The position numbers and the translations under genes are program-made. Source: a virus (Duplodnaviria > Caudoviricetes). From it: a stretch of 64,000 bases of DNA. Each line of letters starts with the position of its first letter. The first letter of the stretch is position 1. The notes under the pieces are model-generated. The model was given only the letters and a program-made list of their open reading frames with translations. It had not been told where the DNA came from and did not search any database. The stretch spans positions 42,186-106,185 of IMG/VR virus record IMGVR_UViG_2974592485_000001; one strand, given 5' to 3'. Below are positions 1 to 64,000 of the stretch, piece by piece.

Positions 1-19
1 ATTTTGCGTGCACCATCGT

Positions 20-291
20 ATGTTTATTGATGTCCTTTACCCATCTTCTCAATGAGTTATCCCGTGCGTTTGGTTGAGGGCTGAGAGGCCACCTCAGATT
101 CACTCAACTATCCAAGCTCTGTACTAAACGTTACAAACTCGAACCAGAGCGTAGAGTTTATGAGCAGTTTTACAGTCTGACAACTGTACGGTTTAGCTAT
201 TTCGATCTAACCTTGATAAGACACATCGTGGCCGATTTGCCCTCATAGTATGTACTCTAGCAGCGATCGCGTAGCTATACGCATCAAACAC
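20..291 (-). ncRNA. Candidate structured non-coding RNA domain (unidentified)
   Basis: No minus-strand ORF. Long-range pairing of 282-291 with 20-32 encloses several hairpins (minus strand gcgta/tacgc, tacagt/actgta, gttgag/ctcaac). Lies downstream of a strong leftward promoter. Confidence 0.35.
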
Positions 292-300
292 CTAACTCTT

Positions 301-370
301 TCCCACTGTAGGACTCGAACCTACGCCTGTACCCCTAGGGTACTATCATTTCCAACTAGACCAAGAGGGC
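301..370 (-). tRNA. Degenerate tRNA-like element (pseudo-tRNA; short anticodon loop centred on TAG)
   Basis: Minus strand reads GCCCTCT TG GTCT AGTTGGAAA TGAT A GTACC CTAGG GGTAC AGGC GTAGG TTCGAGT CCTAC AGTGGGA: perfect T-arm and a D-loop GG, but two acceptor-stem mismatches, a 5-nt anticodon loop and no CCA. Confidence 0.6.
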
Positions 371-374
371 AGTG

Positions 375-755
375 TTGTTACGTGATCAATTTCGACACCC
401 CGTAATTTGTGGCTGGTACACCCCTAATAAGACATCCTATTGGCATCCTACTCCAGACATACACTTCCCACATTTAGTAAAGAAGAGTTTACGAGATTCT
501 CAGTCAGCACTGAGGTTTTCTAGAGGAGAGCGAGCCACAATTCCGAACTTGTCATTCCTCAAACTCACAGATTCTCTCTAGGTATACTCACGATCCAGTT
601 TCACCCGCTAAGACTACTACATCCACGTGTACCTCAGCATAGTCTGCCTGCTGTTCTTTACTACATAAATTAAAGCATTTTAGGTGTGCGGTGTGGCACT
701 TTAACCTCTTAAGAGTACCCGAAGTGAACTTTTAGGATCTGACTCCCTCTGTAAA
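375..755 (-). ncRNA. Candidate structured non-coding RNA (possible pseudoknot)
   Basis: Directly downstream of the promoter at 782-810, with no ORF on that strand. A 10-bp helix (654-663/475-484) and an 8-bp helix (533-540/407-414) cross each other; extra local hairpins are present. Confidence 0.4.
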
Positions 756-781
756 CCTTCTTTTCTTTAATTTATGAATCT

Positions 782-810
782 ATTATACAGATTATTTAGC
801 TAAAAAGCAA
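782..810 (-). promoter_or_regulatory. T5-type strong sigma70 promoter
   Basis: TTGCTT-N17-TATAAT with an A-rich UP element and downstream AGATTCATAAATT, very like T5 PN25. Confidence 0.85.
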
Positions 811-818
811 ATGAATTT

Positions 819-1091
819 TTAATTAAATTCGTCCAACAACTTAACTATTATATCCCCATGACACAGGTTAGGCTTACAAAAACAACCTAAACGCTTCCCC
901 TCTAAGGCTAGAAGTCTATCTTTAAACGTAGAATCTGTAGATAGCCTATTTCTTAAATGCATCTCATATAATTTAATGCATTTTATTAGGCCATAATCCC
1001 TAGCCTCAAAAGGGTTTCCAAACTCAGAAGGGCGACCTATGTACACATCATATTCTTCGCCCTTCTTTATATTTACTACTTTAGTAGTCAT
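819..1091 (-). CDS. DUF4326-like protein
   Basis: YIGRPSEFGNPF ... LGCFCKP.CHGD motif. Confidence 0.75.
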   Translation of the reverse strand: MTTKVVNIKKGEEYDVYIGRPSEFGNPFEARDYGLIKCIKLYEMHLRNRLSTDSTFKDRLLALEGKRLGCFCKPNLCHGDIIVKLLDEFN

Positions 1092-1537
1092 TTTCCTGCT
1101 TCTTTCAAAACTCTGTCAGCAATCTGTGATGCCATCTTACCATCATACTGACCAGCAAACTCTGCCTTAAGTAGTCGCATTAAAATGGCTTTAGTAATCA
1201 CAGTATCTGTGTTTAGGTCAATAACTTGATTGAAGTACTGGACTAATTGGGCTTCCGATAGCAGTACAGGTGCATAACGTTCCCATAGCTCATCTAGAAG
1301 CTCTACAAACAGCTGATCAGGTTGATAATCAATCCCCAGCTCATTGGCTTTTGCTTCCGTAGTCTCAATAGCTTTATTTTGAGACTTGATATATTTTAAG
1401 AGTTCATCACGACTAATGTAATCTTTGTTTATACGTTGTAAGTCCCCTAACACTGTAGATACCGCTACAGTTGGATAACCGTTTTTACGAAAGGTTTCTA
1501 GGATTTCTCGTAGAACCGTAAGCATATTTTCGCCCAT
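1088..1537 (-). CDS. GatB/YqeY-like domain protein
   Basis: Helical 149-aa ORF with a C-terminal LKAEFAGQYDGKMAS motif; same position as in T5-like phages. Confidence 0.6.
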   Translation of the reverse strand: MGENMLTVLREILETFRKNGYPTVAVSTVLGDLQRINKDYISRDELLKYIKSQNKAIETTEAKANELGIDYQPDQLFVELLDELWERYAPVLLSEAQLVQYFNQVIDLNTDTVITKAILMRLLKAEFAGQYDGKMASQIADRVLKEAGK

Positions 1538-1545
1538 GATACTTC

Positions 1546-1998
1546 CTATGTTTTTGGTTTATAAAACTTATGCCCATCTATTTTCTTTGTTTTATCTAAG
1601 CTCTTAGCCCAATAAGGGTCTTTTCCACTATGGAAATATAGTGCCCCATGTGTCAAGTCCTCTGTCCAACCTTGGTAATATGTGATTTCAGCTAGTTTCT
1701 TAGCCTTATCCCACGCTTTCTTATTTTTTATCTTTAAACTTTTGTGCTTAGTCCATGTGAATTGACTTGGCTCGTATACTACGGAACAATATGTTGTAGG
1801 AAATTTGTTACTATAAACCCTGTTCCTAATAACTTGTCCCACAGCAGCCTGACCTTCTAAGGAAGTACCTCTAGCTTCAAAGTATATAGCTTGTGCTATA
1901 CAAGAGATTTCCTTAGTGTCTTTAGCACTTTTAGTAACCGTACCTACAGTATCATGAGGAATAGTTAGTAAAAGTGTTAACAGCAGCTCTGTTATCAT
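1546..1998 (-). CDS. SleB-like cell wall hydrolase (Hydrolase_2)
   Basis: CIAQAIYFEARG, VIRNRV, VVYEPSQFTW, GALYFH, IDGHKFY motifs; N-terminal hydrophobic segment. Confidence 0.9.
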   Translation of the reverse strand: MITELLLTLLLTIPHDTVGTVTKSAKDTKEISCIAQAIYFEARGTSLEGQAAVGQVIRNRVYSNKFPTTYCSVVYEPSQFTWTKHKSLKIKNKKAWDKAKKLAEITYYQGWTEDLTHGALYFHSGKDPYWAKSLDKTKKIDGHKFYKPKT

Positions 1999-2006
1999 AT
2001 TACCTC

Positions 2007-2368
2007 CAGTTCTAGGGTAGCTCTATCCTGTAAACAGCCTAGCGGTGTTAAGAGTCATATCTTATGAACTGCTAACCGTTAGTCTAGGATTTCATTAGCT
2101 CTGTACTCTGTATTTTCAAGTTTGATCTTTCAAGTTTAAACTTTTATCGCTAACCTTTAAGCTTGTAAGCTTTAACCTTTGAAGATATGTTAGGCGCGCA
2201 GCCTATCAACATTTTAGAATACGGATTAAATGTCCGGTCTATAACGTCAATCTCCTAGTGAGATTTACCTTTAGGTTTGGTTAGCCACTAAGTTTAACCC
2301 CCCGACGTGGCTAATAAGGGGTAAGATGTTATCAACTTCGTAAACAGAATAAAGCTACCTTAGAACTG
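2007..2368 (-). ncRNA. Candidate structured ncRNA with heptamer-repeat array
   Basis: 24-bp terminal stem 2345-2368/2007-2030 (23 of 24 paired, two G-U pairs on the minus strand), several internal hairpins and 12 tandem ~7-nt units. Confidence 0.7.
2096..2180 (-). repeat. Twelve degenerate tandem 7-nt units
   Basis: aaaggtt aaagctt acaagctt aaaggtt agcgata aaagttt aaacttg aaagatc aaacttg aaaatac agagtac agagcta. Confidence 0.8.
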
Positions 2369-2393
2369 CCCTATTTCTAGGGCAGGATTACTA

Positions 2394-3026
2394 TCAAACT
2401 TCGATAGTAGTCTTAGCGTTAGACTCTGACAAGGCAAAGTCAACGTTAAGCTCAAAATCTTCAATAGACTCTTGAAGGGCTTTGATTCGAGCGTCAAGAC
2501 CAATTGGGTCTAGGACGTTAGGAGTGCTACGAACCTCGATAGGCTGAGTAATCATAGCAATATCCTCTGCGGATACCTTCTTATCCTTGCCAAAAGCTGC
2601 TGCTCTAGCGTCTTCTAGCTTCTTGTTAAAGCCTTCCAGACGAGTAGCATGCTCCCGATCCATTTGGATTTTCTGCTTAGTCATAGAGATAAGCAACTGC
2701 TTTTCATACCCAATGCTACGCTTAGCCTCAATTGCAGCAGCTACAGTCATAACCTTCTGACCTATAGTTACCTCTGTTACTGCGTTAGAGGCTACGATAG
2801 CTGCTTTGATCTTAGCTCGCTCAGAAATCATATCAGTAACACTTTGAAGTGCTCCAGTGATCTGGGAGGTCACGTCTTCTACGGTGTTAGAGTAGCCCGC
2901 AACCTTAGTAAAGTTACCTGTACCATCTGTTTGTGCGTAAAACTTCAAACGAGGAAGCTCACGCTCAATTTTAGCATCCAGTGCCTTTGCAGTTGCCAGT
3001 GCTTTAGTAATTGTCATAGTAGTCAT
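2394..3026 (-). CDS. Conserved 210-aa coiled-coil protein of unknown function
   Basis: AGGAGA RBS before ATG 3026 (MTTMTITKAL...); helical heptad character; IVASNA.TEV and LSESNA.TTIEV internal repeat. Resembles a T5 hypothetical protein at the same locus. Confidence 0.85.
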   Translation of the reverse strand: MTTMTITKALATAKALDAKIERELPRLKFYAQTDGTGNFTKVAGYSNTVEDVTSQITGALQSVTDMISERAKIKAAIVASNAVTEVTIGQKVMTVAAAIEAKRSIGYEKQLLISMTKQKIQMDREHATRLEGFNKKLEDARAAAFGKDKKVSAEDIAMITQPIEVRSTPNVLDPIGLDARIKALQESIEDFELNVDFALSESNAKTTIEV

Positions 3027-3066
3027 GTGTATTCTCCTAATTAATCTTTGAGGTTTAGTTTTTTTG

Positions 3067-3216
3067 TTATTCTTGGTTAATAACCTTAACCAGTCCACCT
3101 GTAGCTCGGTTCAGCAGGGCTAGTACTTTGATATGCCCTGAGGTAATTTCTTTCTGTTTACGTTCATCACGAGCTGAAGACTGTTTGATTTTGCGTGGCT
3201 TTTTGGATACTGGCAT
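3067..3216 (-). CDS. Small basic 49-aa protein
   Basis: MPVSKKPRKIKQSSARDERKQKEITSGHIKVLALLNRATGGLVKVINQE; AAGGA RBS; first gene after the promoter at 3248-3276. Below the ORF-track cutoff. Confidence 0.7.
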   Translation of the reverse strand: MPVSKKPRKIKQSSARDERKQKEITSGHIKVLALLNRATGGLVKVINQE

Positions 3217-3247
3217 TTTTATTTTCCTTTGTTCAAATTAGATAAAT

Positions 3248-3276
3248 ATTATACGACATTTTTAAGCATCAGGCAA
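3248..3276 (-). promoter_or_regulatory. Sigma70 promoter
   Basis: TTGCCT-N17-TATAAT. Confidence 0.8.
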
Positions 3277-3284
3277 ATATAATT

Positions 3285-3974
3285 TTATACAAGCTGACTA
3301 ATTAATCGGATTTCAAATCCTTCTACCAAGGCATCATATACGGGATCATGTTTGGTTGCAGTTCTAGCCTTTCCTAGCCCAAACATTTTGAAGTACTCGA
3401 TTGTTAAATCTACCGCTACCTTCTGAATATCTGTTTTATACGAGTCTGCCCCGTATCTACTAGTATAAAGAGCACGAAGACTCCGGAGGTTTCCTTGCTG
3501 CCAAAAATCACATAAAGGTTTTTCAAACCCTAAGTCATGGTAGTGTGCTTCTAGAATCTTATGGTCGAACTCATTACCATTACCGTAGCTCATGTCATAC
3601 TTACCCGTATTGGCAGAATACCATTGCTGGATATCCCTTAATACTTGAGTGTTGTTAGCTACTTTAACAGTAGGTATACTGTCTGATTCTTTGCCATATA
3701 CTGTAACCTCTGGAGTAATATCTCCAGAAAGGATGCTAATAATCTCATCAGATGGCAACGTATTTTTATACGCTTCTTTCATCCAAAAGGCTATAGTTGA
3801 AGCTGTTGCTACGGCTCCTCGGTTAAATTGCTCCTCTACATTGAGAGTAGCCATGATTACCTTAGGATAATCATTATCGGGGAATACAGCAACTGCTACA
3901 CTAGGCATAGCAATAAGGTTAGTTGTACCAGAGTTTGTACCTAAAGTCTCAATATCAATTACTGAAAATGTCAT
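3285..3974 (-). CDS. DEDDh 3'-5' exonuclease (DexA/ExoVIII-like)
   Basis: DIETLG (ExoI), GNGNEFD (ExoII), HDPVYDA (ExoIII). Confidence 0.75.
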   Translation of the reverse strand: MTFSVIDIETLGTNSGTTNLIAMPSVAVAVFPDNDYPKVIMATLNVEEQFNRGAVATASTIAFWMKEAYKNTLPSDEIISILSGDITPEVTVYGKESDSIPTVKVANNTQVLRDIQQWYSANTGKYDMSYGNGNEFDHKILEAHYHDLGFEKPLCDFWQQGNLRSLRALYTSRYGADSYKTDIQKVAVDLTIEYFKMFGLGKARTATKHDPVYDALVEGFEIRLISQLV

Positions 3975-3999
3975 TAGTTTTTCCTCTTGTTAAAAACGC

Positions 4000-4218
4000 T
4001 TAACAATCTCTAGTATTGTTAAGCCCTTTCTTGGGCTTTGGAGGGGTAATCCAGTCCTGGTCTACTCCCCAGTTTTCCTCATTACTAGGACTAATGAAAC
4101 CATCAAACTCATCCGCCATTTCTAGCAACTGTTTAGTTGTAAGGCGCGTATAGTCCTTACCGGACTTGTGCGCGCCTCCTACGTTAAAGTCATGTTTTGC
4201 TACTAGATTATTAGACAC
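4000..4218 (-). CDS. Hypothetical protein (T5-like conserved)
   Basis: NLVAKHDFN N-terminus typical of a conserved small phage protein; operon position. Confidence 0.7.
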   Translation of the reverse strand: MSNNLVAKHDFNVGGAHKSGKDYTRLTTKQLLEMADEFDGFISPSNEENWGVDQDWITPPKPKKGLNNTRDC

Positions 4219-4510
4219 CTAAATACTCCTTACAGTATCGATCTAAGGCTTCTTTAGCTTCGTTTTCTGACAAGAAGAAACCTTGAGAGAATTGACCGCA
4301 TTCATCAGAATATTCAAACCATTCAGCTTGCATGAGGTATAAAGACTCTGTATCAGGGCTACTAGCAACTGTCAATCTAAAAATATTTGGAGTACTGGTA
4401 GCGTGTGAAGTAATAGCACCCTCATAAAATAGTCTGTCTACTATTACTCCCAAAATATAACTTGGTGCTGGCATAACAAATTCCTTAGTAGGGGCTTTCG
4501 CCCCTGTCAA
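4211..4510 (-). CDS. Hypothetical protein
   Basis: Fills the gap between coupled ORFs; start codon uncertain. Confidence 0.55.
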   Translation of the reverse strand: MTGAKAPTKEFVMPAPSYILGVIVDRLFYEGAITSHATSTPNIFRLTVASSPDTESLYLMQAEWFEYSDECGQFSQGFFLSENEAKEALDRYCKEYLGV

Positions 4511-4511
4511 A

Positions 4512-4997
4512 TTATTTTGATTTACGACGTGGCTTGCTGCTAGAACGCTTGATTCCTAGGTGGAAGCAGATTGCTCGAGCATCCTCAGCATCGTACTCTT
4601 TGCCAAAGAGATTTGGCTTCACTGAACCAAAGGTTGCTCTTTGTTCCATAATAAACTTAGACAACTCACGACGTCGACTAGACATCTGTCGGGTGTAGTC
4701 CTTCGGTGCCATAGTACCTTTAGGGTAAAACTCGTTATCCAGATATGTTCCTGTAACTACAGGGACGCTTTTGTGTCCGTATCCTGCAACAAAGGCTACT
4801 AGCCGAGCTTTAGCTCGGGACTTGGTAGAACCTTTAACCTGAGGCTTAGCTCGTGGCGTAAAGCTCTTAACTGCTTTAGCAGTCTGTGCATCGTTTGGGT
4901 GTGCCTTCAAATGGCGCGCCAGACGACGAGCACGATTAGCTTCGGTTTTGCTGGTGTCTTTTACCACTACAGTTTTTGTATTTTTAGACTTAGCCAT
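4512..4997 (-). CDS. Basic hypothetical protein (T5-like conserved)
   Basis: RBS, strong codon bias, RRLARHLKAHPNDAQ motif. Confidence 0.8.
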   Translation of the reverse strand: MAKSKNTKTVVVKDTSKTEANRARRLARHLKAHPNDAQTAKAVKSFTPRAKPQVKGSTKSRAKARLVAFVAGYGHKSVPVVTGTYLDNEFYPKGTMAPKDYTRQMSSRRRELSKFIMEQRATFGSVKPNLFGKEYDAEDARAICFHLGIKRSSSKPRRKSK

Positions 4998-5034
4998 TTT
5001 TATTTCCTTTGTTTGTTCATTAATTTATGAGATA

Positions 5035-5063
5035 ATTATACGCTTTATTTTGATAAATAGCAA
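5035..5063 (-). promoter_or_regulatory. Sigma70 promoter
   Basis: TTGCTA-N17-TATAAT. Confidence 0.8.
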
Positions 5064-5078
5064 CTAAAATTTTATAAA

Positions 5079-5354
5079 TTATCGTCCGATCGTTTTTGCT
5101 TGTTCTTCGCTTGCAATATACGTGTACGCCCCTTTATTGAATGCGGGTGCTGTGCATAGCTTCTTACGCTCTATTTCTTCCAAAGCTTTAGCTTCTCTAG
5201 CAGCCATTTCAGGATCGAGAATCTCTTTTTGGACTGGTGGTGGAGGGTTCCTAGTACTAGGCTCTCCGATGTTAATCCCTTTGTTCGGTCTACGAGGAGA
5301 CTCAGCTCTTTTACGTAAGGGGATAATCCAAGGTGGTGAGTTATACGTTGGCAC
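5079..5354 (-). CDS. Hypothetical protein (conserved C-terminal APAFNKGAY motif)
   Basis: AAGGAG RBS with GTG start; phage-conserved C-terminus. Confidence 0.7.
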   Translation of the reverse strand: MPTYNSPPWIIPLRKRAESPRRPNKGINIGEPSTRNPPPPVQKEILDPEMAAREAKALEEIERKKLCTAPAFNKGAYTYIASEEQAKTIGR

Positions 5355-5560
5355 GGGTTCTCCTTGTAAACTACATGTGAGTCTGTTCTGTAAGCAAGCA
5401 CTAGGAAACCTTTTTCTTGTAGTTTCTTAGCTGCCGTAACGGTTTGATGATAGTAACCTGTAGGATTCCTGGAGACTCTGAACTCCCCATAGGCTATTAG
5501 ATGGCAGGCAACCCTCTCTGCAAATTCTTTTGTTACTCCGAATTCCTTAGTAGTTGCCAT
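5171..5560 (-). CDS. Hypothetical protein
   Basis: RBS and first gene after the promoter; its 3' part overlaps the next gene by 184 bp. Confidence 0.55.
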   Translation of the reverse strand: MATTKEFGVTKEFAERVACHLIAYGEFRVSRNPTGYYHQTVTAAKKLQEKGFLVLAYRTDSHVVYKENPCQRITHHLGLSPYVKELSLLVDRTKGLTSESLVLGTLHHQSKKRFSILKWLLEKLKLWKK

Positions 5561-5590
5561 TTGCTAATCCTTCTCTAAATTTATGGAATA

Positions 5591-5619
5591 ATTATACAGA
5601 TTATTAGGCTAAATAGCAA
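5591..5619 (-). promoter_or_regulatory. Sigma70 promoter
   Basis: TTGCTA-N17-TATAAT. Confidence 0.8.
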
Positions 5620-5772
5620 ATAAAATTTTAAAAAACATTTTCTAACTCTTTTGCGTAGTTAAATTTAAACATAGATAGGCGCCATAACCGGTAGTTTCTT
5701 TCCTCTATACTAGAGGAAAAATAAACACTACGTTTTATATCGTGATATGTACGCCTAATACCTAGGATATAT

Positions 5773-6252
5773 TCAGGACTTAAGATAATCATCTAATTCG
5801 TGCTCCGATAGTACAACATTACACAATGCGTCAACCCTGTCATTTCTAGGATCTCCCGAATGCCCCTTAACCTTAATAAAGGTTGGAATCTCCCCATGAA
5901 AATCCTTATATTTAGTTAATAGCGTGAATGCCTCTTTCCACAATTCTAAGTTTAAGGGGGTCTGGCCATCTGCCTTCTTCCACCCCTTCCTCTGCCACGA
6001 CCATAACCAAGACTCCATACCATTTTTAACATAGGTAGAGTCAGTATATACTTTAATGGGTCTTCCATCAGATTTAGTTGCCCACCTAAGTAGCTCTACT
6101 ACTGCAGTTACTTCCATCTCATTGTTGGTAGTTTCTGAACTATAACCTGATTTCTTCCCTAGCATATCGTCGTTTTCATCAAACACACAGAAAGCCCAGG
6201 ATCCTTTCCCGGGGTTACCTCTGCAAGCCCCATCAGTAAATACGTGAAACAT
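5773..6252 (-). CDS. rnh: Ribonuclease HI
   Basis: FTDGACRGNPG, TTNNEME, YTDSTY, VKGHSG..N..VD motifs. Confidence 0.95.
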   Translation of the reverse strand: MFHVFTDGACRGNPGKGSWAFCVFDENDDMLGKKSGYSSETTNNEMEVTAVVELLRWATKSDGRPIKVYTDSTYVKNGMESWLWSWQRKGWKKADGQTPLNLELWKEAFTLLTKYKDFHGEIPTFIKVKGHSGDPRNDRVDALCNVVLSEHELDDYLKS

Positions 6253-6476
6253 TATTGATAACCTCTCTCATTTGGGTGCTCCAGTTGTGCTGGAGGTGGT
6301 GGAGGTGGAGGTATGCCCCTACGGGCTGGACTAATAATACCTAGCAGATTGTTTAGAATGTAGTCAATACCTTCTCCTATCATTTTGTCTAATATAGGTT
6401 TTGTGTAGTGGGGTACCAAAGCTTCATATTTTCGTTTCTGCTTTTCATCTAAGTAAAATTTTGGTGTAAAAATCAT
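6252..6476 (-). CDS. Hypothetical protein with a 7-proline tract
   Basis: Lies between thyA and rnh; TAATG stop/start coupling to rnh. Confidence 0.65.
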   Translation of the reverse strand: MIFTPKFYLDEKQKRKYEALVPHYTKPILDKMIGEGIDYILNNLLGIISPARRGIPPPPPPPAQLEHPNERGYQ

Positions 6477-6484
6477 ATTAATCC

Positions 6485-7318
6485 TTAGGCTGACATTTTG
6501 CCCACTAGTTTGCCATGTGGGTTATAGTCCTTTAAGATAAAGTCTTTAGCATCTAGAGCTAATACCTCTTCTAAAGTAGAAAACTCAGGTAAGATTAATT
6601 CTGGTAAGTCTTTAGGCTCTCTGGTGAGTTGTTCTGTAATCTGATCTATGTGGTTCTGGTAGATGTGCGTATCCCCTAGATGTACACATAGTTCTCCAAC
6701 ATCTAGCCCACAAATCTGTGCTAAAATATGTGCTAGTGTTGCGTAACTTGCAATATTATAAGGTAACCCTAGGAATACATCACAACTAGGCTGATACCAA
6801 GTAAGATTTAACTTATTCTTGCGGGTATTAACAACGAACATAAGATGACACGGAGATAGTACCATATCTGGTAAATCTAAGGGATTCCATGCGGATACAA
6901 TCATTTTACGATTATGGAATGTATCGTTCTTAATATCTTTGATTAACTTAGTGATCTGGTCTACTTGGATAAATGATCGCCATTGTTTACCATAGATTGG
7001 TCCTAGGTAACCATCTTCGTACCCCTTTTCTTTACCCTGCTTCTCGTAATTACCCGTCCAGATAGTACCCCTCTCGCCTCTAGTGCCGTACGTCCGCTCT
7101 TCCAGATCATACATGTTAGTAGAGCCTGAAAGGAACCAAAGTAACTCCGCAACTACTCCTCTAAAGAATAGATGCTTTGTAGTAACTGCTGGGAATCCCT
7201 TTTGCAAATCGAATTTTAACATACGGTTTAAGACAGACACTGTGCCAGTCCCAGTCCGATCCATAATCCAATCACCGTTAGCTAGTACGTCTTGTGCTAG
7301 ATCTAAATACTGCTGCAT
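6485..7318 (-). CDS. thyA: Thymidylate synthase
   Basis: DRTGTGT, ELLWFLSG, LSPCH, DVFLGLPYN, HIYQNH motifs. Confidence 0.97.
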   Translation of the reverse strand: MQQYLDLAQDVLANGDWIMDRTGTGTVSVLNRMLKFDLQKGFPAVTTKHLFFRGVVAELLWFLSGSTNMYDLEERTYGTRGERGTIWTGNYEKQGKEKGYEDGYLGPIYGKQWRSFIQVDQITKLIKDIKNDTFHNRKMIVSAWNPLDLPDMVLSPCHLMFVVNTRKNKLNLTWYQPSCDVFLGLPYNIASYATLAHILAQICGLDVGELCVHLGDTHIYQNHIDQITEQLTREPKDLPELILPEFSTLEEVLALDAKDFILKDYNPHGKLVGKMSA

Positions 7319-7908
7319 TAATAAATCTCCCTATACTGAGCAAACTTGTTAGTGTTGGTAGCATTCTCATTGACCTTATGCATGAGAATCCTGGTTGGGG
7401 AATTTAAAGTACTGGAGGGTAAAGTTAAGTAGGTATGAGGATAGTGTGACCATCCCTTAGATTGAACTATAGAAACTAAAGCCTCAGAAATTAAGTCTAA
7501 GGAGTACAGTGTAATTAGTAAATTAGCTCCCCCTATGCATATTCCAGTATATCCTAGACCTTCTAAGTACATATCTAAGGACTTTCCTACCTGAGATACT
7601 CTAAGGTGCCTATCTAAAGCTCCTAAGCTATACTCTTCTGACTCTTTTTGGTTTCTGCCTACTAGTACCCATTTAACGGTACCTGCCGCTTCCTCTATTT
7701 TATGTAGTATGCTAGAAGGTGTGGATTCGTACCATTTTTCTGTAGTTACTAGTATAGGTTCTTTTTCTTTACTTTTGATTTTCAGTGAGAAGTTATTTAG
7801 CCCCCAATAGAATCTTTCAAGCTCTTCGGGGTATGAGCCCCACGGTAATCCATTACCATGGTTAGACCCAAATTCTCCTCGTGGTCCTTTAGCATAAACT
7901 GCGTACAT
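7318..7908 (-). CDS. dfr: Divergent dihydrofolate reductase-like protein
   Basis: GEFG..GLPW..EEL..F N-terminus and IGGA motif; between nrdB and thyA as in T5. Confidence 0.7.
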   Translation of the reverse strand: MYAVYAKGPRGEFGSNHGNGLPWGSYPEELERFYWGLNNFSLKIKSKEKEPILVTTEKWYESTPSSILHKIEEAAGTVKWVLVGRNQKESEEYSLGALDRHLRVSQVGKSLDMYLEGLGYTGICIGGANLLITLYSLDLISEALVSIVQSKGWSHYPHTYLTLPSSTLNSPTRILMHKVNENATNTNKFAQYREIY

Positions 7909-9044
7909 TATAGATCTCCAATTAAGTCTGACATGTTTTCGATCTCACTATCAGACGTGGCTTTTGTTTGTCCCATCTTATAATTGGTTATTTGCATCTC
8001 TTGTGGGGCTACTTGTTGACTAGATGGGTCTAACCACTTGTTAATCCACAAGATTGGATTTTTTTCTACTACAGGAAGATTATCCGGCCATGCAATGCCT
8101 ACCCCTGCAAATGAATTTCTAGCTATAAAGTATAAATATTCAGGTAGATTGGTAGAATTTAATCCAATTATCTTTCTACCTTCTGAGAAGATAAACTTAG
8201 CCCAGTTTATTTCCGTATCTAATACGGAGGCCATGATTTCTGGTGCTGCTGCTTCTGCCTCTGCCCACTCCTTTGGAGTTACTTGAGTTTTCAGAATATT
8301 TAGAATCTCACGGCTTGCTACTGTATGCAAGGCCTCGTCCTTAGCAATCAGTTGCAAACTTTTTGCAACTCCAGGCAGTATATCCTGCTCAGCTAGTGCA
8401 AACGTACATGCAAAGGATGCATAAAACATAATAGACTCTAGGGCATAGATAGCAAAGTATACTTTACATAATAGTACCCTAAGTTCTGCTTCTACTTCTT
8501 CCAATTCTGTATCCGGATAGTCTTTAGGGTTATCCCTAACGAATGTCCAATATAGACCCTTTTCTGCTAACTCATCTAAAATACCTATGCTATTAGCTAC
8601 CCTAGCAAATGCGTGTTCGTTCTTGTTAACGGACTCGATAAATTCTGAGGGGTCTGTAAGTACGTTCCTAATAATATTAGAATACGCTCTAGAGTGTAAG
8701 TTCTCAAAGTATGACCATTGGATTAGTAGGCCTTCTAGCTCTGGACGTGATACTAGTTGAGAAATGGCTGTTTCAGGTGCTCGTGTAATCAGAGAATCTG
8801 CAATGGTCTGCCACCCAAGGTTAAGTCTAGTAATGTCCTTAATATGTTCGGGAAGTGTAGGCCACTGGGCTTTATCCTTCTCTAAGGATATCTCATTCTC
8901 ATACCACATTTGGCTTCTTTGCTTTAGTGCAAGGTCTTCCAATACTTGGTATTTAACATTTACATAGTCAGCTACCCCTAGTTCATCCCCTAGGAATAAC
9001 TTTTCTTCATTTAAATTGTAGTCTCTATTATAAACTGTTGCCAT
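7908..9044 (-). CDS. nrdB: Ribonucleotide reductase class Ia beta subunit
   Basis: ENLHSRAY, ESIMFYASF, DEALH diiron motifs. Confidence 0.97.
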   Translation of the reverse strand: MATVYNRDYNLNEEKLFLGDELGVADYVNVKYQVLEDLALKQRSQMWYENEISLEKDKAQWPTLPEHIKDITRLNLGWQTIADSLITRAPETAISQLVSRPELEGLLIQWSYFENLHSRAYSNIIRNVLTDPSEFIESVNKNEHAFARVANSIGILDELAEKGLYWTFVRDNPKDYPDTELEEVEAELRVLLCKVYFAIYALESIMFYASFACTFALAEQDILPGVAKSLQLIAKDEALHTVASREILNILKTQVTPKEWAEAEAAAPEIMASVLDTEINWAKFIFSEGRKIIGLNSTNLPEYLYFIARNSFAGVGIAWPDNLPVVEKNPILWINKWLDPSSQQVAPQEMQITNYKMGQTKATSDSEIENMSDLIGDL

Positions 9045-9072
9045 AATACCCTCCTATTAAATTTCAATACCT

Positions 9073-9101
9073 AGTATAGCAAAAATAAAGAAGCCTAGCA
9101 A
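9073..9101 (-). promoter_or_regulatory. Sigma70 promoter for nrdB, overlapping a hairpin
   Basis: TTGCTA-N17-TATACT; the -35 lies inside the 9091-9120 hairpin. Confidence 0.6.
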
Positions 9102-9120
9102 GTGTAATTTTGCTAGGCTT
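9091..9120 (-). terminator. Hairpin/terminator after nrdA
   Basis: aagcctagcaa...ttgctaggctt with a T-rich tail on the minus strand. Confidence 0.6.
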
Positions 9121-9125
9121 TAGTG

Positions 9126-11405
9126 TTACAGTGTGCAACCACCAGATGAACAGCCTACTCCATTAGCAGACTCTGACTCAATTAAGAAGTTAGCGTAGTA
9201 TAGGTTTTTTACTCCGTACTTAGACAGTAGAATTAAATCCTTAATAACAGCAGCATTAGGAATTATTCCTCCCTCATACTGATTGAAGTCGTAGTATAGA
9301 TTAGTGCTTATAGTTTGTTGTACAAACTTTTGCAATACTGCCAACCATTTAATATGTTCCTCTCTGTCGATAGAGAAAGCATACTTATAGGATAATCCTG
9401 TATCCCAGTCTGATAGACCTGGAACTACAGTTACTACTGCACCTTGAGCACTAGACTTAATAGTCACAGGCTGTCTAGGAGGTTCTACGGAGTTTGTTAC
9501 TCCTAACAATACAGAACTAGACTCCCCAGGCATACAAGCTGTTAGTACAGAGTTTCTCATACCGTATTTTTTGATATCTTCTCTGAGAGAATTCCAGTCC
9601 TGCTCTAAGTCTACAGTTACTAGAGTATCTACAGATTTTTTATAGGTATCAATACACAGTATATTCTCGCTAGCCTGAGTTCTATCAAACCAGTCACATT
9701 TACCTAGTTCTCTAGCCAGAGATACGGAGGCCTTATACAAGAAGTACTGGGCTTTTTCCGCCTCTCTATGGATCCAGTTCCTAGCCTCTACACCTTCGAA
9801 CGCTAAGCCCTCTTTAGCCATAGCACCCGCGGCATTCATTAAGCCTATACCTACATTTCGTCTCGCTTTAGCTGTATACTCTAGGGATGGGTATGGGTAG
9901 TACTGAATATCAATTATGGAGTCTACAAACTTAAGTAGTACATAAGCAGTATGCTCCCAATTGCTGATATTTCCTAACACTAGTCCCCCAAGGTTACACA
10001 GGGATACTTCTCCAGTGGTTTCGGTCTTAAACAAGTCAGCTACTGATTCGTAGGGGGTTGTAGGCTGTAAAATCTCTTGACATAGGTTACTCATTCTAAT
10101 AGGGTCTTTGTAAGGGGAGTTCCTATTAGCCTCCATAACGTTCATGGCATATACTCTGCCTGTTTCTAGACGAATAGTTGCCCATTGATCTAGTAGTGTA
10201 GCTGCTGGGATAGATTTTACTCTGGATAGTCTTTGCCCTCTAAATCCTACTACTGTAGAATCCTGAAGTCTATTTTCCGCTTCTTCGTAAAGTCTGTCGA
10301 ACAGCTCCTCGTCACCCGAATGGAACGCTTCCCACACCTCAGGGGCATCCAGGATAGAGAACAGTGTTATATTTTTCTTTTGTAGATAACGCTTCAGAAG
10401 TAGGTTACTATACTTAAGACTGTAGTCCATCTTATCTATTTTATTCTCTTCTGGAGTTCTCTGAGACTTAACTTGCATAAGCTCTAGAATCTCAGGGTCG
10501 AAGAAATTATAATGTACAGTTGCTGAACCTCCCCTGCTCTGCTGCTGATTAGCCTTTACTGCCCTATCAATATGCTTATAATAAGGGATTTTACCAGAGT
10601 GAGAGAATGCTCCGTTTCTAACTGGATTTGCAATAGATCTGCTTTCTAAGTGATATCCAATACCTGCTCTAGCAGCAGTCATAGTATATACTACTTCCGC
10701 AGCAGCCCCTATACTCCCTAAAGTATCCCCTGCGTCAACTAAACAGCAGGAAGCAAAACCATTATCTCCTGATCGTAGACCTACCAGAGGAGGTGTAGGG
10801 ACATTTATACGGTGTAGGGATAACTCATTGTATAGATCAATGCCGTCCTTAACAGAGTACTGAGGTAGTTGGAGCATCTCTAGAACCATACCCATATACA
10901 TGAACTGAGGGGTTTCGTATGTCTGCCCTGTAATTGTGCTGCGTCTAGAGTACTTATCTAAAAACTGTTTTAATCCCCCACTAGTAAATAGGTGATCCCT
11001 AGAGTGGTCTATTACCTCATTTAAGGCTTCGAACTGTTCATCGGACACCCACTCAGATTTATCTGACCATTGCCCTAAGGTTACCATCCAGTCATGGTAG
11101 GCTCTAAGAGATGGAGGGTAGTAAGAGTCGAATAGTCTCTTTCTCATCTGAGCAATCATTAGTTCTTTAGCGGGTATATCATAGTCAGGATTTTCCTGAA
11201 TCATGTCTATAGCTGTTCTGATTAAAACTTCTGTTAGTTCATCTGAATCAACCACAGTATCGGAGATACCTTTTATGGCACGCATGACCAGATCTGACCA
11301 GTTAGCTGTAGATTCTCCTACTGCCCATTCTCCCCACTGGTTAAGTTTCTCTGGCATGAAAGCCTCTATAGTACCGTCTCTTTTAATTACTTTTTCAATT
11401 GCCAT
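9126..11405 (-). CDS. nrdA: Ribonucleotide reductase class Ia alpha subunit
   Basis: VIKRDG N-terminus, ASCC, SNLCQEI, SLCNL, C-terminal CSSGGC; GGAG RBS before ATG 11405. Confidence 0.97.
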   Translation of the reverse strand: MAIEKVIKRDGTIEAFMPEKLNQWGEWAVGESTANWSDLVMRAIKGISDTVVDSDELTEVLIRTAIDMIQENPDYDIPAKELMIAQMRKRLFDSYYPPSLRAYHDWMVTLGQWSDKSEWVSDEQFEALNEVIDHSRDHLFTSGGLKQFLDKYSRRSTITGQTYETPQFMYMGMVLEMLQLPQYSVKDGIDLYNELSLHRINVPTPPLVGLRSGDNGFASCCLVDAGDTLGSIGAAAEVVYTMTAARAGIGYHLESRSIANPVRNGAFSHSGKIPYYKHIDRAVKANQQQSRGGSATVHYNFFDPEILELMQVKSQRTPEENKIDKMDYSLKYSNLLLKRYLQKKNITLFSILDAPEVWEAFHSGDEELFDRLYEEAENRLQDSTVVGFRGQRLSRVKSIPAATLLDQWATIRLETGRVYAMNVMEANRNSPYKDPIRMSNLCQEILQPTTPYESVADLFKTETTGEVSLCNLGGLVLGNISNWEHTAYVLLKFVDSIIDIQYYPYPSLEYTAKARRNVGIGLMNAAGAMAKEGLAFEGVEARNWIHREAEKAQYFLYKASVSLARELGKCDWFDRTQASENILCIDTYKKSVDTLVTVDLEQDWNSLREDIKKYGMRNSVLTACMPGESSSVLLGVTNSVEPPRQPVTIKSSAQGAVVTVVPGLSDWDTGLSYKYAFSIDREEHIKWLAVLQKFVQQTISTNLYYDFNQYEGGIIPNAAVIKDLILLSKYGVKNLYYANFLIESESANGVGCSSGGCTL

Positions 11406-11421
11406 TTTATCTCCAAGATAA

Positions 11422-11450
11422 AAATACCCAGACACTAGGCCTGGGTATTT
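11422..11450 (-). terminator. Terminator-like hairpin just upstream of the nrdA RBS
   Basis: aaatacccag...ctgggtattt. Confidence 0.5.
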
Positions 11451-11456
11451 GAGTTG

Positions 11457-11678
11457 CTATGCTAATTCTGGTTCTGTTAAGTTAAGGTTTATTTCCATGG
11501 CTTTTCTCATTAGCTCTGATGGGGATCTATAGGAATATGCTAGCCTAGCTGCCTCCATTACACTAGACTGCAGCGATAGTCTAGTGTCCTCATCCATTCT
11601 AGCTAAAATGGAATTTGCTAACTCAAGGTTTCTATGCGTGCCTTCTTTAGCGCTACGAAATTTATACACGTTGGTCAT
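11457..11678 (-). CDS. Hypothetical protein
   Basis: Coupled to the phoH stop; same position as in T5-like phages. Confidence 0.7.
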   Translation of the reverse strand: MTNVYKFRSAKEGTHRNLELANSILARMDEDTRLSLQSSVMEAARLAYSYRSPSELMRKAMEINLNLTEPELA

Positions 11679-12436
11679 TATACCAATCCCTTATCTTTAA
11701 AGATGGAGTAGAAAGCAGAAGACTCTGGTGATCTAACATTATCTGTCAATTCAATTAGATTGAAGGGTACATATTCGTACTCGTCCCTAATGTCCATTAA
11801 CAGTTGTAGGCCTGAATTAGCCTTAATGTCTTTTTGTGCCACATCTCCGCAAATAATTAATTTACAGTCTAGACCTACACGAGTTACTAGACACATCATA
11901 GCCTCGATAGATATATTTTGAGCCTCATCTACAATAACGTACGCGTTATTAAATGTTCTACCTCTAGCATGTTCAATGGCTAGGTACTTTATGGTGCCTC
12001 TATTGACCATGTTCTTATACGCGTGTTCCCCAATAGCCCACTTTATACCGTCTGCTATAGGTTCTAGCCAAGGCTCTAGCTTTTCTGCTAGGTCTCCAGG
12101 TAGCATTCCTAGGGCTCTACCTAAAGGCTCGTTTGGCCTAACCATGATTATATGGTCATAGACTGAATTGGGTTTAGTCAACTCCTGTGCAGCTTTAACT
12201 GCTGGAATAAACGTTTTACCTGTGCCCGGTTCCCCTATTGCAACAGTTACTTTGTTGTTGTCAATAGCATTGACGTACTTTCTTTGCCCGTCATTTTTAG
12301 GCTGAAGAGCTTTCACTACAGTAAAGCCAGTATCAGAACGATCTTCATATCTTTCAGTACGGTCTACTTGGGTGCTTCTACGATTATTGGTTGAAACACG
12401 TTGAGCCCTTTCTTTTCCTCTTTTTCTTCCACCCAT
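11678..12436 (-). CDS. phoH: PhoH-like ATPase
   Basis: GEPGTGKT, LGMLPG, RGRTF, DEAQN, GDVAQKD motifs. Confidence 0.95.
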   Translation of the reverse strand: MGGRKRGKERAQRVSTNNRRSTQVDRTERYEDRSDTGFTVVKALQPKNDGQRKYVNAIDNNKVTVAIGEPGTGKTFIPAVKAAQELTKPNSVYDHIIMVRPNEPLGRALGMLPGDLAEKLEPWLEPIADGIKWAIGEHAYKNMVNRGTIKYLAIEHARGRTFNNAYVIVDEAQNISIEAMMCLVTRVGLDCKLIICGDVAQKDIKANSGLQLLMDIRDEYEYVPFNLIELTDNVRSPESSAFYSIFKDKGLV

Positions 12437-12508
12437 AAAGTCTCCTAAGGTATTACTACGAAACGCTGTGTACGTCCGCTAGTTAATAGATCTCTACTTT
12501 TCACATAT

Positions 12509-12537
12509 ATTATATCAATATCTACTCTCGATGGCAA
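12509..12537 (-). promoter_or_regulatory. Sigma70 promoter (phoH-nrd)
   Basis: TTGCCA-N17-TATAAT. Confidence 0.75.
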
Positions 12538-12729
12538 GAGAAATTTTTGGTTCGCTCAAGGAAAGTATAAATAAAGCCTAAATATTATTTGACTTACAGT
12601 GGGCAAGTGTGTTATTAGATAGTCATTTATTTATTATACGCGCGCGTACGTATATCATGTACAGGGACTCATTAGCAAATACAATTTTGTTAAATTTGTG
12701 TAACATCCGTTGTTATACAAATAATTGGA

Positions 12730-12758
12730 TTGACATACACGATAGAATAAGGTATAAT
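12730..12758 (+). promoter_or_regulatory. Consensus sigma70 promoter (nrdD)
   Basis: TTGACA-N17-TATAAT. Confidence 0.85.
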
Positions 12759-12787
12759 GTTGTATATTAATTGCTAAGGAGGACTAT

Positions 12788-14641
12788 ATGCAAAATAGGC
12801 TGCACAAAACCGCAATCAACTGCAAAGAAATACTTGAAGAGACTGCTAATGATGAGCTGCTCTTTAATAACGCTAACAAACCTTCAGAACGTTTCTCTAC
12901 TCAGAGGGATATGTTAGCAGGGGAAATAAATAAGTTTTTAGTTCTTGAGGAAATGCCTCACAACATTAAGATAGCACATGAAATCGGGGATATTCATTTT
13001 CACGATACTGATTATGCTGCTCAAGGGTATACTAACTGCTGCCTTATAAATTTGGCAGATATGCTAGAAAAAGGTACTACAGTAGGTAATGCTGCTATAG
13101 AAAGCCCTAAGTCTATTACTACTGCTGCTGCTATCACATCACAAATTATTGCTCAAGTAAGTTCCCACCAATATGGGGGGCAATCTATCGATAATATTGA
13201 TATTGTCCTAGCCCCTTACGTTAGGCGTAGTTACGATAAGCACTTAGCTTTTGCTAGACGCTGGTTGAAAAATGAGGCTAAGGCTGCTGTTATGGCTACT
13301 GATATGACTGAGAAAGAGGTGTATGATGCCTGTCAAGCTTTGGAATACGAATGTAATTCCTTATATAACTCTAATGGGCAGACTCCGTTTGTTACCTTTG
13401 GATTTGGTTTAGGGGAAAGCTGGGAAGCCAGACTAGTACAGAGAGCCATACTAGAAGTTCGCATGACTGGTCTAGGAGCAGATAAACGCACGGCCATATT
13501 TCCTAAACTAGTATTCGCTCTTAAAAAGGGCTTGAATGCTGATGCAGGGGATCCAAATTACGATATTAAGCAACTGGCCATTAAATGTACGTCTGAACGA
13601 ATCTATCCTGACTATGTATTCTATGATAAAGTGGTAGAGGTTACAGGGGATTTTAAATTCCCTATGGGATGTAGATCTTTTCTAGGCTCTGTACCTTCTG
13701 GAGAGACGTCTGGTAGAAATAACCTTGGAGTTGTCACGGTCAACCTGCCGCGTATTGCTATAGAATCAGAAGGGGATGAGTATAGATTCTTTGAAATTCT
13801 AAAGGCTAGAGTAGAGCTTGCTATCCAAGCCCTCAACTGGAGAATAAAACGTCTAGAGCATGTTCAAGCTAAGGCTGCCCCTATCCTATATATGCATGGT
13901 GCGTTTGGTCTTAGATTACCTCCTAATGAATATGTGCTAGATCACTTAAGAGATAGGGCTTCAGTGTCTCTAGGGTACATTGGCTGTAATGAAATGCTAC
14001 AATTCATGTTTGGTAAGGATATAGACCCTTTATCGGACAAAGCTATCAGTTTTGTGTCTGGGGTTCTAGGGTATATGAAGTTTAGAGCTGAAGTGGAAAA
14101 AAGAGATACAGGTTTTGGGTTCTCTCTTTATGGCACTCCTTCTGAGTCCTTATGCGATAGGTTTAACCGTCTCGATAGGGAATGGTACCCAGAGCATGAG
14201 GATATTCTAGGTAAGGGATATTATACTAATTCGCACCACTTAGACGTAGAACGTAAAGTCTCCCCAAATACAAAGATAGATTATGAGAGCAATTTTACTA
14301 TCTTAGCTACAGGGGGTTGTATCACTTATGTAGAGCTACCAGATATGAAGAAAAATCTTAAGGCTCTTGAGTGGGTTGTAGACTATGCTAGTACTAAGGT
14401 ACACTATTTCGGAGCTAATAGCCCCATAGATTCCTGCTACGAGTGTGGGTTTTTAGGTGAAACAGTAGCTACCGAGAACGGATTCTCGTGTCCTCACTGT
14501 GGTAACCATAACCCTGAGACTATTGAAGTCACTAGGAGAGTTTCCGGGTACCTAGGTAACCCAGGAGCAAGACCTTTCAATCCTGGAAAACAGCACGAGG
14601 TCATGGGAAGGGTTAAGCACTCAGATATTCGAGCTAAGTAA
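12788..14641 (+). CDS. nrdD: Anaerobic ribonucleoside-triphosphate reductase (class III, no ATP cone)
   Basis: HFHD...NCC, MGCRSFL, YYTNS, CxxC...CxxC and the RRVSGYLG glycyl-radical loop. Confidence 0.97.
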   Translation: MQNRLHKTAINCKEILEETANDELLFNNANKPSERFSTQRDMLAGEINKFLVLEEMPHNIKIAHEIGDIHFHDTDYAAQGYTNCCLINLADMLEKGTTVGNAAIESPKSITTAAAITSQIIAQVSSHQYGGQSIDNIDIVLAPYVRRSYDKHLAFARRWLKNEAKAAVMATDMTEKEVYDACQALEYECNSLYNSNGQTPFVTFGFGLGESWEARLVQRAILEVRMTGLGADKRTAIFPKLVFALKKGLNADAGDPNYDIKQLAIKCTSERIYPDYVFYDKVVEVTGDFKFPMGCRSFLGSVPSGETSGRNNLGVVTVNLPRIAIESEGDEYRFFEILKARVELAIQALNWRIKRLEHVQAKAAPILYMHGAFGLRLPPNEYVLDHLRDRASVSLGYIGCNEMLQFMFGKDIDPLSDKAISFVSGVLGYMKFRAEVEKRDTGFGFSLYGTPSESLCDRFNRLDREWYPEHEDILGKGYYTNSHHLDVERKVSPNTKIDYESNFTILATGGCITYVELPDMKKNLKALEWVVDYASTKVHYFGANSPIDSCYECGFLGETVATENGFSCPHCGNHNPETIEVTRRVSGYLGNPGARPFNPGKQHEVMGRVKHSDIRAK

Positions 14642-14647
14642 CCACAT

Positions 14648-14678
14648 AAGCCAAGTCAATTGACTTGGCTTTTATTTT
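14648..14678 (+). terminator. Rho-independent terminator
   Basis: aagccaagtca-at-tgacttggctt plus T tract. Confidence 0.8.
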
Positions 14679-14680
14679 AT

Positions 14681-14709
14681 TTGCTAAATAGGTGTAATTT
14701 TGGTATAAT
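14681..14709 (+). promoter_or_regulatory. Sigma70 promoter
   Basis: TTGCTA-N17-TATAAT. Confidence 0.8.
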
Positions 14710-14740
14710 AGCTTTATTAAATTAATAAAGGAGATTTACC

Positions 14741-15106
14741 ATGACCTTACCTAAATATTTGGTTGTACATAGTTCAGGATACTCTCTAGGGGTTGCTGAG
14801 TATAATGATGCTTTATTTGCCATTCTGGGCTGCCGTGATATTTATGCCAATCACAGCTATCCTAGTGTGGTGGCTGACTTTTTTGAAAATACTAGCAGTG
14901 AGTACTATGTTTGGAGTATGGATGGCTTTCTAGGGTGGGAAGATAAAGAAGTTACTGATACTCTAGAGCAGCAGCTTAAGTACATCGAAGAAAACTTCAA
15001 AGTATTTATACTCTGGACAGATGAAGAGGGTCATAACGGTGAGTATGAGAACATTACCAAGATGTTCTATAAATCTGCTAGGGAGCTGGTAACTGAATGT
15101 CTATAA
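14741..15106 (+). CDS. Hypothetical acidic protein
   Basis: AAGGAG RBS; follows the promoter. Confidence 0.75.
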   Translation: MTLPKYLVVHSSGYSLGVAEYNDALFAILGCRDIYANHSYPSVVADFFENTSSEYYVWSMDGFLGWEDKEVTDTLEQQLKYIEENFKVFILWTDEEGHNGEYENITKMFYKSARELVTECL

Positions 15107-15267
15107 AACGAGATATTGAAGTACTAGAGGATCAACTTCAGTTTGGTAGAAAGCTAACCATACCAGAAACCTTTATGGTAATAGAGTTTTCAGATAAGCC
15201 CCATCTACGGGTTCAAGCTTTTGAACAGTATCGAGAAGGGAGGGTTAAGAGATGCCAAGACGAGTGA
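15097..15267 (+). CDS. Small hypothetical protein (56 aa)
   Basis: MSIKRDIEVLEDQLQFGRK...; overlaps both neighbours in operon style. Confidence 0.55.
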   Translation: MSIKRDIEVLEDQLQFGRKLTIPETFMVIEFSDKPHLRVQAFEQYREGRVKRCQDE

Positions 15268-16052
15268 TATTTATCAGTGGAGCCGGTATTAGTGTGGAGA
15301 GTGGGATTAGAGCCTTCCGTGTAGATACTGATAGTGGACAAGCTATGTGGGACGAGTATTCACTAGATGAAGTCTGTGAGATTCAGGCATTTGAGAGAGG
15401 GTACTGGAACTATCAGGGGGAAAGCGATCCTGCAGGGTATGATAAAGATGGTGTGGATTTGTATACTAAAACACACCAGTTCTACGATAAGCGTCGCCAA
15501 GAACTAGAAACTGTGGAGCCTAATTTAGCACACATGCGTATTGCTGAGTGGGCCTTTCACTACCCAGGTCAGGTACTTAACATAACCACTAACGTTGATG
15601 ATTTATTTGAACGTGCGGGTATAGACAGATCTGACATTGTTCACGTTCATGGCTATCTTCCGGAGGTTAAGACCGATCGTTCGGGCACCCTATTAGATGT
15701 GGGGTACAGTCCTTCCAACTTTGAGCAGTACGACTATTGCAAACCTAACGTTGTGTTCTTTGGGGAAGTTAGTGGGTACTATAAGGATATGTATAATATT
15801 CTGGATACCTTAACGGCTCAGGATATGGTTGTAGTTGTAGGTTGTAGTAACCAAGTTATTAACTTCAATTGGGAGATATTTCCTGCAATGAATTGGGGGG
15901 TTAAAATGGCTGTGGTTAACCCTAGAATTAACTACCTAGAAGAGCAGGAGTATGCTCAACGGGGTGTTGTAGTGTATAGGGCAGGGGCTGTAGAGACCTT
16001 TAGTAATATTAACTTTATCAGTATGATTGAGAGGCATCTAAATGGTGCTTGA
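15252..16052 (+). CDS. Sir2-family NAD-dependent deacylase
   Basis: SGAGISVESGI.AFR, TTNVDDLFERAG, HVHG, KPNVVFFGE, VGCS motifs. Confidence 0.93.
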   Translation: MPRRVIFISGAGISVESGIRAFRVDTDSGQAMWDEYSLDEVCEIQAFERGYWNYQGESDPAGYDKDGVDLYTKTHQFYDKRRQELETVEPNLAHMRIAEWAFHYPGQVLNITTNVDDLFERAGIDRSDIVHVHGYLPEVKTDRSGTLLDVGYSPSNFEQYDYCKPNVVFFGEVSGYYKDMYNILDTLTAQDMVVVVGCSNQVINFNWEIFPAMNWGVKMAVVNPRINYLEEQEYAQRGVVVYRAGAVETFSNINFISMIERHLNGA

Positions 16053-16209
16053 TTTATCGCAGATTATACAGGACGCTACAGCAGCAATTATCTACTGCTT
16101 GATCCTAGTGTTTGTACTACTACCTCTCATGCTGGTGGGCAGTATTTTACTACTATGTTTCGGATCGAAAGTTAAACTTAGTGAACGGCGTAATATCCCT
16201 GGACATTGA
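16042..16209 (+). CDS. Small membrane protein (55 aa)
   Basis: GAGAGG RBS; MVLDLSQIIQDATAAIIYCLILVFVLLPLMLVGSILLLCFGSK... Confidence 0.5.
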   Translation: MVLDLSQIIQDATAAIIYCLILVFVLLPLMLVGSILLLCFGSKVKLSERRNIPGH

Positions 16210-16271
16210 TGCACTCAACTCAATATCCTATTAAATAGGTCACTACAAAACGTTAAATTATAGGAGAATGT

Positions 16272-16523
16272 ATGTTAAAGCGAATTGGTAAAGGTTTAGG
16301 TTCAATTGGATTGGGTATCTTCTTAGCCCTAATTATGGTAGGTGCAGGTTTGTGTAAGGGTATTCAACATATTTTTGTAGGAGATAAGCCCAGTAAAAAA
16401 GATTTTGGCAATTTTGCAGGGGTAACTATCCATACTACTAAAGATAGTGTAGGCAGTTGGTTCGTTCAAGTTGAGAAGGACGGTGAAAACGTCTACGAGG
16501 AAGAGGTTGCTACTAATGCCTAA
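16272..16523 (+). CDS. Hypothetical membrane-anchored protein
   Basis: AGGAG RBS; hydrophobic N-terminal helix. Confidence 0.7.
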   Translation: MLKRIGKGLGSIGLGIFLALIMVGAGLCKGIQHIFVGDKPSKKDFGNFAGVTIHTTKDSVGSWFVQVEKDGENVYEEEVATNA

Positions 16524-16914
16524 AATCTATAATGTGTGTTGGGATGCTGTCTACCCTTACCTAGTAGATGAAATGCTAGGAGTATTCGAATCAGTATTAG
16601 GCATGGCTAATCCTAGAGTCGTCCTTAACTCTTTTGGTGTTAGTGTAGGGATATCCCATGATCGAGATGGTTCTCACATATTTTCAGAGGTTATTGACTG
16701 GAATGCTCTATCAAAGATGGGGCTTATTGTTTATCTGAATAATAAGATTTTTCACCCGCAAGGGTTGGCTCTTGCTAGAGACCCTGAACTAGGCACTAGC
16801 CCTTACTTTCAGAAGGTAGACAATGATGTATGGGAGTATGATGACTATGCACTTGAAGAGGCAGAAGTTAAGCTTAAGCAGGCAGGCTTATTTCTCCCGC
16901 TAAATAGAAACTAA
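16516..16914 (+). CDS. Hypothetical protein (IDWN.LS..GL...LN..IFHP.GLAL family)
   Basis: Phage-conserved motif; probable start ATG 16516. Confidence 0.7.
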   Translation: MPKIYNVCWDAVYPYLVDEMLGVFESVLGMANPRVVLNSFGVSVGISHDRDGSHIFSEVIDWNALSKMGLIVYLNNKIFHPQGLALARDPELGTSPYFQKVDNDVWEYDDYALEEAEVKLKQAGLFLPLNRN

Positions 16915-16928
16915 GTGCCCAGACCCAT

Positions 16929-16957
16929 AGACCAAGTCAAAATGACTTGGTCTTTTT
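16929..16957 (+). terminator. Rho-independent terminator
   Basis: agaccaagtca-aaa-tgacttggtct plus T tract; same core as the hairpin at 14648. Confidence 0.8.
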
Positions 16958-16998
16958 CGTGTTTAAAGACCCTCCCAGTCCGAATATAAAAATTTTAC

Positions 16999-17027
16999 TT
17001 GCAATTTATCTCCGGAGTTGTTATAAT
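16999..17027 (+). promoter_or_regulatory. Sigma70 promoter
   Basis: TTGCAA-N17-TATAAT. Confidence 0.8.
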
Positions 17028-17127
17028 ATTTGCATCAGTTGAGAGAACTTAGACAAGTTTTTTGATTTGTCTAATTTTTCTTTGCTAATAGGGATACGGA
17101 ACAGTTCGGCTGCCCCATCGCCTTTTG

Positions 17128-17450
17128 ATTATTATACAGTAGTATATTTAGTCGTAAACAGAGCATTAGTTATCTACACCCCGTAGGGACTGCGAAAAGG
17201 CCAGAGTCCGAAACAATCTAGCAATTAAGGTGATTGTGACGTGGAGCGGGAGGGGCTAATAAACCCTGAGAAGTGTTACTGAGTATATTCTTCACTTAGT
17301 CTGCGGTTAAGTCCGACAGTAAGTGGGTGCGGGTGGGCTTAGCGGCCTCCTTAACCCTGCACTTGAGTATATATCGGTCAGTGTAGGACGATGAGGGAGT
17401 TGCCACCCCAAACGATGCTTGATGCGGCTATTTATATTCTGTATAATAAT
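17128..17450 (+). other. Structured non-coding region upstream of obp (candidate ncRNA/leader or origin)
   Basis: ~27-bp imperfect inverted repeat 17128-17155/17424-17450 enclosing GC-rich nested helices; no ORF. Confidence 0.5.
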
Positions 17451-17508
17451 TCTTCTTTCCTAGGAAAGTTGGGTTAAAGGAATATTTGTTGTAACTAACT
17501 AGAAGGAA

Positions 17509-20331
17509 GTGCGAATGTTCTCTATATTGGAAGGACATGATAGTTTCTCCAGAGACCCCTCAACAGGTTTATGGAAAAGTACTAAGACGGCTGAGTACTC
17601 CTTTGCTAAGGAGTTTAGTCTAGAGCACCCTAATGGTAGGCCTTCGGCTCTACCATTTAAATTTAATGTAGTTGACGAAGTATACCCAGAAACTTTGGGT
17701 GATGCATATCGTCTTCTGAAAAGGCTCACTACGAACCCCCATGTTGTCGCTGTTAGGGGTAAATGTGTTGTGCCTAAGAAAGCCCTCCGTAGACGTAAAC
17801 CTAACTTTGATGTATCTGTTCCTAGTAGAATTATAGCTATGGACGTTGACGGCATTACCTTAAAAGAGGATATTCCGTTTTGGGACATTAATAGGTTAGC
17901 TAAACACGTTATCAAGATGCTTAATAGTATTAGTGAGGATATGTTCCCACTTAATGCAGGGTTTGTAGCTCATGCATCGTCTTCTGCTGGTCTTAAGCCA
18001 GGTATTCGTATGCACTTGATGCTAGAAAGTAATATACCTGTAACTCAAGGGCAGCTAAAATTTTTATTTACTACTATTAATGACTCTAGTAAATTAAAGT
18101 ATGGTGGTGAAATCGCCGACCTAGCCTATTACTCTTCTGTGCAGGCACACTATTTTGCAGACCCAATCTTTAAAGATGGTATTGTCGATCCGTTTATAGC
18201 GGAGAATAAATCACGTCTAGTATTTGTTAGGGGTGCAACGGTCAACTTACCTACTAATCTGCCTGACTTTGAAACTACTCGTGGAGAGTTTAAGGAAGAG
18301 TTTCTTTCCCTGTTAGACCAAGTAACAGGTATTACGGGTGCTACTGAGAAAGTAGAAGCAACTATTTCTGAGTTAGAGGAAGCTGACGATGGTGTATATC
18401 TACGTATTATACCTAAGCTTTACCACAGAGCTTTGGAAGACGGGGTAGACTTTGCTTGGCTAGAACGTGAGATAACTCCGGCTCTAAGTGAATATATTGC
18501 TACCAAGGATAACTCCAGAACTATTGTTGATTACTTCAATAATGGTCGTAGACAGGCGCTCAAAGCATTTGTTAATAATGCTAAACGCGAGATTCCTGAA
18601 AGTAACTTGAAAGGTATTCCACTTAAGAAGTTATCTGCGGACATAGAACCGCATAACAACTACTTGAAAATGACAAAAGTACCACCGGAAGGCACACTTA
18701 CTTTTGTAAAGGCTAGTCTTGGTACAGGTAAGACAACAGCTGTGGTTAAATGGTTAGAGGCTGGAGTACTTCCCGGAAAGTTCCTAGCTATCACAAATAC
18801 TAGGGCATTGGTATCTTCAAACGCTAAAAAGTTTATGGCAGGGCAGTATAACCAGTCAGTGGACATGCTCAACTTTAAGAGGGGGGCGGAACAACGAATG
18901 TCCTCCACTATTCACTCTATACATAAATTTAAATCATTTGTTGGTGAGATAGATACTATATTTATAGATGAATGTGACGCCGTTATGAATGACTTATTAT
19001 TCTCCCCCGTTGTAAAACAGCGGAGAGAGTGTATCTCAGTGCTGAGAGATATTTTAATTAGCGCAAAACGTGTTATTCTGTCTGATGGGGATATCAGCGG
19101 GGAGACTATCGAAGCATATGGTAGTTTGATAGACTTTGATAAACCTATTAACTATTATGTGCATCACCGTAAGATGTTAACAGGAGTACACGCCTACGAG
19201 TTTCCAGACGAAAATAGTATCTGGGTAGCGTTACAAACTAGTCTAGAGCTAGGGGAGAAGTGCATTCTAGTATCAGACTGTGGCCCTGACGAGCTAAATG
19301 AAAAGGGTATGTCCCTGCGTAACAGTACTGATTGTATAGTTAAAGAAATTCACTCTAATTCAACCTCCGATGTGGATATTAGACGTATACTGGACTACAC
19401 TAGTGAAGAACTAGTTGCACAACAAATTGATGCCTTACTATGTAGCCCTTCGGTAACTAGCGGAGTTGACTTTAACTACTTTGATAGTGTATTTGTTATA
19501 ACAAGAACATCCAATCAGGCGCCAAACATGCGCTTTCAGGCAATTAGGCGCGACCGTGGAGCTAAAAATATCTATTACTTCATAGATAAGTCTACTAGTG
19601 GTTTCTCCGCAGGATCTGATCAGTATAATATAGATGAGGGCTGGTTTGAGTTTTCCCAGCAGCTTTACGCGAAGCGTAGGGAGCTGGAGTCTAAGAATTA
19701 CATTAGTACTCTTAGATACTATCTATTAGATCAAGGAGCATCTATAAACATCTTCAGTGAAAGTTGGGGCAATATTGATAGTGCATCAGCAGAGTACACA
19801 GAAGAACGTGTTAAAGCAATATTCCATAGCACCCCGGAATACTCTATGCCTAGGCATGCAGATGCATATGAAGCTAAATTGCTACTGATGCAGTATTACC
19901 ATCTAGAGAAATTATCAGACATAACTGAAGAACTTGTGCTACAGTTTATAACCGAAAAACCAGACCAAAGGGCAGCGTTTCTGCATAAGTTGCAGGATAT
20001 ATTCTGGCCTTCCATACTAAAGTGTAACAACGTTACTTTGTATCCTTTCATAGAGGCACTGCGTAACCATAAGAAAGACTTTTTTATTAGGACTGGACAG
20101 AGTGCTAATCCTAAGTATGCTAGAATGTACTTGGGTATGATGGGAATTAAATCAGACTTTAACTTTGATCAGGTAATAGACTGGTATAGAACCTATTGCA
20201 AGATAGAAGGAATACCTGTTCCAGTCCAATTTATGACCAAGGAAGAGGTAGCTATGCATGAGGAGACCAGAGCAGAATTAGGGGCTAGAAATGGATCAGA
20301 GATGGAAAGTGCCGAAGAAAAAGAAAGCTAA
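17509..20331 (+). CDS. obp: Replication origin-binding protein (SF2 helicase, UL9-like)
   Basis: ASLGTGKTT, FIDECD, SPSVTSGVDF, QAIRRDR motifs; T5 synteny. Confidence 0.9.
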   Translation: MRMFSILEGHDSFSRDPSTGLWKSTKTAEYSFAKEFSLEHPNGRPSALPFKFNVVDEVYPETLGDAYRLLKRLTTNPHVVAVRGKCVVPKKALRRRKPNFDVSVPSRIIAMDVDGITLKEDIPFWDINRLAKHVIKMLNSISEDMFPLNAGFVAHASSSAGLKPGIRMHLMLESNIPVTQGQLKFLFTTINDSSKLKYGGEIADLAYYSSVQAHYFADPIFKDGIVDPFIAENKSRLVFVRGATVNLPTNLPDFETTRGEFKEEFLSLLDQVTGITGATEKVEATISELEEADDGVYLRIIPKLYHRALEDGVDFAWLEREITPALSEYIATKDNSRTIVDYFNNGRRQALKAFVNNAKREIPESNLKGIPLKKLSADIEPHNNYLKMTKVPPEGTLTFVKASLGTGKTTAVVKWLEAGVLPGKFLAITNTRALVSSNAKKFMAGQYNQSVDMLNFKRGAEQRMSSTIHSIHKFKSFVGEIDTIFIDECDAVMNDLLFSPVVKQRRECISVLRDILISAKRVILSDGDISGETIEAYGSLIDFDKPINYYVHHRKMLTGVHAYEFPDENSIWVALQTSLELGEKCILVSDCGPDELNEKGMSLRNSTDCIVKEIHSNSTSDVDIRRILDYTSEELVAQQIDALLCSPSVTSGVDFNYFDSVFVITRTSNQAPNMRFQAIRRDRGAKNIYYFIDKSTSGFSAGSDQYNIDEGWFEFSQQLYAKRRELESKNYISTLRYYLLDQGASINIFSESWGNIDSASAEYTEERVKAIFHSTPEYSMPRHADAYEAKLLLMQYYHLEKLSDITEELVLQFITEKPDQRAAFLHKLQDIFWPSILKCNNVTLYPFIEALRNHKKDFFIRTGQSANPKYARMYLGMMGIKSDFNFDQVIDWYRTYCKIEGIPVPVQFMTKEEVAMHEETRAELGARNGSEMESAEEKES

Positions 20332-20515
20332 AATAAAGCCTAGAGACTCTGTAGAAATGTGCAGAGTCCTCCCAACACGACTAGCTAATATTAAAGGCAG
20401 TGTGGACTGGTTGAGGAAATATCCTCGCACTAAGTTAGGGGAAAATATATCTCATGACCTTAATAATCTATATAAGCAGTTAGCTGAACTGGTAAAGGAT
20501 TCGGAGATTAAATAG
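20291..20515 (+). CDS. Hypothetical basic protein
   Basis: Overlaps the obp 3' end, as in T5-like phages. Confidence 0.6.
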   Translation: MDQRWKVPKKKKAKIKPRDSVEMCRVLPTRLANIKGSVDWLRKYPRTKLGENISHDLNNLYKQLAELVKDSEIK

Positions 20516-20518
20516 TAT

Positions 20519-20547
20519 TTGCAAAGTAGCTGAGAATTTGATATAAT
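20519..20547 (+). promoter_or_regulatory. Sigma70 promoter
   Basis: TTGCAA-N17-TATAAT. Confidence 0.75.
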
Positions 20548-20576
20548 GTATTTATAAATTGAATAAGGAATTAATT

Positions 20577-21275
20577 ATGTCAACTCGCAGAAAGAAAAGC
20601 ATAAACGATATCAGTGATGAGGTGTTCAAAGCTGTTATTGCCCACCTAGAAAATGGAGGTACTAAAAAGGCAGCTTGTGAAATGCTATCCGTATCTTCTA
20701 ATGCAACTATGGAAAGAATGGTTGAGGAGTGGAAAGACCTTCAGATTCTAACCGCAGAAATGAAGAAGAAAAAGAGAGGAACCCCAATTGAGGGGGTAGA
20801 ACTTGCAAACATGATTGAATCCTATTTGCAGGGGGACTCTTTTGAGGAGATAGCTACTAGAAACTATCGCTCTACTGCTATGGTTAAAGCAGTTCTAGAA
20901 CGCAATGGTGCACTACTACGTGTTCAGGGGTCTGTAGACCCACTTAATCCTCCAATGATTCCTGACGAGGCTGTATCAGAATCTTTTGAAGTAGGGGAAC
21001 ACGTATGGGTAGCAGGATACCAATGTATTGGTGAAGTAATGAAAGTAATGGATAACCCTGTGGGGGCTTACAGGGTATACCTGTTGAGCGAAAGTACTCA
21101 ACAATACGTTCACGTAATGTTCTATGAGCTGGCTTCTGTTAAGCATCTAGAAGAGCTGGGAGTTAATATCAAGTCCCTAGGGTACAAATGGTCTAAGGAA
21201 GACTCCTACACCCTACTCAATGCTGCTGTAGCGTCAGCTCTTAAACGGGAAAAGGGAGACAAGAATGCACGTTGA
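20577..21275 (+). CDS. D2: D2-like DNA-binding protein
   Basis: GGTKKAACEML HTH-like segment; T5 synteny; RBS before ATG 20577. Confidence 0.8.
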   Translation: MSTRRKKSINDISDEVFKAVIAHLENGGTKKAACEMLSVSSNATMERMVEEWKDLQILTAEMKKKKRGTPIEGVELANMIESYLQGDSFEEIATRNYRSTAMVKAVLERNGALLRVQGSVDPLNPPMIPDEAVSESFEVGEHVWVAGYQCIGEVMKVMDNPVGAYRVYLLSESTQQYVHVMFYELASVKHLEELGVNIKSLGYKWSKEDSYTLLNAAVASALKREKGDKNAR

Positions 21276-21460
21276 AGAAATAGACATTGGGGTTAGCTCA
21301 CGGCTTTTTAGTTACAGATGACTTACCTAATTGTTGCTATAAATTGGAGTTACTCTACTGGTTAGTAGATCCTACTGAACTAGGGCTACATTTAACTGCC
21401 CTAGGGTGGGGGCTATACACGCAGATGACTGACTGCTTAGTGCAAAATTTTAGTTGCTAA
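21265..21460 (+). pseudogene. Apparently frameshifted small gene between D2 and D3
   Basis: The ATG 21265 frame stops after 18 codons; the +1 frame is open to TAA 21460 (...LVDPTELGLHLTALGWGLYTQMTD). Confidence 0.35.
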
Positions 21461-21482
21461 GTCTACAAACACTTGATATAAT
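21454..21482 (+). promoter_or_regulatory. Sigma70 promoter
   Basis: TTGCTA-N17-TATAAT. Confidence 0.75.
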
Positions 21483-21518
21483 TATTGTATAAATTAATTA
21501 CACAACCGAGGAAATAAA

Positions 21519-21923
21519 ATGTCAACACCTACCCAATGGACCGATGAACTGTTCTCCACTCTGGCTTCTGAATACACGTCTAAAATCACTGCGTATCCAG
21601 AAGATGAACGAGCTGGTGTGAGCATGGAGATTGTTAGTGAAGTAGCAAAAGCAGCAGGCGTTACCCCAAACGGCTTTCGTATTAAGCTTACCAATGCGGG
21701 TCTTTATATTAAGAAGGGAGCAGCATCTAAAGAAACTGCGACCAAGTCTGAGGCTAAATCTGGTGGAGCTAGAACATCCAAAGCAGATGCCCACAACGCA
21801 CTGCGCTCAGCATTTTCAGATGCTGGTTTAGAAGACGATTTTTTAGATGTTGAAATCGTGGATAAGTTAACCGGTAAAGCTGCACTGCACTTAGCAGAAG
21901 CTGTTCGTAAAATTACTAAATAA
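21519..21923 (+). CDS. D3: D3-like DNA-binding protein
   Basis: MSTPTQWTDELF..., LTGKAA; T5 synteny. Confidence 0.8.
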   Translation: MSTPTQWTDELFSTLASEYTSKITAYPEDERAGVSMEIVSEVAKAAGVTPNGFRIKLTNAGLYIKKGAASKETATKSEAKSGGARTSKADAHNALRSAFSDAGLEDDFLDVEIVDKLTGKAALHLAEAVRKITK

Positions 21924-21932
21924 GGATAGTCT

Positions 21933-22235
21933 ATGACTAAATCAGAAATCGAATCCAAATGCAAAGAGTACGGTGAGTTCTATATTCAGTTTGAATATAT
22001 CAAAAAGTCTTTTAAAGGACGAAAAACCACGTACATACAAGGTACCATGGAGTTCGATGAATCGCAGGATAAATACCTAGCAAAACGTTACGCTCAGGAA
22101 AATATCAAACCTGCTGATAAAGATCACATTTTAGTGTTTAGTCGTACAGGGAATGTGTTTCGATACATCCCAGTATCTAAAGTTCGTAGAGTAACTAGTC
22201 TACAATACGAACTGGATAAAGCTAGACCAGTATAA
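21933..22235 (+). CDS. Hypothetical protein (T5-like conserved)
   Basis: RBS; synteny. Confidence 0.75.
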   Translation: MTKSEIESKCKEYGEFYIQFEYIKKSFKGRKTTYIQGTMEFDESQDKYLAKRYAQENIKPADKDHILVFSRTGNVFRYIPVSKVRRVTSLQYELDKARPV

Positions 22236-22531
22236 TGGAAGTTAACCAAGATTACTCTGGTCATGAAGATGACCAGAGTTTCGTTATATTTGAGAGAGAA
22301 GGAACAGAGATAAGACTAACAGTATCTGAATTTAGAGATAACCTTTACCTAGGATTTAGATTGTGGTTACAAGATATTAATGGAGACTGGTTCCCCACTA
22401 AATCTGGCTTTTCTTTTCCATACTCAATAGAGACGACATCACGTATATTCAGAGCGTTCACCAAGATACTTAGTGAATCTGAAGTACTTCATGAAGTATC
22501 GGAACGAGCTAAAGAAAAGGCAGAAGAATGA
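22235..22531 (+). CDS. PC4/p15-like ssDNA-binding protein
   Basis: IRLTVSEFR...GFRLW..D.NGDWFPTKSG motif. Confidence 0.8.
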   Translation: MEVNQDYSGHEDDQSFVIFEREGTEIRLTVSEFRDNLYLGFRLWLQDINGDWFPTKSGFSFPYSIETTSRIFRAFTKILSESEVLHEVSERAKEKAEE

Positions 22532-22553
22532 TACTCTTCTGCCTTTTTTATTT
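22515..22553 (+). terminator. Rho-independent terminator
   Basis: aaaaggcagaaga...tcttctgcctttt. Confidence 0.75.
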
Positions 22554-22579
22554 CATAAAGTATTTCTTAAAGAAGAGAG

Positions 22580-23149
22580 ATGAGGATGACTAATTTTTAT
22601 ACTGGAATAGGCTCTCGAGAAACACCCATAAGCATAACAGACCATATGTCTGATATAGCAGTTGAGCTGTATCACTTGGGTTTCTGGCTTAGAAGTGGTA
22701 GAGCTAAAAGGGCAGACTATGCATTCCAACGTGGTGCAGAGTATGCTGCTAAGGATACTAGAGTATATCGTCAAGAAATATATTTGCCGGACACTTCTTT
22801 TGAGAAACAGTTTGGTAATATAGGAGCTATATTGCCCAGTAAGTTTGACAACTATGAAGACGCGGAATACTTAGTATCGACAATCCATAAGGCCGGAGAC
22901 AATTTAAGGGGTTTTGCTAGGAGAGCACACACTAGGAATATGTATCAAGTGTTAGGGCAGGACTTGAATACTCCCTCTAGATTCCTTATTTGTTATGCTA
23001 AACCGGAGGGTAAAACTAGAGTATCTGGGGGCACTAATAGTGCTTGGGTCCTAGCCGGAAGAAATAACGTTCCTAGGTATAACTTATGGTATGATTCAGC
23101 TCTACAAGACGTGTACTCATTAATAGAGGATTTAAAATGCAAGCCTTAA
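22580..23149 (+). CDS. SLOG/DprA-like nucleotide-binding protein
   Basis: YTGIGSRETP, LRSG.A..AD..F, RN..QVLG, SGGT..A motifs. Confidence 0.75.
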   Translation: MRMTNFYTGIGSRETPISITDHMSDIAVELYHLGFWLRSGRAKRADYAFQRGAEYAAKDTRVYRQEIYLPDTSFEKQFGNIGAILPSKFDNYEDAEYLVSTIHKAGDNLRGFARRAHTRNMYQVLGQDLNTPSRFLICYAKPEGKTRVSGGTNSAWVLAGRNNVPRYNLWYDSALQDVYSLIEDLKCKP

Positions 23150-24114
23150 AAGATTTTATAAAACAATGCCAAGATGCGTATGATAGAGGTTCCCCGCTTC
23201 TAACTAACGAGGAGTATGATGCCTTAACAAGGCGCAACCCTAGAGTGGAGGAGGAAATAGGTGTGGAAGGAGACCAGCCTCACATCTTCCGAATGTACTC
23301 TCTACAAAAAGTGTATAAGTCTCGTGGAGAAGACCATGAACTTATTGACTCTCCTACGTCGGTAGAAACTGACAAACTGGATGGTTGTGCTATATCGCTT
23401 CTATACTTAGATGGTGTTTTAGTACAAGCGTTAACTAGAGGTAACGGCATTAAAGGGGAAGACGTAACTCTTAACGCTAAGATGTTGAATGTACCTCGAA
23501 AGATTGATATTCCAGGAATTCTACAAATCACAGGAGAAGTCTTAGTAACAAAAGAGCTAGACAATATGCGTAACTATTCCTCTGGAGCCATGAGACTTAG
23601 TAGCACAGACGAGTTTTTTGATCGTATTAAAGAGGCAGGGCTAGTATTTGCAGCATATGGAGTTCAGGGATCTACGGAGTCTGTAGGATTATTCCCTACT
23701 TATAGAGAAGATCTTAAATGGTTAGTTACCCAAGGTTTTCTTACCGTAGGAGATATTAATGACCATTTTGATTGGTTTCCTACGGATGGTAAAGTTTACC
23801 GTTTAGATTCTAATACTGCTTTTGTATCCAAAGGGTGGACTAATAAGTTCCCTAGAGGGGCTATAGCATTAAAAGAAGATGCAGAAGGGGAGATTACTAC
23901 CTTGCGCAAAGTTACTTGGGATGTAGGTGCTTCAGGTAAAGTAACGCCAGTCGGACATTTTGATCCTGTAACTATTGACGGTGCTACAATAACTAAGGCT
24001 ACCCTTAATAACCAAGAGTACATTAGCGGTCTGGATCTTGAGTTAAACTGCATGATAAAGGTAATACGTGCTGGCGGGGTTATACCCAGGATCATAGAAC
24101 GTATTTACGACTAA
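23137..24114 (+). CDS. ligA: NAD-dependent DNA ligase subunit A (adenylation + OB domains)
   Basis: KLDG, LTRGNG..GEDVT, TDG, ATLNN, RAGGVIP motifs. Confidence 0.93.
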   Translation: MQALKDFIKQCQDAYDRGSPLLTNEEYDALTRRNPRVEEEIGVEGDQPHIFRMYSLQKVYKSRGEDHELIDSPTSVETDKLDGCAISLLYLDGVLVQALTRGNGIKGEDVTLNAKMLNVPRKIDIPGILQITGEVLVTKELDNMRNYSSGAMRLSSTDEFFDRIKEAGLVFAAYGVQGSTESVGLFPTYREDLKWLVTQGFLTVGDINDHFDWFPTDGKVYRLDSNTAFVSKGWTNKFPRGAIALKEDAEGEITTLRKVTWDVGASGKVTPVGHFDPVTIDGATITKATLNNQEYISGLDLELNCMIKVIRAGGVIPRIIERIYD

Positions 24115-24158
24115 AATAGCGCTTAATCATACCTCCTTACCCAAATAATAAAACCTAA

Positions 24159-24273
24159 TTGACAACACGTCAATTTACATGTATACTAGTTTCATTGATC
24201 GGGTAAGGAGCATCAACTCACAGCATACTGGTAGAAAATTCTACTTGCTATGTTAGTATATTCTTGATATACT
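24159..24273 (+). promoter_or_regulatory. Tandem sigma70 promoters with palindromes
   Basis: TTGACA-N17-TATACT (24159-24187) and TTGCTA-N17-TATACT (24245-24273). Confidence 0.7.
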
Positions 24274-24303
24274 ATGTGTATAGTAATTAATAAGGAAAAT
24301 CAA

Positions 24304-25053
24304 TTGAAGATTGAAATACCCTCTCATTGCCCTTCTTGTGGAGAACCCCTAGAACTGGTTAACTCCCAACTATTTTGTAGGAATAAGGCGGAATGTCCAG
24401 CCCAATCTTCTAAATTACTAGAGCAATTTTGTAGCAAGCTTAAACTTAAGGGGTTTGGCCCCAAGACTTTAGAGAAGCTAGAGATATCCTCTATCCCTGA
24501 GTTATGGAACCTTTCTAAAAAGGATTTAACCAATGCTTTAGGGGATAAAGTAGGAACTAAACTAGCTACAGAGCTTGATACTAAACTAAAATGTCCTTTA
24601 CTTTTCCAAGATTTATTAGGGGCGTTAGGAATACCTTCGTTAGGGGAAGTAGCTGCTAGAAAACTGGCAGAAAAATACAACTCTTTTAAAGGTATACAGG
24701 CAGAAGGTAAATTAGGAGAACATCTTAATAACTGGTTAGATAGTACCGTAGGCAAGGACGTAATTGCTCTTCCTTGGAAGTTTATATCTAAAAAGGATAA
24801 AAGGCTTCCGCAACCTCTAGGAGTAGAGGTTTGTATTACAGGGGTACTCTCAGCTTTCTCTAATCGAGCAAAAGCTATAGAGTATCTAACAGGCTTAGGT
24901 TTTACAGTAAAAGCCTCAGTTTCAAAAAGTGTCAAATATCTTATTTGTGAGGATGAGAATCGAGTCAATTCCTCTTCGTATCAGAAAGCAAAACAGAATG
25001 GGATCGAAATCCTGTCAATTAAACAACTTTTGGAGAAAACATGTCTAAATTAG
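24304..25053 (+). CDS. ligB: NAD-dependent DNA ligase subunit B (Zn finger, HhH, BRCT)
   Basis: CPSC...C....C, GFGPK, LGIPSLG and BRCT ITG motifs; TTG start after AAGGA. Confidence 0.9.
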   Translation: MKIEIPSHCPSCGEPLELVNSQLFCRNKAECPAQSSKLLEQFCSKLKLKGFGPKTLEKLEISSIPELWNLSKKDLTNALGDKVGTKLATELDTKLKCPLLFQDLLGALGIPSLGEVAARKLAEKYNSFKGIQAEGKLGEHLNNWLDSTVGKDVIALPWKFISKKDKRLPQPLGVEVCITGVLSAFSNRAKAIEYLTGLGFTVKASVSKSVKYLICEDENRVNSSSYQKAKQNGIEILSIKQLLEKTCLN

Positions 25054-25799
25054 TATGGAATGAAGAAAACACTAACGCCCTTGAAGCAAAAGCAAAAGCA
25101 CTGTCCGCAGATGTTGTAAGTCAAGAACACGTAGCAACGATTGCTGCTGAACTGTCCGAAGAAACTGGTAAAGACGTATCCACTCGCTCTATCGGTTCTA
25201 AGCTGCGTAAGCTGGGGTACTCTGTACAAAAAGCTAATGAAGCGGTTAAGTCTGCTTGGAGTGACGAGCAAGAAGCTGAACTGGTTGCTTTCCTGACCAA
25301 CTATGCAGGTGCGTATACTTATGCAGAAGTTGCTGCTGCTGTAGCAGGTGGTACATTTACTGCTAAACAAGTTCAGGGTAAGATCCTTAGTCTGGAACTT
25401 CATGGCTCAGTTAAACCTACGGAACGTACTGCACCCGCTCGTACTTTCAGTGTAGATGAAGAAGCTAAGTTCATTAGTCTTGCAGCTCAAGGTAAGTCTA
25501 TTGAAGAAATCGCAGTAGCTTTCGATAAGACTGTTAAGCAGACTCGTGGTAAGGCACTCTCACTGCTACGTGAAGGCCGTATTCAAGCTATCCCTTCTCA
25601 ATCTGAATCCGCCGCAAAAGCGCGTGAAGATGTTCTGGAAGGTCTGGATATCGAATCTATGATCGTTTCAGAAATCGCGGAAGCGACTGGCAAGTCTGAA
25701 CGTGGTGTAAAATCTATGCTGTCACGCCGTGGCCTTGTTGCCAAGGACTACGATGGTGCTGCAAAGCGTCAGAAGCTGGACGACAAAGCTGCTAAGTAA
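25041..25799 (+). CDS. D5: D5-like DNA-binding transcription regulator
   Basis: Repeated HTH-like units; highly expressed codon bias; T5 synteny. Confidence 0.85.
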   Translation: MSKLVWNEENTNALEAKAKALSADVVSQEHVATIAAELSEETGKDVSTRSIGSKLRKLGYSVQKANEAVKSAWSDEQEAELVAFLTNYAGAYTYAEVAAAVAGGTFTAKQVQGKILSLELHGSVKPTERTAPARTFSVDEEAKFISLAAQGKSIEEIAVAFDKTVKQTRGKALSLLREGRIQAIPSQSESAAKAREDVLEGLDIESMIVSEIAEATGKSERGVKSMLSRRGLVAKDYDGAAKRQKLDDKAAK

Positions 25800-25819
25800 T
25801 TAGCGCATTTTCAACCTTA

Positions 25820-25853
25820 GGGGATGGGGCATTTGTCCCATCCCCTTTTCTTT
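25820..25853 (+). terminator. Rho-independent terminator
   Basis: ggggatggggca-tt-tgtcccatcccc plus T tract. Confidence 0.8.
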
Positions 25854-25887
25854 TATTTAACGGCGGTAATCGCATAAGAGATTAGGT

Positions 25888-27339
25888 ATGATAAACGTCC
25901 AGTCTGTAGTGCTGAAAATGCTTCTAACTACTACACATAAAGATTTAGCATTAGAGACTTTTTCCAAATTACGAAAAGATCACTTTAACGATGCCTTCTC
26001 CGCTATATATCAATCCATACAGAACTATTACAATAAACACAAAGAAATGCCCACCCTTGATGCATTAGTATTAGACTCTAGTAGAAATGCAAGACTATCG
26101 CAATCATTAACAGTTCTTAAAAGTACTGAGATACCTGATGTAGAACTAGCTCATGCTATAGAGGTGTTGCAGACGGAATATACTCAGGAAACTTTTCTTA
26201 AACTGTTAGAAACTGATGTGCTAAATGATATAGCCTACTTAGACCAAGGGGAAATATTAGATAGGGTAGCCGCGCTACACCTTAAGCTGGAAGAAAAGGT
26301 AAACGTAAGTGGAAAAGTGTTTAATGCTAATGAGATCCGGTTGTTTAGTAAGGAAGAAGACGTACAGCTTAACTTCATAGCTTTAGGAATAAGTAACGAG
26401 TTGGATGCCCTATTAAAAGGACTAGCTAGAGGGGAGACTCTTCTTATAGGTGGTTGGAGAGGCACAGGGAAGTCTATTATATGCTCTAACGCTCAAGTTA
26501 ACCAGTATAACAATGGGGATATAGCACCATATTTCACTATAGAGATGAACGAAACTGAAGTATTCAGAAGAAATCTAGCTATTATGTCTGGAGTTTCAGC
26601 TCTCGCTATACGTAACAACAGCGTTCAAGGTGCAGACCTATTAAAACTGGCCAGAGCTAGAGCAGGTATGTTTCATGGTGGGGGAGATCTATTAGCTCAG
26701 TATATACGAAAGTATACTCTTGATAAGATGGGGGACTATTATGACTTAGAAAGCGAGCTAATGAAAAACTATGAGCTCCATACTCCTATGATAATTATTC
26801 ATGACCCAGAACTAAGTACTGCTACAATAGACGTAGAGATGAACAAACTAGTCACTAAATATGGCGATAGAGTAACTATGACTATTCTTGACTATATAAA
26901 CCAGACTAGGCTACCCAATACATCTATGCTAGATGCGTATGATTGGAAGCAGCAGATGTTAGTAAGCTCTACTTTCAAAGGAATAAATCAGAAGTACAAC
27001 ACAGCAGGCTTAGCGCCTTTCCAGATAGATAAGGATGGTAAAGCAAGGCTATCCCAAGGTATACTAGACTCATGCGATATGGCAGCTAACCTAAATGCAG
27101 CTAAATCTCCTAGCGGGTTTGGCGGAATCATGTTAAATTTTGTGAAAGCAAGATCATCTGATGCAGGTATTTTTATACCTGAGATTGACTGGACTAGTCT
27201 GAAGCTAGATGGAACATCTAATCTATCTTTGGCAGATTTAGAAAAGGCTAACGCAGAATTCGTAATACCAATTGATACGCCAAAGAAGACTAAAAAGTCT
27301 TCTGGCAAACAATCCGGAGAAGAGGCTGCTGATATATGA
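25888..27339 (+). CDS. D6: DnaB-like replicative helicase (D6)
   Basis: GWRGTGKS, FTIEM, ILDYIN motifs. Confidence 0.88.
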   Translation: MINVQSVVLKMLLTTTHKDLALETFSKLRKDHFNDAFSAIYQSIQNYYNKHKEMPTLDALVLDSSRNARLSQSLTVLKSTEIPDVELAHAIEVLQTEYTQETFLKLLETDVLNDIAYLDQGEILDRVAALHLKLEEKVNVSGKVFNANEIRLFSKEEDVQLNFIALGISNELDALLKGLARGETLLIGGWRGTGKSIICSNAQVNQYNNGDIAPYFTIEMNETEVFRRNLAIMSGVSALAIRNNSVQGADLLKLARARAGMFHGGGDLLAQYIRKYTLDKMGDYYDLESELMKNYELHTPMIIIHDPELSTATIDVEMNKLVTKYGDRVTMTILDYINQTRLPNTSMLDAYDWKQQMLVSSTFKGINQKYNTAGLAPFQIDKDGKARLSQGILDSCDMAANLNAAKSPSGFGGIMLNFVKARSSDAGIFIPEIDWTSLKLDGTSNLSLADLEKANAEFVIPIDTPKKTKKSSGKQSGEEAADI

Positions 27340-28211
27340 GTAGAATAGTAGATCTTTTAAGTCAAAAAGGAATCCCCTTCAAAGATACTGGAGGGGATAT
27401 AATCATTCAGTGTTTAAACCCAGAGCATACGGATGCAAACCCTAGTTTACGAGTAGACCCTAGTACGGGAGCTATGCACTGCTTAAGTTGCGGATTTGGT
27501 AAAGGTATTCCTAGCATATTCCACTACTTTAACGAAAGTATTAATGAGGCGTCTGCCTCACTATTAAGAGTTAGGAAACTGGTTGGAGAGCTATTACGGG
27601 GAGTAGAGTATTTAAGTATACCAGAAGACGCCAATTTATTTAAGGAAGACTACAGGGGAATATCTTCTAGAACACTAGAAAGATACTTCCCTTTTCAGCA
27701 CGTTGATTGGGTAGACAGGTTAGTATTCCCTATAACGGATGCTGTAGGTAGAATTCTCTTCTTCTTAGGTAGACGGCAGAATGGTACTAACTCAGTAAAA
27801 TATATGGTTAAACCCAAGGGCGTACCTCCCCCAGTGTTCCCTATGCGACACAACGCACCTGTTTTAGTGCTAACAGAGGGTATATTTGATATGCTTAATC
27901 TGGAGGACAAAGGAGTACATGCACCAGTGTGCTGTTTCGGTACCCACCAATTTACAGCTAGCAACGTATTGGATAAGTTGTCCCCTTTCATTATTTCAGG
28001 TACTAAAACGGTATTCATATTACTAGATAATGATGAATCAGGAATGAAAGCGTCAGAAATACTATTCAGGTTAATACGTGACAAAACTAACTTACGACCA
28101 ATTATAGCCACAGATCTACTTCCTGCAGGAAAAGACCCTGGAGAGTTGACTCAGGAGGAAGTCGATAAACTAGTTATGTATATGGAAATATTACTTGCAG
28201 AAGAGGCATAA
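27336..28211 (+). CDS. DNA primase (Zn finger + TOPRIM)
   Basis: C..PEH...HCLSC, TEGIFD, LDNDESG, KDPG motifs. Confidence 0.92.
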   Translation: MSRIVDLLSQKGIPFKDTGGDIIIQCLNPEHTDANPSLRVDPSTGAMHCLSCGFGKGIPSIFHYFNESINEASASLLRVRKLVGELLRGVEYLSIPEDANLFKEDYRGISSRTLERYFPFQHVDWVDRLVFPITDAVGRILFFLGRRQNGTNSVKYMVKPKGVPPPVFPMRHNAPVLVLTEGIFDMLNLEDKGVHAPVCCFGTHQFTASNVLDKLSPFIISGTKTVFILLDNDESGMKASEILFRLIRDKTNLRPIIATDLLPAGKDPGELTQEEVDKLVMYMEILLAEEA

Positions 28212-28223
28212 TTATTATATAAT
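28195..28223 (+). promoter_or_regulatory. Sigma70 promoter (pol)
   Basis: TTGCAG-N17-TATAAT. Confidence 0.65.
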
Positions 28224-28275
28224 AGTTGTGAAAAGTAAGAAAAGCCCTGATAGGCACATCTTAGAGGAGAACTAG

Positions 28276-30837
28276 ATGCAGATAGCAATTGTAGATAAAT
28301 CACTTAATAATACTAAGTATCAGAAGCACTATAAGTTACAAGAGCACGATGTTGATGTATTCCACATGTGTAACGAAAAGCTGACAGGCAGGCTTCTTAA
28401 GAAGCATATAACTATTGGTACTGAAGAAAACCCTTTCAATCCTTTTGACTATGATGCTGTCATACTTATTGGTGCAGAACCTTTTCTGTATTTTACAGGT
28501 AAAAAAGGTATTGCAGACTATTCGGGTAAACGAGTAGAACATAATGGGTATACTAAATTTATAGCAAGTATAAGCCCAGCTCAGTTGCATTTTAAACCAG
28601 AAATGCAGCCTATCTTTGATGCTACTGTTGAAGAAATACATCTTATCCTAGAAGGAAAGGAAAAGGTAGCAAAACCTGGGGACTACAAACCTATAACCTC
28701 AGAAGAGGAAGCCCTAGAATACATCAAAATGGTGTACACGATGATTCGTGGGCCAGTATCATTTGACTCCGAATCATCTGCACTTTACGCTAGAGATGGG
28801 TATATGCTGGGACTCTCTATGAGCCACCAAGAATACCAAGGTGTATACATAGACTCCGAAGTACTCAATGAAGAGTGTGTAGTATATCTACAAAAAATAC
28901 TAGACAGTGAAGAACATACTATAGTATTCCACAACCTTAAGTTTGATATGCATTTTTATTCATATCATTTAGGTTTGAACTTTGAAAAAGCACATGCCGA
29001 TCGTAGATTACATGACACCATGCTTCAACATTATGTATTAGACGAGCGCAGAGGTACTCATGGTTTGAAAGCCCTAGCCATGAAGTATACTGATATGGGA
29101 AACTATGACGAGGAATTAGATTTATTTAAAGATCAGTACTGTAAAACCCATAAAATGAAGAAAGAGGATTTTACATATGATCTAATACCCTTCGAAATAA
29201 TGTGGCCGTATGCTGCTAAAGATACTGATGCAACTATTCGCTTGCATAACTTTTTCTTACCTAAGATAGAGGCTAATGATAGGTTAGCTAGTTTGTACTA
29301 TGACGTTTTGATTCCCGGATGTGTGTTCCTCCAAAGAGTTGAGGACAGAGGAGTACCGGTTAGCAAGGCTAGGCTTAAAGCTGCCTTGAGCTATCTAACG
29401 GAAAAACTAGCTTCCAAGACAAAAGAGTTGTACACCTTCGAAGAAGTTATAGCCCTTGAAAAAGACCAAGCGTCACCTTTCAATTCTAACTCTGTACCTC
29501 AGCTTAGGAAGTTACTATTCGACTACATAGGTTTAGAACCTACTGGTAAATTAACAGATACAGGTGCGGATAGTACTGATGCAGATGTGTTAATGGAGCT
29601 GTCAAGTCAACACCCTATTGCAGGTGTTTTACTAGAGATGCGGAAAACCACAAAACTCCTGTCAACTTACGTTAACAAGATGCTGCTTAATATAGACGCA
29701 GATGGCTGCATACGAACAGGATTTCATGAGCACATGACTACATCTGGTAGATTAAGCTCTTCTGGTAAGTTAAACTTACAACAGCTACCTAGGGATGAGT
29801 CTATAATTAAAGGGTGTATTGTAGCTCCAGAAGGCTATCGTGTAATTTCTTGGGACTTAACCACAGCGGAAGTCTACTATGCAGCTGTGCTATCAGGAGA
29901 CCGTGAGTTACAACAAGTCTTTATCAATATGCAAAATGATCCTGCAAACTACTCAGACTTCCACGGTAGTATTGCACACCTAGTATTCGGATTAACCTGT
30001 AAGCCTACAGAAGTTAAAAAGCTATTCCCTGCACTACGTCAAGCAGCTAAAGCAATTTCCTTTGGTATCTTATATGGTTCTGGTAAAGCTAAGGTTGCTG
30101 CTTCTGTAAATGAAGCACTGCTAGAACAGTCGGTTAAAACTGGGGAACGTTACGTCGAGTGTACTCCTGCTGATGCTCAAGGATACATCGATACATATTT
30201 TGATAAGTTCCCAAGATTGAAAAAGTGGATTGCACAGTCTCACGACCAGATTAAGAACTATGGGTTTATCTATAGCCACTTTGGGCGTAAGCGTAGACTA
30301 CACAATATTAATTCTGAGGATCGTGGAGTACAGGGGGAAGAGATTCGTAGTGGGTTTAACGCTATCATTCAGTCCGCCTCATCAGACTCTTTACTCCTAG
30401 GGGCTATAGACGCGGATAATGAAATTATCTCCATGGGTCTGGAAAACGAAATGAAGATAGTTATGCTAGTACATGACTCCGTAGTAGCTATTGTTCGGGA
30501 AGACTTAGTAGATCAGTATAATGAGATTCTGCTTAGAAATATTCAGAAAGACAGAGGAATTAGTATTCCTGGTTGTCCTATTGGAGTAGAGTCTGACTCA
30601 GAGAAGGGGGGTTCTAGAGACTATTCTTGTGGTAAGATCAAGGTTCAACACCCTGAAATAGCTGTGCTAGAAGACCCTGAGTTTACACAATACGTATCCG
30701 AATTGATTAACGATCCTGCATTTAGTGAGCTAGTACATGTTGCTAAAACAGTGGATCATCCCGAACATAAGGATATGACTAAACTTGATAAGGCAATATG
30801 TCTTAGAGATTGGTCAGAAACCGCGTTAGCAGCATGA
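28276..30837 (+). CDS. pol: Family A DNA polymerase with 3'-5' exonuclease
   Basis: FDSE, HNLKFD, YAAKD, TSGRLSS, RQAAKAISFGILYG, VHDS motifs; no intron. Confidence 0.97.
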   Translation: MQIAIVDKSLNNTKYQKHYKLQEHDVDVFHMCNEKLTGRLLKKHITIGTEENPFNPFDYDAVILIGAEPFLYFTGKKGIADYSGKRVEHNGYTKFIASISPAQLHFKPEMQPIFDATVEEIHLILEGKEKVAKPGDYKPITSEEEALEYIKMVYTMIRGPVSFDSESSALYARDGYMLGLSMSHQEYQGVYIDSEVLNEECVVYLQKILDSEEHTIVFHNLKFDMHFYSYHLGLNFEKAHADRRLHDTMLQHYVLDERRGTHGLKALAMKYTDMGNYDEELDLFKDQYCKTHKMKKEDFTYDLIPFEIMWPYAAKDTDATIRLHNFFLPKIEANDRLASLYYDVLIPGCVFLQRVEDRGVPVSKARLKAALSYLTEKLASKTKELYTFEEVIALEKDQASPFNSNSVPQLRKLLFDYIGLEPTGKLTDTGADSTDADVLMELSSQHPIAGVLLEMRKTTKLLSTYVNKMLLNIDADGCIRTGFHEHMTTSGRLSSSGKLNLQQLPRDESIIKGCIVAPEGYRVISWDLTTAEVYYAAVLSGDRELQQVFINMQNDPANYSDFHGSIAHLVFGLTCKPTEVKKLFPALRQAAKAISFGILYGSGKAKVAASVNEALLEQSVKTGERYVECTPADAQGYIDTYFDKFPRLKKWIAQSHDQIKNYGFIYSHFGRKRRLHNINSEDRGVQGEEIRSGFNAIIQSASSDSLLLGAIDADNEIISMGLENEMKIVMLVHDSVVAIVREDLVDQYNEILLRNIQKDRGISIPGCPIGVESDSEKGGSRDYSCGKIKVQHPEIAVLEDPEFTQYVSELINDPAFSELVHVAKTVDHPEHKDMTKLDKAICLRDWSETALAA

Positions 30838-31328
30838 TACAGTTACCCGTATATGCAATAAGATCCTATGAGGAAATAGTTAAAGAAGGGGACTATGTTA
30901 TTATAGTCTCCAAATTTAACAAGTATATTTTAGATAAACCTAAATTAGGGGGCTCTTTTAGACAGAGAAGACTAGAGTTAGCTATAACTCCTACGTCTGA
31001 ATTACCTTATAAGCTGTACCCTTTAAAACGAATGCTTACTAAGCTGTCGCAGTTAGTAAAGAGCAAATCTAAGGTATTCGTGAACTCAGATGGTCGAATT
31101 CTAAAGCGTAAAAAGGAGAAGATGTATCCTATAGAGGTCAGAAAGATAGTTTCAGGAAGCAGACTGTTTAATGGAAAGTTCCAATGCTTTGCTAAAGGTA
31201 TAAACTCCCCCTTTATATTGGATCACATACCTAAGTATGTTTCAGTTATTAAATTCAATAATAGCTATTTAATATACGAGGTGCACGAGGAGATTCCAGA
31301 AGCTCCTAGAGTAAGAGTTAAGATATGA
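30834..31328 (+). CDS. Hypothetical protein (T5-like conserved)
   Basis: ATGA overlap with the pol stop; synteny. Confidence 0.75.
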   Translation: MIQLPVYAIRSYEEIVKEGDYVIIVSKFNKYILDKPKLGGSFRQRRLELAITPTSELPYKLYPLKRMLTKLSQLVKSKSKVFVNSDGRILKRKKEKMYPIEVRKIVSGSRLFNGKFQCFAKGINSPFILDHIPKYVSVIKFNNSYLIYEVHEEIPEAPRVRVKI

Positions 31329-32680
31329 AAGTCATATTGTCAAACAAGGCGTATATAAAACCCACTGAAGAGTTATGGGAGTTTTGTAGTACTCAAACAA
31401 CCTATCAGGTACAGGATAAAACCTCTAGGTACCCTAAAATATTCCGAAATAGTGGAAGTATTGGTAAGGAGGTAAAATGGATACCTATAACTAGGCTAGA
31501 TCTTTTAGAGGCTAAAAAAGTACCTATCCAGATTATAGATAAGCGGGTAAGAGTACCTGCTAGAATACCTGTACCTAAAGTACCCTTACGTCTAGATCAG
31601 AAGGAGATTTACAGTCAATGTACTGATACTTGCATAATAAATGGTAAGCCAGGATTCGGAAAAACTATTCTAGCTCTATGGATAGCACATAAATTGGGGC
31701 AAAAAACACTTGTGGTGTGTACCAATACTATGATACGCGCTCAGTGGGAAAAAGAGGTCTTCAAACTATTTGGATTCAAGGCAGGAGTTATAGGATCTGG
31801 AAAATTTGATACTGCCCCTCCTATTGTTGTAGGTAACATACAAAGTATTAAGAAGTACTCTTTAGAGCTGTCCAAAATGTTTGGATTGGTAATTGTTGAT
31901 GAGGTGCACCACTGTGTAGCTTCTACATTTACAGAGGTACTGGAAAGCAGTCATGCTAGGTATAGAATAGGCCTATCAGGTACTTTGAAGAGGAAGGACG
32001 GTCTAGACGTAATGTTCAAAGATTTCTTTGGATTTACTATCTACTCTCCAGCAGTAGCTAATACTTTAACACCTATTATACATAGGTACCAAGTACCCAT
32101 AGAGATATCCGGAAATATGATAGTACCTTGGGCAGATAGGGCTAGTGCTGTATATTTTCATCCTTTGTACAAGAGAACTTTAGTGTCTTTGGCTTTACTA
32201 TATTACAAGTTAGGACATAGAGTCCTGTTAGTATCAGATAGAACTAAGCTTTTAGCAGAAATCAGACAGGAGCTAGAAAGCGCAGGAGTTATACCCTACT
32301 TTATTGTGGGCTCTACAGACTTAGACAGTAGAGATAATATTCTAGAGGCAGTAGCAGAGGAAGAAAGTGCAATATTACTGGCTTCCCAGTCTATATTTGC
32401 TGAAGGAGTTTCATTAAATGAATTATCCTGTGCTATCCTAGCCAGCCTTATTAATAACGAGTCCCTAGTGGAACAGTTAGTTGGTAGAGTCCAGAGAATG
32501 GTGCGTGATAAGCCTAAGCTAGACCCAGTAGTAGTTGATTTAATGATGTCTGGAGGAGTAGGTTTCAATCAGGCATCAGGTAGGATGTCAGTGTACCATG
32601 CTAATGGTTGGGACGTTAAGTATATTTCTAATGAGGATGCTCTAGAAATGACTAAAATTGCATTTGGCAACAGTCAATAA
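31325..32680 (+). CDS. D10: D10 SF2 helicase
   Basis: GFGKT, DEVH, SGT, QLVGRVQR motifs. Confidence 0.92.
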   Translation: MKVILSNKAYIKPTEELWEFCSTQTTYQVQDKTSRYPKIFRNSGSIGKEVKWIPITRLDLLEAKKVPIQIIDKRVRVPARIPVPKVPLRLDQKEIYSQCTDTCIINGKPGFGKTILALWIAHKLGQKTLVVCTNTMIRAQWEKEVFKLFGFKAGVIGSGKFDTAPPIVVGNIQSIKKYSLELSKMFGLVIVDEVHHCVASTFTEVLESSHARYRIGLSGTLKRKDGLDVMFKDFFGFTIYSPAVANTLTPIIHRYQVPIEISGNMIVPWADRASAVYFHPLYKRTLVSLALLYYKLGHRVLLVSDRTKLLAEIRQELESAGVIPYFIVGSTDLDSRDNILEAVAEEESAILLASQSIFAEGVSLNELSCAILASLINNESLVEQLVGRVQRMVRDKPKLDPVVVDLMMSGGVGFNQASGRMSVYHANGWDVKYISNEDALEMTKIAFGNSQ

Positions 32681-32692
32681 TTGTTATATAAT
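32664..32692 (+). promoter_or_regulatory. Sigma70 promoter
   Basis: TTGGCA-N17-TATAAT. Confidence 0.6.
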
Positions 32693-32717
32693 ATTTACAT
32701 TGATTAGCGAGGAAGAG

Positions 32718-33080
32718 ATGTTATTTTTCAATTATGAAAAGATATATATCCTGTCAAAAGGCAACCCTCAGTTAATCGTTCAGTGTCTATCTAATCTTGT
32801 GTCTAATCCTGAGGCTAATGAACTGTTAGTGGGTAACTCATTCATTGTTAATGAGAACGTGATTATCAATAACCCTTACAATCTTTCAGCTTTAGAACTA
32901 TCTGAATACCTAGGGATCTTATCTTTTAGGAATTATAGTGATTATCATACTCAGAAAATCACAAGCTTGGATATACAGTCAGTTCCATTGTGGATACCTA
33001 AACTGGTTATTACAACCAATAAATTAATCGAAATTAATCGAGATAAATTAATCTTTATAGAGGAAAATATATATGGCTAA
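32718..33080 (+). CDS. Hypothetical protein (T5-like conserved)
   Basis: GAGGA RBS before ATG 32718. Confidence 0.75.
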   Translation: MLFFNYEKIYILSKGNPQLIVQCLSNLVSNPEANELLVGNSFIVNENVIINNPYNLSALELSEYLGILSFRNYSDYHTQKITSLDIQSVPLWIPKLVITTNKLIEINRDKLIFIEENIYG

Positions 33081-33834
33081 GTCATGGGGCGATACTACTG
33101 GTGGTTCTAACGATAAAGTAGACTTTCTGAAATTTAACAACGGCGTAACCAAAGTCCGTGTTGTATCCGGAGTACTACCACGTTATGTTTACTGGATTCC
33201 CAACAAAGACGGTAAAGTAGCACCTTTTGAATGCCTGCGCTTTAACCGTACCAAAGAGTCTTTTGTTCGCGGCAAGGCTGATCCCGTACACGATATGGGT
33301 TTCTACGAAAAAGAGCTGGATAAGAAGACCAATGAAAAGGTTCTTCTGAAACCTAAAAAGAACTACATTGCCTTTGTTATTGACCGTTCTGATAACAAAT
33401 TAAAAGTAATGGAAGTTAAGGCTACCATTCTGAAAGGCATCCAGTCTACCATGAAGCAGCTAGACTTGGACAACCCTTACGATATCGATATCGAGATCGA
33501 GAAGAAAGGTACAGGTTTTGACACTGAGTACGAAGTTCGTCAAATTTCAGCAATGAAGTTCCAGACTGCTCTTACTAATCCAAATAGTGTAGAGTCTAAG
33601 CGTTATGAACAGGATACTACTGATATCCTTGGTGAAGCACTAACAGACGATGAAGGTGACTTCTTGAAGTTTGAGAAGGTACCGTCTCTGGATGAGCTTT
33701 ACCCTGTATCTTCTTACGAAGAACTTAAAGAGGCTATCGAATCTTGGATTGAAGGTCGTAGCGAAGAGTCCACTGGGAACGCTTCTTCTTCAAGTAAGAA
33801 GATCGATTCCGAAGCTGTTAGTGAGCTAGACTAA
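33073..33834 (+). CDS. D11: D11 ssDNA-binding/recombination protein
   Basis: MAKSWG..., VLPRYVYW, acidic tail; T5 synteny. Confidence 0.85.
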   Translation: MAKSWGDTTGGSNDKVDFLKFNNGVTKVRVVSGVLPRYVYWIPNKDGKVAPFECLRFNRTKESFVRGKADPVHDMGFYEKELDKKTNEKVLLKPKKNYIAFVIDRSDNKLKVMEVKATILKGIQSTMKQLDLDNPYDIDIEIEKKGTGFDTEYEVRQISAMKFQTALTNPNSVESKRYEQDTTDILGEALTDDEGDFLKFEKVPSLDELYPVSSYEELKEAIESWIEGRSEESTGNASSSSKKIDSEAVSELD

Positions 33835-33843
33835 CAATATATT

Positions 33844-33875
33844 AAAGGGAGCCTAACAAGCTCCCTTTATTTTTA
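33844..33875 (+). terminator. Rho-independent terminator
   Basis: aaagggagc...gctcccttt plus T tract. Confidence 0.75.
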
Positions 33876-33885
33876 TGAGGATTTA

Positions 33886-34875
33886 ATGAGAATTTTATTT
33901 ACCGCAGATCATCATATTAAGCTCAAGTCTAAGCAAGTACCTAAAGACTGGCAGAAGAATAGGTTTGATATGTTAGCTAACAACTTAGTTGACATATTTG
34001 ATAGTAACTCCTGTGACCTACATATTATAGGAGGAGACCTACTGGACGTGGCGCACCCATCTATGGAAGAGTTAGAACTTATGTTTAGCTTTTTAGCTAA
34101 GTTGAAGCACAAAGGTATTATATATACTGGAAACCATGAGGCACTCAATAAAAATGTGTCTTGTATGTATTACCTTGCGGATGCAATTCAAGAGGTGACC
34201 AAAGGCAACTGGACAGTTATTACAGAACCTTATAGAAGCCCCGAATTTGATATTGTGGACTTTGTAGAGCTACATAAAAAAGAGTGGAAAGACGCACATT
34301 CTAACTTATGCTTCACACATGTTAGGGGCTGTATTCCTCCCCATGTGGAGCCAGAAATTGATTTGAAAAGGTTTGTAGATGCAGGCTACTCCTTAGTAGT
34401 AGCAGGGGACTTACACAGTTATCAAAACTCCCAAAGCATTGAAGATATTCCCTTGGTCTACCCCGGGTCACCAATGACTACTTCCTTTCACAGATCTAGG
34501 ACAACTAATACTAACGGTGCACTGTTAATAGACACAGATACTTTAAGTACTGAATGGGTGGACTTATCAGAACTGCCACAGTTAATACGCCTTACTGTTA
34601 GCAATAAAGAAGAGATGATCAAAACAGATTATGATCATACTATTTATGAAGTCTCTGGGGATGTACTAGACTTAAAAGCTTTAGCTAGGGTAGACTCGGA
34701 AATATTCGACAAAAAGATTAATAACACTGTAACCTCCGAAGCCAAACTTAATCTAGAAGGGTTATCAATAGCTGAGGAAGCAGCCCTATATCTTAGTGAG
34801 ATTCAGAATCTTGCCTCAGATAAAATCTCTAGGGTAGTTGGGAGAATACAGAAGTATGTCCAAGGTAGTATTTAA
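33886..34875 (+). CDS. D12: D12 SbcD/Mre11-like nuclease
   Basis: ADHH, GGDL.D, GNHE, GDLH, YPGSP motifs. Confidence 0.92.
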   Translation: MRILFTADHHIKLKSKQVPKDWQKNRFDMLANNLVDIFDSNSCDLHIIGGDLLDVAHPSMEELELMFSFLAKLKHKGIIYTGNHEALNKNVSCMYYLADAIQEVTKGNWTVITEPYRSPEFDIVDFVELHKKEWKDAHSNLCFTHVRGCIPPHVEPEIDLKRFVDAGYSLVVAGDLHSYQNSQSIEDIPLVYPGSPMTTSFHRSRTTNTNGALLIDTDTLSTEWVDLSELPQLIRLTVSNKEEMIKTDYDHTIYEVSGDVLDLKALARVDSEIFDKKINNTVTSEAKLNLEGLSIAEEAALYLSEIQNLASDKISRVVGRIQKYVQGSI

Positions 34876-36688
34876 TACACTAAAGTTTAGCAACGTTATG
34901 TCTTATGGAGACGACGTTCAAATAACATTTAATAATCATGCTGTAACTCAGTTAGTAGGTAGTAATGGGGTAGGTAAGTCCACCATCGCCACTGTTCTGG
35001 AAGAAGTCTTATACAATAAGAATTCTAGAGGTATTAAAAAAGAAGATCTATTCTCATGGAATAGCGATAAGAGAGAGTACTCTATATCTTTATGGTTCAC
35101 TAAGGATAATGATGAGTATCTAATAAAGAAGGTAGTGAAATCTAGCGCTAAAGTAACTTTATTAAAAAACGGGGTAGATATTAGTGGGCATACTGCTACA
35201 CAAACATATAAACTAATAGAGGAAATTCTAGAAACTGATTTTCAGACTATGACTAAGTTAGTCTACCAATCCGTGGGATCTAGCATGGATTTCTTAAAGA
35301 CTACGGATGCAGCTAGAAAGAACTTTCTAGTAGGTTTACTGGATTTGCACAGGTATTCTCATATCTCGGATAAGCTTAAAGAAGAAAGAAAAACACTAGG
35401 AGCTAGGCTCTCCTTCTTAGAAGGCAAAGAAGAAGCACTAAACAAAGCTATTAAATTAGCTGCTGAAGTTCCTGACCCAATCCCTCTTATAGCAGAACCA
35501 GAAGATCGTACTAGTGAGTTTATTAGTGAGCTGTCCAATCTCAACTCTCAGCTAAGAGACATAGACAGAGTATCTCAGATTCATGCTAAAGCTAATAGCC
35601 TCAGAAGTCGAGCAGAAAAAGAAGAGAAAGCCATACTTGGGTTGGTGGCCCTAGAGTTTGATGAGAGTACTCTTATAAAAGTATCACAAGAGTACCATAC
35701 GGCTAATGCTTTAGCTGAAAATACTAAAGCAGAGTATAAAAAGTTAAAATCAGAAGTAGATGGTAAGGTATGTCCTACATGCGGTAATGTAATGGATGTT
35801 GCTGAAGCCGAAGAGGCTATGGCAGTATTAAAAGCTTTGTTTATAAAACAGGCAGCCACTAGAGACTCTTTAAAGGCAGAAAAAGATACGTTAACTTCTG
35901 CTCAGCTAGAGTTTAAAGCTGATGTTGCTAAAAGAGCTTCGGTTAAAAAGGTAATTTCTGAATACGAGACGTATATAGAGAGTAATAAAGAAGCTATCGC
36001 AGCTAGTACAGATAGTGGGTTTATTTCTACTCAGAAGAAGATTACAGAAATATCTCTTCTTAGTCATAAAGAAGAACTGGAAAAAGTAAGAAACTTCAAT
36101 AATAGGGCTAGCGTTTCCAATGCTAGACGGGAAGTTATACTGGAGCAAAAGGTTTCTGCGGAAAAAGAGTATTCTGAAGTTATGGATGAGCTAGTAGAAG
36201 TAGAGCAGTCTATAGCAGAACTGGATGTTGCTATACTAACTATGAAAGACTTAGTTTCTTACAAAGTAGAGTATAGTATTAAATCCTTTGAAGCCCTTAT
36301 TAACCATTACTTATCTATTATGACTAGGGGGGAATTTGCTCTAGGATTTGAACTGGAAGATACTAAGCTTAAGGTAGTAGTGTTCAAAGACGGTAATAAA
36401 ACTAATATGGAAAACTGCTCCACAGGCCAACAATCTAGAATAAGTATAGCTACCTTATTAGCTATAAGGAAAACTTTGGCAAAACTTAATAAAGTAGACG
36501 TTAACTTGCTGTTCTTAGATGAGGTAGTTAGTTTTATAGACCCAACAGGACTAGAGACTTTAGTAGAGCTATTAGCCGAAGAACATGAGCTAAACTCTGT
36601 AATAGTATCACATGGAAGAACACATCCTTTAGCTCACAAGGTATCTGTGGAGCAAGACCAATATGGTAAATCATTTATAGAAGAATGA
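34856..36688 (+). CDS. D13: D13 SbcC/Rad50-like ATPase
   Basis: GSNGVGKS, CPTC zinc hook, STGQ signature, LFLDE. Confidence 0.93.
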   Translation: MSKVVFNTLKFSNVMSYGDDVQITFNNHAVTQLVGSNGVGKSTIATVLEEVLYNKNSRGIKKEDLFSWNSDKREYSISLWFTKDNDEYLIKKVVKSSAKVTLLKNGVDISGHTATQTYKLIEEILETDFQTMTKLVYQSVGSSMDFLKTTDAARKNFLVGLLDLHRYSHISDKLKEERKTLGARLSFLEGKEEALNKAIKLAAEVPDPIPLIAEPEDRTSEFISELSNLNSQLRDIDRVSQIHAKANSLRSRAEKEEKAILGLVALEFDESTLIKVSQEYHTANALAENTKAEYKKLKSEVDGKVCPTCGNVMDVAEAEEAMAVLKALFIKQAATRDSLKAEKDTLTSAQLEFKADVAKRASVKKVISEYETYIESNKEAIAASTDSGFISTQKKITEISLLSHKEELEKVRNFNNRASVSNARREVILEQKVSAEKEYSEVMDELVEVEQSIAELDVAILTMKDLVSYKVEYSIKSFEALINHYLSIMTRGEFALGFELEDTKLKVVVFKDGNKTNMENCSTGQQSRISIATLLAIRKTLAKLNKVDVNLLFLDEVVSFIDPTGLETLVELLAEEHELNSVIVSHGRTHPLAHKVSVEQDQYGKSFIEE

Positions 36689-37167
36689 CAGACAGCAGAG
36701 AAAAAGGAAAGAGAGGGGAGTACCAAGTACGGGACTCCCTCAGATCACTGACAGGGTTAGAGTGGGAGAGAGTACCCGGTTCCGGAGCATTTGGGCAAAA
36801 TCATGGGTTGAAAGGGGACATATACCTACCTGCCACTAGCCCTAGGATTAGCAAATACTGTTTTGAAGTTAAATGGTATGCTGGAGATAATATTTCTAGC
36901 AATCTTTTAAATTCTACGGAATCTCAATTAGAAAAGTGGTGGGGACAGACGGTGCGAGAAGCGGGTCAAATGGGTACGCTACCCATTCTTGTATTTAAGA
37001 AAGATAGAGGAGAGTGGCTTGTAGCACTCGATAGTACTGACCCATTAGCAGACATTTTATTTTCAACAAACCATTTTCTCCTATCTAAGAATGGTGTTGA
37101 GATGGTTATAGGTAACTTTAACAATTGGTTAAAGATTGCTGCAAAAGATATCACTAAAGAGAGGTAA
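36685..37167 (+). CDS. D14: D14 PD-(D/E)XK nuclease (resolvase-like)
   Basis: KGKRGE, RVPGSGA, GD...EVK motifs. Confidence 0.85.
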   Translation: MTDSREKGKRGEYQVRDSLRSLTGLEWERVPGSGAFGQNHGLKGDIYLPATSPRISKYCFEVKWYAGDNISSNLLNSTESQLEKWWGQTVREAGQMGTLPILVFKKDRGEWLVALDSTDPLADILFSTNHFLLSKNGVEMVIGNFNNWLKIAAKDITKER

Positions 37168-37168
37168 G

Positions 37169-38053
37169 ATGAAGAGTTGGAAAACTATGGCTCAAGAAGC
37201 CGAAGCAGAAATTAAATCTAGGCGCAATTTAGTAATAGTGGACGGTACAAACCTAGCATTTCGGTTTAATGGTAACAAAGGGGAATCCTTTTCTACCAGC
37301 TATATAAAAACTATTAACTCTTTTGGAAAATCCTATAACGCAAGACATATTATTGTTCTAGGAGATAAAGGCAAGTCTATATTCAGAACAGAAATAGATC
37401 CTGGCTATAAGGCAAATAGAGACGCTAAGTATGAAAATCAGACAGAAGCAGAACGTGCGGAGGCAAAAGCGTTTTTCGAATGTGTGGATGAGGCCTTTGA
37501 ACTATGTGCAACAACTCTACCAACTTTACGGATACGTGGAGTAGAGGCAGACGACTTGGCAGCGTATATTAAGGCACAAATAGGTCATCTATACGACCAT
37601 ATTTGGTTAATTTCCACAGATGGAGACTGGGATATACTGTTGGACGAAAATACCTCTAGATTTTCTTTCCAGACTAGAAAAGAGTACCGCATAGAGAATA
37701 TGTTTGATTACCATGGTGTTGACACGGTTGATCAGTTTGTATCTCTAAAAGCTATCATGGGAGATACAGGAGATAACGTAATAGGTGTTGAAGGCATAGG
37801 TGTCAAGAGGGGGTATAATCTAATTAAAGAATACGGCAGTGCCCTTGATATCGTAGACCAATTACCTCTACCAGGGAAGCAGAAGTTTATCCAAAGTTTA
37901 AATGCCTCAGGAGACCTGATCACTAGAAATCTAATGTTAGTAGATCTCAAAAGTTTTTGTGGGGAAGCTTTAGCAGCTGCGGGAGATACTGCTATTAACG
38001 CTGTGTCTGAATTACTAGCAGGATTAGAGAAAGAAATCTTAAATGGGGAGTAA
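37169..38053 (+). CDS. D15: D15 flap endonuclease / 5'-3' exonuclease
   Basis: VDGTNLAFR, YKANR, EADD, STDGD, GDTGDNV.GV.GIG motifs. Confidence 0.95.
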   Translation: MKSWKTMAQEAEAEIKSRRNLVIVDGTNLAFRFNGNKGESFSTSYIKTINSFGKSYNARHIIVLGDKGKSIFRTEIDPGYKANRDAKYENQTEAERAEAKAFFECVDEAFELCATTLPTLRIRGVEADDLAAYIKAQIGHLYDHIWLISTDGDWDILLDENTSRFSFQTRKEYRIENMFDYHGVDTVDQFVSLKAIMGDTGDNVIGVEGIGVKRGYNLIKEYGSALDIVDQLPLPGKQKFIQSLNASGDLITRNLMLVDLKSFCGEALAAAGDTAINAVSELLAGLEKEILNGE

Positions 38054-38534
38054 AATGGATAAGTTAACACTAAACACACCTACATATGGGCTTAAGGCTA
38101 CTTTAGATAACCTAGGGTGTATGCCTAAGATTGGTAGTAAAGATGCGGCAGCGCTAGATCTTAGGGTTTATTTAGGCAATAAAAGTACGGATGTTATGAG
38201 TGTGCTCCCAGCAGGGGCTACTAAACGCTATAGAACTGGAGTTAAGATTCAGATCCCTACGGGATGGTGTGGTTTAATATTACCCCGAAGTTCTACGGGA
38301 AAGCTACACTGTATCTTAGCTAATACTGTAGGATTAATAGACTCAGACTATCGAGGAGAGTTAGCACTAGAGATTACCAACTTAGGCACTGAGGACGTCA
38401 TTTTGGAAAACTTTCAAAGGGTATGTCAAATGGTAGTTGTTCCACATCTAAATCCTAATACCCTAGTAATTGTAGATACTTTAGATGATACTGACAGGGG
38501 GGAATCTGGATGGGGTTCTTCAGGAAAGGTTTAA
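38043..38534 (+). CDS. dut: Trimeric dUTPase
   Basis: AAALDL, PRSS, GLIDSDYRGE, RGESGWGSSG motifs. Confidence 0.95.
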   Translation: MGSKMDKLTLNTPTYGLKATLDNLGCMPKIGSKDAAALDLRVYLGNKSTDVMSVLPAGATKRYRTGVKIQIPTGWCGLILPRSSTGKLHCILANTVGLIDSDYRGELALEITNLGTEDVILENFQRVCQMVVVPHLNPNTLVIVDTLDDTDRGESGWGSSGKV

Positions 38535-38664
38535 ACTTAAAATTCAGGTTTAAAGAGGGATTTGGTATACAACTATATAGTCTTGATGAGATTACTGTGC
38601 TAAAGCAGCTGTATATTCAGGGCATAGGTGTCAAGAAAGCGCTAGTACAAGCAGTACACAAAAG

Positions 38665-38694
38665 AAAAGCCAACCTGTGAGGGTTGGCTTTTTT
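38665..38694. terminator. Bidirectional terminator between the early and late blocks
   Basis: aaaagccaacc...ggttggctttttt. Confidence 0.85.
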
Positions 38695-38699
38695 ACTTA

Positions 38700-40544
38700 T
38701 TAAGTATTACTGTACACGTTGCTATGTAGAGTTTTACTTGTAGGAAGTGTATACACAAACTCTTCTCTAGCTGGCATCTGTACTCTCAAGCTAACAAATG
38801 AATCACTAGGAATATCTATAGGATCACCTTCTGAGACTCCAGGTATTTCATTTCTGGCGAATTCCATAGCACTAGGATGGGTTCTATGATACGTCTTTAA
38901 AATAATAGAACCATCTTCTTCTATGTCGTAGTCTAACCAAAGTTTTTCCAGACCATTACGACATTTAGGCCCAACTATACCTCCCTCTATACCCCCCCAT
39001 GCTAGATCAGAATTTAATCCTAGGCAGCCAGAAATTCTGTATACCCCAGTACTTAGTCTCTCTGTTTCCAGTCCCTCAGACTCTTCATTTACTTCGGAAC
39101 TCCCGTTGGAAAACACTTTTACGATCGGTGAGGCTGCTTTTAGGAACCCGTTAGCGTCCACAGTAACGTTACCTGTATGGTAGATGTCTACGCCCGCCCC
39201 CCAAACTCCGGCCCTCATCTTAACAAATCTGAAGTTATGTTGGTTGTTAGTCATATTATCATCTACTAGAACAAACCCCCACTGGTCTGAGTCACTCCCC
39301 CCATTTTCCCTATTTGAGTTACCTCCACGATGTCTGACGTTTATGAACGTGCGCCATCTACTATCGGAATTGTCCAGCGCTGAGCCCATAGCTTGTTCAC
39401 CGCGCCAGCTGTCGAGTATTGCGGTAATATTATCGTATCCCGGAGCAGCCCTCGCATTTCTAACAAAACCTTTTGATGCAGGAAAGATTATGGATTGAGC
39501 GTCTAAGGATATTGTGCTGTTAGCTTTTTGGTTACGAAGAACTAGCGTATTGTCACCTTGAGTTGGGCAACCTAAAATCCATCGAGTTGAGCCGTCGTTG
39601 TCCTGCCCCTCAATCCAGCTAGCTCCCCCTAGCGTAGCAGACTGAAGCATGAAACTAGCGTAGTCACGAATAAATACTTTAAGTGAGTTTATAGCCTGTA
39701 CTGTATCTGTTGTCATTGGGCTAAGGTTTTTACTATTCCACCCCGTAGACCAGGCGTTTTCCCAGGTACCTTGGTTACAACTAATTTGAGCAACCCTACC
39801 TTGTGCATTAGGGAACTCCGCAGCTATAAGAACTCCAAAAAAATTAGTGAAGTCAATAACGTTCCAGTAAAGGATGCAGTTAGTGAAACCGGCGGGCCTA
39901 TTTATAGCTGTTGGGTTAGTCCAGTATAGACCACTAGCTCTTGTAGCTGTAAAATAGTCAAACAAGTTAGTTCCATCAGGGATCCTAACCGCTTTTCCAC
40001 CCCACCCAAACTGACCGTTAGTTGTTTTGGTAGACAGCTGAGTATTAACGTAAGAAGTATCTGCCTTATTTGCTAGAAGAGCTGTAACACCTAAGTTATC
40101 TCTAGAAGCAGGTTTGTTAGGTAGATCTGCTAAGTTTTGGTCTTTACGCAGTGCTAGCCCTAACTCCGCAGCAGCGTCTTGGGCAGATTGTTCCGCAGCA
40201 GTTGCAGAGTTAGCAGCGGATGTTGCACTATTAGCAGCATTCGTAGCATGACCTTGAGACTGAGTTGCGCTAGTTGCAGAGTTATTTGCACTAGTCAGAG
40301 AGTCCTGAGCAAATCCCTGTGACTGTGTAGCCGAGTTAGCAGACTGAGTAGCACTATTAGCAGCGTCTTGGGCAGATTGTTCCGCAGCAGTTGCGGCAGT
40401 TTGTGCATCCTCTACAGCTTCATAAAGCTCTGAAACGGTAATTCCAGCTAGACTAGTTGCCAGCTGGATTGTGTATTTAGGGTATTTGCTAACAGATAAT
40501 TCATCTGTAGGAAATATCTGTTGTACTATGATTTTAGTTGCCAT
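38700..40544 (-). CDS. ltf: L-shaped (side) tail fibre
   Basis: T5 Ltf-like N-terminus (TKIIVQQI), Ala/Ser heptad stalk, C-terminal VDANGFLKAASPIVK...DIP...RVQMP fibre domain. Confidence 0.88.
   Translation of the reverse strand: MATKIIVQQIFPTDELSVSKYPKYTIQLATSLAGITVSELYEAVEDAQTAATAAEQSAQDAANSATQSANSATQSQGFAQDSLTSANNSATSATQSQGHATNAANSATSAANSATAAEQSAQDAAAELGLALRKDQNLADLPNKPASRDNLGVTALLANKADTSYVNTQLSTKTTNGQFGWGGKAVRIPDGTNLFDYFTATRASGLYWTNPTAINRPAGFTNCILYWNVIDFTNFFGVLIAAEFPNAQGRVAQISCNQGTWENAWSTGWNSKNLSPMTTDTVQAINSLKVFIRDYASFMLQSATLGGASWIEGQDNDGSTRWILGCPTQGDNTLVLRNQKANSTISLDAQSIIFPASKGFVRNARAAPGYDNITAILDSWRGEQAMGSALDNSDSRWRTFINVRHRGGNSNRENGGSDSDQWGFVLVDDNMTNNQHNFRFVKMRAGVWGAGVDIYHTGNVTVDANGFLKAASPIVKVFSNGSSEVNEESEGLETERLSTGVYRISGCLGLNSDLAWGGIEGGIVGPKCRNGLEKLWLDYDIEEDGSIILKTYHRTHPSAMEFARNEIPGVSEGDPIDIPSDSFVSLRVQMPAREEFVYTLPTSKTLHSNVYSNT
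40170..40394. repeat. 36-bp exact direct repeat in the ltf stalk
   Basis: agcagcgtcttgggcagattgttccgcagcagttgc at 40170-40205 and 40359-40394 (offset 189 bp, in frame). Confidence 0.85.
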
Positions 40545-40917
40545 CTGTTACTCCTAAGCTAACAAAGATTCTACCCTGGATAATTCTAGTAGTCATTGAA
40601 GTCCTGCTAACTAAAATATCATAGTAACCTACGAATCTTTTTCTTGTATCGAATTTATCCACAGGAGTTGTACTAGCGTTAGATACTAGAACGGCTACCT
40701 CCGCTTTAGTTAAGGATATGGTAGCCAGCCCTGCTTCCGCATCTCGTATAGTTGAGGTGAAGTTAACTATAGGATTTGCGCCTAGACTGGTAGCTATGCT
40801 ACCTGAGATGGCCAATCCTGTTAGATCTGTAGGACCATCATCTTCGGAGAATTGAAGTAATAGAGAGTAATCTATGTTCTCATCTATTACTAAGTCTAAA
40901 TTTTTGTTTTCTGTCAT
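40534..40917 (-). CDS. Collar protein (p132-like, fibre attachment)
   Basis: MTENK..L.ID, RKRFVGYYD, RI.QG..VS.GVT; synteny. Confidence 0.8.
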   Translation of the reverse strand: MTENKNLDLVIDENIDYSLLLQFSEDDGPTDLTGLAISGSIATSLGANPIVNFTSTIRDAEAGLATISLTKAEVAVLVSNASTTPVDKFDTRKRFVGYYDILVSRTSMTTRIIQGRIFVSLGVTDGN

Positions 40918-40919
40918 TG

Positions 40920-41588
40920 TTAGGTTCCTAATACCTGTTGGTAATATTGGTCATAGAAAGTAGTATCTATGCACAAGGGGGCTGCTTGAGTATCTGTCCT
41001 ACTAAAAGCAGAGTTAGTATAAGTAATTCTAACTTCTACAGACATTACCCTATGTTTTAGTATAGACCCAGTGTAGATACCATTAAAACCAAAAGCGGAT
41101 ATAGCCGTCCAATAGCCTGAACCCCCAGTTGGGTCCACTGTTTCAAGACCAGAATATCCAGGAGTTATGGCTATAGGAATAGTACTTACTAAATCTTCTG
41201 TCAAGTCTACTAGTCTACATTTTAAAGGTAAAGTATTTGCATGCCATACTATCTCTCCATTGTTGTATACAAATATTCCCCAATCGGGAGTGTTTACTAA
41301 GTGGTTGGCAAATACATATACTAAAATAGGGGTATTAATACCGGGAGGTACTAGTACTTGAAGTCGTACAAACTCTTGGTCTTTTAGTATGTCCACTACG
41401 CATACAGCAGGTACTGTAGGAGAGTACACCACAGGCCTGTAAAATACTAGAACCTCTTTAGAAGATGGGACTTTAGTAGTGATTATAGTTGTACCTACAG
41501 GACATTGTTGATAATGAACTAAGTTAGCGGGTATTTGATTAGGAGAAATAGCTAACTTGTCATTTTTCATTAATTCAACACCAAACAT
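40920..41588 (-). CDS. Tail-tip associated protein (lambdoid/T1 J-downstream type; candidate receptor-binding protein)
   Basis: MFGVEL... and DWGIFVYN.GEIVW motifs, typical of ~220-aa genes downstream of gpJ. Confidence 0.55.
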   Translation of the reverse strand: MFGVELMKNDKLAISPNQIPANLVHYQQCPVGTTIITTKVPSSKEVLVFYRPVVYSPTVPAVCVVDILKDQEFVRLQVLVPPGINTPILVYVFANHLVNTPDWGIFVYNNGEIVWHANTLPLKCRLVDLTEDLVSTIPIAITPGYSGLETVDPTGGSGYWTAISAFGFNGIYTGSILKHRVMSVEVRITYTNSAFSRTDTQAAPLCIDTTFYDQYYQQVLGT

Positions 41589-41872
41589 TATATACCCTCC
41601 ATAGTTACTAGTATTCTAGAGTTAACAGGGGTATTCCAAGTAATAGTGTTGCCAGTTACTACCAATGGGGTAGTAATAGAAGTATATACTTCTCCGAGTA
41701 CTAAGTAACTACAGGATGCTACTAGCTTAAACCCCTGAGGAATACTGTATGTTCTCGTACCCGAGGTGTTGCCTAATGGGTATATTATATCTATAACATA
41801 ACTAAAGTCTATAGAGTTAAATGCGTCAAAAGAGGTGCCCTTTAAAAACGTTTGTATACCGAAATCACTCAT
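41588..41872 (-). CDS. Small tail-tip associated protein
   Basis: FGIQTF N-terminus and GNTITW C-terminus, typical of ~100-aa J-downstream genes. Confidence 0.55.
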   Translation of the reverse strand: MSDFGIQTFLKGTSFDAFNSIDFSYVIDIIYPLGNTSGTRTYSIPQGFKLVASCSYLVLGEVYTSITTPLVVTGNTITWNTPVNSRILVTMEGI

Positions 41873-44091
41873 AAACGTCTTCCTATAACTACAGCAACTT
41901 GATTATTATCGTCGTATACTATAATTCTGTCATTTTTAATGTTCATTCTCCCTGCCCCAGCGGTACCCCCGTTCATTTCTATAACCCCTGTTGCAAAGTT
42001 TAATGACGTGCCCGTAGTATTAGGTACATAGTTATCCGAATTTATAGTTTCTGCAATTTTAGCTCTAGTAATTGCAGCATCTTTAATCTTGGCAGACTCT
42101 ATAGTCGCATTAGCTATCTTGGCATTAGTAATAGTGGCATCAGCAATTTTAGCACCAGTTATAGTAGCATCTAAGATCTTAGCATTAGGAATGGTACCGT
42201 TAACTATCATATCCCCGTGAACTACTAAATCCGGAGTACCCCATGCTGTTCCATTCCAGTATCTAGTATATGCTATGCTAGGGGTTTCAGGTCTGTACTG
42301 AGTCAAAACATCTCCCAAGACTGGGCCACTACCAAAGTTGCTATTAAAGAAAGCATTAGCAGTGGCAACATTAAACCCTACTGTACCTGGAACTGGTTGA
42401 GTATATATACCTGCTCCTCTTCCGCCTTCTTCTGAGGAACCCTCTGAACCGGACCACTGAACTGGTGTAGACCAAGAGGTACCCGACACTAGAGTATTAG
42501 TAATTGGGTCTAACGTGCCTGTAGAAACGTATATGTTTTGTGTGGCTACGTCTCTGGCAGGAGGAGTTGTTGCCCATCCAGGAGGTGGGTATCCAGAGTT
42601 AGTAGGTGTTGCGGGAGTTGTAGATGCAGCAATATATATAAATACTGTCTGCTTACCTTGTATACCCTCACCTAAAGGTATATCCCCGTTAGGAGTTCCT
42701 AAAACTACCTGCCCGGATATTCTAAGGGTATCCCCATCATATCTAATGTACTGGGTAGAGTTACCTAAGTCAAATTTTGGTTTTAAGGTAGTGTTATCTA
42801 TACCCATCCAAATACCGGAATTAGCATCTCCCCAAGATTTACCTTGACTGTATATTGCGGGATTGTCTTCACCCGTTAAGTTAGTCAATATAAAACTAGC
42901 AGAGTATATACTTTTAGTTATAACTGATCCATCAACGTTAACTATCTTGCTAACAGGATCGAAGGATATTGGTGCCCTGCCTTGGCCATCTAAAGCACCT
43001 AAACTTACACTACCTGTGGCAGCATCTATTAAGAAGGATTGTTTTCTAACCCCACTGTCTAGAAACGTACCTTTAATATGCGCGTAGTTGACCTCTATTC
43101 CTGTTTCATTAGTAAAGCTAGAGTCTAGTGGAGTATCTGGAGTAAGTATAAACTCTACTGGATCAGACTCTGTAACTGCTTGGGTATCTGGACCCCACGC
43201 TATAGAGGATACTTTAAACCTATACGTTCTGCTTAAAGGAAAGGATGTTATAGTTGCCGCTCTGGCTGCACCCACATTTATAACTTGAGCCTTAGACCAC
43301 CCTGTAGCTGCGTATTCTGAAGACTCTATATAGTGGAGAGAGAATTCTCTAACATTAGCACCTGTCTCCTTCTCCCAATCCCACTCTACTCTAAGGTCAT
43401 AACGTTCCTTACCATCTTGAATCCTAGCTACTCTAAACCGCATGTTTTTAGGGGCTGTAGGGGGTACAAAGTTATACTTAACATCTAGTACGCCCGGAAA
43501 TTCATAAGGTATTGAACTTTCTGTAGTAGTGCCATCAGGTAAGGTTATAAAACCAGATATGCGCACGTTATACTGACCAATAGGTACTCCACTAAAGGAA
43601 ATACTAGGACTTATAGGACCAGTGTAGTATCTTACCCATTGTGTGCTACCTACTAACTTGAACTCTATAACGCAGTAGTCAGCATCCCCAGAAGTACCTA
43701 TAGTAACCCTAGGCGGTCCTACACCTACGTCTACAGATTCTGCAATAGAATTTGCAGATGTTATAGTAGGGTATACTTTAGTGGTAAATGTAGTAGGATC
43801 TGATAAGTTAATACCTATCTGCGCCCCTAGTAGCTCTGAATCAACCATAGCATCGAAAAACGCACCCCTTATAGTATAGGCTGCGTTAGGGACAAAACTA
43901 GATAATGTTACAAAGTTTATACTAGTGTCAGTAATGTCTCTACGTTCAGATACCCCTCCTGGACCAGAAGTCCAGAAGGATCTACCTACAACGTCATAGT
44001 CTCTGTAGATACTATGTAATATATAGACTTTAGTATACGATGCAACCAAAGACTGTATAATTAATTTTTCTGTTGCATTGTTAACTATCAT
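41869..44091 (-). CDS. pb4: Central straight tail fibre (pb4-like) with gpJ-like C-terminus
   Basis: FNIII-like N-terminal region; C-terminal ITxAKI repeats and I.SDNY...VYD.N...V.IG.L ending. Confidence 0.82.
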   Translation of the reverse strand: MIVNNATEKLIIQSLVASYTKVYILHSIYRDYDVVGRSFWTSGPGGVSERRDITDTSINFVTLSSFVPNAAYTIRGAFFDAMVDSELLGAQIGINLSDPTTFTTKVYPTITSANSIAESVDVGVGPPRVTIGTSGDADYCVIEFKLVGSTQWVRYYTGPISPSISFSGVPIGQYNVRISGFITLPDGTTTESSIPYEFPGVLDVKYNFVPPTAPKNMRFRVARIQDGKERYDLRVEWDWEKETGANVREFSLHYIESSEYAATGWSKAQVINVGAARAATITSFPLSRTYRFKVSSIAWGPDTQAVTESDPVEFILTPDTPLDSSFTNETGIEVNYAHIKGTFLDSGVRKQSFLIDAATGSVSLGALDGQGRAPISFDPVSKIVNVDGSVITKSIYSASFILTNLTGEDNPAIYSQGKSWGDANSGIWMGIDNTTLKPKFDLGNSTQYIRYDGDTLRISGQVVLGTPNGDIPLGEGIQGKQTVFIYIAASTTPATPTNSGYPPPGWATTPPARDVATQNIYVSTGTLDPITNTLVSGTSWSTPVQWSGSEGSSEEGGRGAGIYTQPVPGTVGFNVATANAFFNSNFGSGPVLGDVLTQYRPETPSIAYTRYWNGTAWGTPDLVVHGDMIVNGTIPNAKILDATITGAKIADATITNAKIANATIESAKIKDAAITRAKIAETINSDNYVPNTTGTSLNFATGVIEMNGGTAGAGRMNIKNDRIIVYDDNNQVAVVIGRRL

Positions 44092-46922
44092 ATGTTAGTC
44101 CACCCAATTGACTGTTCTCCTTTAGACCCTTCTGCTCGGATTCTAAAGTCTAAGTTTCTGTTTATACCGAGAGTTTGATGCTCTGCTTGATAGTCCTGTT
44201 TGTTAAACACTAGAGAGTAGGTGTATGTTAAGGAGGATGTTAAAACCTCACGTATCATATTACTGCTAGAGTATACCTGGACTCTGTAAACCAAGTCTTC
44301 GATTATGCCCGTTTCAGGAATAGCGCTCCAACGTAACTGCACGTCAGATCCTGCAAACTCATTAGTACCCGCTACTCGGTTAACTACTTCAAAGTTAGAA
44401 ACCATGGACAAGTTAGTAGCAGGATTTAGCATGAAAGATAGAGTTACAGGCGAGCTTCTCTTACCAGTAATGTCTACCGCTCGTATTTCTATAGTTACTA
44501 GACCTTCTGGCTGCTCTCTAATTACAAATCTCATTCTCTCATTAGGATTAGGGTTTATAGACTCAACTACAAAACTGTCCGCAGAGTATGATGTTCTTAC
44601 ACTGTAATACGTAACACTATTAGTTAAGCTAGGAAGCCATGATACATATCCGTTTACCCCGGGTACCCCATCTGCAATTACCGCAGCTTCATAAAGTACG
44701 TCCCTAGGAGGTAGTATAGTGTTTGTCTCAATAGGTATAGTGGTATTATTTTCCGTTTGGGGAGAATTAATAAATACATCCTCACCGTATTCTTGCAGTA
44801 CAACATCTAAACTACCGTCTGTGTTATTTTCAACCTCATCTACCAAGAAATACTTATCTTCCCAACCATATCTATCGTAAGTGAAAGATATAGCATCATT
44901 AGGCTCTATACCTATGAACTTATAAGGAAGCGTGAAAGATAAAGTTCGGCTATATCTAGACTTCTTGAGCTCTCTAGCTGCGAAAGATCTAGCAGTATAG
45001 TAGTTAGTTATTGCCCCAAAGGATAGCTGAAGTTTTTTATCCAGACCATTGTCTTGTTTCTTAAAGTTAGAGTCAAAGAAAGTTACAGAGTTTGCTTTCC
45101 ACCCCATAGAAGGGTCAGAAAGAGAGGCCTGAACAGAGTTAAACTTATTACGCCCAGTAGTATCAGATAACTCAAGATTACCAAAGGTATCTAAGAAATT
45201 AATCTTTCTAGGGTTAGCGTCCCATTTCTCTATAGTTATTCGGTATTCTCCAGATAACGTATTAATAGCCCCCTTATATGAGTCTAAAACCTCCTGAACG
45301 TTCTTGAACACAGATTGGGCTGTATCTATAATAGTGTTTAGTTGCACTACTTGTCTATTTTCAGCAAAACGTACTTTCCAGCCTGTGTATCTCCAGTATG
45401 TATTCCAGTTAACTTCGTAACTAGTATCTATAATGTCTAGTAGTTTAGCTTGAGCAACCATGTTATCTAGCGGTATTAGGTCTAATGGTATACCTGCCCC
45501 ATAAATATCTGAAGTAAGGTAATCCAAGGTCTGCCAGATACCGTTTAGAGATGTTTCCTGATTGGATACTAAGCCGTTTTCGTTATACACTCTAATCTTT
45601 TTACCTGCAACATCCGCATTTATTGTGGGTATATCAGCTCTATTCTCATTAATGGTATACCTAGCTATTACGTATGCAGTATCTAACAGCTGATATCTAC
45701 TATCCCAGTATTCGGGGCCTATGTTATCCATAGACTGTAGGTAAAATCCTTGAGTAGCTGCTAAGTCAACCAATACCTGCGCAGCTTCTTGATTGGATTT
45801 ACCGTGGAACGTCCAAAAACGTATCTCTCCGTTCCCATCATTATATATATACTCCTGCCCATGAGTACTAGGGTCGGATGTAGGTAAACCTGATGCAAGC
45901 CTATGCATCGTGTCACCATTAACACGCTTTCTACCAAAACACGTTCTATCAGAAGCATCAGAGTCATCGTAGCATATTAAAGGGGCGTCCCCTACTTGGA
46001 TGTCTAAGAATCCCTCTATTTCCCCTTCACAAAAGGCGTATATAACATACACTATGTTAGGGTTATTCTTCTCAGTATCTGCAAAAATAGGAATACCCGG
46101 AACATTTTGCACACCATATACTACAGGTAGAAACTTCGCAGCAAGGTTAAAGTCTATATCAACTGTTTTAGTAACAGTCTCATAGTACTCTTCCATACTA
46201 TAGCTAGCAGACAGACCAAACAGTTTCTTCTTTTTATTAAGTCTATATCTAAGTTCTTGTACCTGATATTTAGCTAAGATATTAACAGATTTGTTGGAGT
46301 GGTAGAATCCCATATCTGTTTTATACTCTTCCCTCTTAACGGAATCTGAAGGTACTAGCTCCCCATTAACAACCTCTAAGGCTCTATGAGTTGCATCATC
46401 TGTGTATCTGCCATTTACTCTATCAAAATCATAAAATTGGTTGGAACACTGCCATGTTATTACTGAAGACCCGTTACCAGAAGTAGTAACATTATCCTTG
46501 ATACCTCCACTATTGATCTTACCGTTGAAGTATAGGAAGGGGTCTTGCGTGTCATCATCAGAGAAAGGTAAAATAGATCCATCTTCCCTAATAACAGCTT
46601 GATATATAACTACGGATCTATCTAAAAAAGATACACCATTCTGAACTAGTTTAACCACCTCATCTTGGTCAGTGCCTGCTACAGTAAAGGATATAGATCC
46701 AATAGTCAGCTTTCTGTCCTGTTTGTGGGAGGATATAGAACGTATCTTACCCGATACATATAAGTTACCCCTAAAGGATATATTTTTATAGTAGTTAGTA
46801 AAATACGCATAGCTCTGGGTGGAACTACCATCTGAAGGTAGTTGAATAGCTACTAGACAAGCCATGTCTATTCTACTTGTATTATCTAGATATTCTATAG
46901 CGCTGTCTAGTACTTTCTTCAT
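44088..46922 (-). CDS. pb3: Baseplate hub / tail tip protein (pb3-like)
   Basis: 944 aa; LPVVYG, CEGEIEG motifs; synteny. Confidence 0.9.
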   Translation of the reverse strand: MKKVLDSAIEYLDNTSRIDMACLVAIQLPSDGSSTQSYAYFTNYYKNISFRGNLYVSGKIRSISSHKQDRKLTIGSISFTVAGTDQDEVVKLVQNGVSFLDRSVVIYQAVIREDGSILPFSDDDTQDPFLYFNGKINSGGIKDNVTTSGNGSSVITWQCSNQFYDFDRVNGRYTDDATHRALEVVNGELVPSDSVKREEYKTDMGFYHSNKSVNILAKYQVQELRYRLNKKKKLFGLSASYSMEEYYETVTKTVDIDFNLAAKFLPVVYGVQNVPGIPIFADTEKNNPNIVYVIYAFCEGEIEGFLDIQVGDAPLICYDDSDASDRTCFGRKRVNGDTMHRLASGLPTSDPSTHGQEYIYNDGNGEIRFWTFHGKSNQEAAQVLVDLAATQGFYLQSMDNIGPEYWDSRYQLLDTAYVIARYTINENRADIPTINADVAGKKIRVYNENGLVSNQETSLNGIWQTLDYLTSDIYGAGIPLDLIPLDNMVAQAKLLDIIDTSYEVNWNTYWRYTGWKVRFAENRQVVQLNTIIDTAQSVFKNVQEVLDSYKGAINTLSGEYRITIEKWDANPRKINFLDTFGNLELSDTTGRNKFNSVQASLSDPSMGWKANSVTFFDSNFKKQDNGLDKKLQLSFGAITNYYTARSFAARELKKSRYSRTLSFTLPYKFIGIEPNDAISFTYDRYGWEDKYFLVDEVENNTDGSLDVVLQEYGEDVFINSPQTENNTTIPIETNTILPPRDVLYEAAVIADGVPGVNGYVSWLPSLTNSVTYYSVRTSYSADSFVVESINPNPNERMRFVIREQPEGLVTIEIRAVDITGKRSSPVTLSFMLNPATNLSMVSNFEVVNRVAGTNEFAGSDVQLRWSAIPETGIIEDLVYRVQVYSSSNMIREVLTSSLTYTYSLVFNKQDYQAEHQTLGINRNLDFRIRAEGSKGEQSIGWTNI

Positions 46923-47536
46923 TGAATATGTTCCCGTAGTTGGAGAGTAGGAGGAGAGTAAATGCCGTCAATCGTGATACTCTCTCTAAAATTATCTCCA
47001 TTCATAAGTTTTGTCGTAAACAGTATACCAGTAAATACAGGCTTCTCATTACCAGTAGTTGTTATAAATAGATCAGGGTATAGTCCTAGTGTCCAAGAAT
47101 TAGCGTTCTCGGTCAAACTAACTATCTTATACACCTTGGAATGGTTGCTTAACTTAAACAAATCTCCTAGATTAGGTTTACCCGATAAGACGTTAGTATT
47201 ATTTATTACAAGTGAATTACCCTTCTGACCTAAAGGTATACTAGTAAGCGCAGTATTGCCCCTTACTCTATAGGCCTCATATTGAGGTAATACTACCTCA
47301 AACGTACCCCTAGAACGTTTGTAGTTCAGTATACTAGCGGATAAAATGTTATACTCTTCAGGGAGCATATCAGAATACCCTATTTCTATGCCCCAGTATT
47401 GGGCAGATATATGTATCTCACTAACCTTTCCGTTAGGTAATTCTTCTCGTATAACCGGGTCATTGTCTATCAAGTCTGCGGTTGTAAATCCTAAGCCAGG
47501 ATACATAGGATGTGTAAAAGGATCTGGTAGTCTCAT
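46919..47536 (-). CDS. pb9: Distal tail protein (pb9-like)
   Basis: MRLPDP...GLGF N-terminus; synteny. Confidence 0.88.
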   Translation of the reverse strand: MRLPDPFTHPMYPGLGFTTADLIDNDPVIREELPNGKVSEIHISAQYWGIEIGYSDMLPEEYNILSASILNYKRSRGTFEVVLPQYEAYRVRGNTALTSIPLGQKGNSLVINNTNVLSGKPNLGDLFKLSNHSKVYKIVSLTENANSWTLGLYPDLFITTTGNEKPVFTGILFTTKLMNGDNFRESITIDGIYSPPTLQLREHIQ

Positions 47537-47560
47537 AGTGGTAACTCCTTAATATAACCA

Positions 47561-47589
47561 ATTATATCACTATAAACAAAAATTTACAA
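47561..47589 (-). promoter_or_regulatory. Sigma70 late promoter
   Basis: TTGTAA-N17-TATAAT. Confidence 0.7.
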
Positions 47590-47606
47590 GGACATTTTTT
47601 TATTCA

Positions 47607-47633
47607 TAAAAAGGGGCACGTACTGTGCCCCTT
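47607..47633 (-). terminator. Rho-independent terminator after the tape measure gene
   Basis: aaggggcac...gtgcccctt with a T tract on the minus strand. Confidence 0.75.
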
Positions 47634-47643
47634 AGTTTGCGTA

Positions 47644-50600
47644 TTACCTATTTAGTCTATCTAAAGAAGTACCTTGCTCGTTAAGAGCCTGTTCTACAGC
47701 GTTCCTCACAGCATCACTGTTATTAGCTAAGTAATCTTTCAGGCTTAGAGCATCGAATGCTGTAAGTTGAAGAGTCAAGTTACCAATAGCAGGGCCTGAA
47801 CCAGACCTAGATACTTCTTCCGCCGGAGTTACTTTCATAGGTACTAGAGGTGTAGCCACTTCCATCCCATGTTCTCCTAATCCGTAGGAAACTCCAGGGT
47901 ACATATTACCCCCTTCTGCTCTAGGAACGAACGTGTTAGCATTACCTATACCTTTTTCTCCTCTGATATATGATAATTCACCTTGGTTTGCAGACATAGA
48001 AACATCAATATTTTTCTGTCTTTCCCCTAGAGATAGAGAGGAAGCTGTATCAGAGCTACTATCACCAATACTAGACATGCTACTAGCGTTACTTGCCTGA
48101 GCTAGCGCTAAAGCACCTGCTAACCCAGCCGCAACCATTAAAGGTATAGACCATGGGTAAGGTACAGATGTTGCAGCTTGCATAACTGCTACCGCAGTTT
48201 GAATGATGATTTGCTTCTTAGCAGCGTCTTGTTGAATCTTAACTTTTTCAGCTTCTAGACGTTTAATTTTGGCCTTAGATTCTTCAGATTTACCATCACG
48301 CTTTTGTTCCGCAGCTATAGCCGCATCAATAGCAGATACTTGGTTACTAGTAGAGTACTGGATCATTGAAGATACAGACTGCATACCAGCTGCAACCATC
48401 GACGTCATGTCCAGAGAGCCTTGGGAGAACTGCATAACAGAGTTAGTTAGGTTACCTAAGCTTTGTCCTACAGCAGTAGCCTCAGAGTTAAGTTCAGACA
48501 TTTTAGATATAGCTTGGTCATAGGATGCCATTTTATTCTGCATATCTGCGAACTCTTTATCTTCCCCTGTTAGTCCTGTAGTAGGAGTATACGTAGCACC
48601 TAGAGAAGAACCGACCATAGATTGCATCTCTCTTTCTCTTTGTACACGTAGTTCCGACATTGCTACACTAGTTTCCCTAATCTTAGCCGCTAGTTCAGCT
48701 TGAGCTTCAGAGTTCCCTTTCAGCTGTTCTTTTCTACGAGTATAGTAGTCTAGATTTTCCTGAAGGTTAGCTGCCTGACCTGTACTACCTCGCTGTCTCT
48801 GAGCTAATTGCATTTCCCTTTCTTGGTTAGCTGTAGTAGTGTTCTGCATAGACATTCTGTTTTCCCACTGTTCCCTTTCCAGTTGGGCTATACGTTGTCT
48901 AGTCTGTTCATGCTCTGCTAACTTGTCTTTCTGTTTAGAATAAAAGTCTAGTTTTTTCTGCTCTATAGCTAATTCCGTGTTTAATTGAGCTACTTTATAT
49001 TGTTGAGCTGTCATAGTCCTGTTGTTAAGCAGGGCTATTTGCTCTTCAACACCTAGATATTTATCTCGTCTATCCTTAGTCTTTTTATCCGCCTCCATTC
49101 CTTGGTTCTGCAATTTTAACTGTTCATATCGGCTTTCAATTATTTCCTTTTCTAGAGCCTTATTACCTTTGTTGGTATCCAGTATTGCTTGTAGGTAGGT
49201 CTGTTGTTGCTGTAGCTGCTTAATTTCTAGAGCTCTACCTGCCGCAGTAGCTTTGTCCTTACTACCTGTTTCCTTGTAAACTTTGGCTATCTCTTGTTCA
49301 ACCTCTAGTTTATGCTTACTATCATCCAATTGGTTCTTGGAGTAGTTAGTTATGGCAGTAGACTGTGCCTTCAACTCAGACATGCTATTAACACCTAGCT
49401 TAAGATTTGCAACTAGAGTATCCATGTTTTGACCTGTCTTTTTAGACAAGTCTTCTATAACTCGAACAACGTTAGACAAAGATTGTGCTGCTTTACCCGC
49501 AGTGTCTGTGCTTTGAGCTACGTTCTGAATATCCGAATTAATGTCTTGTGACGTTTTCTGTATCTGCTGATACTCTTTAACTGCGTCAGCGACATTAGCT
49601 AGTGCAGTGCTGTTGAAGTCCACACTAGCTCCAGGGGTATCCATGTCTCTAGTTAAACCAATAAACTGCTGAAGTTCAGGACTAGCCTGTTTTGCTTTTT
49701 CCCCTGCCAGCTCTACCGCCCTATTCCAAGCACCTAAATCCTCGGTGGAATCTTGGATTTCCTTATTAGCAGCGGTAAGTTGGTGACCCATCATAGCAAT
49801 AGTCTCTACCGCAGCTTGGTTTTCCTTAGAAGTACCGGCAGCCGCAGATAAGCTTACAGGTATACCTTGACCTACTTGATCAATAGCAACCCTACCTAGA
49901 TAGCTAGCCTTTTCGTAGGCTTTGTTGTATTCGTCTTGAAGCTTGTTTCTAGCTGCTAGAGCCTCTCTATATCTCGATAGCGCGTCACTGTAACCCTTCT
50001 GAGAACTGGATAGGCTTAAAGCTACTGCTCCTGTATCAGAAGAATTAACTTGCCTATTAGTATTTTGTTGTGCTATAGCTGCACTAATAGATCCCTCAGC
50101 TTGAGAGGATGCAATGACTGCGTTTATAGATGCGATAGTTGGGCCTAAGAAGCTAGCAGCAGACTGCTGAATTTTTCTTAATGCAGAATCTGCGGTAGCC
50201 GCAAATTGCTCCCATGGAGTTGCACGAAGTACCTTGTCTAAATGGCCAAATCTTTTGGTGGATTCTTCAATAACAGCATTTGCATATGCTTGCTGCTTCT
50301 GGAACGTTGACAAGCTATTCATGTTGTATTGAAGACCAGTGTTAGCAGCGTTAAGTCTGTTAACGTAAGTAGCATACGCATCATTAAGACGAATAGTTAC
50401 ACCTAGTTCATCCAAAAGTTCAATTTCCTGCTTAGATACACCCTTAATAACACGGTTAAGTGCGTCAGTCATATCTACCCCTAGAACAGCAGCAGCACGT
50501 CTTGCGACTAAACCAAACTGTTCTAACTGTGTGGAATCAAAACCGTAAGCAGAAGCGGACGAAGCTTGTCTCATTGCTTCTTCGTATGAGACTGCGTAAC

Positions 50601-51327
50601 CCACTGCTTCTTGTAGAGCTATAGCTAGGGACTGTACAGGAGTACCTGTTGTAGTACCAACAATAGAACCAAACTGCTCAAGACGATTCAACTGATCACC
50701 TAGCTTTAACTGTTCAAAAGCAGACTGTAATACGAATATATTGGAGGCAATGGCTGCGTATAAAATAGGTAATGTACCCCCCACTTTAGCCATCGCCGCA
50801 AAGTCTCTAGTTAATCCTCTAGAAGATCCCGAAGTATCACCAAGAGCCCTGCTAGCTCTCCTAGCATTATTACCCATACCATCTAAACCCTGCCCAGCAC
50901 GCACAGTAGTTCTATGTAGGTCATTAATACCGTCTTCAACTCTCTCTATAGATCTACCAACATTATTGCTCATGTTCCTACTAGATTTGACCATGTCTTC
51001 AAATCCTATTTTGGTCACATCAGCTAGCTCTATCATTACTAGGGATAGATCATCTATTTTGTTAGCAAGTTGAGTTAACGTAGTATTGATAGCACCCATA
51101 CCCCTAGTAACTGCTACCTTCCCTAAACTTCTTCCTGCTCTATCTGCGGCCTTTTCAATAGACATTAGGGTTTTAGGCAACTTATTCAGTTGCTCATTTG
51201 TAAGCTCTGCTCCAGCAGCAGCATCTTGAAGGCCGTCTACTATAGAGTTCAATGTCTTTGTAACTTTGGTCGCACCCTGTTGCTTGACATTAATTAGTAA
51301 TTCTCTAATAAGTTTATCAGTTGCCAT
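47644..51327 (-). CDS. pb2: Tape measure protein (pb2-like)
   Basis: MATDKLIRELL start, long coiled coil, hydrophobic segments; synteny. Confidence 0.92.
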   Translation of the reverse strand: MATDKLIRELLINVKQQGATKVTKTLNSIVDGLQDAAAGAELTNEQLNKLPKTLMSIEKAADRAGRSLGKVAVTRGMGAINTTLTQLANKIDDLSLVMIELADVTKIGFEDMVKSSRNMSNNVGRSIERVEDGINDLHRTTVRAGQGLDGMGNNARRASRALGDTSGSSRGLTRDFAAMAKVGGTLPILYAAIASNIFVLQSAFEQLKLGDQLNRLEQFGSIVGTTTGTPVQSLAIALQEAVGYAVSYEEAMRQASSASAYGFDSTQLEQFGLVARRAAAVLGVDMTDALNRVIKGVSKQEIELLDELGVTIRLNDAYATYVNRLNAANTGLQYNMNSLSTFQKQQAYANAVIEESTKRFGHLDKVLRATPWEQFAATADSALRKIQQSAASFLGPTIASINAVIASSQAEGSISAAIAQQNTNRQVNSSDTGAVALSLSSSQKGYSDALSRYREALAARNKLQDEYNKAYEKASYLGRVAIDQVGQGIPVSLSAAAGTSKENQAAVETIAMMGHQLTAANKEIQDSTEDLGAWNRAVELAGEKAKQASPELQQFIGLTRDMDTPGASVDFNSTALANVADAVKEYQQIQKTSQDINSDIQNVAQSTDTAGKAAQSLSNVVRVIEDLSKKTGQNMDTLVANLKLGVNSMSELKAQSTAITNYSKNQLDDSKHKLEVEQEIAKVYKETGSKDKATAAGRALEIKQLQQQQTYLQAILDTNKGNKALEKEIIESRYEQLKLQNQGMEADKKTKDRRDKYLGVEEQIALLNNRTMTAQQYKVAQLNTELAIEQKKLDFYSKQKDKLAEHEQTRQRIAQLEREQWENRMSMQNTTTANQEREMQLAQRQRGSTGQAANLQENLDYYTRRKEQLKGNSEAQAELAAKIRETSVAMSELRVQREREMQSMVGSSLGATYTPTTGLTGEDKEFADMQNKMASYDQAISKMSELNSEATAVGQSLGNLTNSVMQFSQGSLDMTSMVAAGMQSVSSMIQYSTSNQVSAIDAAIAAEQKRDGKSEESKAKIKRLEAEKVKIQQDAAKKQIIIQTAVAVMQAATSVPYPWSIPLMVAAGLAGALALAQASNASSMSSIGDSSSDTASSLSLGERQKNIDVSMSANQGELSYIRGEKGIGNANTFVPRAEGGNMYPGVSYGLGEHGMEVATPLVPMKVTPAEEVSRSGSGPAIGNLTLQLTAFDALSLKDYLANNSDAVRNAVEQALNEQGTSLDRLNR

Positions 51328-51339
51328 AATTTTTCCAAT

Positions 51340-51370
51340 AAAAAAGCTCTGGGCAAAAGCACCCAGAGCT
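51340..51370 (-). terminator. Terminator-like hairpin just upstream of pb2
   Basis: agctctggg...cccagagct plus T tract. Confidence 0.55.
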
Positions 51371-51403
51371 AAGCCCCACAATAAAACACCACTTGGAGAA
51401 AAC

Positions 51404-51772
51404 TTATTTACCCCCAGGCCTAGAATGCGGCTTGGTGGTTGGTTTGGTTTTCGACTTTTTACCTAGCTGTTCAATTCGTTTTTTAGACGCTTGTACAGCT
51501 TTAGTGTCAAATATATTAATTATGTTAAGTATAAACTCCTTCTCTACTAGTTCTGTAATTGCATAAATCTCAAATAGAACTGGTAGGGAGGACTTGTCTT
51601 TACCTATATAGGCAGGCAAGTCCCCAGGAACATATTGGTCTAGTAGGTTGTTGTATATTGTAATACCTACTCTCACTATTTCGGGAAAGTCCTCTAACTC
51701 AGCAGGTAAAAGAGCAGGATCTGGGGCCTGCCCTAAAGACTCGCATAAAGTTAGGTACTGTTCTCTAGTCAT
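51404..51772 (-). CDS. Tail assembly chaperone, C-terminal (gpT-like) frame
   Basis: Frame is open upstream to 51853; likely expressed by frameshift. Confidence 0.75.
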   Translation of the reverse strand: MTREQYLTLCESLGQAPDPALLPAELEDFPEIVRVGITIYNNLLDQYVPGDLPAYIGKDKSSLPVLFEIYAITELVEKEFILNIINIFDTKAVQASKKRIEQLGKKSKTKPTTKPHSRPGGK

Positions 51773-51833
51773 TTTAGATGCAGAGCTTTTAACACACCTC
51801 TCTGCAAATTTTTCTACCTCTTTTAAGAGAGTA

Positions 51834-52241
51834 CTATTCTGTTTTTGAACGAAAGGAGTCTAAATGAAACACCGTCCTGTTAATAAAGGAGTCAAATGCA
51901 GTAGACTCTCGCATTAACATAACTGCGTTATCGATACTAAACTCAATAGGTGTATTAGGATCTTGATCTCCAAAATCTACTAGCATAAGTTTCTCAACAT
52001 CACCTAGTGTTAGTCCAGTCCATCCCTTAATAGCCTCTTTTACAAAGCTTTCTGTAAATAAGTCCTCGTTCTGAGAGTGAACAAGTTGACCATTAACCCA
52101 CTCACCTTTCTTGGACGCTTCTACTACTTTCTTAGACTGAGCCCTAGACATATACGCTAGGGTGATTTTAAAGTTAGGCATTCCTTCATAAACTACTTCA
52201 ATTTCTCTAGTAGAAACGCTGATATCTCTTAAGTTAATCAT
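51834..52241 (-). CDS. Tail assembly chaperone (gpG-like)
   Basis: IKGWTGL motif; position before the tape measure gene. Confidence 0.8.
   Translation of the reverse strand: MINLRDISVSTREIEVVYEGMPNFKITLAYMSRAQSKKVVEASKKGEWVNGQLVHSQNEDLFTESFVKEAIKGWTGLTLGDVEKLMLVDFGDQDPNTPIEFSIDNAVMLMRESTAFDSFINRTVFHLDSFRSKTE
51849..51857 (-). other. Putative +1 ribosomal frameshift site UCC-UUU-CGU
   Basis: In-frame TCC TTT CGT; a +1 slip (UUU to UUC) enters the frame of 51404-51772. Confidence 0.7.
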
Positions 52242-53122
52242 CTTATTTTCTCCATAAATGATATTGTTACAGGGTCTGAATCCTCAGTAGGTATTATGTC
52301 ATACTCTAGTTTGAAAACATCTGAGAAATCAGCTCTTTTGGTTATTCGGGCTAAAGGTATGTTAAGACTAAATATATTATTTCTTATTGTAATAGGTGCG
52401 TATTCCGGTAAAAGAACCGATTGCCCACTTAGTCTACTAACCATGTAGGTAGATACAGTAGCGGACACATTTAATTCTCTAACGTAAGCTTGAGAGTTAG
52501 AGTATATAGTGCCTATACTGTGTATAGATCGGTTATCTATCCACTCACATTGCTGTTGTAAAGATATGCTAGCAGATACAAGACCCGGAGTTTCTGTGTT
52601 ATCGTATAGTACAGAAACAGGATAAAAGGGCATAACATCGCCTTGAATCATACTTCCTTGAGGAGGATACGTACCTTCATAAAAGTTGCCCGATTCAAAA
52701 CCTAGACTTATTGATGGAACACTCTTCTCTAGAACAATGTCCATAGCTGATAAGTAGCAATTAGTAAAACAGATGTAGTCTAACTCTTTAAAACATAGAT
52801 AAATATTGAACATCTTAGGAGTTACTGAGCGGTTAAATTTTGGCATCTCATAGGGGATTTTATCAGTATCCCATCCTAGAAGATGTAAAAGAAGACCTTC
52901 TACTCCACCCATAGTGAACGGGGTTTGGATGCTAATACTGCTAGGCTCCTGTTGAACTATCTTAGAGTACGCGTAGTTAGATCTATTATGAATAGTCTTC
53001 CTTAAAGATTTGTACTCCCCATAAGACGTGCTACCAGAAAAGGAAGATAAAGCATCCATAGTGAATGCTCTACCCTCGTACTCAATAACTACCCTAGACT
53101 CTCTAAGAATAGGGTAAATCAT
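52238..53122 (-). CDS. Minor tail / baseplate tube protein (p140-like)
   Basis: LRESRVVIEYEGRA N-terminus; synteny. Confidence 0.8.
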   Translation of the reverse strand: MIYPILRESRVVIEYEGRAFTMDALSSFSGSTSYGEYKSLRKTIHNRSNYAYSKIVQQEPSSISIQTPFTMGGVEGLLLHLLGWDTDKIPYEMPKFNRSVTPKMFNIYLCFKELDYICFTNCYLSAMDIVLEKSVPSISLGFESGNFYEGTYPPQGSMIQGDVMPFYPVSVLYDNTETPGLVSASISLQQQCEWIDNRSIHSIGTIYSNSQAYVRELNVSATVSTYMVSRLSGQSVLLPEYAPITIRNNIFSLNIPLARITKRADFSDVFKLEYDIIPTEDSDPVTISFMEKIR

Positions 53123-53124
53123 TA

Positions 53125-54510
53125 TTATTCTACCTCAATAGTTGCAGTGTCTGTAAACGTTCCTGAAGGAGTAGTTACAGAAGCCTGAACCTCAACTGTT
53201 CCAGTAGTAGCGGTAACCTTGGTTACTAGACCAGACGCATTAACTGTAGCCGCTGTACCAGAAAGAACAGACCATGAAACAGTAAATCCTGTAGCTCCAG
53301 CAGGTGTAGGAGTTACTGAAAGCTGTACCGTGGTGTTGGTATCATCAATAGTAGCAGTAGCAGGAGTTACAGTGATTGCTGTAATACCAGGGTCTGCACC
53401 ATTACCTGTAGCTACTAGGTTTGCAATCTGAGTTTTAGTATACACAGGTGAGAATCCTAGGAAACCTTCATCACCAGTATCTAGATCAGTAGGAATAGCT
53501 TTGAATTCCACACTAGTACCAAGAACGTCGTCGGTTTCTATAGTAGGGATGTTAACCTGAGCCTGTTTAGCTACTAGAACTGCCGCAGGTCTACCGTTAT
53601 CATACTCCCCACCTAGAATCAGGGCAATTTCAAACTTATTAACAACTGATAGCTGCTCAATTAGATCCTTATATAGTTCTAGGGAGCCAAGAGAGTTATC
53701 ATTTAAGTATGCTGTAATAGTACCAGTAAGTTCAAATGCACCCGTAAAGGAACCAATAGGAATGTTAACCCTAGACATGATGTTTGGAGTTAAGTAGGTA
53801 ACGTTGTTATTAATAGTGAAAGAACCACCAGTGATAGGAATGTTATATTCCTTGTTATGATCCATATCTCTTAGCTTCAAAGTTGTTAACTTGTTCTTAA
53901 TATAAGAAGCTTGAAGCTGTAGGTATAGGGAGTCTGTCATACCAATAGTATCTACGTCAAATGGTGCAACATCCAAAGGAATAAGCTGGGTACCGTTACC
54001 AGACCAAGTAACTCTACCAATGTCATCAATATCCACGCTTACTTCTGCTTGGTTAATCTGGCAATTCTCAATAACAGACCATGCTCTGTCTGTAAGAATG
54101 TAAATATTTAAAGAGGCCAACTCGTGGTAGGCATTATCTTTAAAGTTAACCATAAAGTTAGTGCTGTTATTATGGGCACCTGTGTTGCCAGACAGGTCTA
54201 ATGCACTACCACTAGAAAGTGCATGCCACAACATAAAATCTGGAAGGGTGATGTTTCCAGTTACAGTGTCCTCATAAGGCAGTATATAAGTAGAGAAACT
54301 CCACTCAGCAGCGTTAAGAGAATCGTTAAATCTTTTTGAACCTCTAGTAGGACGAGGGCCTGCCTCATTAACAGTAATATCCGTAGAGTTACTGTCTTGT
54401 CCCCATGAAATGTCATCTTGTACTAGAATTTCTTGAGTGTTATCCGTCGTAAATCCAGTTTTAACTGTAGAGACGAATATTCTAGTGTTACGTATAAGCT
54501 GTAAAGACAT
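53125..54510 (-). CDS. pb6: Major tail tube protein (pb6-like) with C-terminal Ig-like domain
   Basis: MSLQLIRNTRIFVSTV N-terminus; Big_2-like C-terminus. Confidence 0.93.
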   Translation of the reverse strand: MSLQLIRNTRIFVSTVKTGFTTDNTQEILVQDDISWGQDSNSTDITVNEAGPRPTRGSKRFNDSLNAAEWSFSTYILPYEDTVTGNITLPDFMLWHALSSGSALDLSGNTGAHNNSTNFMVNFKDNAYHELASLNIYILTDRAWSVIENCQINQAEVSVDIDDIGRVTWSGNGTQLIPLDVAPFDVDTIGMTDSLYLQLQASYIKNKLTTLKLRDMDHNKEYNIPITGGSFTINNNVTYLTPNIMSRVNIPIGSFTGAFELTGTITAYLNDNSLGSLELYKDLIEQLSVVNKFEIALILGGEYDNGRPAAVLVAKQAQVNIPTIETDDVLGTSVEFKAIPTDLDTGDEGFLGFSPVYTKTQIANLVATGNGADPGITAITVTPATATIDDTNTTVQLSVTPTPAGATGFTVSWSVLSGTAATVNASGLVTKVTATTGTVEVQASVTTPSGTFTDTATIEVE

Positions 54511-54526
54511 GTTTTATATCTCCTAA

Positions 54527-55027
54527 TTAACGTCTTAGTGCCAACCTTGGGGGGGAGTAAGTTACTGTTACAGATACCTGTGCCAAACCAAAGGGGGCTA
54601 ATAAACCTTCGTCAGTATCTACTGATGCAAGTTGAATATCTATCGTGTGACAAGTTATACTTGAACGATCAGGTGTACTAACAGTATATGATAAATTACC
54701 TCCAGTGTCAACAACAGTTTTTATATCCGAGATAATATTTTCAAGTTCCTCTTGAATATCCACGTTTTCTCTAATATATGCATATACTAGGATTTCAAGA
54801 GTTACATTCTGTTGGGCAGAAGGTAGATACTCGAAAGTTTCGGGGCCTAGTGCTAAACCTATAAAAGGAAATTCGTTGATTTCATCAAACTTGAATACTC
54901 TAGTGGATACGTTATCATACATATTAGTATAGTAGTACTCTGGTTTAGTTCCATCCAATTCACTGGATAACTTATTACGCAGAGCATTTAAAATACTTGT
55001 TCGGTGACTCATACCGGCTATAGTCAT
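54527..55027 (-). CDS. Tail terminator (p142-like)
   Basis: HRTSI, TDEGLLAP.G motifs. Confidence 0.82.
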   Translation of the reverse strand: MTIAGMSHRTSILNALRNKLSSELDGTKPEYYYTNMYDNVSTRVFKFDEINEFPFIGLALGPETFEYLPSAQQNVTLEILVYAYIRENVDIQEELENIISDIKTVVDTGGNLSYTVSTPDRSSITCHTIDIQLASVDTDEGLLAPFGLAQVSVTVTYSPPRLALRR

Positions 55028-55028
55028 G

Positions 55029-55790
55029 TTATATACCTTGTTGGACCTTAATCTTGTATCTAGAGTGTAATAAGTCTCTAGTAGCTTTAGCTATAGCTTC
55101 CCCTATAAGCTTTTGGGGGTTTCTAGCGCCTGCAAAAGGCCTGAGGGAAAGTCTTCTATATGTGGATACAGCGGGGTTAAATACAGAGTAAGGTCTAGTC
55201 ATGTAGGTATATGAGATATCTAACTCTGGAGCGTTACCTCTTTTGGACTCTCTATCCATAATAGCTGCTCGTCTTATTTTTAGAGAATTAGCAAACCTAC
55301 CTGTCCTAAATTTAAGAGGAGCCCCCGCTTTCTTCATGTCCCTGATTAGGTACTCTTTGGCTAGAAGTTCTAGTAGTTGTCTCATATTGCTGTTAGACAC
55401 AAACCTACCGGATGCTCCAGTTAAAGAACCCTCAAAACCCTGCTCATCTACAGGGTCTCCAAAAGATACATTTACCCTACCTGTACTTCGTTTTTTACCT
55501 ACCCTACTACGTTTACCTGCTACTTCTTGTAGCATGTTCTCAATACCTGCTATATCTCCCTCCATGTTAAGGCTGGTAGAGACTAGTCTTAGTATATTAG
55601 ATGTTCTTACATCAATAAGATCTTGGGATACTGGTTTTGAGAACTTAAAAGACATCTTAGCCACAGTACCATCCCTACTAGAGTCAAGTAAACCTGTTTC
55701 CACACTATATACTACAGTGTTCTTACCTGATTTGTTACCTTGGTCTAGTTGATTTTGTATTATGGTGCGGGCTGCATCAGTTAACGCCAT
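55029..55790 (-). CDS. Tail completion protein (p143-like)
   Basis: PLKFRTGRFANS, RNPQKLI; synteny. Confidence 0.82.
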   Translation of the reverse strand: MALTDAARTIIQNQLDQGNKSGKNTVVYSVETGLLDSSRDGTVAKMSFKFSKPVSQDLIDVRTSNILRLVSTSLNMEGDIAGIENMLQEVAGKRSRVGKKRSTGRVNVSFGDPVDEQGFEGSLTGASGRFVSNSNMRQLLELLAKEYLIRDMKKAGAPLKFRTGRFANSLKIRRAAIMDRESKRGNAPELDISYTYMTRPYSVFNPAVSTYRRLSLRPFAGARNPQKLIGEAIAKATRDLLHSRYKIKVQQGI

Positions 55791-56302
55791 TACAACCTCC
55801 TATAAACACCTATAATAGCACGTATGTGTTCTGGAACTCCCGCAGTATTGGAAGCATAGTCTATAGTTTCTCCACCAAAGGTTCTACTAGACCTGTAATC
55901 CTTCTTATTCCAGTACTCTACCAACATACAAGCTGCCGCCTTTAAGTCTTCTGGGACGGGATTTAATCCTCCAACCTCGTACTCTACATCCATATACCCT
56001 TCCGTAGGGTTGAAGTTAAGCAAGATTTTACCATCAGGGTATAGTTTGTATTGTTCTGGGGATATCTCAGTAGTACCTATAGTCATCTTGGTTATCTGAG
56101 AGGCTGTAGGATCAGTAAGAAAGTACATGCGTCTAGACGGCTTGGTAGGTAGAAGATCTACCTGATTAGCCGAGATGTTAAGTCCTAGGAGTGAAGTGAC
56201 CAAACTATTAGCCGCAGGAATTAAATGAGGTATATTGGCTTCTACCTCAGGTCGTTTTGTCCCTTGATAGGACTTATAGTAATCTAAGTCAATAAATTCC
56301 AT
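55790..56302 (-). CDS. Head completion / head-tail connector (p144-like)
   Basis: GG...VPEDLK.AA motif; synteny. Confidence 0.82.
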   Translation of the reverse strand: MEFIDLDYYKSYQGTKRPEVEANIPHLIPAANSLVTSLLGLNISANQVDLLPTKPSRRMYFLTDPTASQITKMTIGTTEISPEQYKLYPDGKILLNFNPTEGYMDVEYEVGGLNPVPEDLKAAACMLVEYWNKKDYRSSRTFGGETIDYASNTAGVPEHIRAIIGVYRRL

Positions 56303-56316
56303 TATATACCTCTAAT

Positions 56317-56342
56317 AAAAAAGGAGAGCCGAAGCTCTCCTC
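56317..56342 (-). terminator. Terminator after the major capsid gene
   Basis: aaggagagc-ttcg-gctctcctt plus T tract (UUCG loop on the minus strand). Confidence 0.85.
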
Positions 56343-56358
56343 TATCGGCGTTAAGCCA

Positions 56359-57756
56359 TTAAGCAGCGTAGGTACCTGCAACAATACCGTTTTCAAAGTA
56401 ACGTTGTAAGTTAACACGTTGAGTAACGTAGTAAGCATCACGTTGTTCTGATGCACGACGTTCCTTCTCAACAGTTACCGCACGCTGACGTGGAACAATG
56501 AAGTTTTCACGATAAGCGATGAAGCAATAAGGAGCTGAAGCAGCCTTATCTGGGAAGTATTCGGAAACCAGTACAGGCATACCGTAGATACGACCTACTT
56601 GACCCTGCAGTTTGATAGCTGTTGCAGCTTCAACCTGAGATACGTCTTGGAATTCTTCATCTTCTAACAAATCGTAGTAAGCATCCATAGAAACTACTAG
56701 AGCCAGCTTGTTCAGACGTAGACCATGACGACCTAAGTTACGACGCAGCTTGTGAATTTCTTTAGCAGTTACTAGAACAGAGCCATCAGCTTCTGCAGTG
56801 GTAGCGTATACAGCACCGTCAGCAGCAGCCATAGTCAGAAGACCAGTTGGAGCTCCACCAGTACCTGGACCAGTCATAAACGCTTTTTCAATAGCAATAG
56901 CGTGAGCTTCGATCAGACGACGACGCATGATTGGCAGAAGAGTAAAGATAGCATCTTCTTCAGTTTCATCAGTCATGTAAGCTTTAGCAGCTAACTTGAA
57001 CGTCTTGAAGGTAATTTCAGACAGTTTAGTTTTGTCTTCAGCACCCACAGTCGCAGGAGTACCATAAGTAGTAGCGTCTACCCAAGTAGCTTCACCAGCT
57101 TCTGGTTCTACCATCATAGTCAGCAATTTGCTGGACATTGGCAGTTCTTCGAACATTGCCCCTACGACTAGCTCTTTTTGTAGATCACGAAGGATACGCA
57201 GAGAGAAGATAGTTTCGTAGGATTCAGTAGAAACTTCGATAGAAGATGATGCGTTTACAGCTTTAAAGTGTTCTGCACCACGATTAGTTTCAAATACATC
57301 TTTCTGCATTACAGATGCAAGCAGAACCAGTTTTTCAACTTCTTCTTCAAAGCCTTCTTGAGTGTTGCCGTACAGAGCTTTAGCAACATTATCAGCAACA
57401 AAAGATCGACCATCACGAGCAGCTAGAAGTTGCTTAATCTGATCTTGCAGGGCTGTAATAGTCTCTGAATTTTCCTTCACAGACTTGGCGAATTCAGCGG
57501 AATCAGCTTTAGACTTTTCGTCCATTGCTTTAACTAGTTCCAGAGCTTTAGCTAAGTTAGCACGGTCTTCACCAGTTGCTTTAGCTACCATATCTTCCAT
57601 ACGCTTCTGCTCTAGAGCTTCACGTGCGGCTTTCTCATCCGCAGCTTTCTTTGCAGCAATTTCAGCTGCTGCTTCTTTAATACTGTTAAGACCAAGACCG
57701 TCACTGATTGTCTTTAACAGTTCATTAACGTCTGGTGTATTAGTTGGTGCTGGCAT
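56359..57756 (-). CDS. pb8: Major capsid protein (HK97 fold with delta domain; pb8-like)
   Basis: Coiled-coil N-terminus, YETIFS.RI.RDLQKELVVG motif, strong codon bias. Confidence 0.95.
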   Translation of the reverse strand: MPAPTNTPDVNELLKTISDGLGLNSIKEAAAEIAAKKAADEKAAREALEQKRMEDMVAKATGEDRANLAKALELVKAMDEKSKADSAEFAKSVKENSETITALQDQIKQLLAARDGRSFVADNVAKALYGNTQEGFEEEVEKLVLLASVMQKDVFETNRGAEHFKAVNASSSIEVSTESYETIFSLRILRDLQKELVVGAMFEELPMSSKLLTMMVEPEAGEATWVDATTYGTPATVGAEDKTKLSEITFKTFKLAAKAYMTDETEEDAIFTLLPIMRRRLIEAHAIAIEKAFMTGPGTGGAPTGLLTMAAADGAVYATTAEADGSVLVTAKEIHKLRRNLGRHGLRLNKLALVVSMDAYYDLLEDEEFQDVSQVEAATAIKLQGQVGRIYGMPVLVSEYFPDKAASAPYCFIAYRENFIVPRQRAVTVEKERRASEQRDAYYVTQRVNLQRYFENGIVAGTYAA

Positions 57757-57769
57757 TATAATCTCTCCA

Positions 57770-58378
57770 TTATTTCACAAAGCCATAGGCTAGTGCAAGT
57801 CGTTCTATAGCTGACAGTTCTTTTTCAATTGCAGCTGGTTCAACAATAAATTGTTTTCTAAAATCGATGTACTCTTGACCATTCATACCCTTAGCTACAC
57901 TAAAAGTAGAGTCTTGATTACATGGAACAGCAACTACAGATACTTCGTAAAGCTCTAGGGCTTTAATAACGAAGATCTCTGTTACTTGATCCCACTCAGC
58001 CTCTAGGCAGCGAAAGCCAACACTAAAGGTTTTTAAGACTCCGTTTACAACCATACTAAATATGGAGGGATCGGACTCTTTAAATACTTCTGCTTTAATA
58101 TGTAGACCAGAACCGTCTGGACTCAACTCTAAAGCCTTACCAATTGGTCTGCGATGATCATGACCAAATAGTATAATAGGGTTCTTTTCGTAATTCTTTA
58201 ACGCCTCAGGGCTGGACCATGCATAGGCGGGTATAACATCCCCTGCTCTATCCTTTACGGCTACGTTTGCGTAGCCTTCGATAATTACTGAGGTGGAGTC
58301 TGCGTCCGCCTTAGTAACCATCTTCATCTCAGTATCCAACCTAATCAGGGGTTTGTAGTCTTCACTCATTAGAACCAC
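57770..58378 (-). CDS. pb11: Prohead protease (HK97 family; pb11-like)
   Basis: IEGYAN, HDHRRPIG, FSVGF, LYEVSVV.VP.N motifs. Confidence 0.93.
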   Translation of the reverse strand: MVLMSEDYKPLIRLDTEMKMVTKADADSTSVIIEGYANVAVKDRAGDVIPAYAWSSPEALKNYEKNPIILFGHDHRRPIGKALELSPDGSGLHIKAEVFKESDPSIFSMVVNGVLKTFSVGFRCLEAEWDQVTEIFVIKALELYEVSVVAVPCNQDSTFSVAKGMNGQEYIDFRKQFIVEPAAIEKELSAIERLALAYGFVK

Positions 58379-58419
58379 CTAGTTTAGTAATAATCATGAT
58401 TCCCCCTTAAAGGATACAA

Positions 58420-59127
58420 CTATTCAGTAATAGTTAAATTACCTATAGTCGTTTCAACCTCTATTCTATCCTTAAATGGCAGTACACCTGCCCCTGAAGT
58501 ATAACCCGTAAGTCTACCAGAGACATAATCCATAAGCAATCTCTCTGTGCTATCATCAGGAACAGAAGTTATGTTATATCTAGCTTCGGCAGGAGTAACA
58601 ATTAGTTGGATAGTAGTATCTATAGGCGTACTAGATGCTGCGATACTATTTGGCACAGCCACTACGGAAGTAGCCTGTACATAAGGAAGTAGTGTCACGT
58701 CCTCATATTTGGTTTCAGTAGAAGTTGCAAAGGTTATAATTACGTTATCACCTGTTACGCCGTCCATAAATACATCCCATAAGCCTGCGCCTACAGCAGA
58801 TTTATCTACTACTACCACACTAGGAGCGTTAGTCGTAACTGTTACAGCACCCTGAGCACCCGTAACTTTGTACCTAGCAACAGCATTATGTCTAGGGGCT
58901 ACAGTAGTAACTCGAGTAATACTCATTCCAACAGAACCTGCGCCAGAGTATTCTTTTACAAAACGTTTCCAAACAGCTCTGTTAGTATGAGCTGTTGTCA
59001 TACCTAACTCCCGTCTAAGAGCTTGATAGCTCTTAACATATGGGTGAACTGCTATAGTTGCAAAGAAAATATGGGCCTCTGGAAGAGTTTCTCCAAATAT
59101 TTCTTTTATAGCTGTATAATTTATCAT
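58420..59127 (-). CDS. pb10: Capsid decoration protein (pb10-like) with extended beta-rich C-terminus
   Basis: LPE.HIFFAT.A.H...LRRELG N-terminal domain. Confidence 0.8.
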   Translation of the reverse strand: MINYTAIKEIFGETLPEAHIFFATIAVHPYVKSYQALRRELGMTTAHTNRAVWKRFVKEYSGAGSVGMSITRVTTVAPRHNAVARYKVTGAQGAVTVTTNAPSVVVVDKSAVGAGLWDVFMDGVTGDNVIITFATSTETKYEDVTLLPYVQATSVVAVPNSIAASSTPIDTTIQLIVTPAEARYNITSVPDDSTERLLMDYVSGRLTGYTSGAGVLPFKDRIEVETTIGNLTITE

Positions 59128-60335
59128 TCCTCTTCCTCATCAGATTCTGGACGTCCACCTTCCTGTCCACTAACACCTGTCGCAGAACCCGCAATGTTTG
59201 CAGGAATACGAATCTTATTCATAGCAGGGTCATCAAGTTCTTCTAGATTAAGCTCAAGACGAGCCTCATTACCTGTCATGATACCATTGTTTACTAGAGA
59301 TGTCAAATGCTTAGCTTCTTTTTCCTTGTCAGGAGTAAGGGCTATTACATTCTTTATATTTGGTTTAACTTCCCATCCAAAGTAAAAAGATACAGCACTA
59401 GTTAACTTGTTTAACATAGGAACTATAGTCATGTAGTAGAACAGTTCTATGTTTGGTCTAATATTCGCGTTGTTTCCACCGTCTATAAGGACTTGTGGAA
59501 TACCTAAAGCTAGGCAAATATTCTTTTCAAAACGATTAATATCGCTCTCAAAGTCAAGATCTTTAAAAGATGAGATTTGAGAATACGGTTTTGCTTTAAG
59601 CCCTGCATCTAGGATTAATACTGTTGACTGTCCTGTAGTAGGGTTATAGTCTAGTTTAATCTCCTCTTGTTTTCTTTCTCTCAGCTTTTTGTTCAGAATT
59701 TCTTCTGTCTCTATAATAAGACCTATCACAGTACCGTTATCTAGAAATTTTTCCTTGAACTGTAGCATCTTGTCTCTTTTAGTTATAGAGTCGACAGTAG
59801 ATGCAATACGTGATTGTCCAGAAATTTGTGAGTTAACACCACACAAGTAACTGTTATCTTTTATAAAGATTATTTCATCTACACCATATCTTATTTGATT
59901 ATTAAAGGTGTAGTATTTCACAAACTTTTTCTCATCCGCTTCTACCTGCATTAAAGCAGCCGGTACATGATAAAGAGATGAGCCATCCCAATATATGTAT
60001 GCGCAGCCCTCAAATAGGAGGTCTGTAATTAGAAGACGACGAAATGTACTAGTATCCATATATGGATTAGGACGCACGTTTAAAAGACTACTTAAAGTCT
60101 TCTGTTTAACCCCTGACCCATACGTAGTTATCTTTAAACTATCGCCGACTGTGTACCCACATTCGGCGGCGCTATCAATAACCATGTTGGATGTTCTATT
60201 TAGGATTTCTGTTGTGCGGTAGGCCCGAGACGTCGTTATTGGTTTTATATTTGTACGAGAGCTTATAGGCTCTAAGTCTCTTATAATTCTTTGGCCTGGG
60301 TTTAGTTTTTCTGTAATCCAACTTTTAAAACCCAT
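59124..60335 (-). CDS. pb7: Portal protein (pb7-like)
   Basis: MGFKSWITEKLNPGQ, PNPYMD, GIMTGNEAR motifs. Confidence 0.95.
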   Translation of the reverse strand: MGFKSWITEKLNPGQRIIRDLEPISSRTNIKPITTSRAYRTTEILNRTSNMVIDSAAECGYTVGDSLKITTYGSGVKQKTLSSLLNVRPNPYMDTSTFRRLLITDLLFEGCAYIYWDGSSLYHVPAALMQVEADEKKFVKYYTFNNQIRYGVDEIIFIKDNSYLCGVNSQISGQSRIASTVDSITKRDKMLQFKEKFLDNGTVIGLIIETEEILNKKLRERKQEEIKLDYNPTTGQSTVLILDAGLKAKPYSQISSFKDLDFESDINRFEKNICLALGIPQVLIDGGNNANIRPNIELFYYMTIVPMLNKLTSAVSFYFGWEVKPNIKNVIALTPDKEKEAKHLTSLVNNGIMTGNEARLELNLEELDDPAMNKIRIPANIAGSATGVSGQEGGRPESDEEEE

Positions 60336-60339
60336 ATTG

Positions 60340-60560
60340 TTACCTTACCTTTGCTTATTCGTAAATAAAGAACAGTACCTTAAAAATCAACTACACATAA
60401 TATTTGTTGTTATCGACTCAACATATGTAAGTCCATAAGGTATTGGGTCTTTGCCCTTTGTGTAGAGTAACTAATGAGGTACTGTAGAGCTATTCTGCTC
60501 CTTAATTTTTTGTAAGCTAAACTTGAAACTATTTTGTTCCTTTATTTAGCTAATTAATTT
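60340..60560 (-). pseudogene. Possible decayed remnant of the T5-type nicking HNH endonuclease gene
   Basis: Occupies the terL-portal slot behind an intact promoter; fragments IVSSLAYKK and H*LLYTKGKDP; no intact ORF. Confidence 0.3.
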
Positions 60561-60585
60561 TTCTTTGCTACTTCAATATGTTTAT

Positions 60586-60614
60586 AGTATATATAATCTA
60601 GACGAATTTGTAAA
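60586..60614 (-). promoter_or_regulatory. Late sigma70 promoter
   Basis: TTTACA-N17-TATACT. Confidence 0.6.
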
Positions 60615-60663
60615 GCACTTTTTAAGATTCTAGAAAGGAAAATCTACGAATGAGTAAATTACC

Positions 60664-61974
60664 TTATTTACCTCTAGCAATGGAGTACAATGCGTATCTT
60701 AGAGCATCCGCCATGTGAGAATACTTATCGTGAACAGGCTTCTCTTTAGACAGCACGTTATTATCAGGCATAGACCATGAATAGCCTTGTAATGCAGCTA
60801 TCAAGTTCTTACAGCTAGAGTCTATAATAATCTTATCTTGCTGGAACAAAGACTGTAATAACGCAATACCATCTAGAACTGATTTCTTAGCAGCAGATGA
60901 AGGTATCTCATGTTCGTAAGCTAAATCCTGTCTGAACTGTGCAGCAGCAGCGTCCACAAACACTCTATCAACTGAGTACTTATCAATAGTCTTTTGAATG
61001 TACGCAGCATGTTGAGCTGTAGTAAGCTCGGCCTGCTGGTACTCTTCTAGAATATAGTAAATATCAGTATCGTAGTGGTATTTAAGAGTAAGGATAGCTG
61101 TAGGGTCTCTATAACCCACGTCAATACCCATAAGTGTTTCAAACTCTTCCACATCAAAGAAGTTTCTGTACATATTGCTAAGATCTTTAACATGCGTATC
61201 CATATTAAAGGTATCAAATATTTGACCTTCAAATACTGTAAAGTCAGCTTCATATTCTTGACGGAAGTATGCGTCAGTAACTGTTCTTCTGGCTTCCTCA
61301 ATATCCGCTAGATCTGCTCTAGGGTTATCTTTATACGTTCCGTGAATAGAAACCCAGTTATGCAAGTCACTAAAGCCCTTTTCATAGAACATCTTAAACC
61401 AGTTATTACCCCGTGGAGTAGATATAAACAGCGCCTTGCTGTTGGGCTTATCCAACGTAGGGCGCAGCTGTATGTCAAACGCATTACCACCTTCAGGAGA
61501 AATAGCTGCTTCGTCAAAAATAATAAAGTCGTAGGATCTACCAACAGCACTATCGGGCTGGGCAGCAGAAGCTATCTTAAAAAGAGAACCATTATCTAGC
61601 TCTATTTCCTTGTCTTTACTGTTCTCACGTACGGTTTTAAGACCGTACTTATTAATTAACTTCTTAATCTGATCCCAGCCGATATTTGCTAGAGAGTAGT
61701 TTGGAGCAACTACTAAAACTTTCACGTTACGTTCCAGTAGCTTTAAGAACCCTAGAGTATATGCTATAAACGACTTACCTACACGCCTAGATACACAAGC
61801 AACAACGAATCTGTGTTTAGGGTCTTCTAGTGCGTTTATAATAGCCACTTGAGGGTTATTAGGAGTTATGCCCTCCTTAGATAAAATACCTGAGACTGGG
61901 AACTTAAAAAATCTACGTTCAACTCCAAAGTCTACTATGTCTTTAGTATTAACATATTTCCTAGAGACCTGCAT
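60664..61974 (-). CDS. terL: Terminase large subunit
   Basis: SRRVGKS, FDEAA, ISTP, GIDVG, HMADALRY motifs. Confidence 0.96.
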   Translation of the reverse strand: MQVSRKYVNTKDIVDFGVERRFFKFPVSGILSKEGITPNNPQVAIINALEDPKHRFVVACVSRRVGKSFIAYTLGFLKLLERNVKVLVVAPNYSLANIGWDQIKKLINKYGLKTVRENSKDKEIELDNGSLFKIASAAQPDSAVGRSYDFIIFDEAAISPEGGNAFDIQLRPTLDKPNSKALFISTPRGNNWFKMFYEKGFSDLHNWVSIHGTYKDNPRADLADIEEARRTVTDAYFRQEYEADFTVFEGQIFDTFNMDTHVKDLSNMYRNFFDVEEFETLMGIDVGYRDPTAILTLKYHYDTDIYYILEEYQQAELTTAQHAAYIQKTIDKYSVDRVFVDAAAAQFRQDLAYEHEIPSSAAKKSVLDGIALLQSLFQQDKIIIDSSCKNLIAALQGYSWSMPDNNVLSKEKPVHDKYSHMADALRYALYSIARGK

Positions 61975-62450
61975 TATTTTCCTCCTCTAGTAATACTCTC
62001 TATTAGTTCTACATAGTTAACATCATTACTTCCTAGGATAATGTTATTTTGAGTATTATTCTGTGTTCCTGCGTTTTTGCTCTTAGCTTCTTCAAGTTGA
62101 ATAAGCATTTTCATTTCTTCCATCTTCATTTTGTGGGCTTTCCATAAAATATCCATGATATCCTGGTCAGAACCGTATTCAGGGTTGTCTCTTAAGGTAG
62201 AAACTTTTCTATCGATAATCTCATCCAGGACACCAAAAAGCTTATCTCTATTTCTATACCCACTTTCCATGAATAAAGTATTAATATAGTTTTTAACTTC
62301 TGGTTTTTGCAGCATCATTCTACACTGGACTTCTGTGATACCTAGGAACCGTGCCGTCGCTGGCACGTCACTTCCGTTTGCTATATAAGCGTCAATAACT
62401 TCCATCCCTTCTGGGGACATTAAATCTGGTACTAATAGGTCGTTAGCCAT
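61974..62450 (-). CDS. terS: Terminase small subunit
   Basis: [15 protein letters not shown] start after an RBS; synteny. Confidence 0.85.
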
Positions 62451-62495
62451 AGTGAATTCCTTCTTAAATTTCATTTGCATTTTAGTTATGAATTT

Positions 62496-62524
62496 AGTAT
62501 AATATAATTATTAGAAAATGTAAA
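62496..62524 (-). promoter_or_regulatory. Sigma70 promoter (terS)
   Basis: TTTACA-N17-TATACT. Confidence 0.6.
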
Positions 62525-62569
62525 CTCAATAATTTAATTTAACTAAGATAAACTCGCCGAGGAGACATT

Positions 62570-62863
62570 ATGAGTGATACTAACATTAACATGAATGTTA
62601 CTCCCTATCACCCTCATCCGTACCGTAGTAAAGAAAATGGATATAGAGAGTGCTCTGAAGTCCTTAAAGGACCTTACACTAGGATAGAGTACTGTAAGCA
62701 TCCAGCTACAGGTGAGCTGTCCCATCCACATATTACAACTATGGTTGATTATAGATTTAAAAATAAGAAAGGGAAGTGGATTGAAATTACTGAGTATCCC
62801 CTTCAAATCATATGGTTAACAGAACAGGAGGCAGAAGTATGGACACAAGACAATACTTATTAG
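62570..62863 (+). CDS. Hypothetical protein
   Basis: GAGGAG RBS. Confidence 0.7.
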   Translation: MSDTNINMNVTPYHPHPYRSKENGYRECSEVLKGPYTRIEYCKHPATGELSHPHITTMVDYRFKNKKGKWIEITEYPLQIIWLTEQEAEVWTQDNTY

Positions 62864-63060
62864 ACAAAGGTTGGACAATAAGCTATTATATTAACTACAT
62901 AATCATACACCTAGGAGATTCAGAGTTACATATCTTTGGTCCAAGATATTTATTGGATACCCAAATACACTACGAAGTCTATTATGAGTTAGATAAGTTT
63001 GCTTATGAAGCTAGAGTTAAAGAACTAGAAGAAATCATTGAGGAGATGCTAAATGACTGA
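62839..63060 (+). CDS. Hypothetical protein
   Basis: AGGAGG RBS before ATG 62839. Confidence 0.65.
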   Translation: MDTRQYLLDKGWTISYYINYIIIHLGDSELHIFGPRYLLDTQIHYEVYYELDKFAYEARVKELEEIIEEMLND

Positions 63061-63400
63061 TATAACTACTAAACAAGTAGACAAAAGAATGGCTGACGAT
63101 CCCCGTAAAAATATTAGAATTGCGGACATTCTAACTAAAGAGCTAGGGTATGGCCTTAGATTGTCCCATACAGGTTATGAGATAACTAAAGATGGCAAAG
63201 TTCTAGAGTCAGAAGGCCATTATACAAGAGCGCAAGCAACATCTAACTTTGATAGATTAGTACGTAAGTACTACTGGGCTAAAGTGGAGATCTTTTACTT
63301 AAAACACGGTATCAATGAGGAAGACCCTATAGATTTCTTTAAAGCGCATATGGAAGCAGATTTTATAAAACGTCTGGTATCTCTTAAGGAGTGGAAATGA
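63053..63400 (+). CDS. Hypothetical protein
   Basis: GAGGAG RBS; overlap coupling. Confidence 0.7.
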   Translation: MTDITTKQVDKRMADDPRKNIRIADILTKELGYGLRLSHTGYEITKDGKVLESEGHYTRAQATSNFDRLVRKYYWAKVEIFYLKHGINEEDPIDFFKAHMEADFIKRLVSLKEWK

Positions 63401-63855
63401 ATAGCATTGGATCTCCACTAGAATCATTATATAGACCGAGTGCTATTATTGATCTAAGACTTATCTTTTCGGATAAGACTCTATTTTCCGGTAGGAATAA
63501 CGGAAGTCTGGTAGGCTTTCGACCTGCGAAAGTTTTGATTATTATGGCTTCCGAAGGTTCTGTAATATCTAGTAGCTTTCTGCTAGGAATGCTATCCGAT
63601 TGGCTATTCTGCGTTTGTGTAGACAATAATATTTCAGGGAAACGCGCACTTACTGAGTATGTATTAGACAGGGTAGAATTTATAGGATTCAACAATCACG
63701 TGAGTTCTGAGCTTACTCGTGCGGTGGAAAGGTGGTATTCGGAGCACCTGGGGAGACTGCGTGAGTCTGGTATGACTATCGTGAGTTCTCGTGAGAAAGG
63801 TGTGGATTGGGTGAGTACTTCAAGTGGGGTGATTAAAGCCCCGCGTAAGAAATAG
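63391..63855 (+). CDS. Hypothetical protein
   Basis: AAGGAG RBS; the 3' part runs into the GTGAG repeat zone. Confidence 0.5.
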   Translation: MEMNSIGSPLESLYRPSAIIDLRLIFSDKTLFSGRNNGSLVGFRPAKVLIIMASEGSVISSSFLLGMLSDWLFCVCVDNNISGKRALTEYVLDRVEFIGFNNHVSSELTRAVERWYSEHLGRLRESGMTIVSSREKGVDWVSTSSGVIKAPRKK

Positions 63856-63983
63856 TGTGAGTATTCAGGGGTTTACTAACTGATTTATAAAGTTGAAATG
63901 CTAGATTTTTGAAAAACAAAATAGCGTGAGTATTCGGGAATTTACCAACTGATTTATAGAGTTGAAATACTCAATTTTTGAAA
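63850..63983 (+). repeat. Two imperfect tandem copies of a 69-bp unit
   Basis: aaatagYgtgagtattc.gg..tttac.aactgatttata.agttgaaat.ct..atttttgaaa at 63850 and 63919. Confidence 0.85.
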
Positions 63984-64000
63984 GTTACACATGTGAGGGG

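What the first reader, a model, noticed from the sequence alone, without database searches (positions are those of the whole stretch)
2007..3276. Candidate protein-RNA system: coiled-coil protein followed by a stem-closed ncRNA carrying twelve 7-nt repeats
Seen: a TTGCCT-17-TATAAT promoter drives a 49-aa Lys/Arg-rich peptide and a 210-aa coiled-coil protein. About 25 nt after its stop lies a ~360-nt ORF-free element. On the minus (sense) strand its ends form a 24-bp stem (CAGUUCUAAGGUAGCUUUAUUCUG / CAGGAUAGAGCUACCCUAGAACUG; 23 pairs, two G-U), preceded by a GAAA-tetraloop hairpin (2366-2385). Inside are hairpins (ttagccac/gtggctaa, aatctc/gagatt, taggc/gccta), then an A-rich, apparently unpaired array of 12 phased units (aaaggtt aaagctt acaagctt aaaggtt agcgata aaagttt aaacttg aaagatc aaacttg aaaatac agagtac agagcta), then a CCUAG/CUAGG-closed domain. 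The register is 7 nt, so it is not a codon pattern. Positions 1-3 are nearly fixed (A-R-A) and positions 4-7 vary. Knowledge: periodic RNA motifs are read by oligomeric proteins (TRAP on spaced NAG repeats, Hfq on ARN, Cas7 in 6-nt steps). The protein resembles a T5 hypothetical protein of unknown function, and its termini recall the DIP1984/DUF6847 coiled-coil family (from memory, unverified). Inference: the protein oligomerises on the array, one subunit per heptamer, to form a ring or filament RNP. The RNA could be a scaffold or ruler, an antitoxin or anti-defence decoy, or a discontinuous guide encoded in the variable positions. The long stem suggests RNase III-type excision from the operon mRNA.
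Basis: partly seen in the sequence, partly recalled or inferred. Interest (0 to 1): 0.9.

Follow-up and report, generated by a model that had tools for sequence, protein, structure and literature searches.

The report
Phage protein with heptad-repeat RNA partner
A small helical protein gene is always followed by a folded, roughly 360-base non-coding RNA carrying about twelve 7-base repeats; this two-part cassette occurs in phage T5, many other large phages and some bacterial chromosomes, is listed in no RNA catalogue searched here, and has no known function.

Summary
On the minus strand, a promoter (3276-3248) precedes a 49-aa ORF and a 210-aa helical protein (3026-2394). A 362-nt ORF-free RNA follows (2368-2007).

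The RNA has five parts:
- a long closing helix, P1
- a conserved CGAA junction
- an array of about 12 heptads with consensus N-U-Y-A-A-A-G
- a 3' domain, AAAUCC-helix...helix-GCUG

The same protein-then-RNA order is found in all 10 annotated phages examined (T5, My1, and Vibrio, Bacillus, Lactococcus, Pseudomonas, Klebsiella, Erwinia and Aeromonas phages). It is also found in 80 of 80 IMG/VR loci and in at least 74 of 80 bacterial loci.

The helices covary strongly. G-U pairs far outnumber A-C oppositions, which places the fold on the sense strand. The 7-nt period has z=24 over 39 diverse RNAs. In 91 Bacillaceae genomes, the RNA lies next to the protein gene in all 16 genomes that have the gene, and otherwise appears only as one deletion remnant plus weak or partial hits.

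RNA-seq contigs from T5 infections break at the foot of P1. Rfam 15 has no match, and the literature searches found nothing.

Function is unknown. The best guess (0.42) is a ribonucleoprotein in which the heptads bind several copies of the protein. Two other first readers of this scan flagged the same stretch of this genome.

The parts
3248..3276 (-). Sigma-70-type promoter TTGCCT-17-TATAAT for the transcription unit
   Evidence: 10 of 12 consensus positions; sequence.
3067..3216 (-). 49-aa Lys/Arg-rich ORF. It is specific to the T5-like lineage and is not part of the conserved cassette.
   Evidence: Only a weak phrog_5252 match (E 0.004). A small ORF at this place was seen only in T5 and My1.
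2394..3026 (-). 210-aa helical protein: phrog_1491, T5.085 homologue, with a DIP1984-like fold
   Evidence: E 6e-72. AF2 model with pLDDT 88. 3kdq at Z 10. 3,584 clusters at 50% identity. No Pfam, NCBIfam or PADLOC family.
2366..2385 (-). 8-bp hairpin with a GAAA loop between the stop codon and P1. Its last three bases are shared with P1.
   Evidence: It is conserved in My1. It is not a consensus terminator.
2007..2368 (-). The whole heptad-array RNA, 362 nt from the first to the last base of P1
   Evidence: It is the only R1 model hit in the 64-kb window and a single copy in the genome.
2344..2368 (-). P1, 5' strand of the closing helix
   Evidence: In the family, P1 has 453 Watson-Crick, 69 G-U and 10 A-C oppositions. 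Own-partner pairing is 9.5 of 10, against 4.4 of 10 across loci.
2323..2343 (-). Conserved junction (…CGAA…AACAUCUU) between P1 and the pseudoknot
   Evidence: CGA(A) follows P1 directly in most of the 39 loci. Diversity is 0.000 among the T5-likes.
2281..2322 (-). H-type pseudoknot. S1 is 2322-2316 with 2303-2297; S2 is 2314-2307 with 2288-2281.
   Evidence: A pseudoknot lies at the same place in 25 of 39 loci at p<=0.05, with a mean score of 28.4 against 12.8 in shuffles. Stem sequences differ between loci.
2184..2280 (-). Variable hairpin region. In some relatives it carries tRNA or tRNA-like inserts.
   Evidence: It has the highest diversity within the RNA (0.049).
2089..2183 (-). Array of 12-13 heptads with family consensus N-U-Y-A-A-A-G
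   Evidence: Diversity is 0.015 among the T5-likes, against 0.127 at third codon positions.
2035..2095 (-). 3' domain: AAAUCC, helix Pa (2088-2084 with 2042-2038), inner hairpins, and GCUG
   Evidence: Pa is 98.5-100% paired with 57-71 double-change cells, and 0 of 500 shuffles reach the observed score.
2007..2031 (-). P1, 3' strand. The Shine-Dalgarno sequence and start codon of the next gene (SleB-like hydrolase, 1998-1546) follow directly.

Best explanation
The stretch is one copy of a widespread, self-contained two-part cassette. One transcription unit encodes a roughly 210-aa helical-bundle protein, followed by a stable non-coding RNA of about 275-445 nt. The RNA is cut or trimmed out of the 3' part of that transcript.

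The RNA folds into a closed architecture of five parts: P1, the CGAA junction, an H-type pseudoknot, a variable arm and the 3' domain. This architecture displays an A-rich array of about 12 heptads (N-U-Y-A-A-A-G).

I infer that the RNA and its co-encoded protein form a ribonucleoprotein. In this model the heptads are repeated docking sites for several copies of the protein, probably through the conserved tip where its N-terminus, C-terminus and central beta-hairpin meet. The folded core would fix the ends and protect the RNA from nucleases.

What is shown: the RNA, its structure, its conservation, its strict genetic coupling to the protein, and hints of a discrete RNA in T5. What is inferred: the binding, the stoichiometry and the cellular role. 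The cassette's spread through phages, islands bearing conflict-system or integrase genes and ordinary chromosomal sites suggests a portable, self-sufficient function, such as a conflict or addiction-type module.
For: 1. Coupling. The gene is followed by an unannotated 360-790-nt gap in all 10 annotated phages looked at, from seven or more lineages. The 3' domain motif or model R1 is found downstream, on the same strand, in 79 of 80 IMG/VR loci, with L050 seen only by eye. It is found in 74 of 80 bacterial loci.

2. Exclusivity. Of five whole bacterial genomes searched, four hold exactly one R1 hit, and it is the one beside the gene. The fifth, Brevibacillus G003, scored none, although the motif is visible by eye at its locus L095. 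The 64-kb window also holds a single hit. In 91 Bacillaceae genomes, all 16 protein-positive genomes have the RNA 190-280 nt downstream. Among the 75 genomes without the protein, the only solid hit is a deletion remnant.

3. Autonomy. In Bacillus altitudinis the cassette has its own promoter-like region and terminator. It lies between an amino-acid permease gene and Ig-domain and subtilase genes, not in a prophage. Other bacterial copies sit next to transporters, a two-component system, a TOTE primase, a macro domain or an integrase.

4. RNA on the sense strand. P1 has 69 G-U against 10 A-C oppositions. Pa covaries with no broken pairs in 36 sequences and is 98.5% paired in 54 further sequences. 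Same-strand intrinsic terminators follow the RNA in at least 11 of 39 loci.

5. The array is selected as sequence. Its 7-nt period gives z=24, 16 and 10 at lags 7, 14 and 21. The median is 12 units per RNA. Among 26 T5-like sequences its diversity is 0.015, against 0.127 at third codon positions of the neighbouring gene. The same motif is used in phages of Proteobacteria, Firmicutes and Bacteroidota and in cyanobacterial genomes, and the only partner that always travels with it is the co-encoded protein.

6. Protein. The model is confident (pLDDT 88). The most conserved residues, including K14, R70, K74 and K102, lie in the N-terminal helix, around the central beta-hairpin and at the C-terminus.

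7. Expression. In T5 RNA libraries, a contig joined to a sequencing adapter starts at L024 2136/2137, which is 5-6 nt before P1. A 335-nt contig ends at 2501, which is 3 nt after P1. Contig depth is 831-3833 inside the RNA against 328 over the gene.
Against:
- The protein family is mildly acidic overall (median pI 5.8, net charge about -2), unlike many RNA-coating proteins.
- Its only structural relative, 3kdq, has no known function.
- Heptad number varies from 7 to 15, and spacing is sometimes 8 or more. A fixed one-subunit-per-heptad ring is therefore unlikely.
- The array is not predicted to be more single-stranded than a shuffled array of the same composition (0.49 against 0.50 unpaired).
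- The RNA-seq evidence rests on assembled contigs, which the tool itself rates as only a weak hint for ends and levels.
- Tight linkage also fits an RNA that acts in cis on the transcript, or on a host factor.
Confidence: 0.42

Rival explanations
1. The RNA is a sponge or decoy for a universal host component, with the heptads as the bait. Candidates are an endoribonuclease, ribosomal protein S1 or the ribosome, or a tRNA-handling enzyme. The co-encoded protein would be a helper or act separately.
For: - In phages the cassette is often embedded in the tRNA gene cluster, on the same strand (23 of 51 distinct loci).
- Some members carry a complete tRNA or a YrlA-like tRNA mimic inside the variable arm.
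- The heptad motif is the same across hosts of very different phyla, as expected for a universal target.
- The protein is acidic.
- Multivalent repeat RNAs that titrate proteins are established biology (CsrB/RsmZ; the pseudo-ToxI of phage phiTE). This point rests on my own knowledge.
Against: - It does not explain why the RNA is essentially never found without this particular protein gene directly upstream.
- It does not explain why the pair also sits as an isolated cassette in bacterial chromosomes.
- The motif is neither GGA (CsrA) nor an ARN tract (Hfq).
- One concrete version was tested and not supported. If the heptads were complements of the Lys, Glu and Gln anticodon loops, specific links between heptad positions 1 and 3 would be expected. 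The predicted combinations are depleted instead.
Confidence: 0.22
2. The element is a cis-acting 3' UTR or intercistronic structure. It would stabilise or process the mRNA of the protein gene, or couple or insulate expression of the downstream gene. The repeats would be nuclease or ribosome entry sites, and there would be no separate RNP.
For: - The element always lies on the same transcript, directly after the stop codon.
- In the window, P1 ends 1 nt before the Shine-Dalgarno sequence of the next gene.
- The T5 ends lie at the stem base, as expected for a 3'-exonuclease block.
Against: - A closing helix, a pseudoknot, a three-helix 3' domain and a 12-unit array conserved over thousands of protein clusters is far more than known stabiliser hairpins need.
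- The downstream gene differs in every lineage: endolysin, tRNA, gyrase, portal region or a terminator.
- One locus has two complete RNAs in tandem.
- Contig depth inside the RNA exceeds that of the coding part.
Confidence: 0.1
3. It is a DNA-level element, such as iterons of an origin, a packaging site, or a miniature inverted-repeat transposable element bounded by 24-bp inverted repeats.
For: Terminal inverted repeats flank an AT-rich interior of short repeats.
Against: - There is a single copy in this genome and in each bacterial genome searched.
- The terminal repeats change sequence in every locus while keeping their pairing. G-U is tolerated and A-C is not (69 against 10), which only an RNA on this strand explains.
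- The pseudoknot and Pa covary.
- Terminators follow on the same strand.
Confidence: 0.02

Closest known systems
CsrB/RsmZ-type sponge RNAs and the TRAP-binding trp leader (repeat RNAs read by protein oligomers)
   Same: A non-coding RNA displays about 10-20 short, spaced copies of one motif. In the known cases these bind many copies or subunits of one protein.
   Different: - The motif here is N-U-Y-A-A-A-G with a strict 7-nt period, not GGA in hairpin loops or (G/U)AG with 2-3-nt spacers.
- The array is embedded in a closed fold with a pseudoknot.
- The presumed partner is co-encoded on the same transcript and is an uncharacterised helical bundle.
- Binding is not shown.
Type III toxin-antitoxin systems (ToxIN, CptIN, TenpIN)
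   Same: A portable two-part cassette of one protein gene and one repetitive RNA gene, found in bacteria and phages. The RNA remnant can persist without the protein, but the protein was not seen without the RNA.
   Different: - The repeats are 7 nt, not 34-40 nt.
- The RNA lies downstream of the protein gene, not upstream behind a terminator.
- The protein has no ToxN/Kid-like endoribonuclease fold.
- There is no PADLOC match.
- Toxicity is untested.
Bacterial and phage Y RNAs (YrlA) with Rsr/Ro60
   Same: The 5' and 3' ends close a long stem, and the RNA is modular. A few family members carry a YrlA-like permuted tRNA module in the variable arm (L011, 44.5 bits; L076, 28.3 bits).
   Different: - The window's RNA has no tRNA-like module and no Rfam YrlA match.
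- The inserts score below the gathering threshold of 69 bits.
- The partner protein is not a Ro60/vWA protein.
- Y RNAs have no heptad array and no such pseudoknot.
Stable RNAs of the phage T5 tRNA region (RNAX and others annotated in the T5 record)
   Same: They are phage-encoded, structured and of unknown function, in the same early genome region. RNAX lies about 2 kb away in T5.
   Different: This RNA is not annotated in T5. Of the 60 sampled rows (out of 448 T5-like records matched), none lists an RNA feature there. Most rows read 'none'; a few list a promoter, a ribosome-binding site or small ORFs. It has a different architecture, extends far beyond the T5-like phages, and has a dedicated protein gene.
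DIP1984/DUF6847-type helical proteins (PDB 3kdq, Corynebacterium diphtheriae, function unknown)
   Same: This is the best structural match, covering 151 of 152 residues of 3kdq at Z 10. The nearest Pfam-bearing Atlas cluster carries DUF6847.
   Different: - The phage protein is about 60 residues longer.
- Sequence similarity is below family thresholds.
- That 3kdq is DIP1984 itself is my recollection and was not verified.
- No RNA partner is known for that family.

Membership tests
Any Rfam 15 family | A covariance-model match at or near the family's gathering score | tested here: not met
   The window (1-8000) gave no hit in the element at E<=1. In 17 diverse loci at E<=0.1, the only hits in the gaps were tRNA or YrlA-like inserts.
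tmRNA | A tRNA-like domain formed by the two ends, plus a tag reading frame | tested here: not met
   ARAGORN found no tmRNA in the window, and there is no Rfam tmRNA hit. The 7-nt period excludes a reading frame.
Y RNA / YrlA (RF02553) | A match to the YrlA model at its gathering score of 69 bits, with a tRNA-like module | tested here: not met
   The window has no match. L011 scores 44.5 bits and L076 28.3 bits, and only for an insert in the variable arm.
Type III toxin-antitoxin (ToxIN-like) | An endoribonuclease toxin of the ToxN/Kid-like fold | tested here: not met
   The AF2 model is a long helical bundle with a small beta tip. The best PDB match is 3kdq, and the rest are helical bundles. 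PADLOC gave only chance-level hits.
Type III toxin-antitoxin (ToxIN-like) | An antitoxin RNA made of tandem 34-40-nt repeats, encoded upstream of the toxin gene | tested here: not met
   The repeats are 7 nt and lie downstream of the protein gene, inside a folded 362-nt RNA.
Type III toxin-antitoxin (ToxIN-like) | The protein is toxic and is neutralised by the RNA | not testable with these tools
   This needs expression of the protein with and without the RNA.
CsrB/RsmZ sponge RNAs | Multiple GGA motifs presented in hairpin loops | tested here: not met
   The heptad matrix is N-U-Y-A-A-A-G, with A invariant at position 4 and G at only 9% of position 5.
TRAP-type leader | Nine to eleven (G/U)AG triplets separated by 2-3 nt | tested here: not met
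   The period is 7 (196 of 451 spacings are exactly 7) and the core is AAAG.
PHROG 1491 (labelled 'tail fiber protein') | A full-length profile match | tested here: met
   E 6.1e-72 over residues 1-210. The label is probably a propagated annotation. The cassette also occurs outside prophages, and nothing ties it to tails.
DUF6847 / DIP1984 family | A Pfam PF20935 or NCBIfam match above the curated cut-off | tested here: not met
   Only 1 of 40 members matched, at E 0.009. NCBIfam gave no match.
DUF6847 / DIP1984 family | The same fold as the solved member | tested here: inconclusive
   3kdq matches at Z 10.0 with rmsd 6.3 over 151 residues, and Foldseek gives E 0.014. For helical bundles, a Z under about 13 may reflect only a common arrangement.

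The most novel reading that the evidence does not exclude
The cassette is a new kind of protein-RNA conflict module, a stoichiometric 'array antitoxin'. One folded RNA would hold about a dozen copies of a helical effector in an inactive particle. Decay of the RNA or a halt in transcription, for example during infection or on loss of the element, would release the protein to act. Phages such as T5 would carry the cassette for exclusion, addiction or counter-defence. An equally new alternative is a filament- or brush-like RNP that uses the heptad array as a ruler.
Probability: 0.15. Interest if true: 0.92.

Novelty: categorically new. Interest (0 to 1): 0.86.

Why it matters
- **Model phage.** Phage T5 has been studied for 70 years. 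It carries this RNA directly after gene T5.085, and none of the T5-like records sampled here annotates it as an RNA.
- **Size of the family.** The protein partner defines a family of at least 3,584 clusters at 50% identity with no Pfam entry. It spans Demerecviridae, Herelleviridae, Vequintavirinae, jumbo phages, lactococcal phages and many bacterial chromosomes.
- **Unusual architecture.** I know of no described bacterial or phage RNA with a large RNA, a strict 7-nt repeat array held in a pseudoknotted frame, and a dedicated protein.
- **Ready for the bench.** Exact coordinates are available in T5/E. coli and in Bacillus altitudinis and the B. pumilus group, so knockouts, pull-downs and cryo-EM can start at once.
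- **Annotation.** The 'tail fiber protein' label on these genes in hundreds of phage records is probably wrong.

Tried and rejected
- **Mobile element or DNA repeat.** Rejected. There is a single copy per genome, and G-U pairs far outnumber A-C oppositions.
- **Known RNA family.** Rfam gave nothing for the core. ARAGORN found no tmRNA.
- **Heptads as complements of the Lys, Glu or Gln anticodon loops** (UU-NAA-AG against CU-UUN-AA). The predicted links between heptad positions 1 and 3 are depleted, not enriched. Dropped.
- **Selection for a single-stranded array.** The predicted unpaired probability is 0.49 for the array against 0.37 for the rest of the RNA. A shuffled array gives 0.50, so composition alone explains the difference. 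My automatic array boundaries were also poor for about a third of the loci. Inconclusive.
- **Inner helices Pb and Pc of the 3' domain.** Only 51-60% of cells pair on the MAFFT alignment. They probably differ between subgroups, so I do not claim them.
- **MAFFT alignment of the pseudoknot region.** It was too poor for pair counting. I replaced it with a per-sequence pseudoknot search against shuffles.
- **Defence-system libraries and sequence search of PDB.** Nothing significant.
- **BFVD and ESM Atlas.** Only uncharacterised relatives.
- **Literature.** Six full-text searches (T5 RNAs, heptamer repeats, DIP1984/septicolysin/DUF6847, phage RNA motifs) found no description. The RIP-seq runs that hold T5 probably come from reverse-transcriptase defence studies. 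They are therefore not targeted at this RNA.
- **First exact-word search of viral contigs with the single protein.** It returned only My1. The alignment query was needed to go further.
Full report
**What is in the window**

The window is a T5-like phage of the Demerecviridae. Its nearest record is Pectobacterium phage My1, at about 66% nucleotide identity over this region. All features lie on the minus strand.

- A TTGCCT-17-TATAAT promoter lies at 3276-3248.
- A 49-aa ORF lies at 3216-3067, and a 210-aa ORF at 3026-2394.
- The stretch from 2393 to 1999 contains no ORF.
- The next gene is a SleB-like cell-wall hydrolase at 1998-1546.
- The ORF-free stretch folds far better than shuffled sequence, with z = -5.66.
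- It matches no Rfam family at E<=1.
- It occurs once in the phage genome.

One correction applies: the 'ttagccac/gtggctaa hairpin' is the second stem of an H-type pseudoknot. Its first stem is ACCCCUU/GGGGGGU.

**Anatomy of the RNA (2368-2007, 362 nt)**

- P1 closing helix: 2368-2344 with 2031-2007.
- Junction with the conserved CGAA: 2343-2323.
- Pseudoknot: 2322-2281.
- Variable hairpins: 2280-2184.
- Heptad array: 2183-2089.
- 3' domain: AAAUCC, then helix Pa (2088-2084 with 2042-2038) enclosing small hairpins, then GCUG (2038-2035), which runs straight into the 3' strand of P1.

An 8-bp hairpin with a GAAA loop (2385-2366) lies between the stop codon and P1.

**It is a family, not a local oddity**

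A tblastn search with the protein finds 737 phage records. In all ten diverse annotated phages I opened, the gene is followed by an unannotated gap of 360-790 nt. These were My1, Salmonella S124 (T5-like), Vibrio VPG01 and Brizo, Aeromonas 4_4572, Bacillus JBP901, Pseudomonas phiPsa374, Klebsiella KpS8, Erwinia Deimos-Minion and Lactococcus AM12.

In T5 itself the gene is T5.085. The 442-nt gap behind it carries only a promoter annotation for the next gene. The 60 rows sampled from the 448 T5-like records that match this gap list no RNA feature there.

An alignment-based scan returned 80 IMG/VR loci out of 309 relatives, and 80 bacterial or archaeal genome loci out of 171 relatives. A profile search of 1.84 billion cluster representatives gives 3,584 protein clusters at E<=1e-3. 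Nearly all are 200-215 aa long.

**Structure is conserved through covariation**

- *Helix Pa.* A simple search for 'AAAUC + 5-nt arm … complementary arm + YUG' found the 3' domain 190-430 nt behind the stop codon in most loci. The arm sequences differ between loci: CCUAG/CUAGG, CCGCA/UGCGG, CCACG/CGUGG, CCAUG/CAUGG and others. On a 36-sequence alignment, Pa has no broken pair and 57 double-change cells. On 54 further sequences aligned to the model, it is 98.5% paired. There it has 71 double-change cells against 20 expected, 0 of 500 shuffles reach the score, and sliding the partner by one column drops pairing to 43-48%.
- *Helix P1.* P1 is found in all 39 non-redundant RNAs, with CGA(A) directly 3' of its 5' strand and GCUG directly 5' of its 3' strand in most. 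The ten pairs nearest the junction are 9.5 of 10 paired with the locus's own partner, against 4.4 of 10 with the 3' strand of another locus.
- *Strand.* P1 holds 453 Watson-Crick, 69 G-U and only 10 A-C oppositions. This places the structure in RNA of the sense strand and rules out a DNA-level inverted repeat.
- *Pseudoknot.* An H-type pseudoknot sits 18-25 nt after P1. S1 has 4-7 bp and S2 has 5-9 bp. It scores 28.4 on average against 12.8 in shuffles, and is individually significant in 25 of 39 RNAs. Stem sequences are unrelated between clades.
- *Inner helices.* I could not establish the inner helices of the 3' domain across the whole family.

**The heptad array is a family feature**

In the 100 nt before AAAUCC, identity at lags 7, 14 and 21 is far above shuffles across the 39 RNAs (z = 24, 16 and 10). 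An iterated position matrix gives the following:

| Position | Preference |
|---|---|
| 1 | any base |
| 2 | U 74% |
| 3 | C/U 72% |
| 4 | A, fixed by construction |
| 5 | A 84% |
| 6 | A 72% |
| 7 | G 56% |

The median is 12 units per RNA, with a range of 7-15, and 7 is by far the commonest spacing.

Among 26 distinct T5-like sequences, nucleotide diversity is 0.127 at third codon positions of the protein gene. Within the RNA it is 0.000-0.015 in P1, the junction, the pseudoknot, the array and the 3' domain, and 0.049 in the variable arm. The array is therefore under purifying selection as sequence, including its 'variable' positions.

**Coupling to the protein gene is almost absolute**

A covariance model of the 3' domain (R1) gives the following results.

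- It hits once in the 64-kb window, at 2031-2100 on the minus strand.
- It hits every 'difficult' viral locus but one.
- It hits 74 of the 80 bacterial loci. Of the six without a hit, two are cut short and one (L095) shows the motif by eye.
- Every hit is on the strand of the gene and downstream of it.
- Of five complete bacterial genomes, four hold exactly one hit, the one beside the gene. The fifth, Brevibacillus G003, scored none.

In 91 Bacillaceae genomes the protein occurs in 16, and all 16 have the RNA 190-280 nt downstream. The extra RNA hits are one weak hit, two 39-nt partial hits, and G023. In G023 the protein gene and the 5' half of the RNA have been deleted, leaving the 3' half behind an amino-acid permease gene.

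In Bacillus altitudinis the unit is free-standing. It has its own promoter-like region and ribosome-binding site, a 206-aa gene, an RNA of about 260 nt and an intrinsic terminator. It lies between the permease gene and Ig-domain and subtilase genes. Other bacterial copies lie beside transporters, a two-component system, a TOTE-system primase, a macro-domain gene or an integrase.

In phages, 23 of 51 distinct loci have same-strand tRNA genes in the flanks, and in several a tRNA begins 3-10 nt after P1.

**Expression**

Only assembled contigs of RNA libraries were available, and they cannot give levels or ends reliably. Even so, one T5-infection library shows three things in T5 (locus L024), where P1 spans 2142-2160 and 2480-2498:

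- A contig fused to the sequencing adapter starts at 2136/2137.
- A 335-nt contig ends at 2501.
- Contig depth is 831-3833 inside the RNA, against 328 over the gene.

A second study's contig ends at 2486 next to adapter sequence. This fits a discrete RNA of about 365 nt whose ends lie just outside P1. It argues for trimming to the stem base, or for RNase P or RNase E cuts where tRNAs or AU-rich leaders flank the RNA, rather than for RNase III cleavage inside the stem. I treat this as suggestive only.

**The protein**

- AlphaFold2 with a 40-sequence alignment gives a confident model (pLDDT 88). It has three long helices and two shorter ones. The N-terminal strand, the C-terminal strand and the central beta-hairpin are the only strands.
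- The best structural match is 3kdq, a Corynebacterium diphtheriae protein of unknown function (Z 10.0 over 151 of 152 residues; Foldseek E 0.014). All other matches are generic helical bundles.
- No Pfam, NCBIfam or PADLOC family passes its threshold.
- The nearest Pfam-bearing Atlas cluster carries DUF6847.
- All viral structural neighbours are uncharacterised.
- Conservation concentrates at residues 7-14, 61-105 and 191-208, including K14, R70, K74 and K102. The family as a whole is mildly acidic, with median pI 5.8.
- The 'tail fiber protein' label of PHROG 1491 has no support in anything seen here.

**Interpretation**

What is shown is a new, widespread, strongly constrained non-coding RNA that is genetically inseparable from one protein family. 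The pair forms a portable cassette.

How it works is inference. The simplest reading is a ribonucleoprotein. The only constant companion of the heptad motif, across hosts from Proteobacteria to Firmicutes, Bacteroidota and Cyanobacteria, is the co-encoded protein. A dozen evenly spaced copies of a short motif is the signature of multivalent protein binding. I give this 0.42.

The variable number of heptads, the acidic protein and the lack of any binding test keep the figure low. They also argue against a fixed ring with one subunit per heptad.

The rivals are a decoy for a universal host factor linked to tRNA or translation (0.22), a purely cis-acting 3' UTR structure (0.10) and a DNA element (0.02). 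The remainder is 'something else'.

The cassette's distribution resembles that of toxin-antitoxin and conflict modules, and an RNA remnant without the protein exists while the reverse was not seen. The most novel reading still open is therefore an RNA that holds many copies of a helical effector in check (0.15).

**Comparison with known systems**

The cassette works most like repeat-RNA and protein pairs: CsrB-CsrA, the TRAP leader and ToxI-ToxN. It fails the defining features of each in motif, repeat length, gene order and protein fold. It is not a tmRNA, and it is not a Y RNA, although some members carry YrlA-like tRNA modules or a whole tRNA in the variable arm. It is none of the stable RNAs annotated in the T5 record.

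Rfam 15 and six full-text literature searches gave no description. I therefore rate it as lying outside every known kind of system. The caveat is that its function is unknown, and subscription-only literature could not be searched.

Noticed in passing
L096:2107-2790 (Parabacteroides MAG contig): Two complete heptad-array RNAs lie in tandem behind a single protein gene. Each has its own P1, CGAAAA junction, array and 3' domain (R1 hits at 2340-2412 and 2702-2770).
   Followed up: partly
L062:2238-2314; L011:2654-2717; L076:2242-2297: The variable arm of some family members holds a complete tRNA-Thr(UGU) (L062) or a YrlA-like permuted tRNA module (L011 at 44.5 bits, L076 at 28.3 bits; both below the Rfam gathering score of 69).
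   Followed up: partly
L010, L015, L060, L067, L073, L074 (3' ends of the RNA): A tRNA gene starts 3-10 nt after the 3' strand of P1, so RNase P processing of the tRNA would set the 3' end of the RNA. Overall, 23 of 51 distinct viral loci have same-strand tRNA genes in the flanks.
   Followed up: partly
L174:1480-1640 (Bacillaceae genome G023): This is a deletion remnant. Only the 3' half of the RNA (part of the array, the 3' domain, the P1 3' strand and the terminator) remains, directly after the stop codon of an amino-acid permease gene. The protein gene is gone.
   Followed up: yes
L070 and L082 (IMG/VR contig 3300024999_000029, 349 kb): One viral contig carries two protein-plus-RNA cassettes about 157 kb apart. 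This may be a duplication or an assembly of two genome copies.
   Followed up: no
window 3285-3974 (-): The upstream neighbour is a 229-aa protein with an Rv2179c-like 3'-5' exoribonuclease domain (Pfam E 3e-11; PHROG 'exonuclease'). Its T5 counterpart is T5.087.
   Followed up: no
window 2404-2432 (-): A second promoter-like site, TTGTCA-17-TACTAT (9 of 12), lies inside the 3' end of the protein gene. It could give the RNA its own transcript.
   Followed up: no
window 1-705 and 299-371 (-): A tRNA-Leu-like gene (ARAGORN, Rfam tRNA 38 bits) is embedded in a long gene-free stretch. Other agents of this scan read this stretch as the phage's RNAX. In T5, RNAX is annotated about 2 kb from T5.085.
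   Followed up: no
L060:1-185: The 3' part of a group I intron (Rfam 41 bits, below the gathering score of 50) lies at the edge of the locus, upstream of the cassette.
   Followed up: no
phage records under: Hundreds of phage records label this gene 'tail fiber protein'. Nothing seen here supports that name, and it looks like a propagated annotation.
   Followed up: partly
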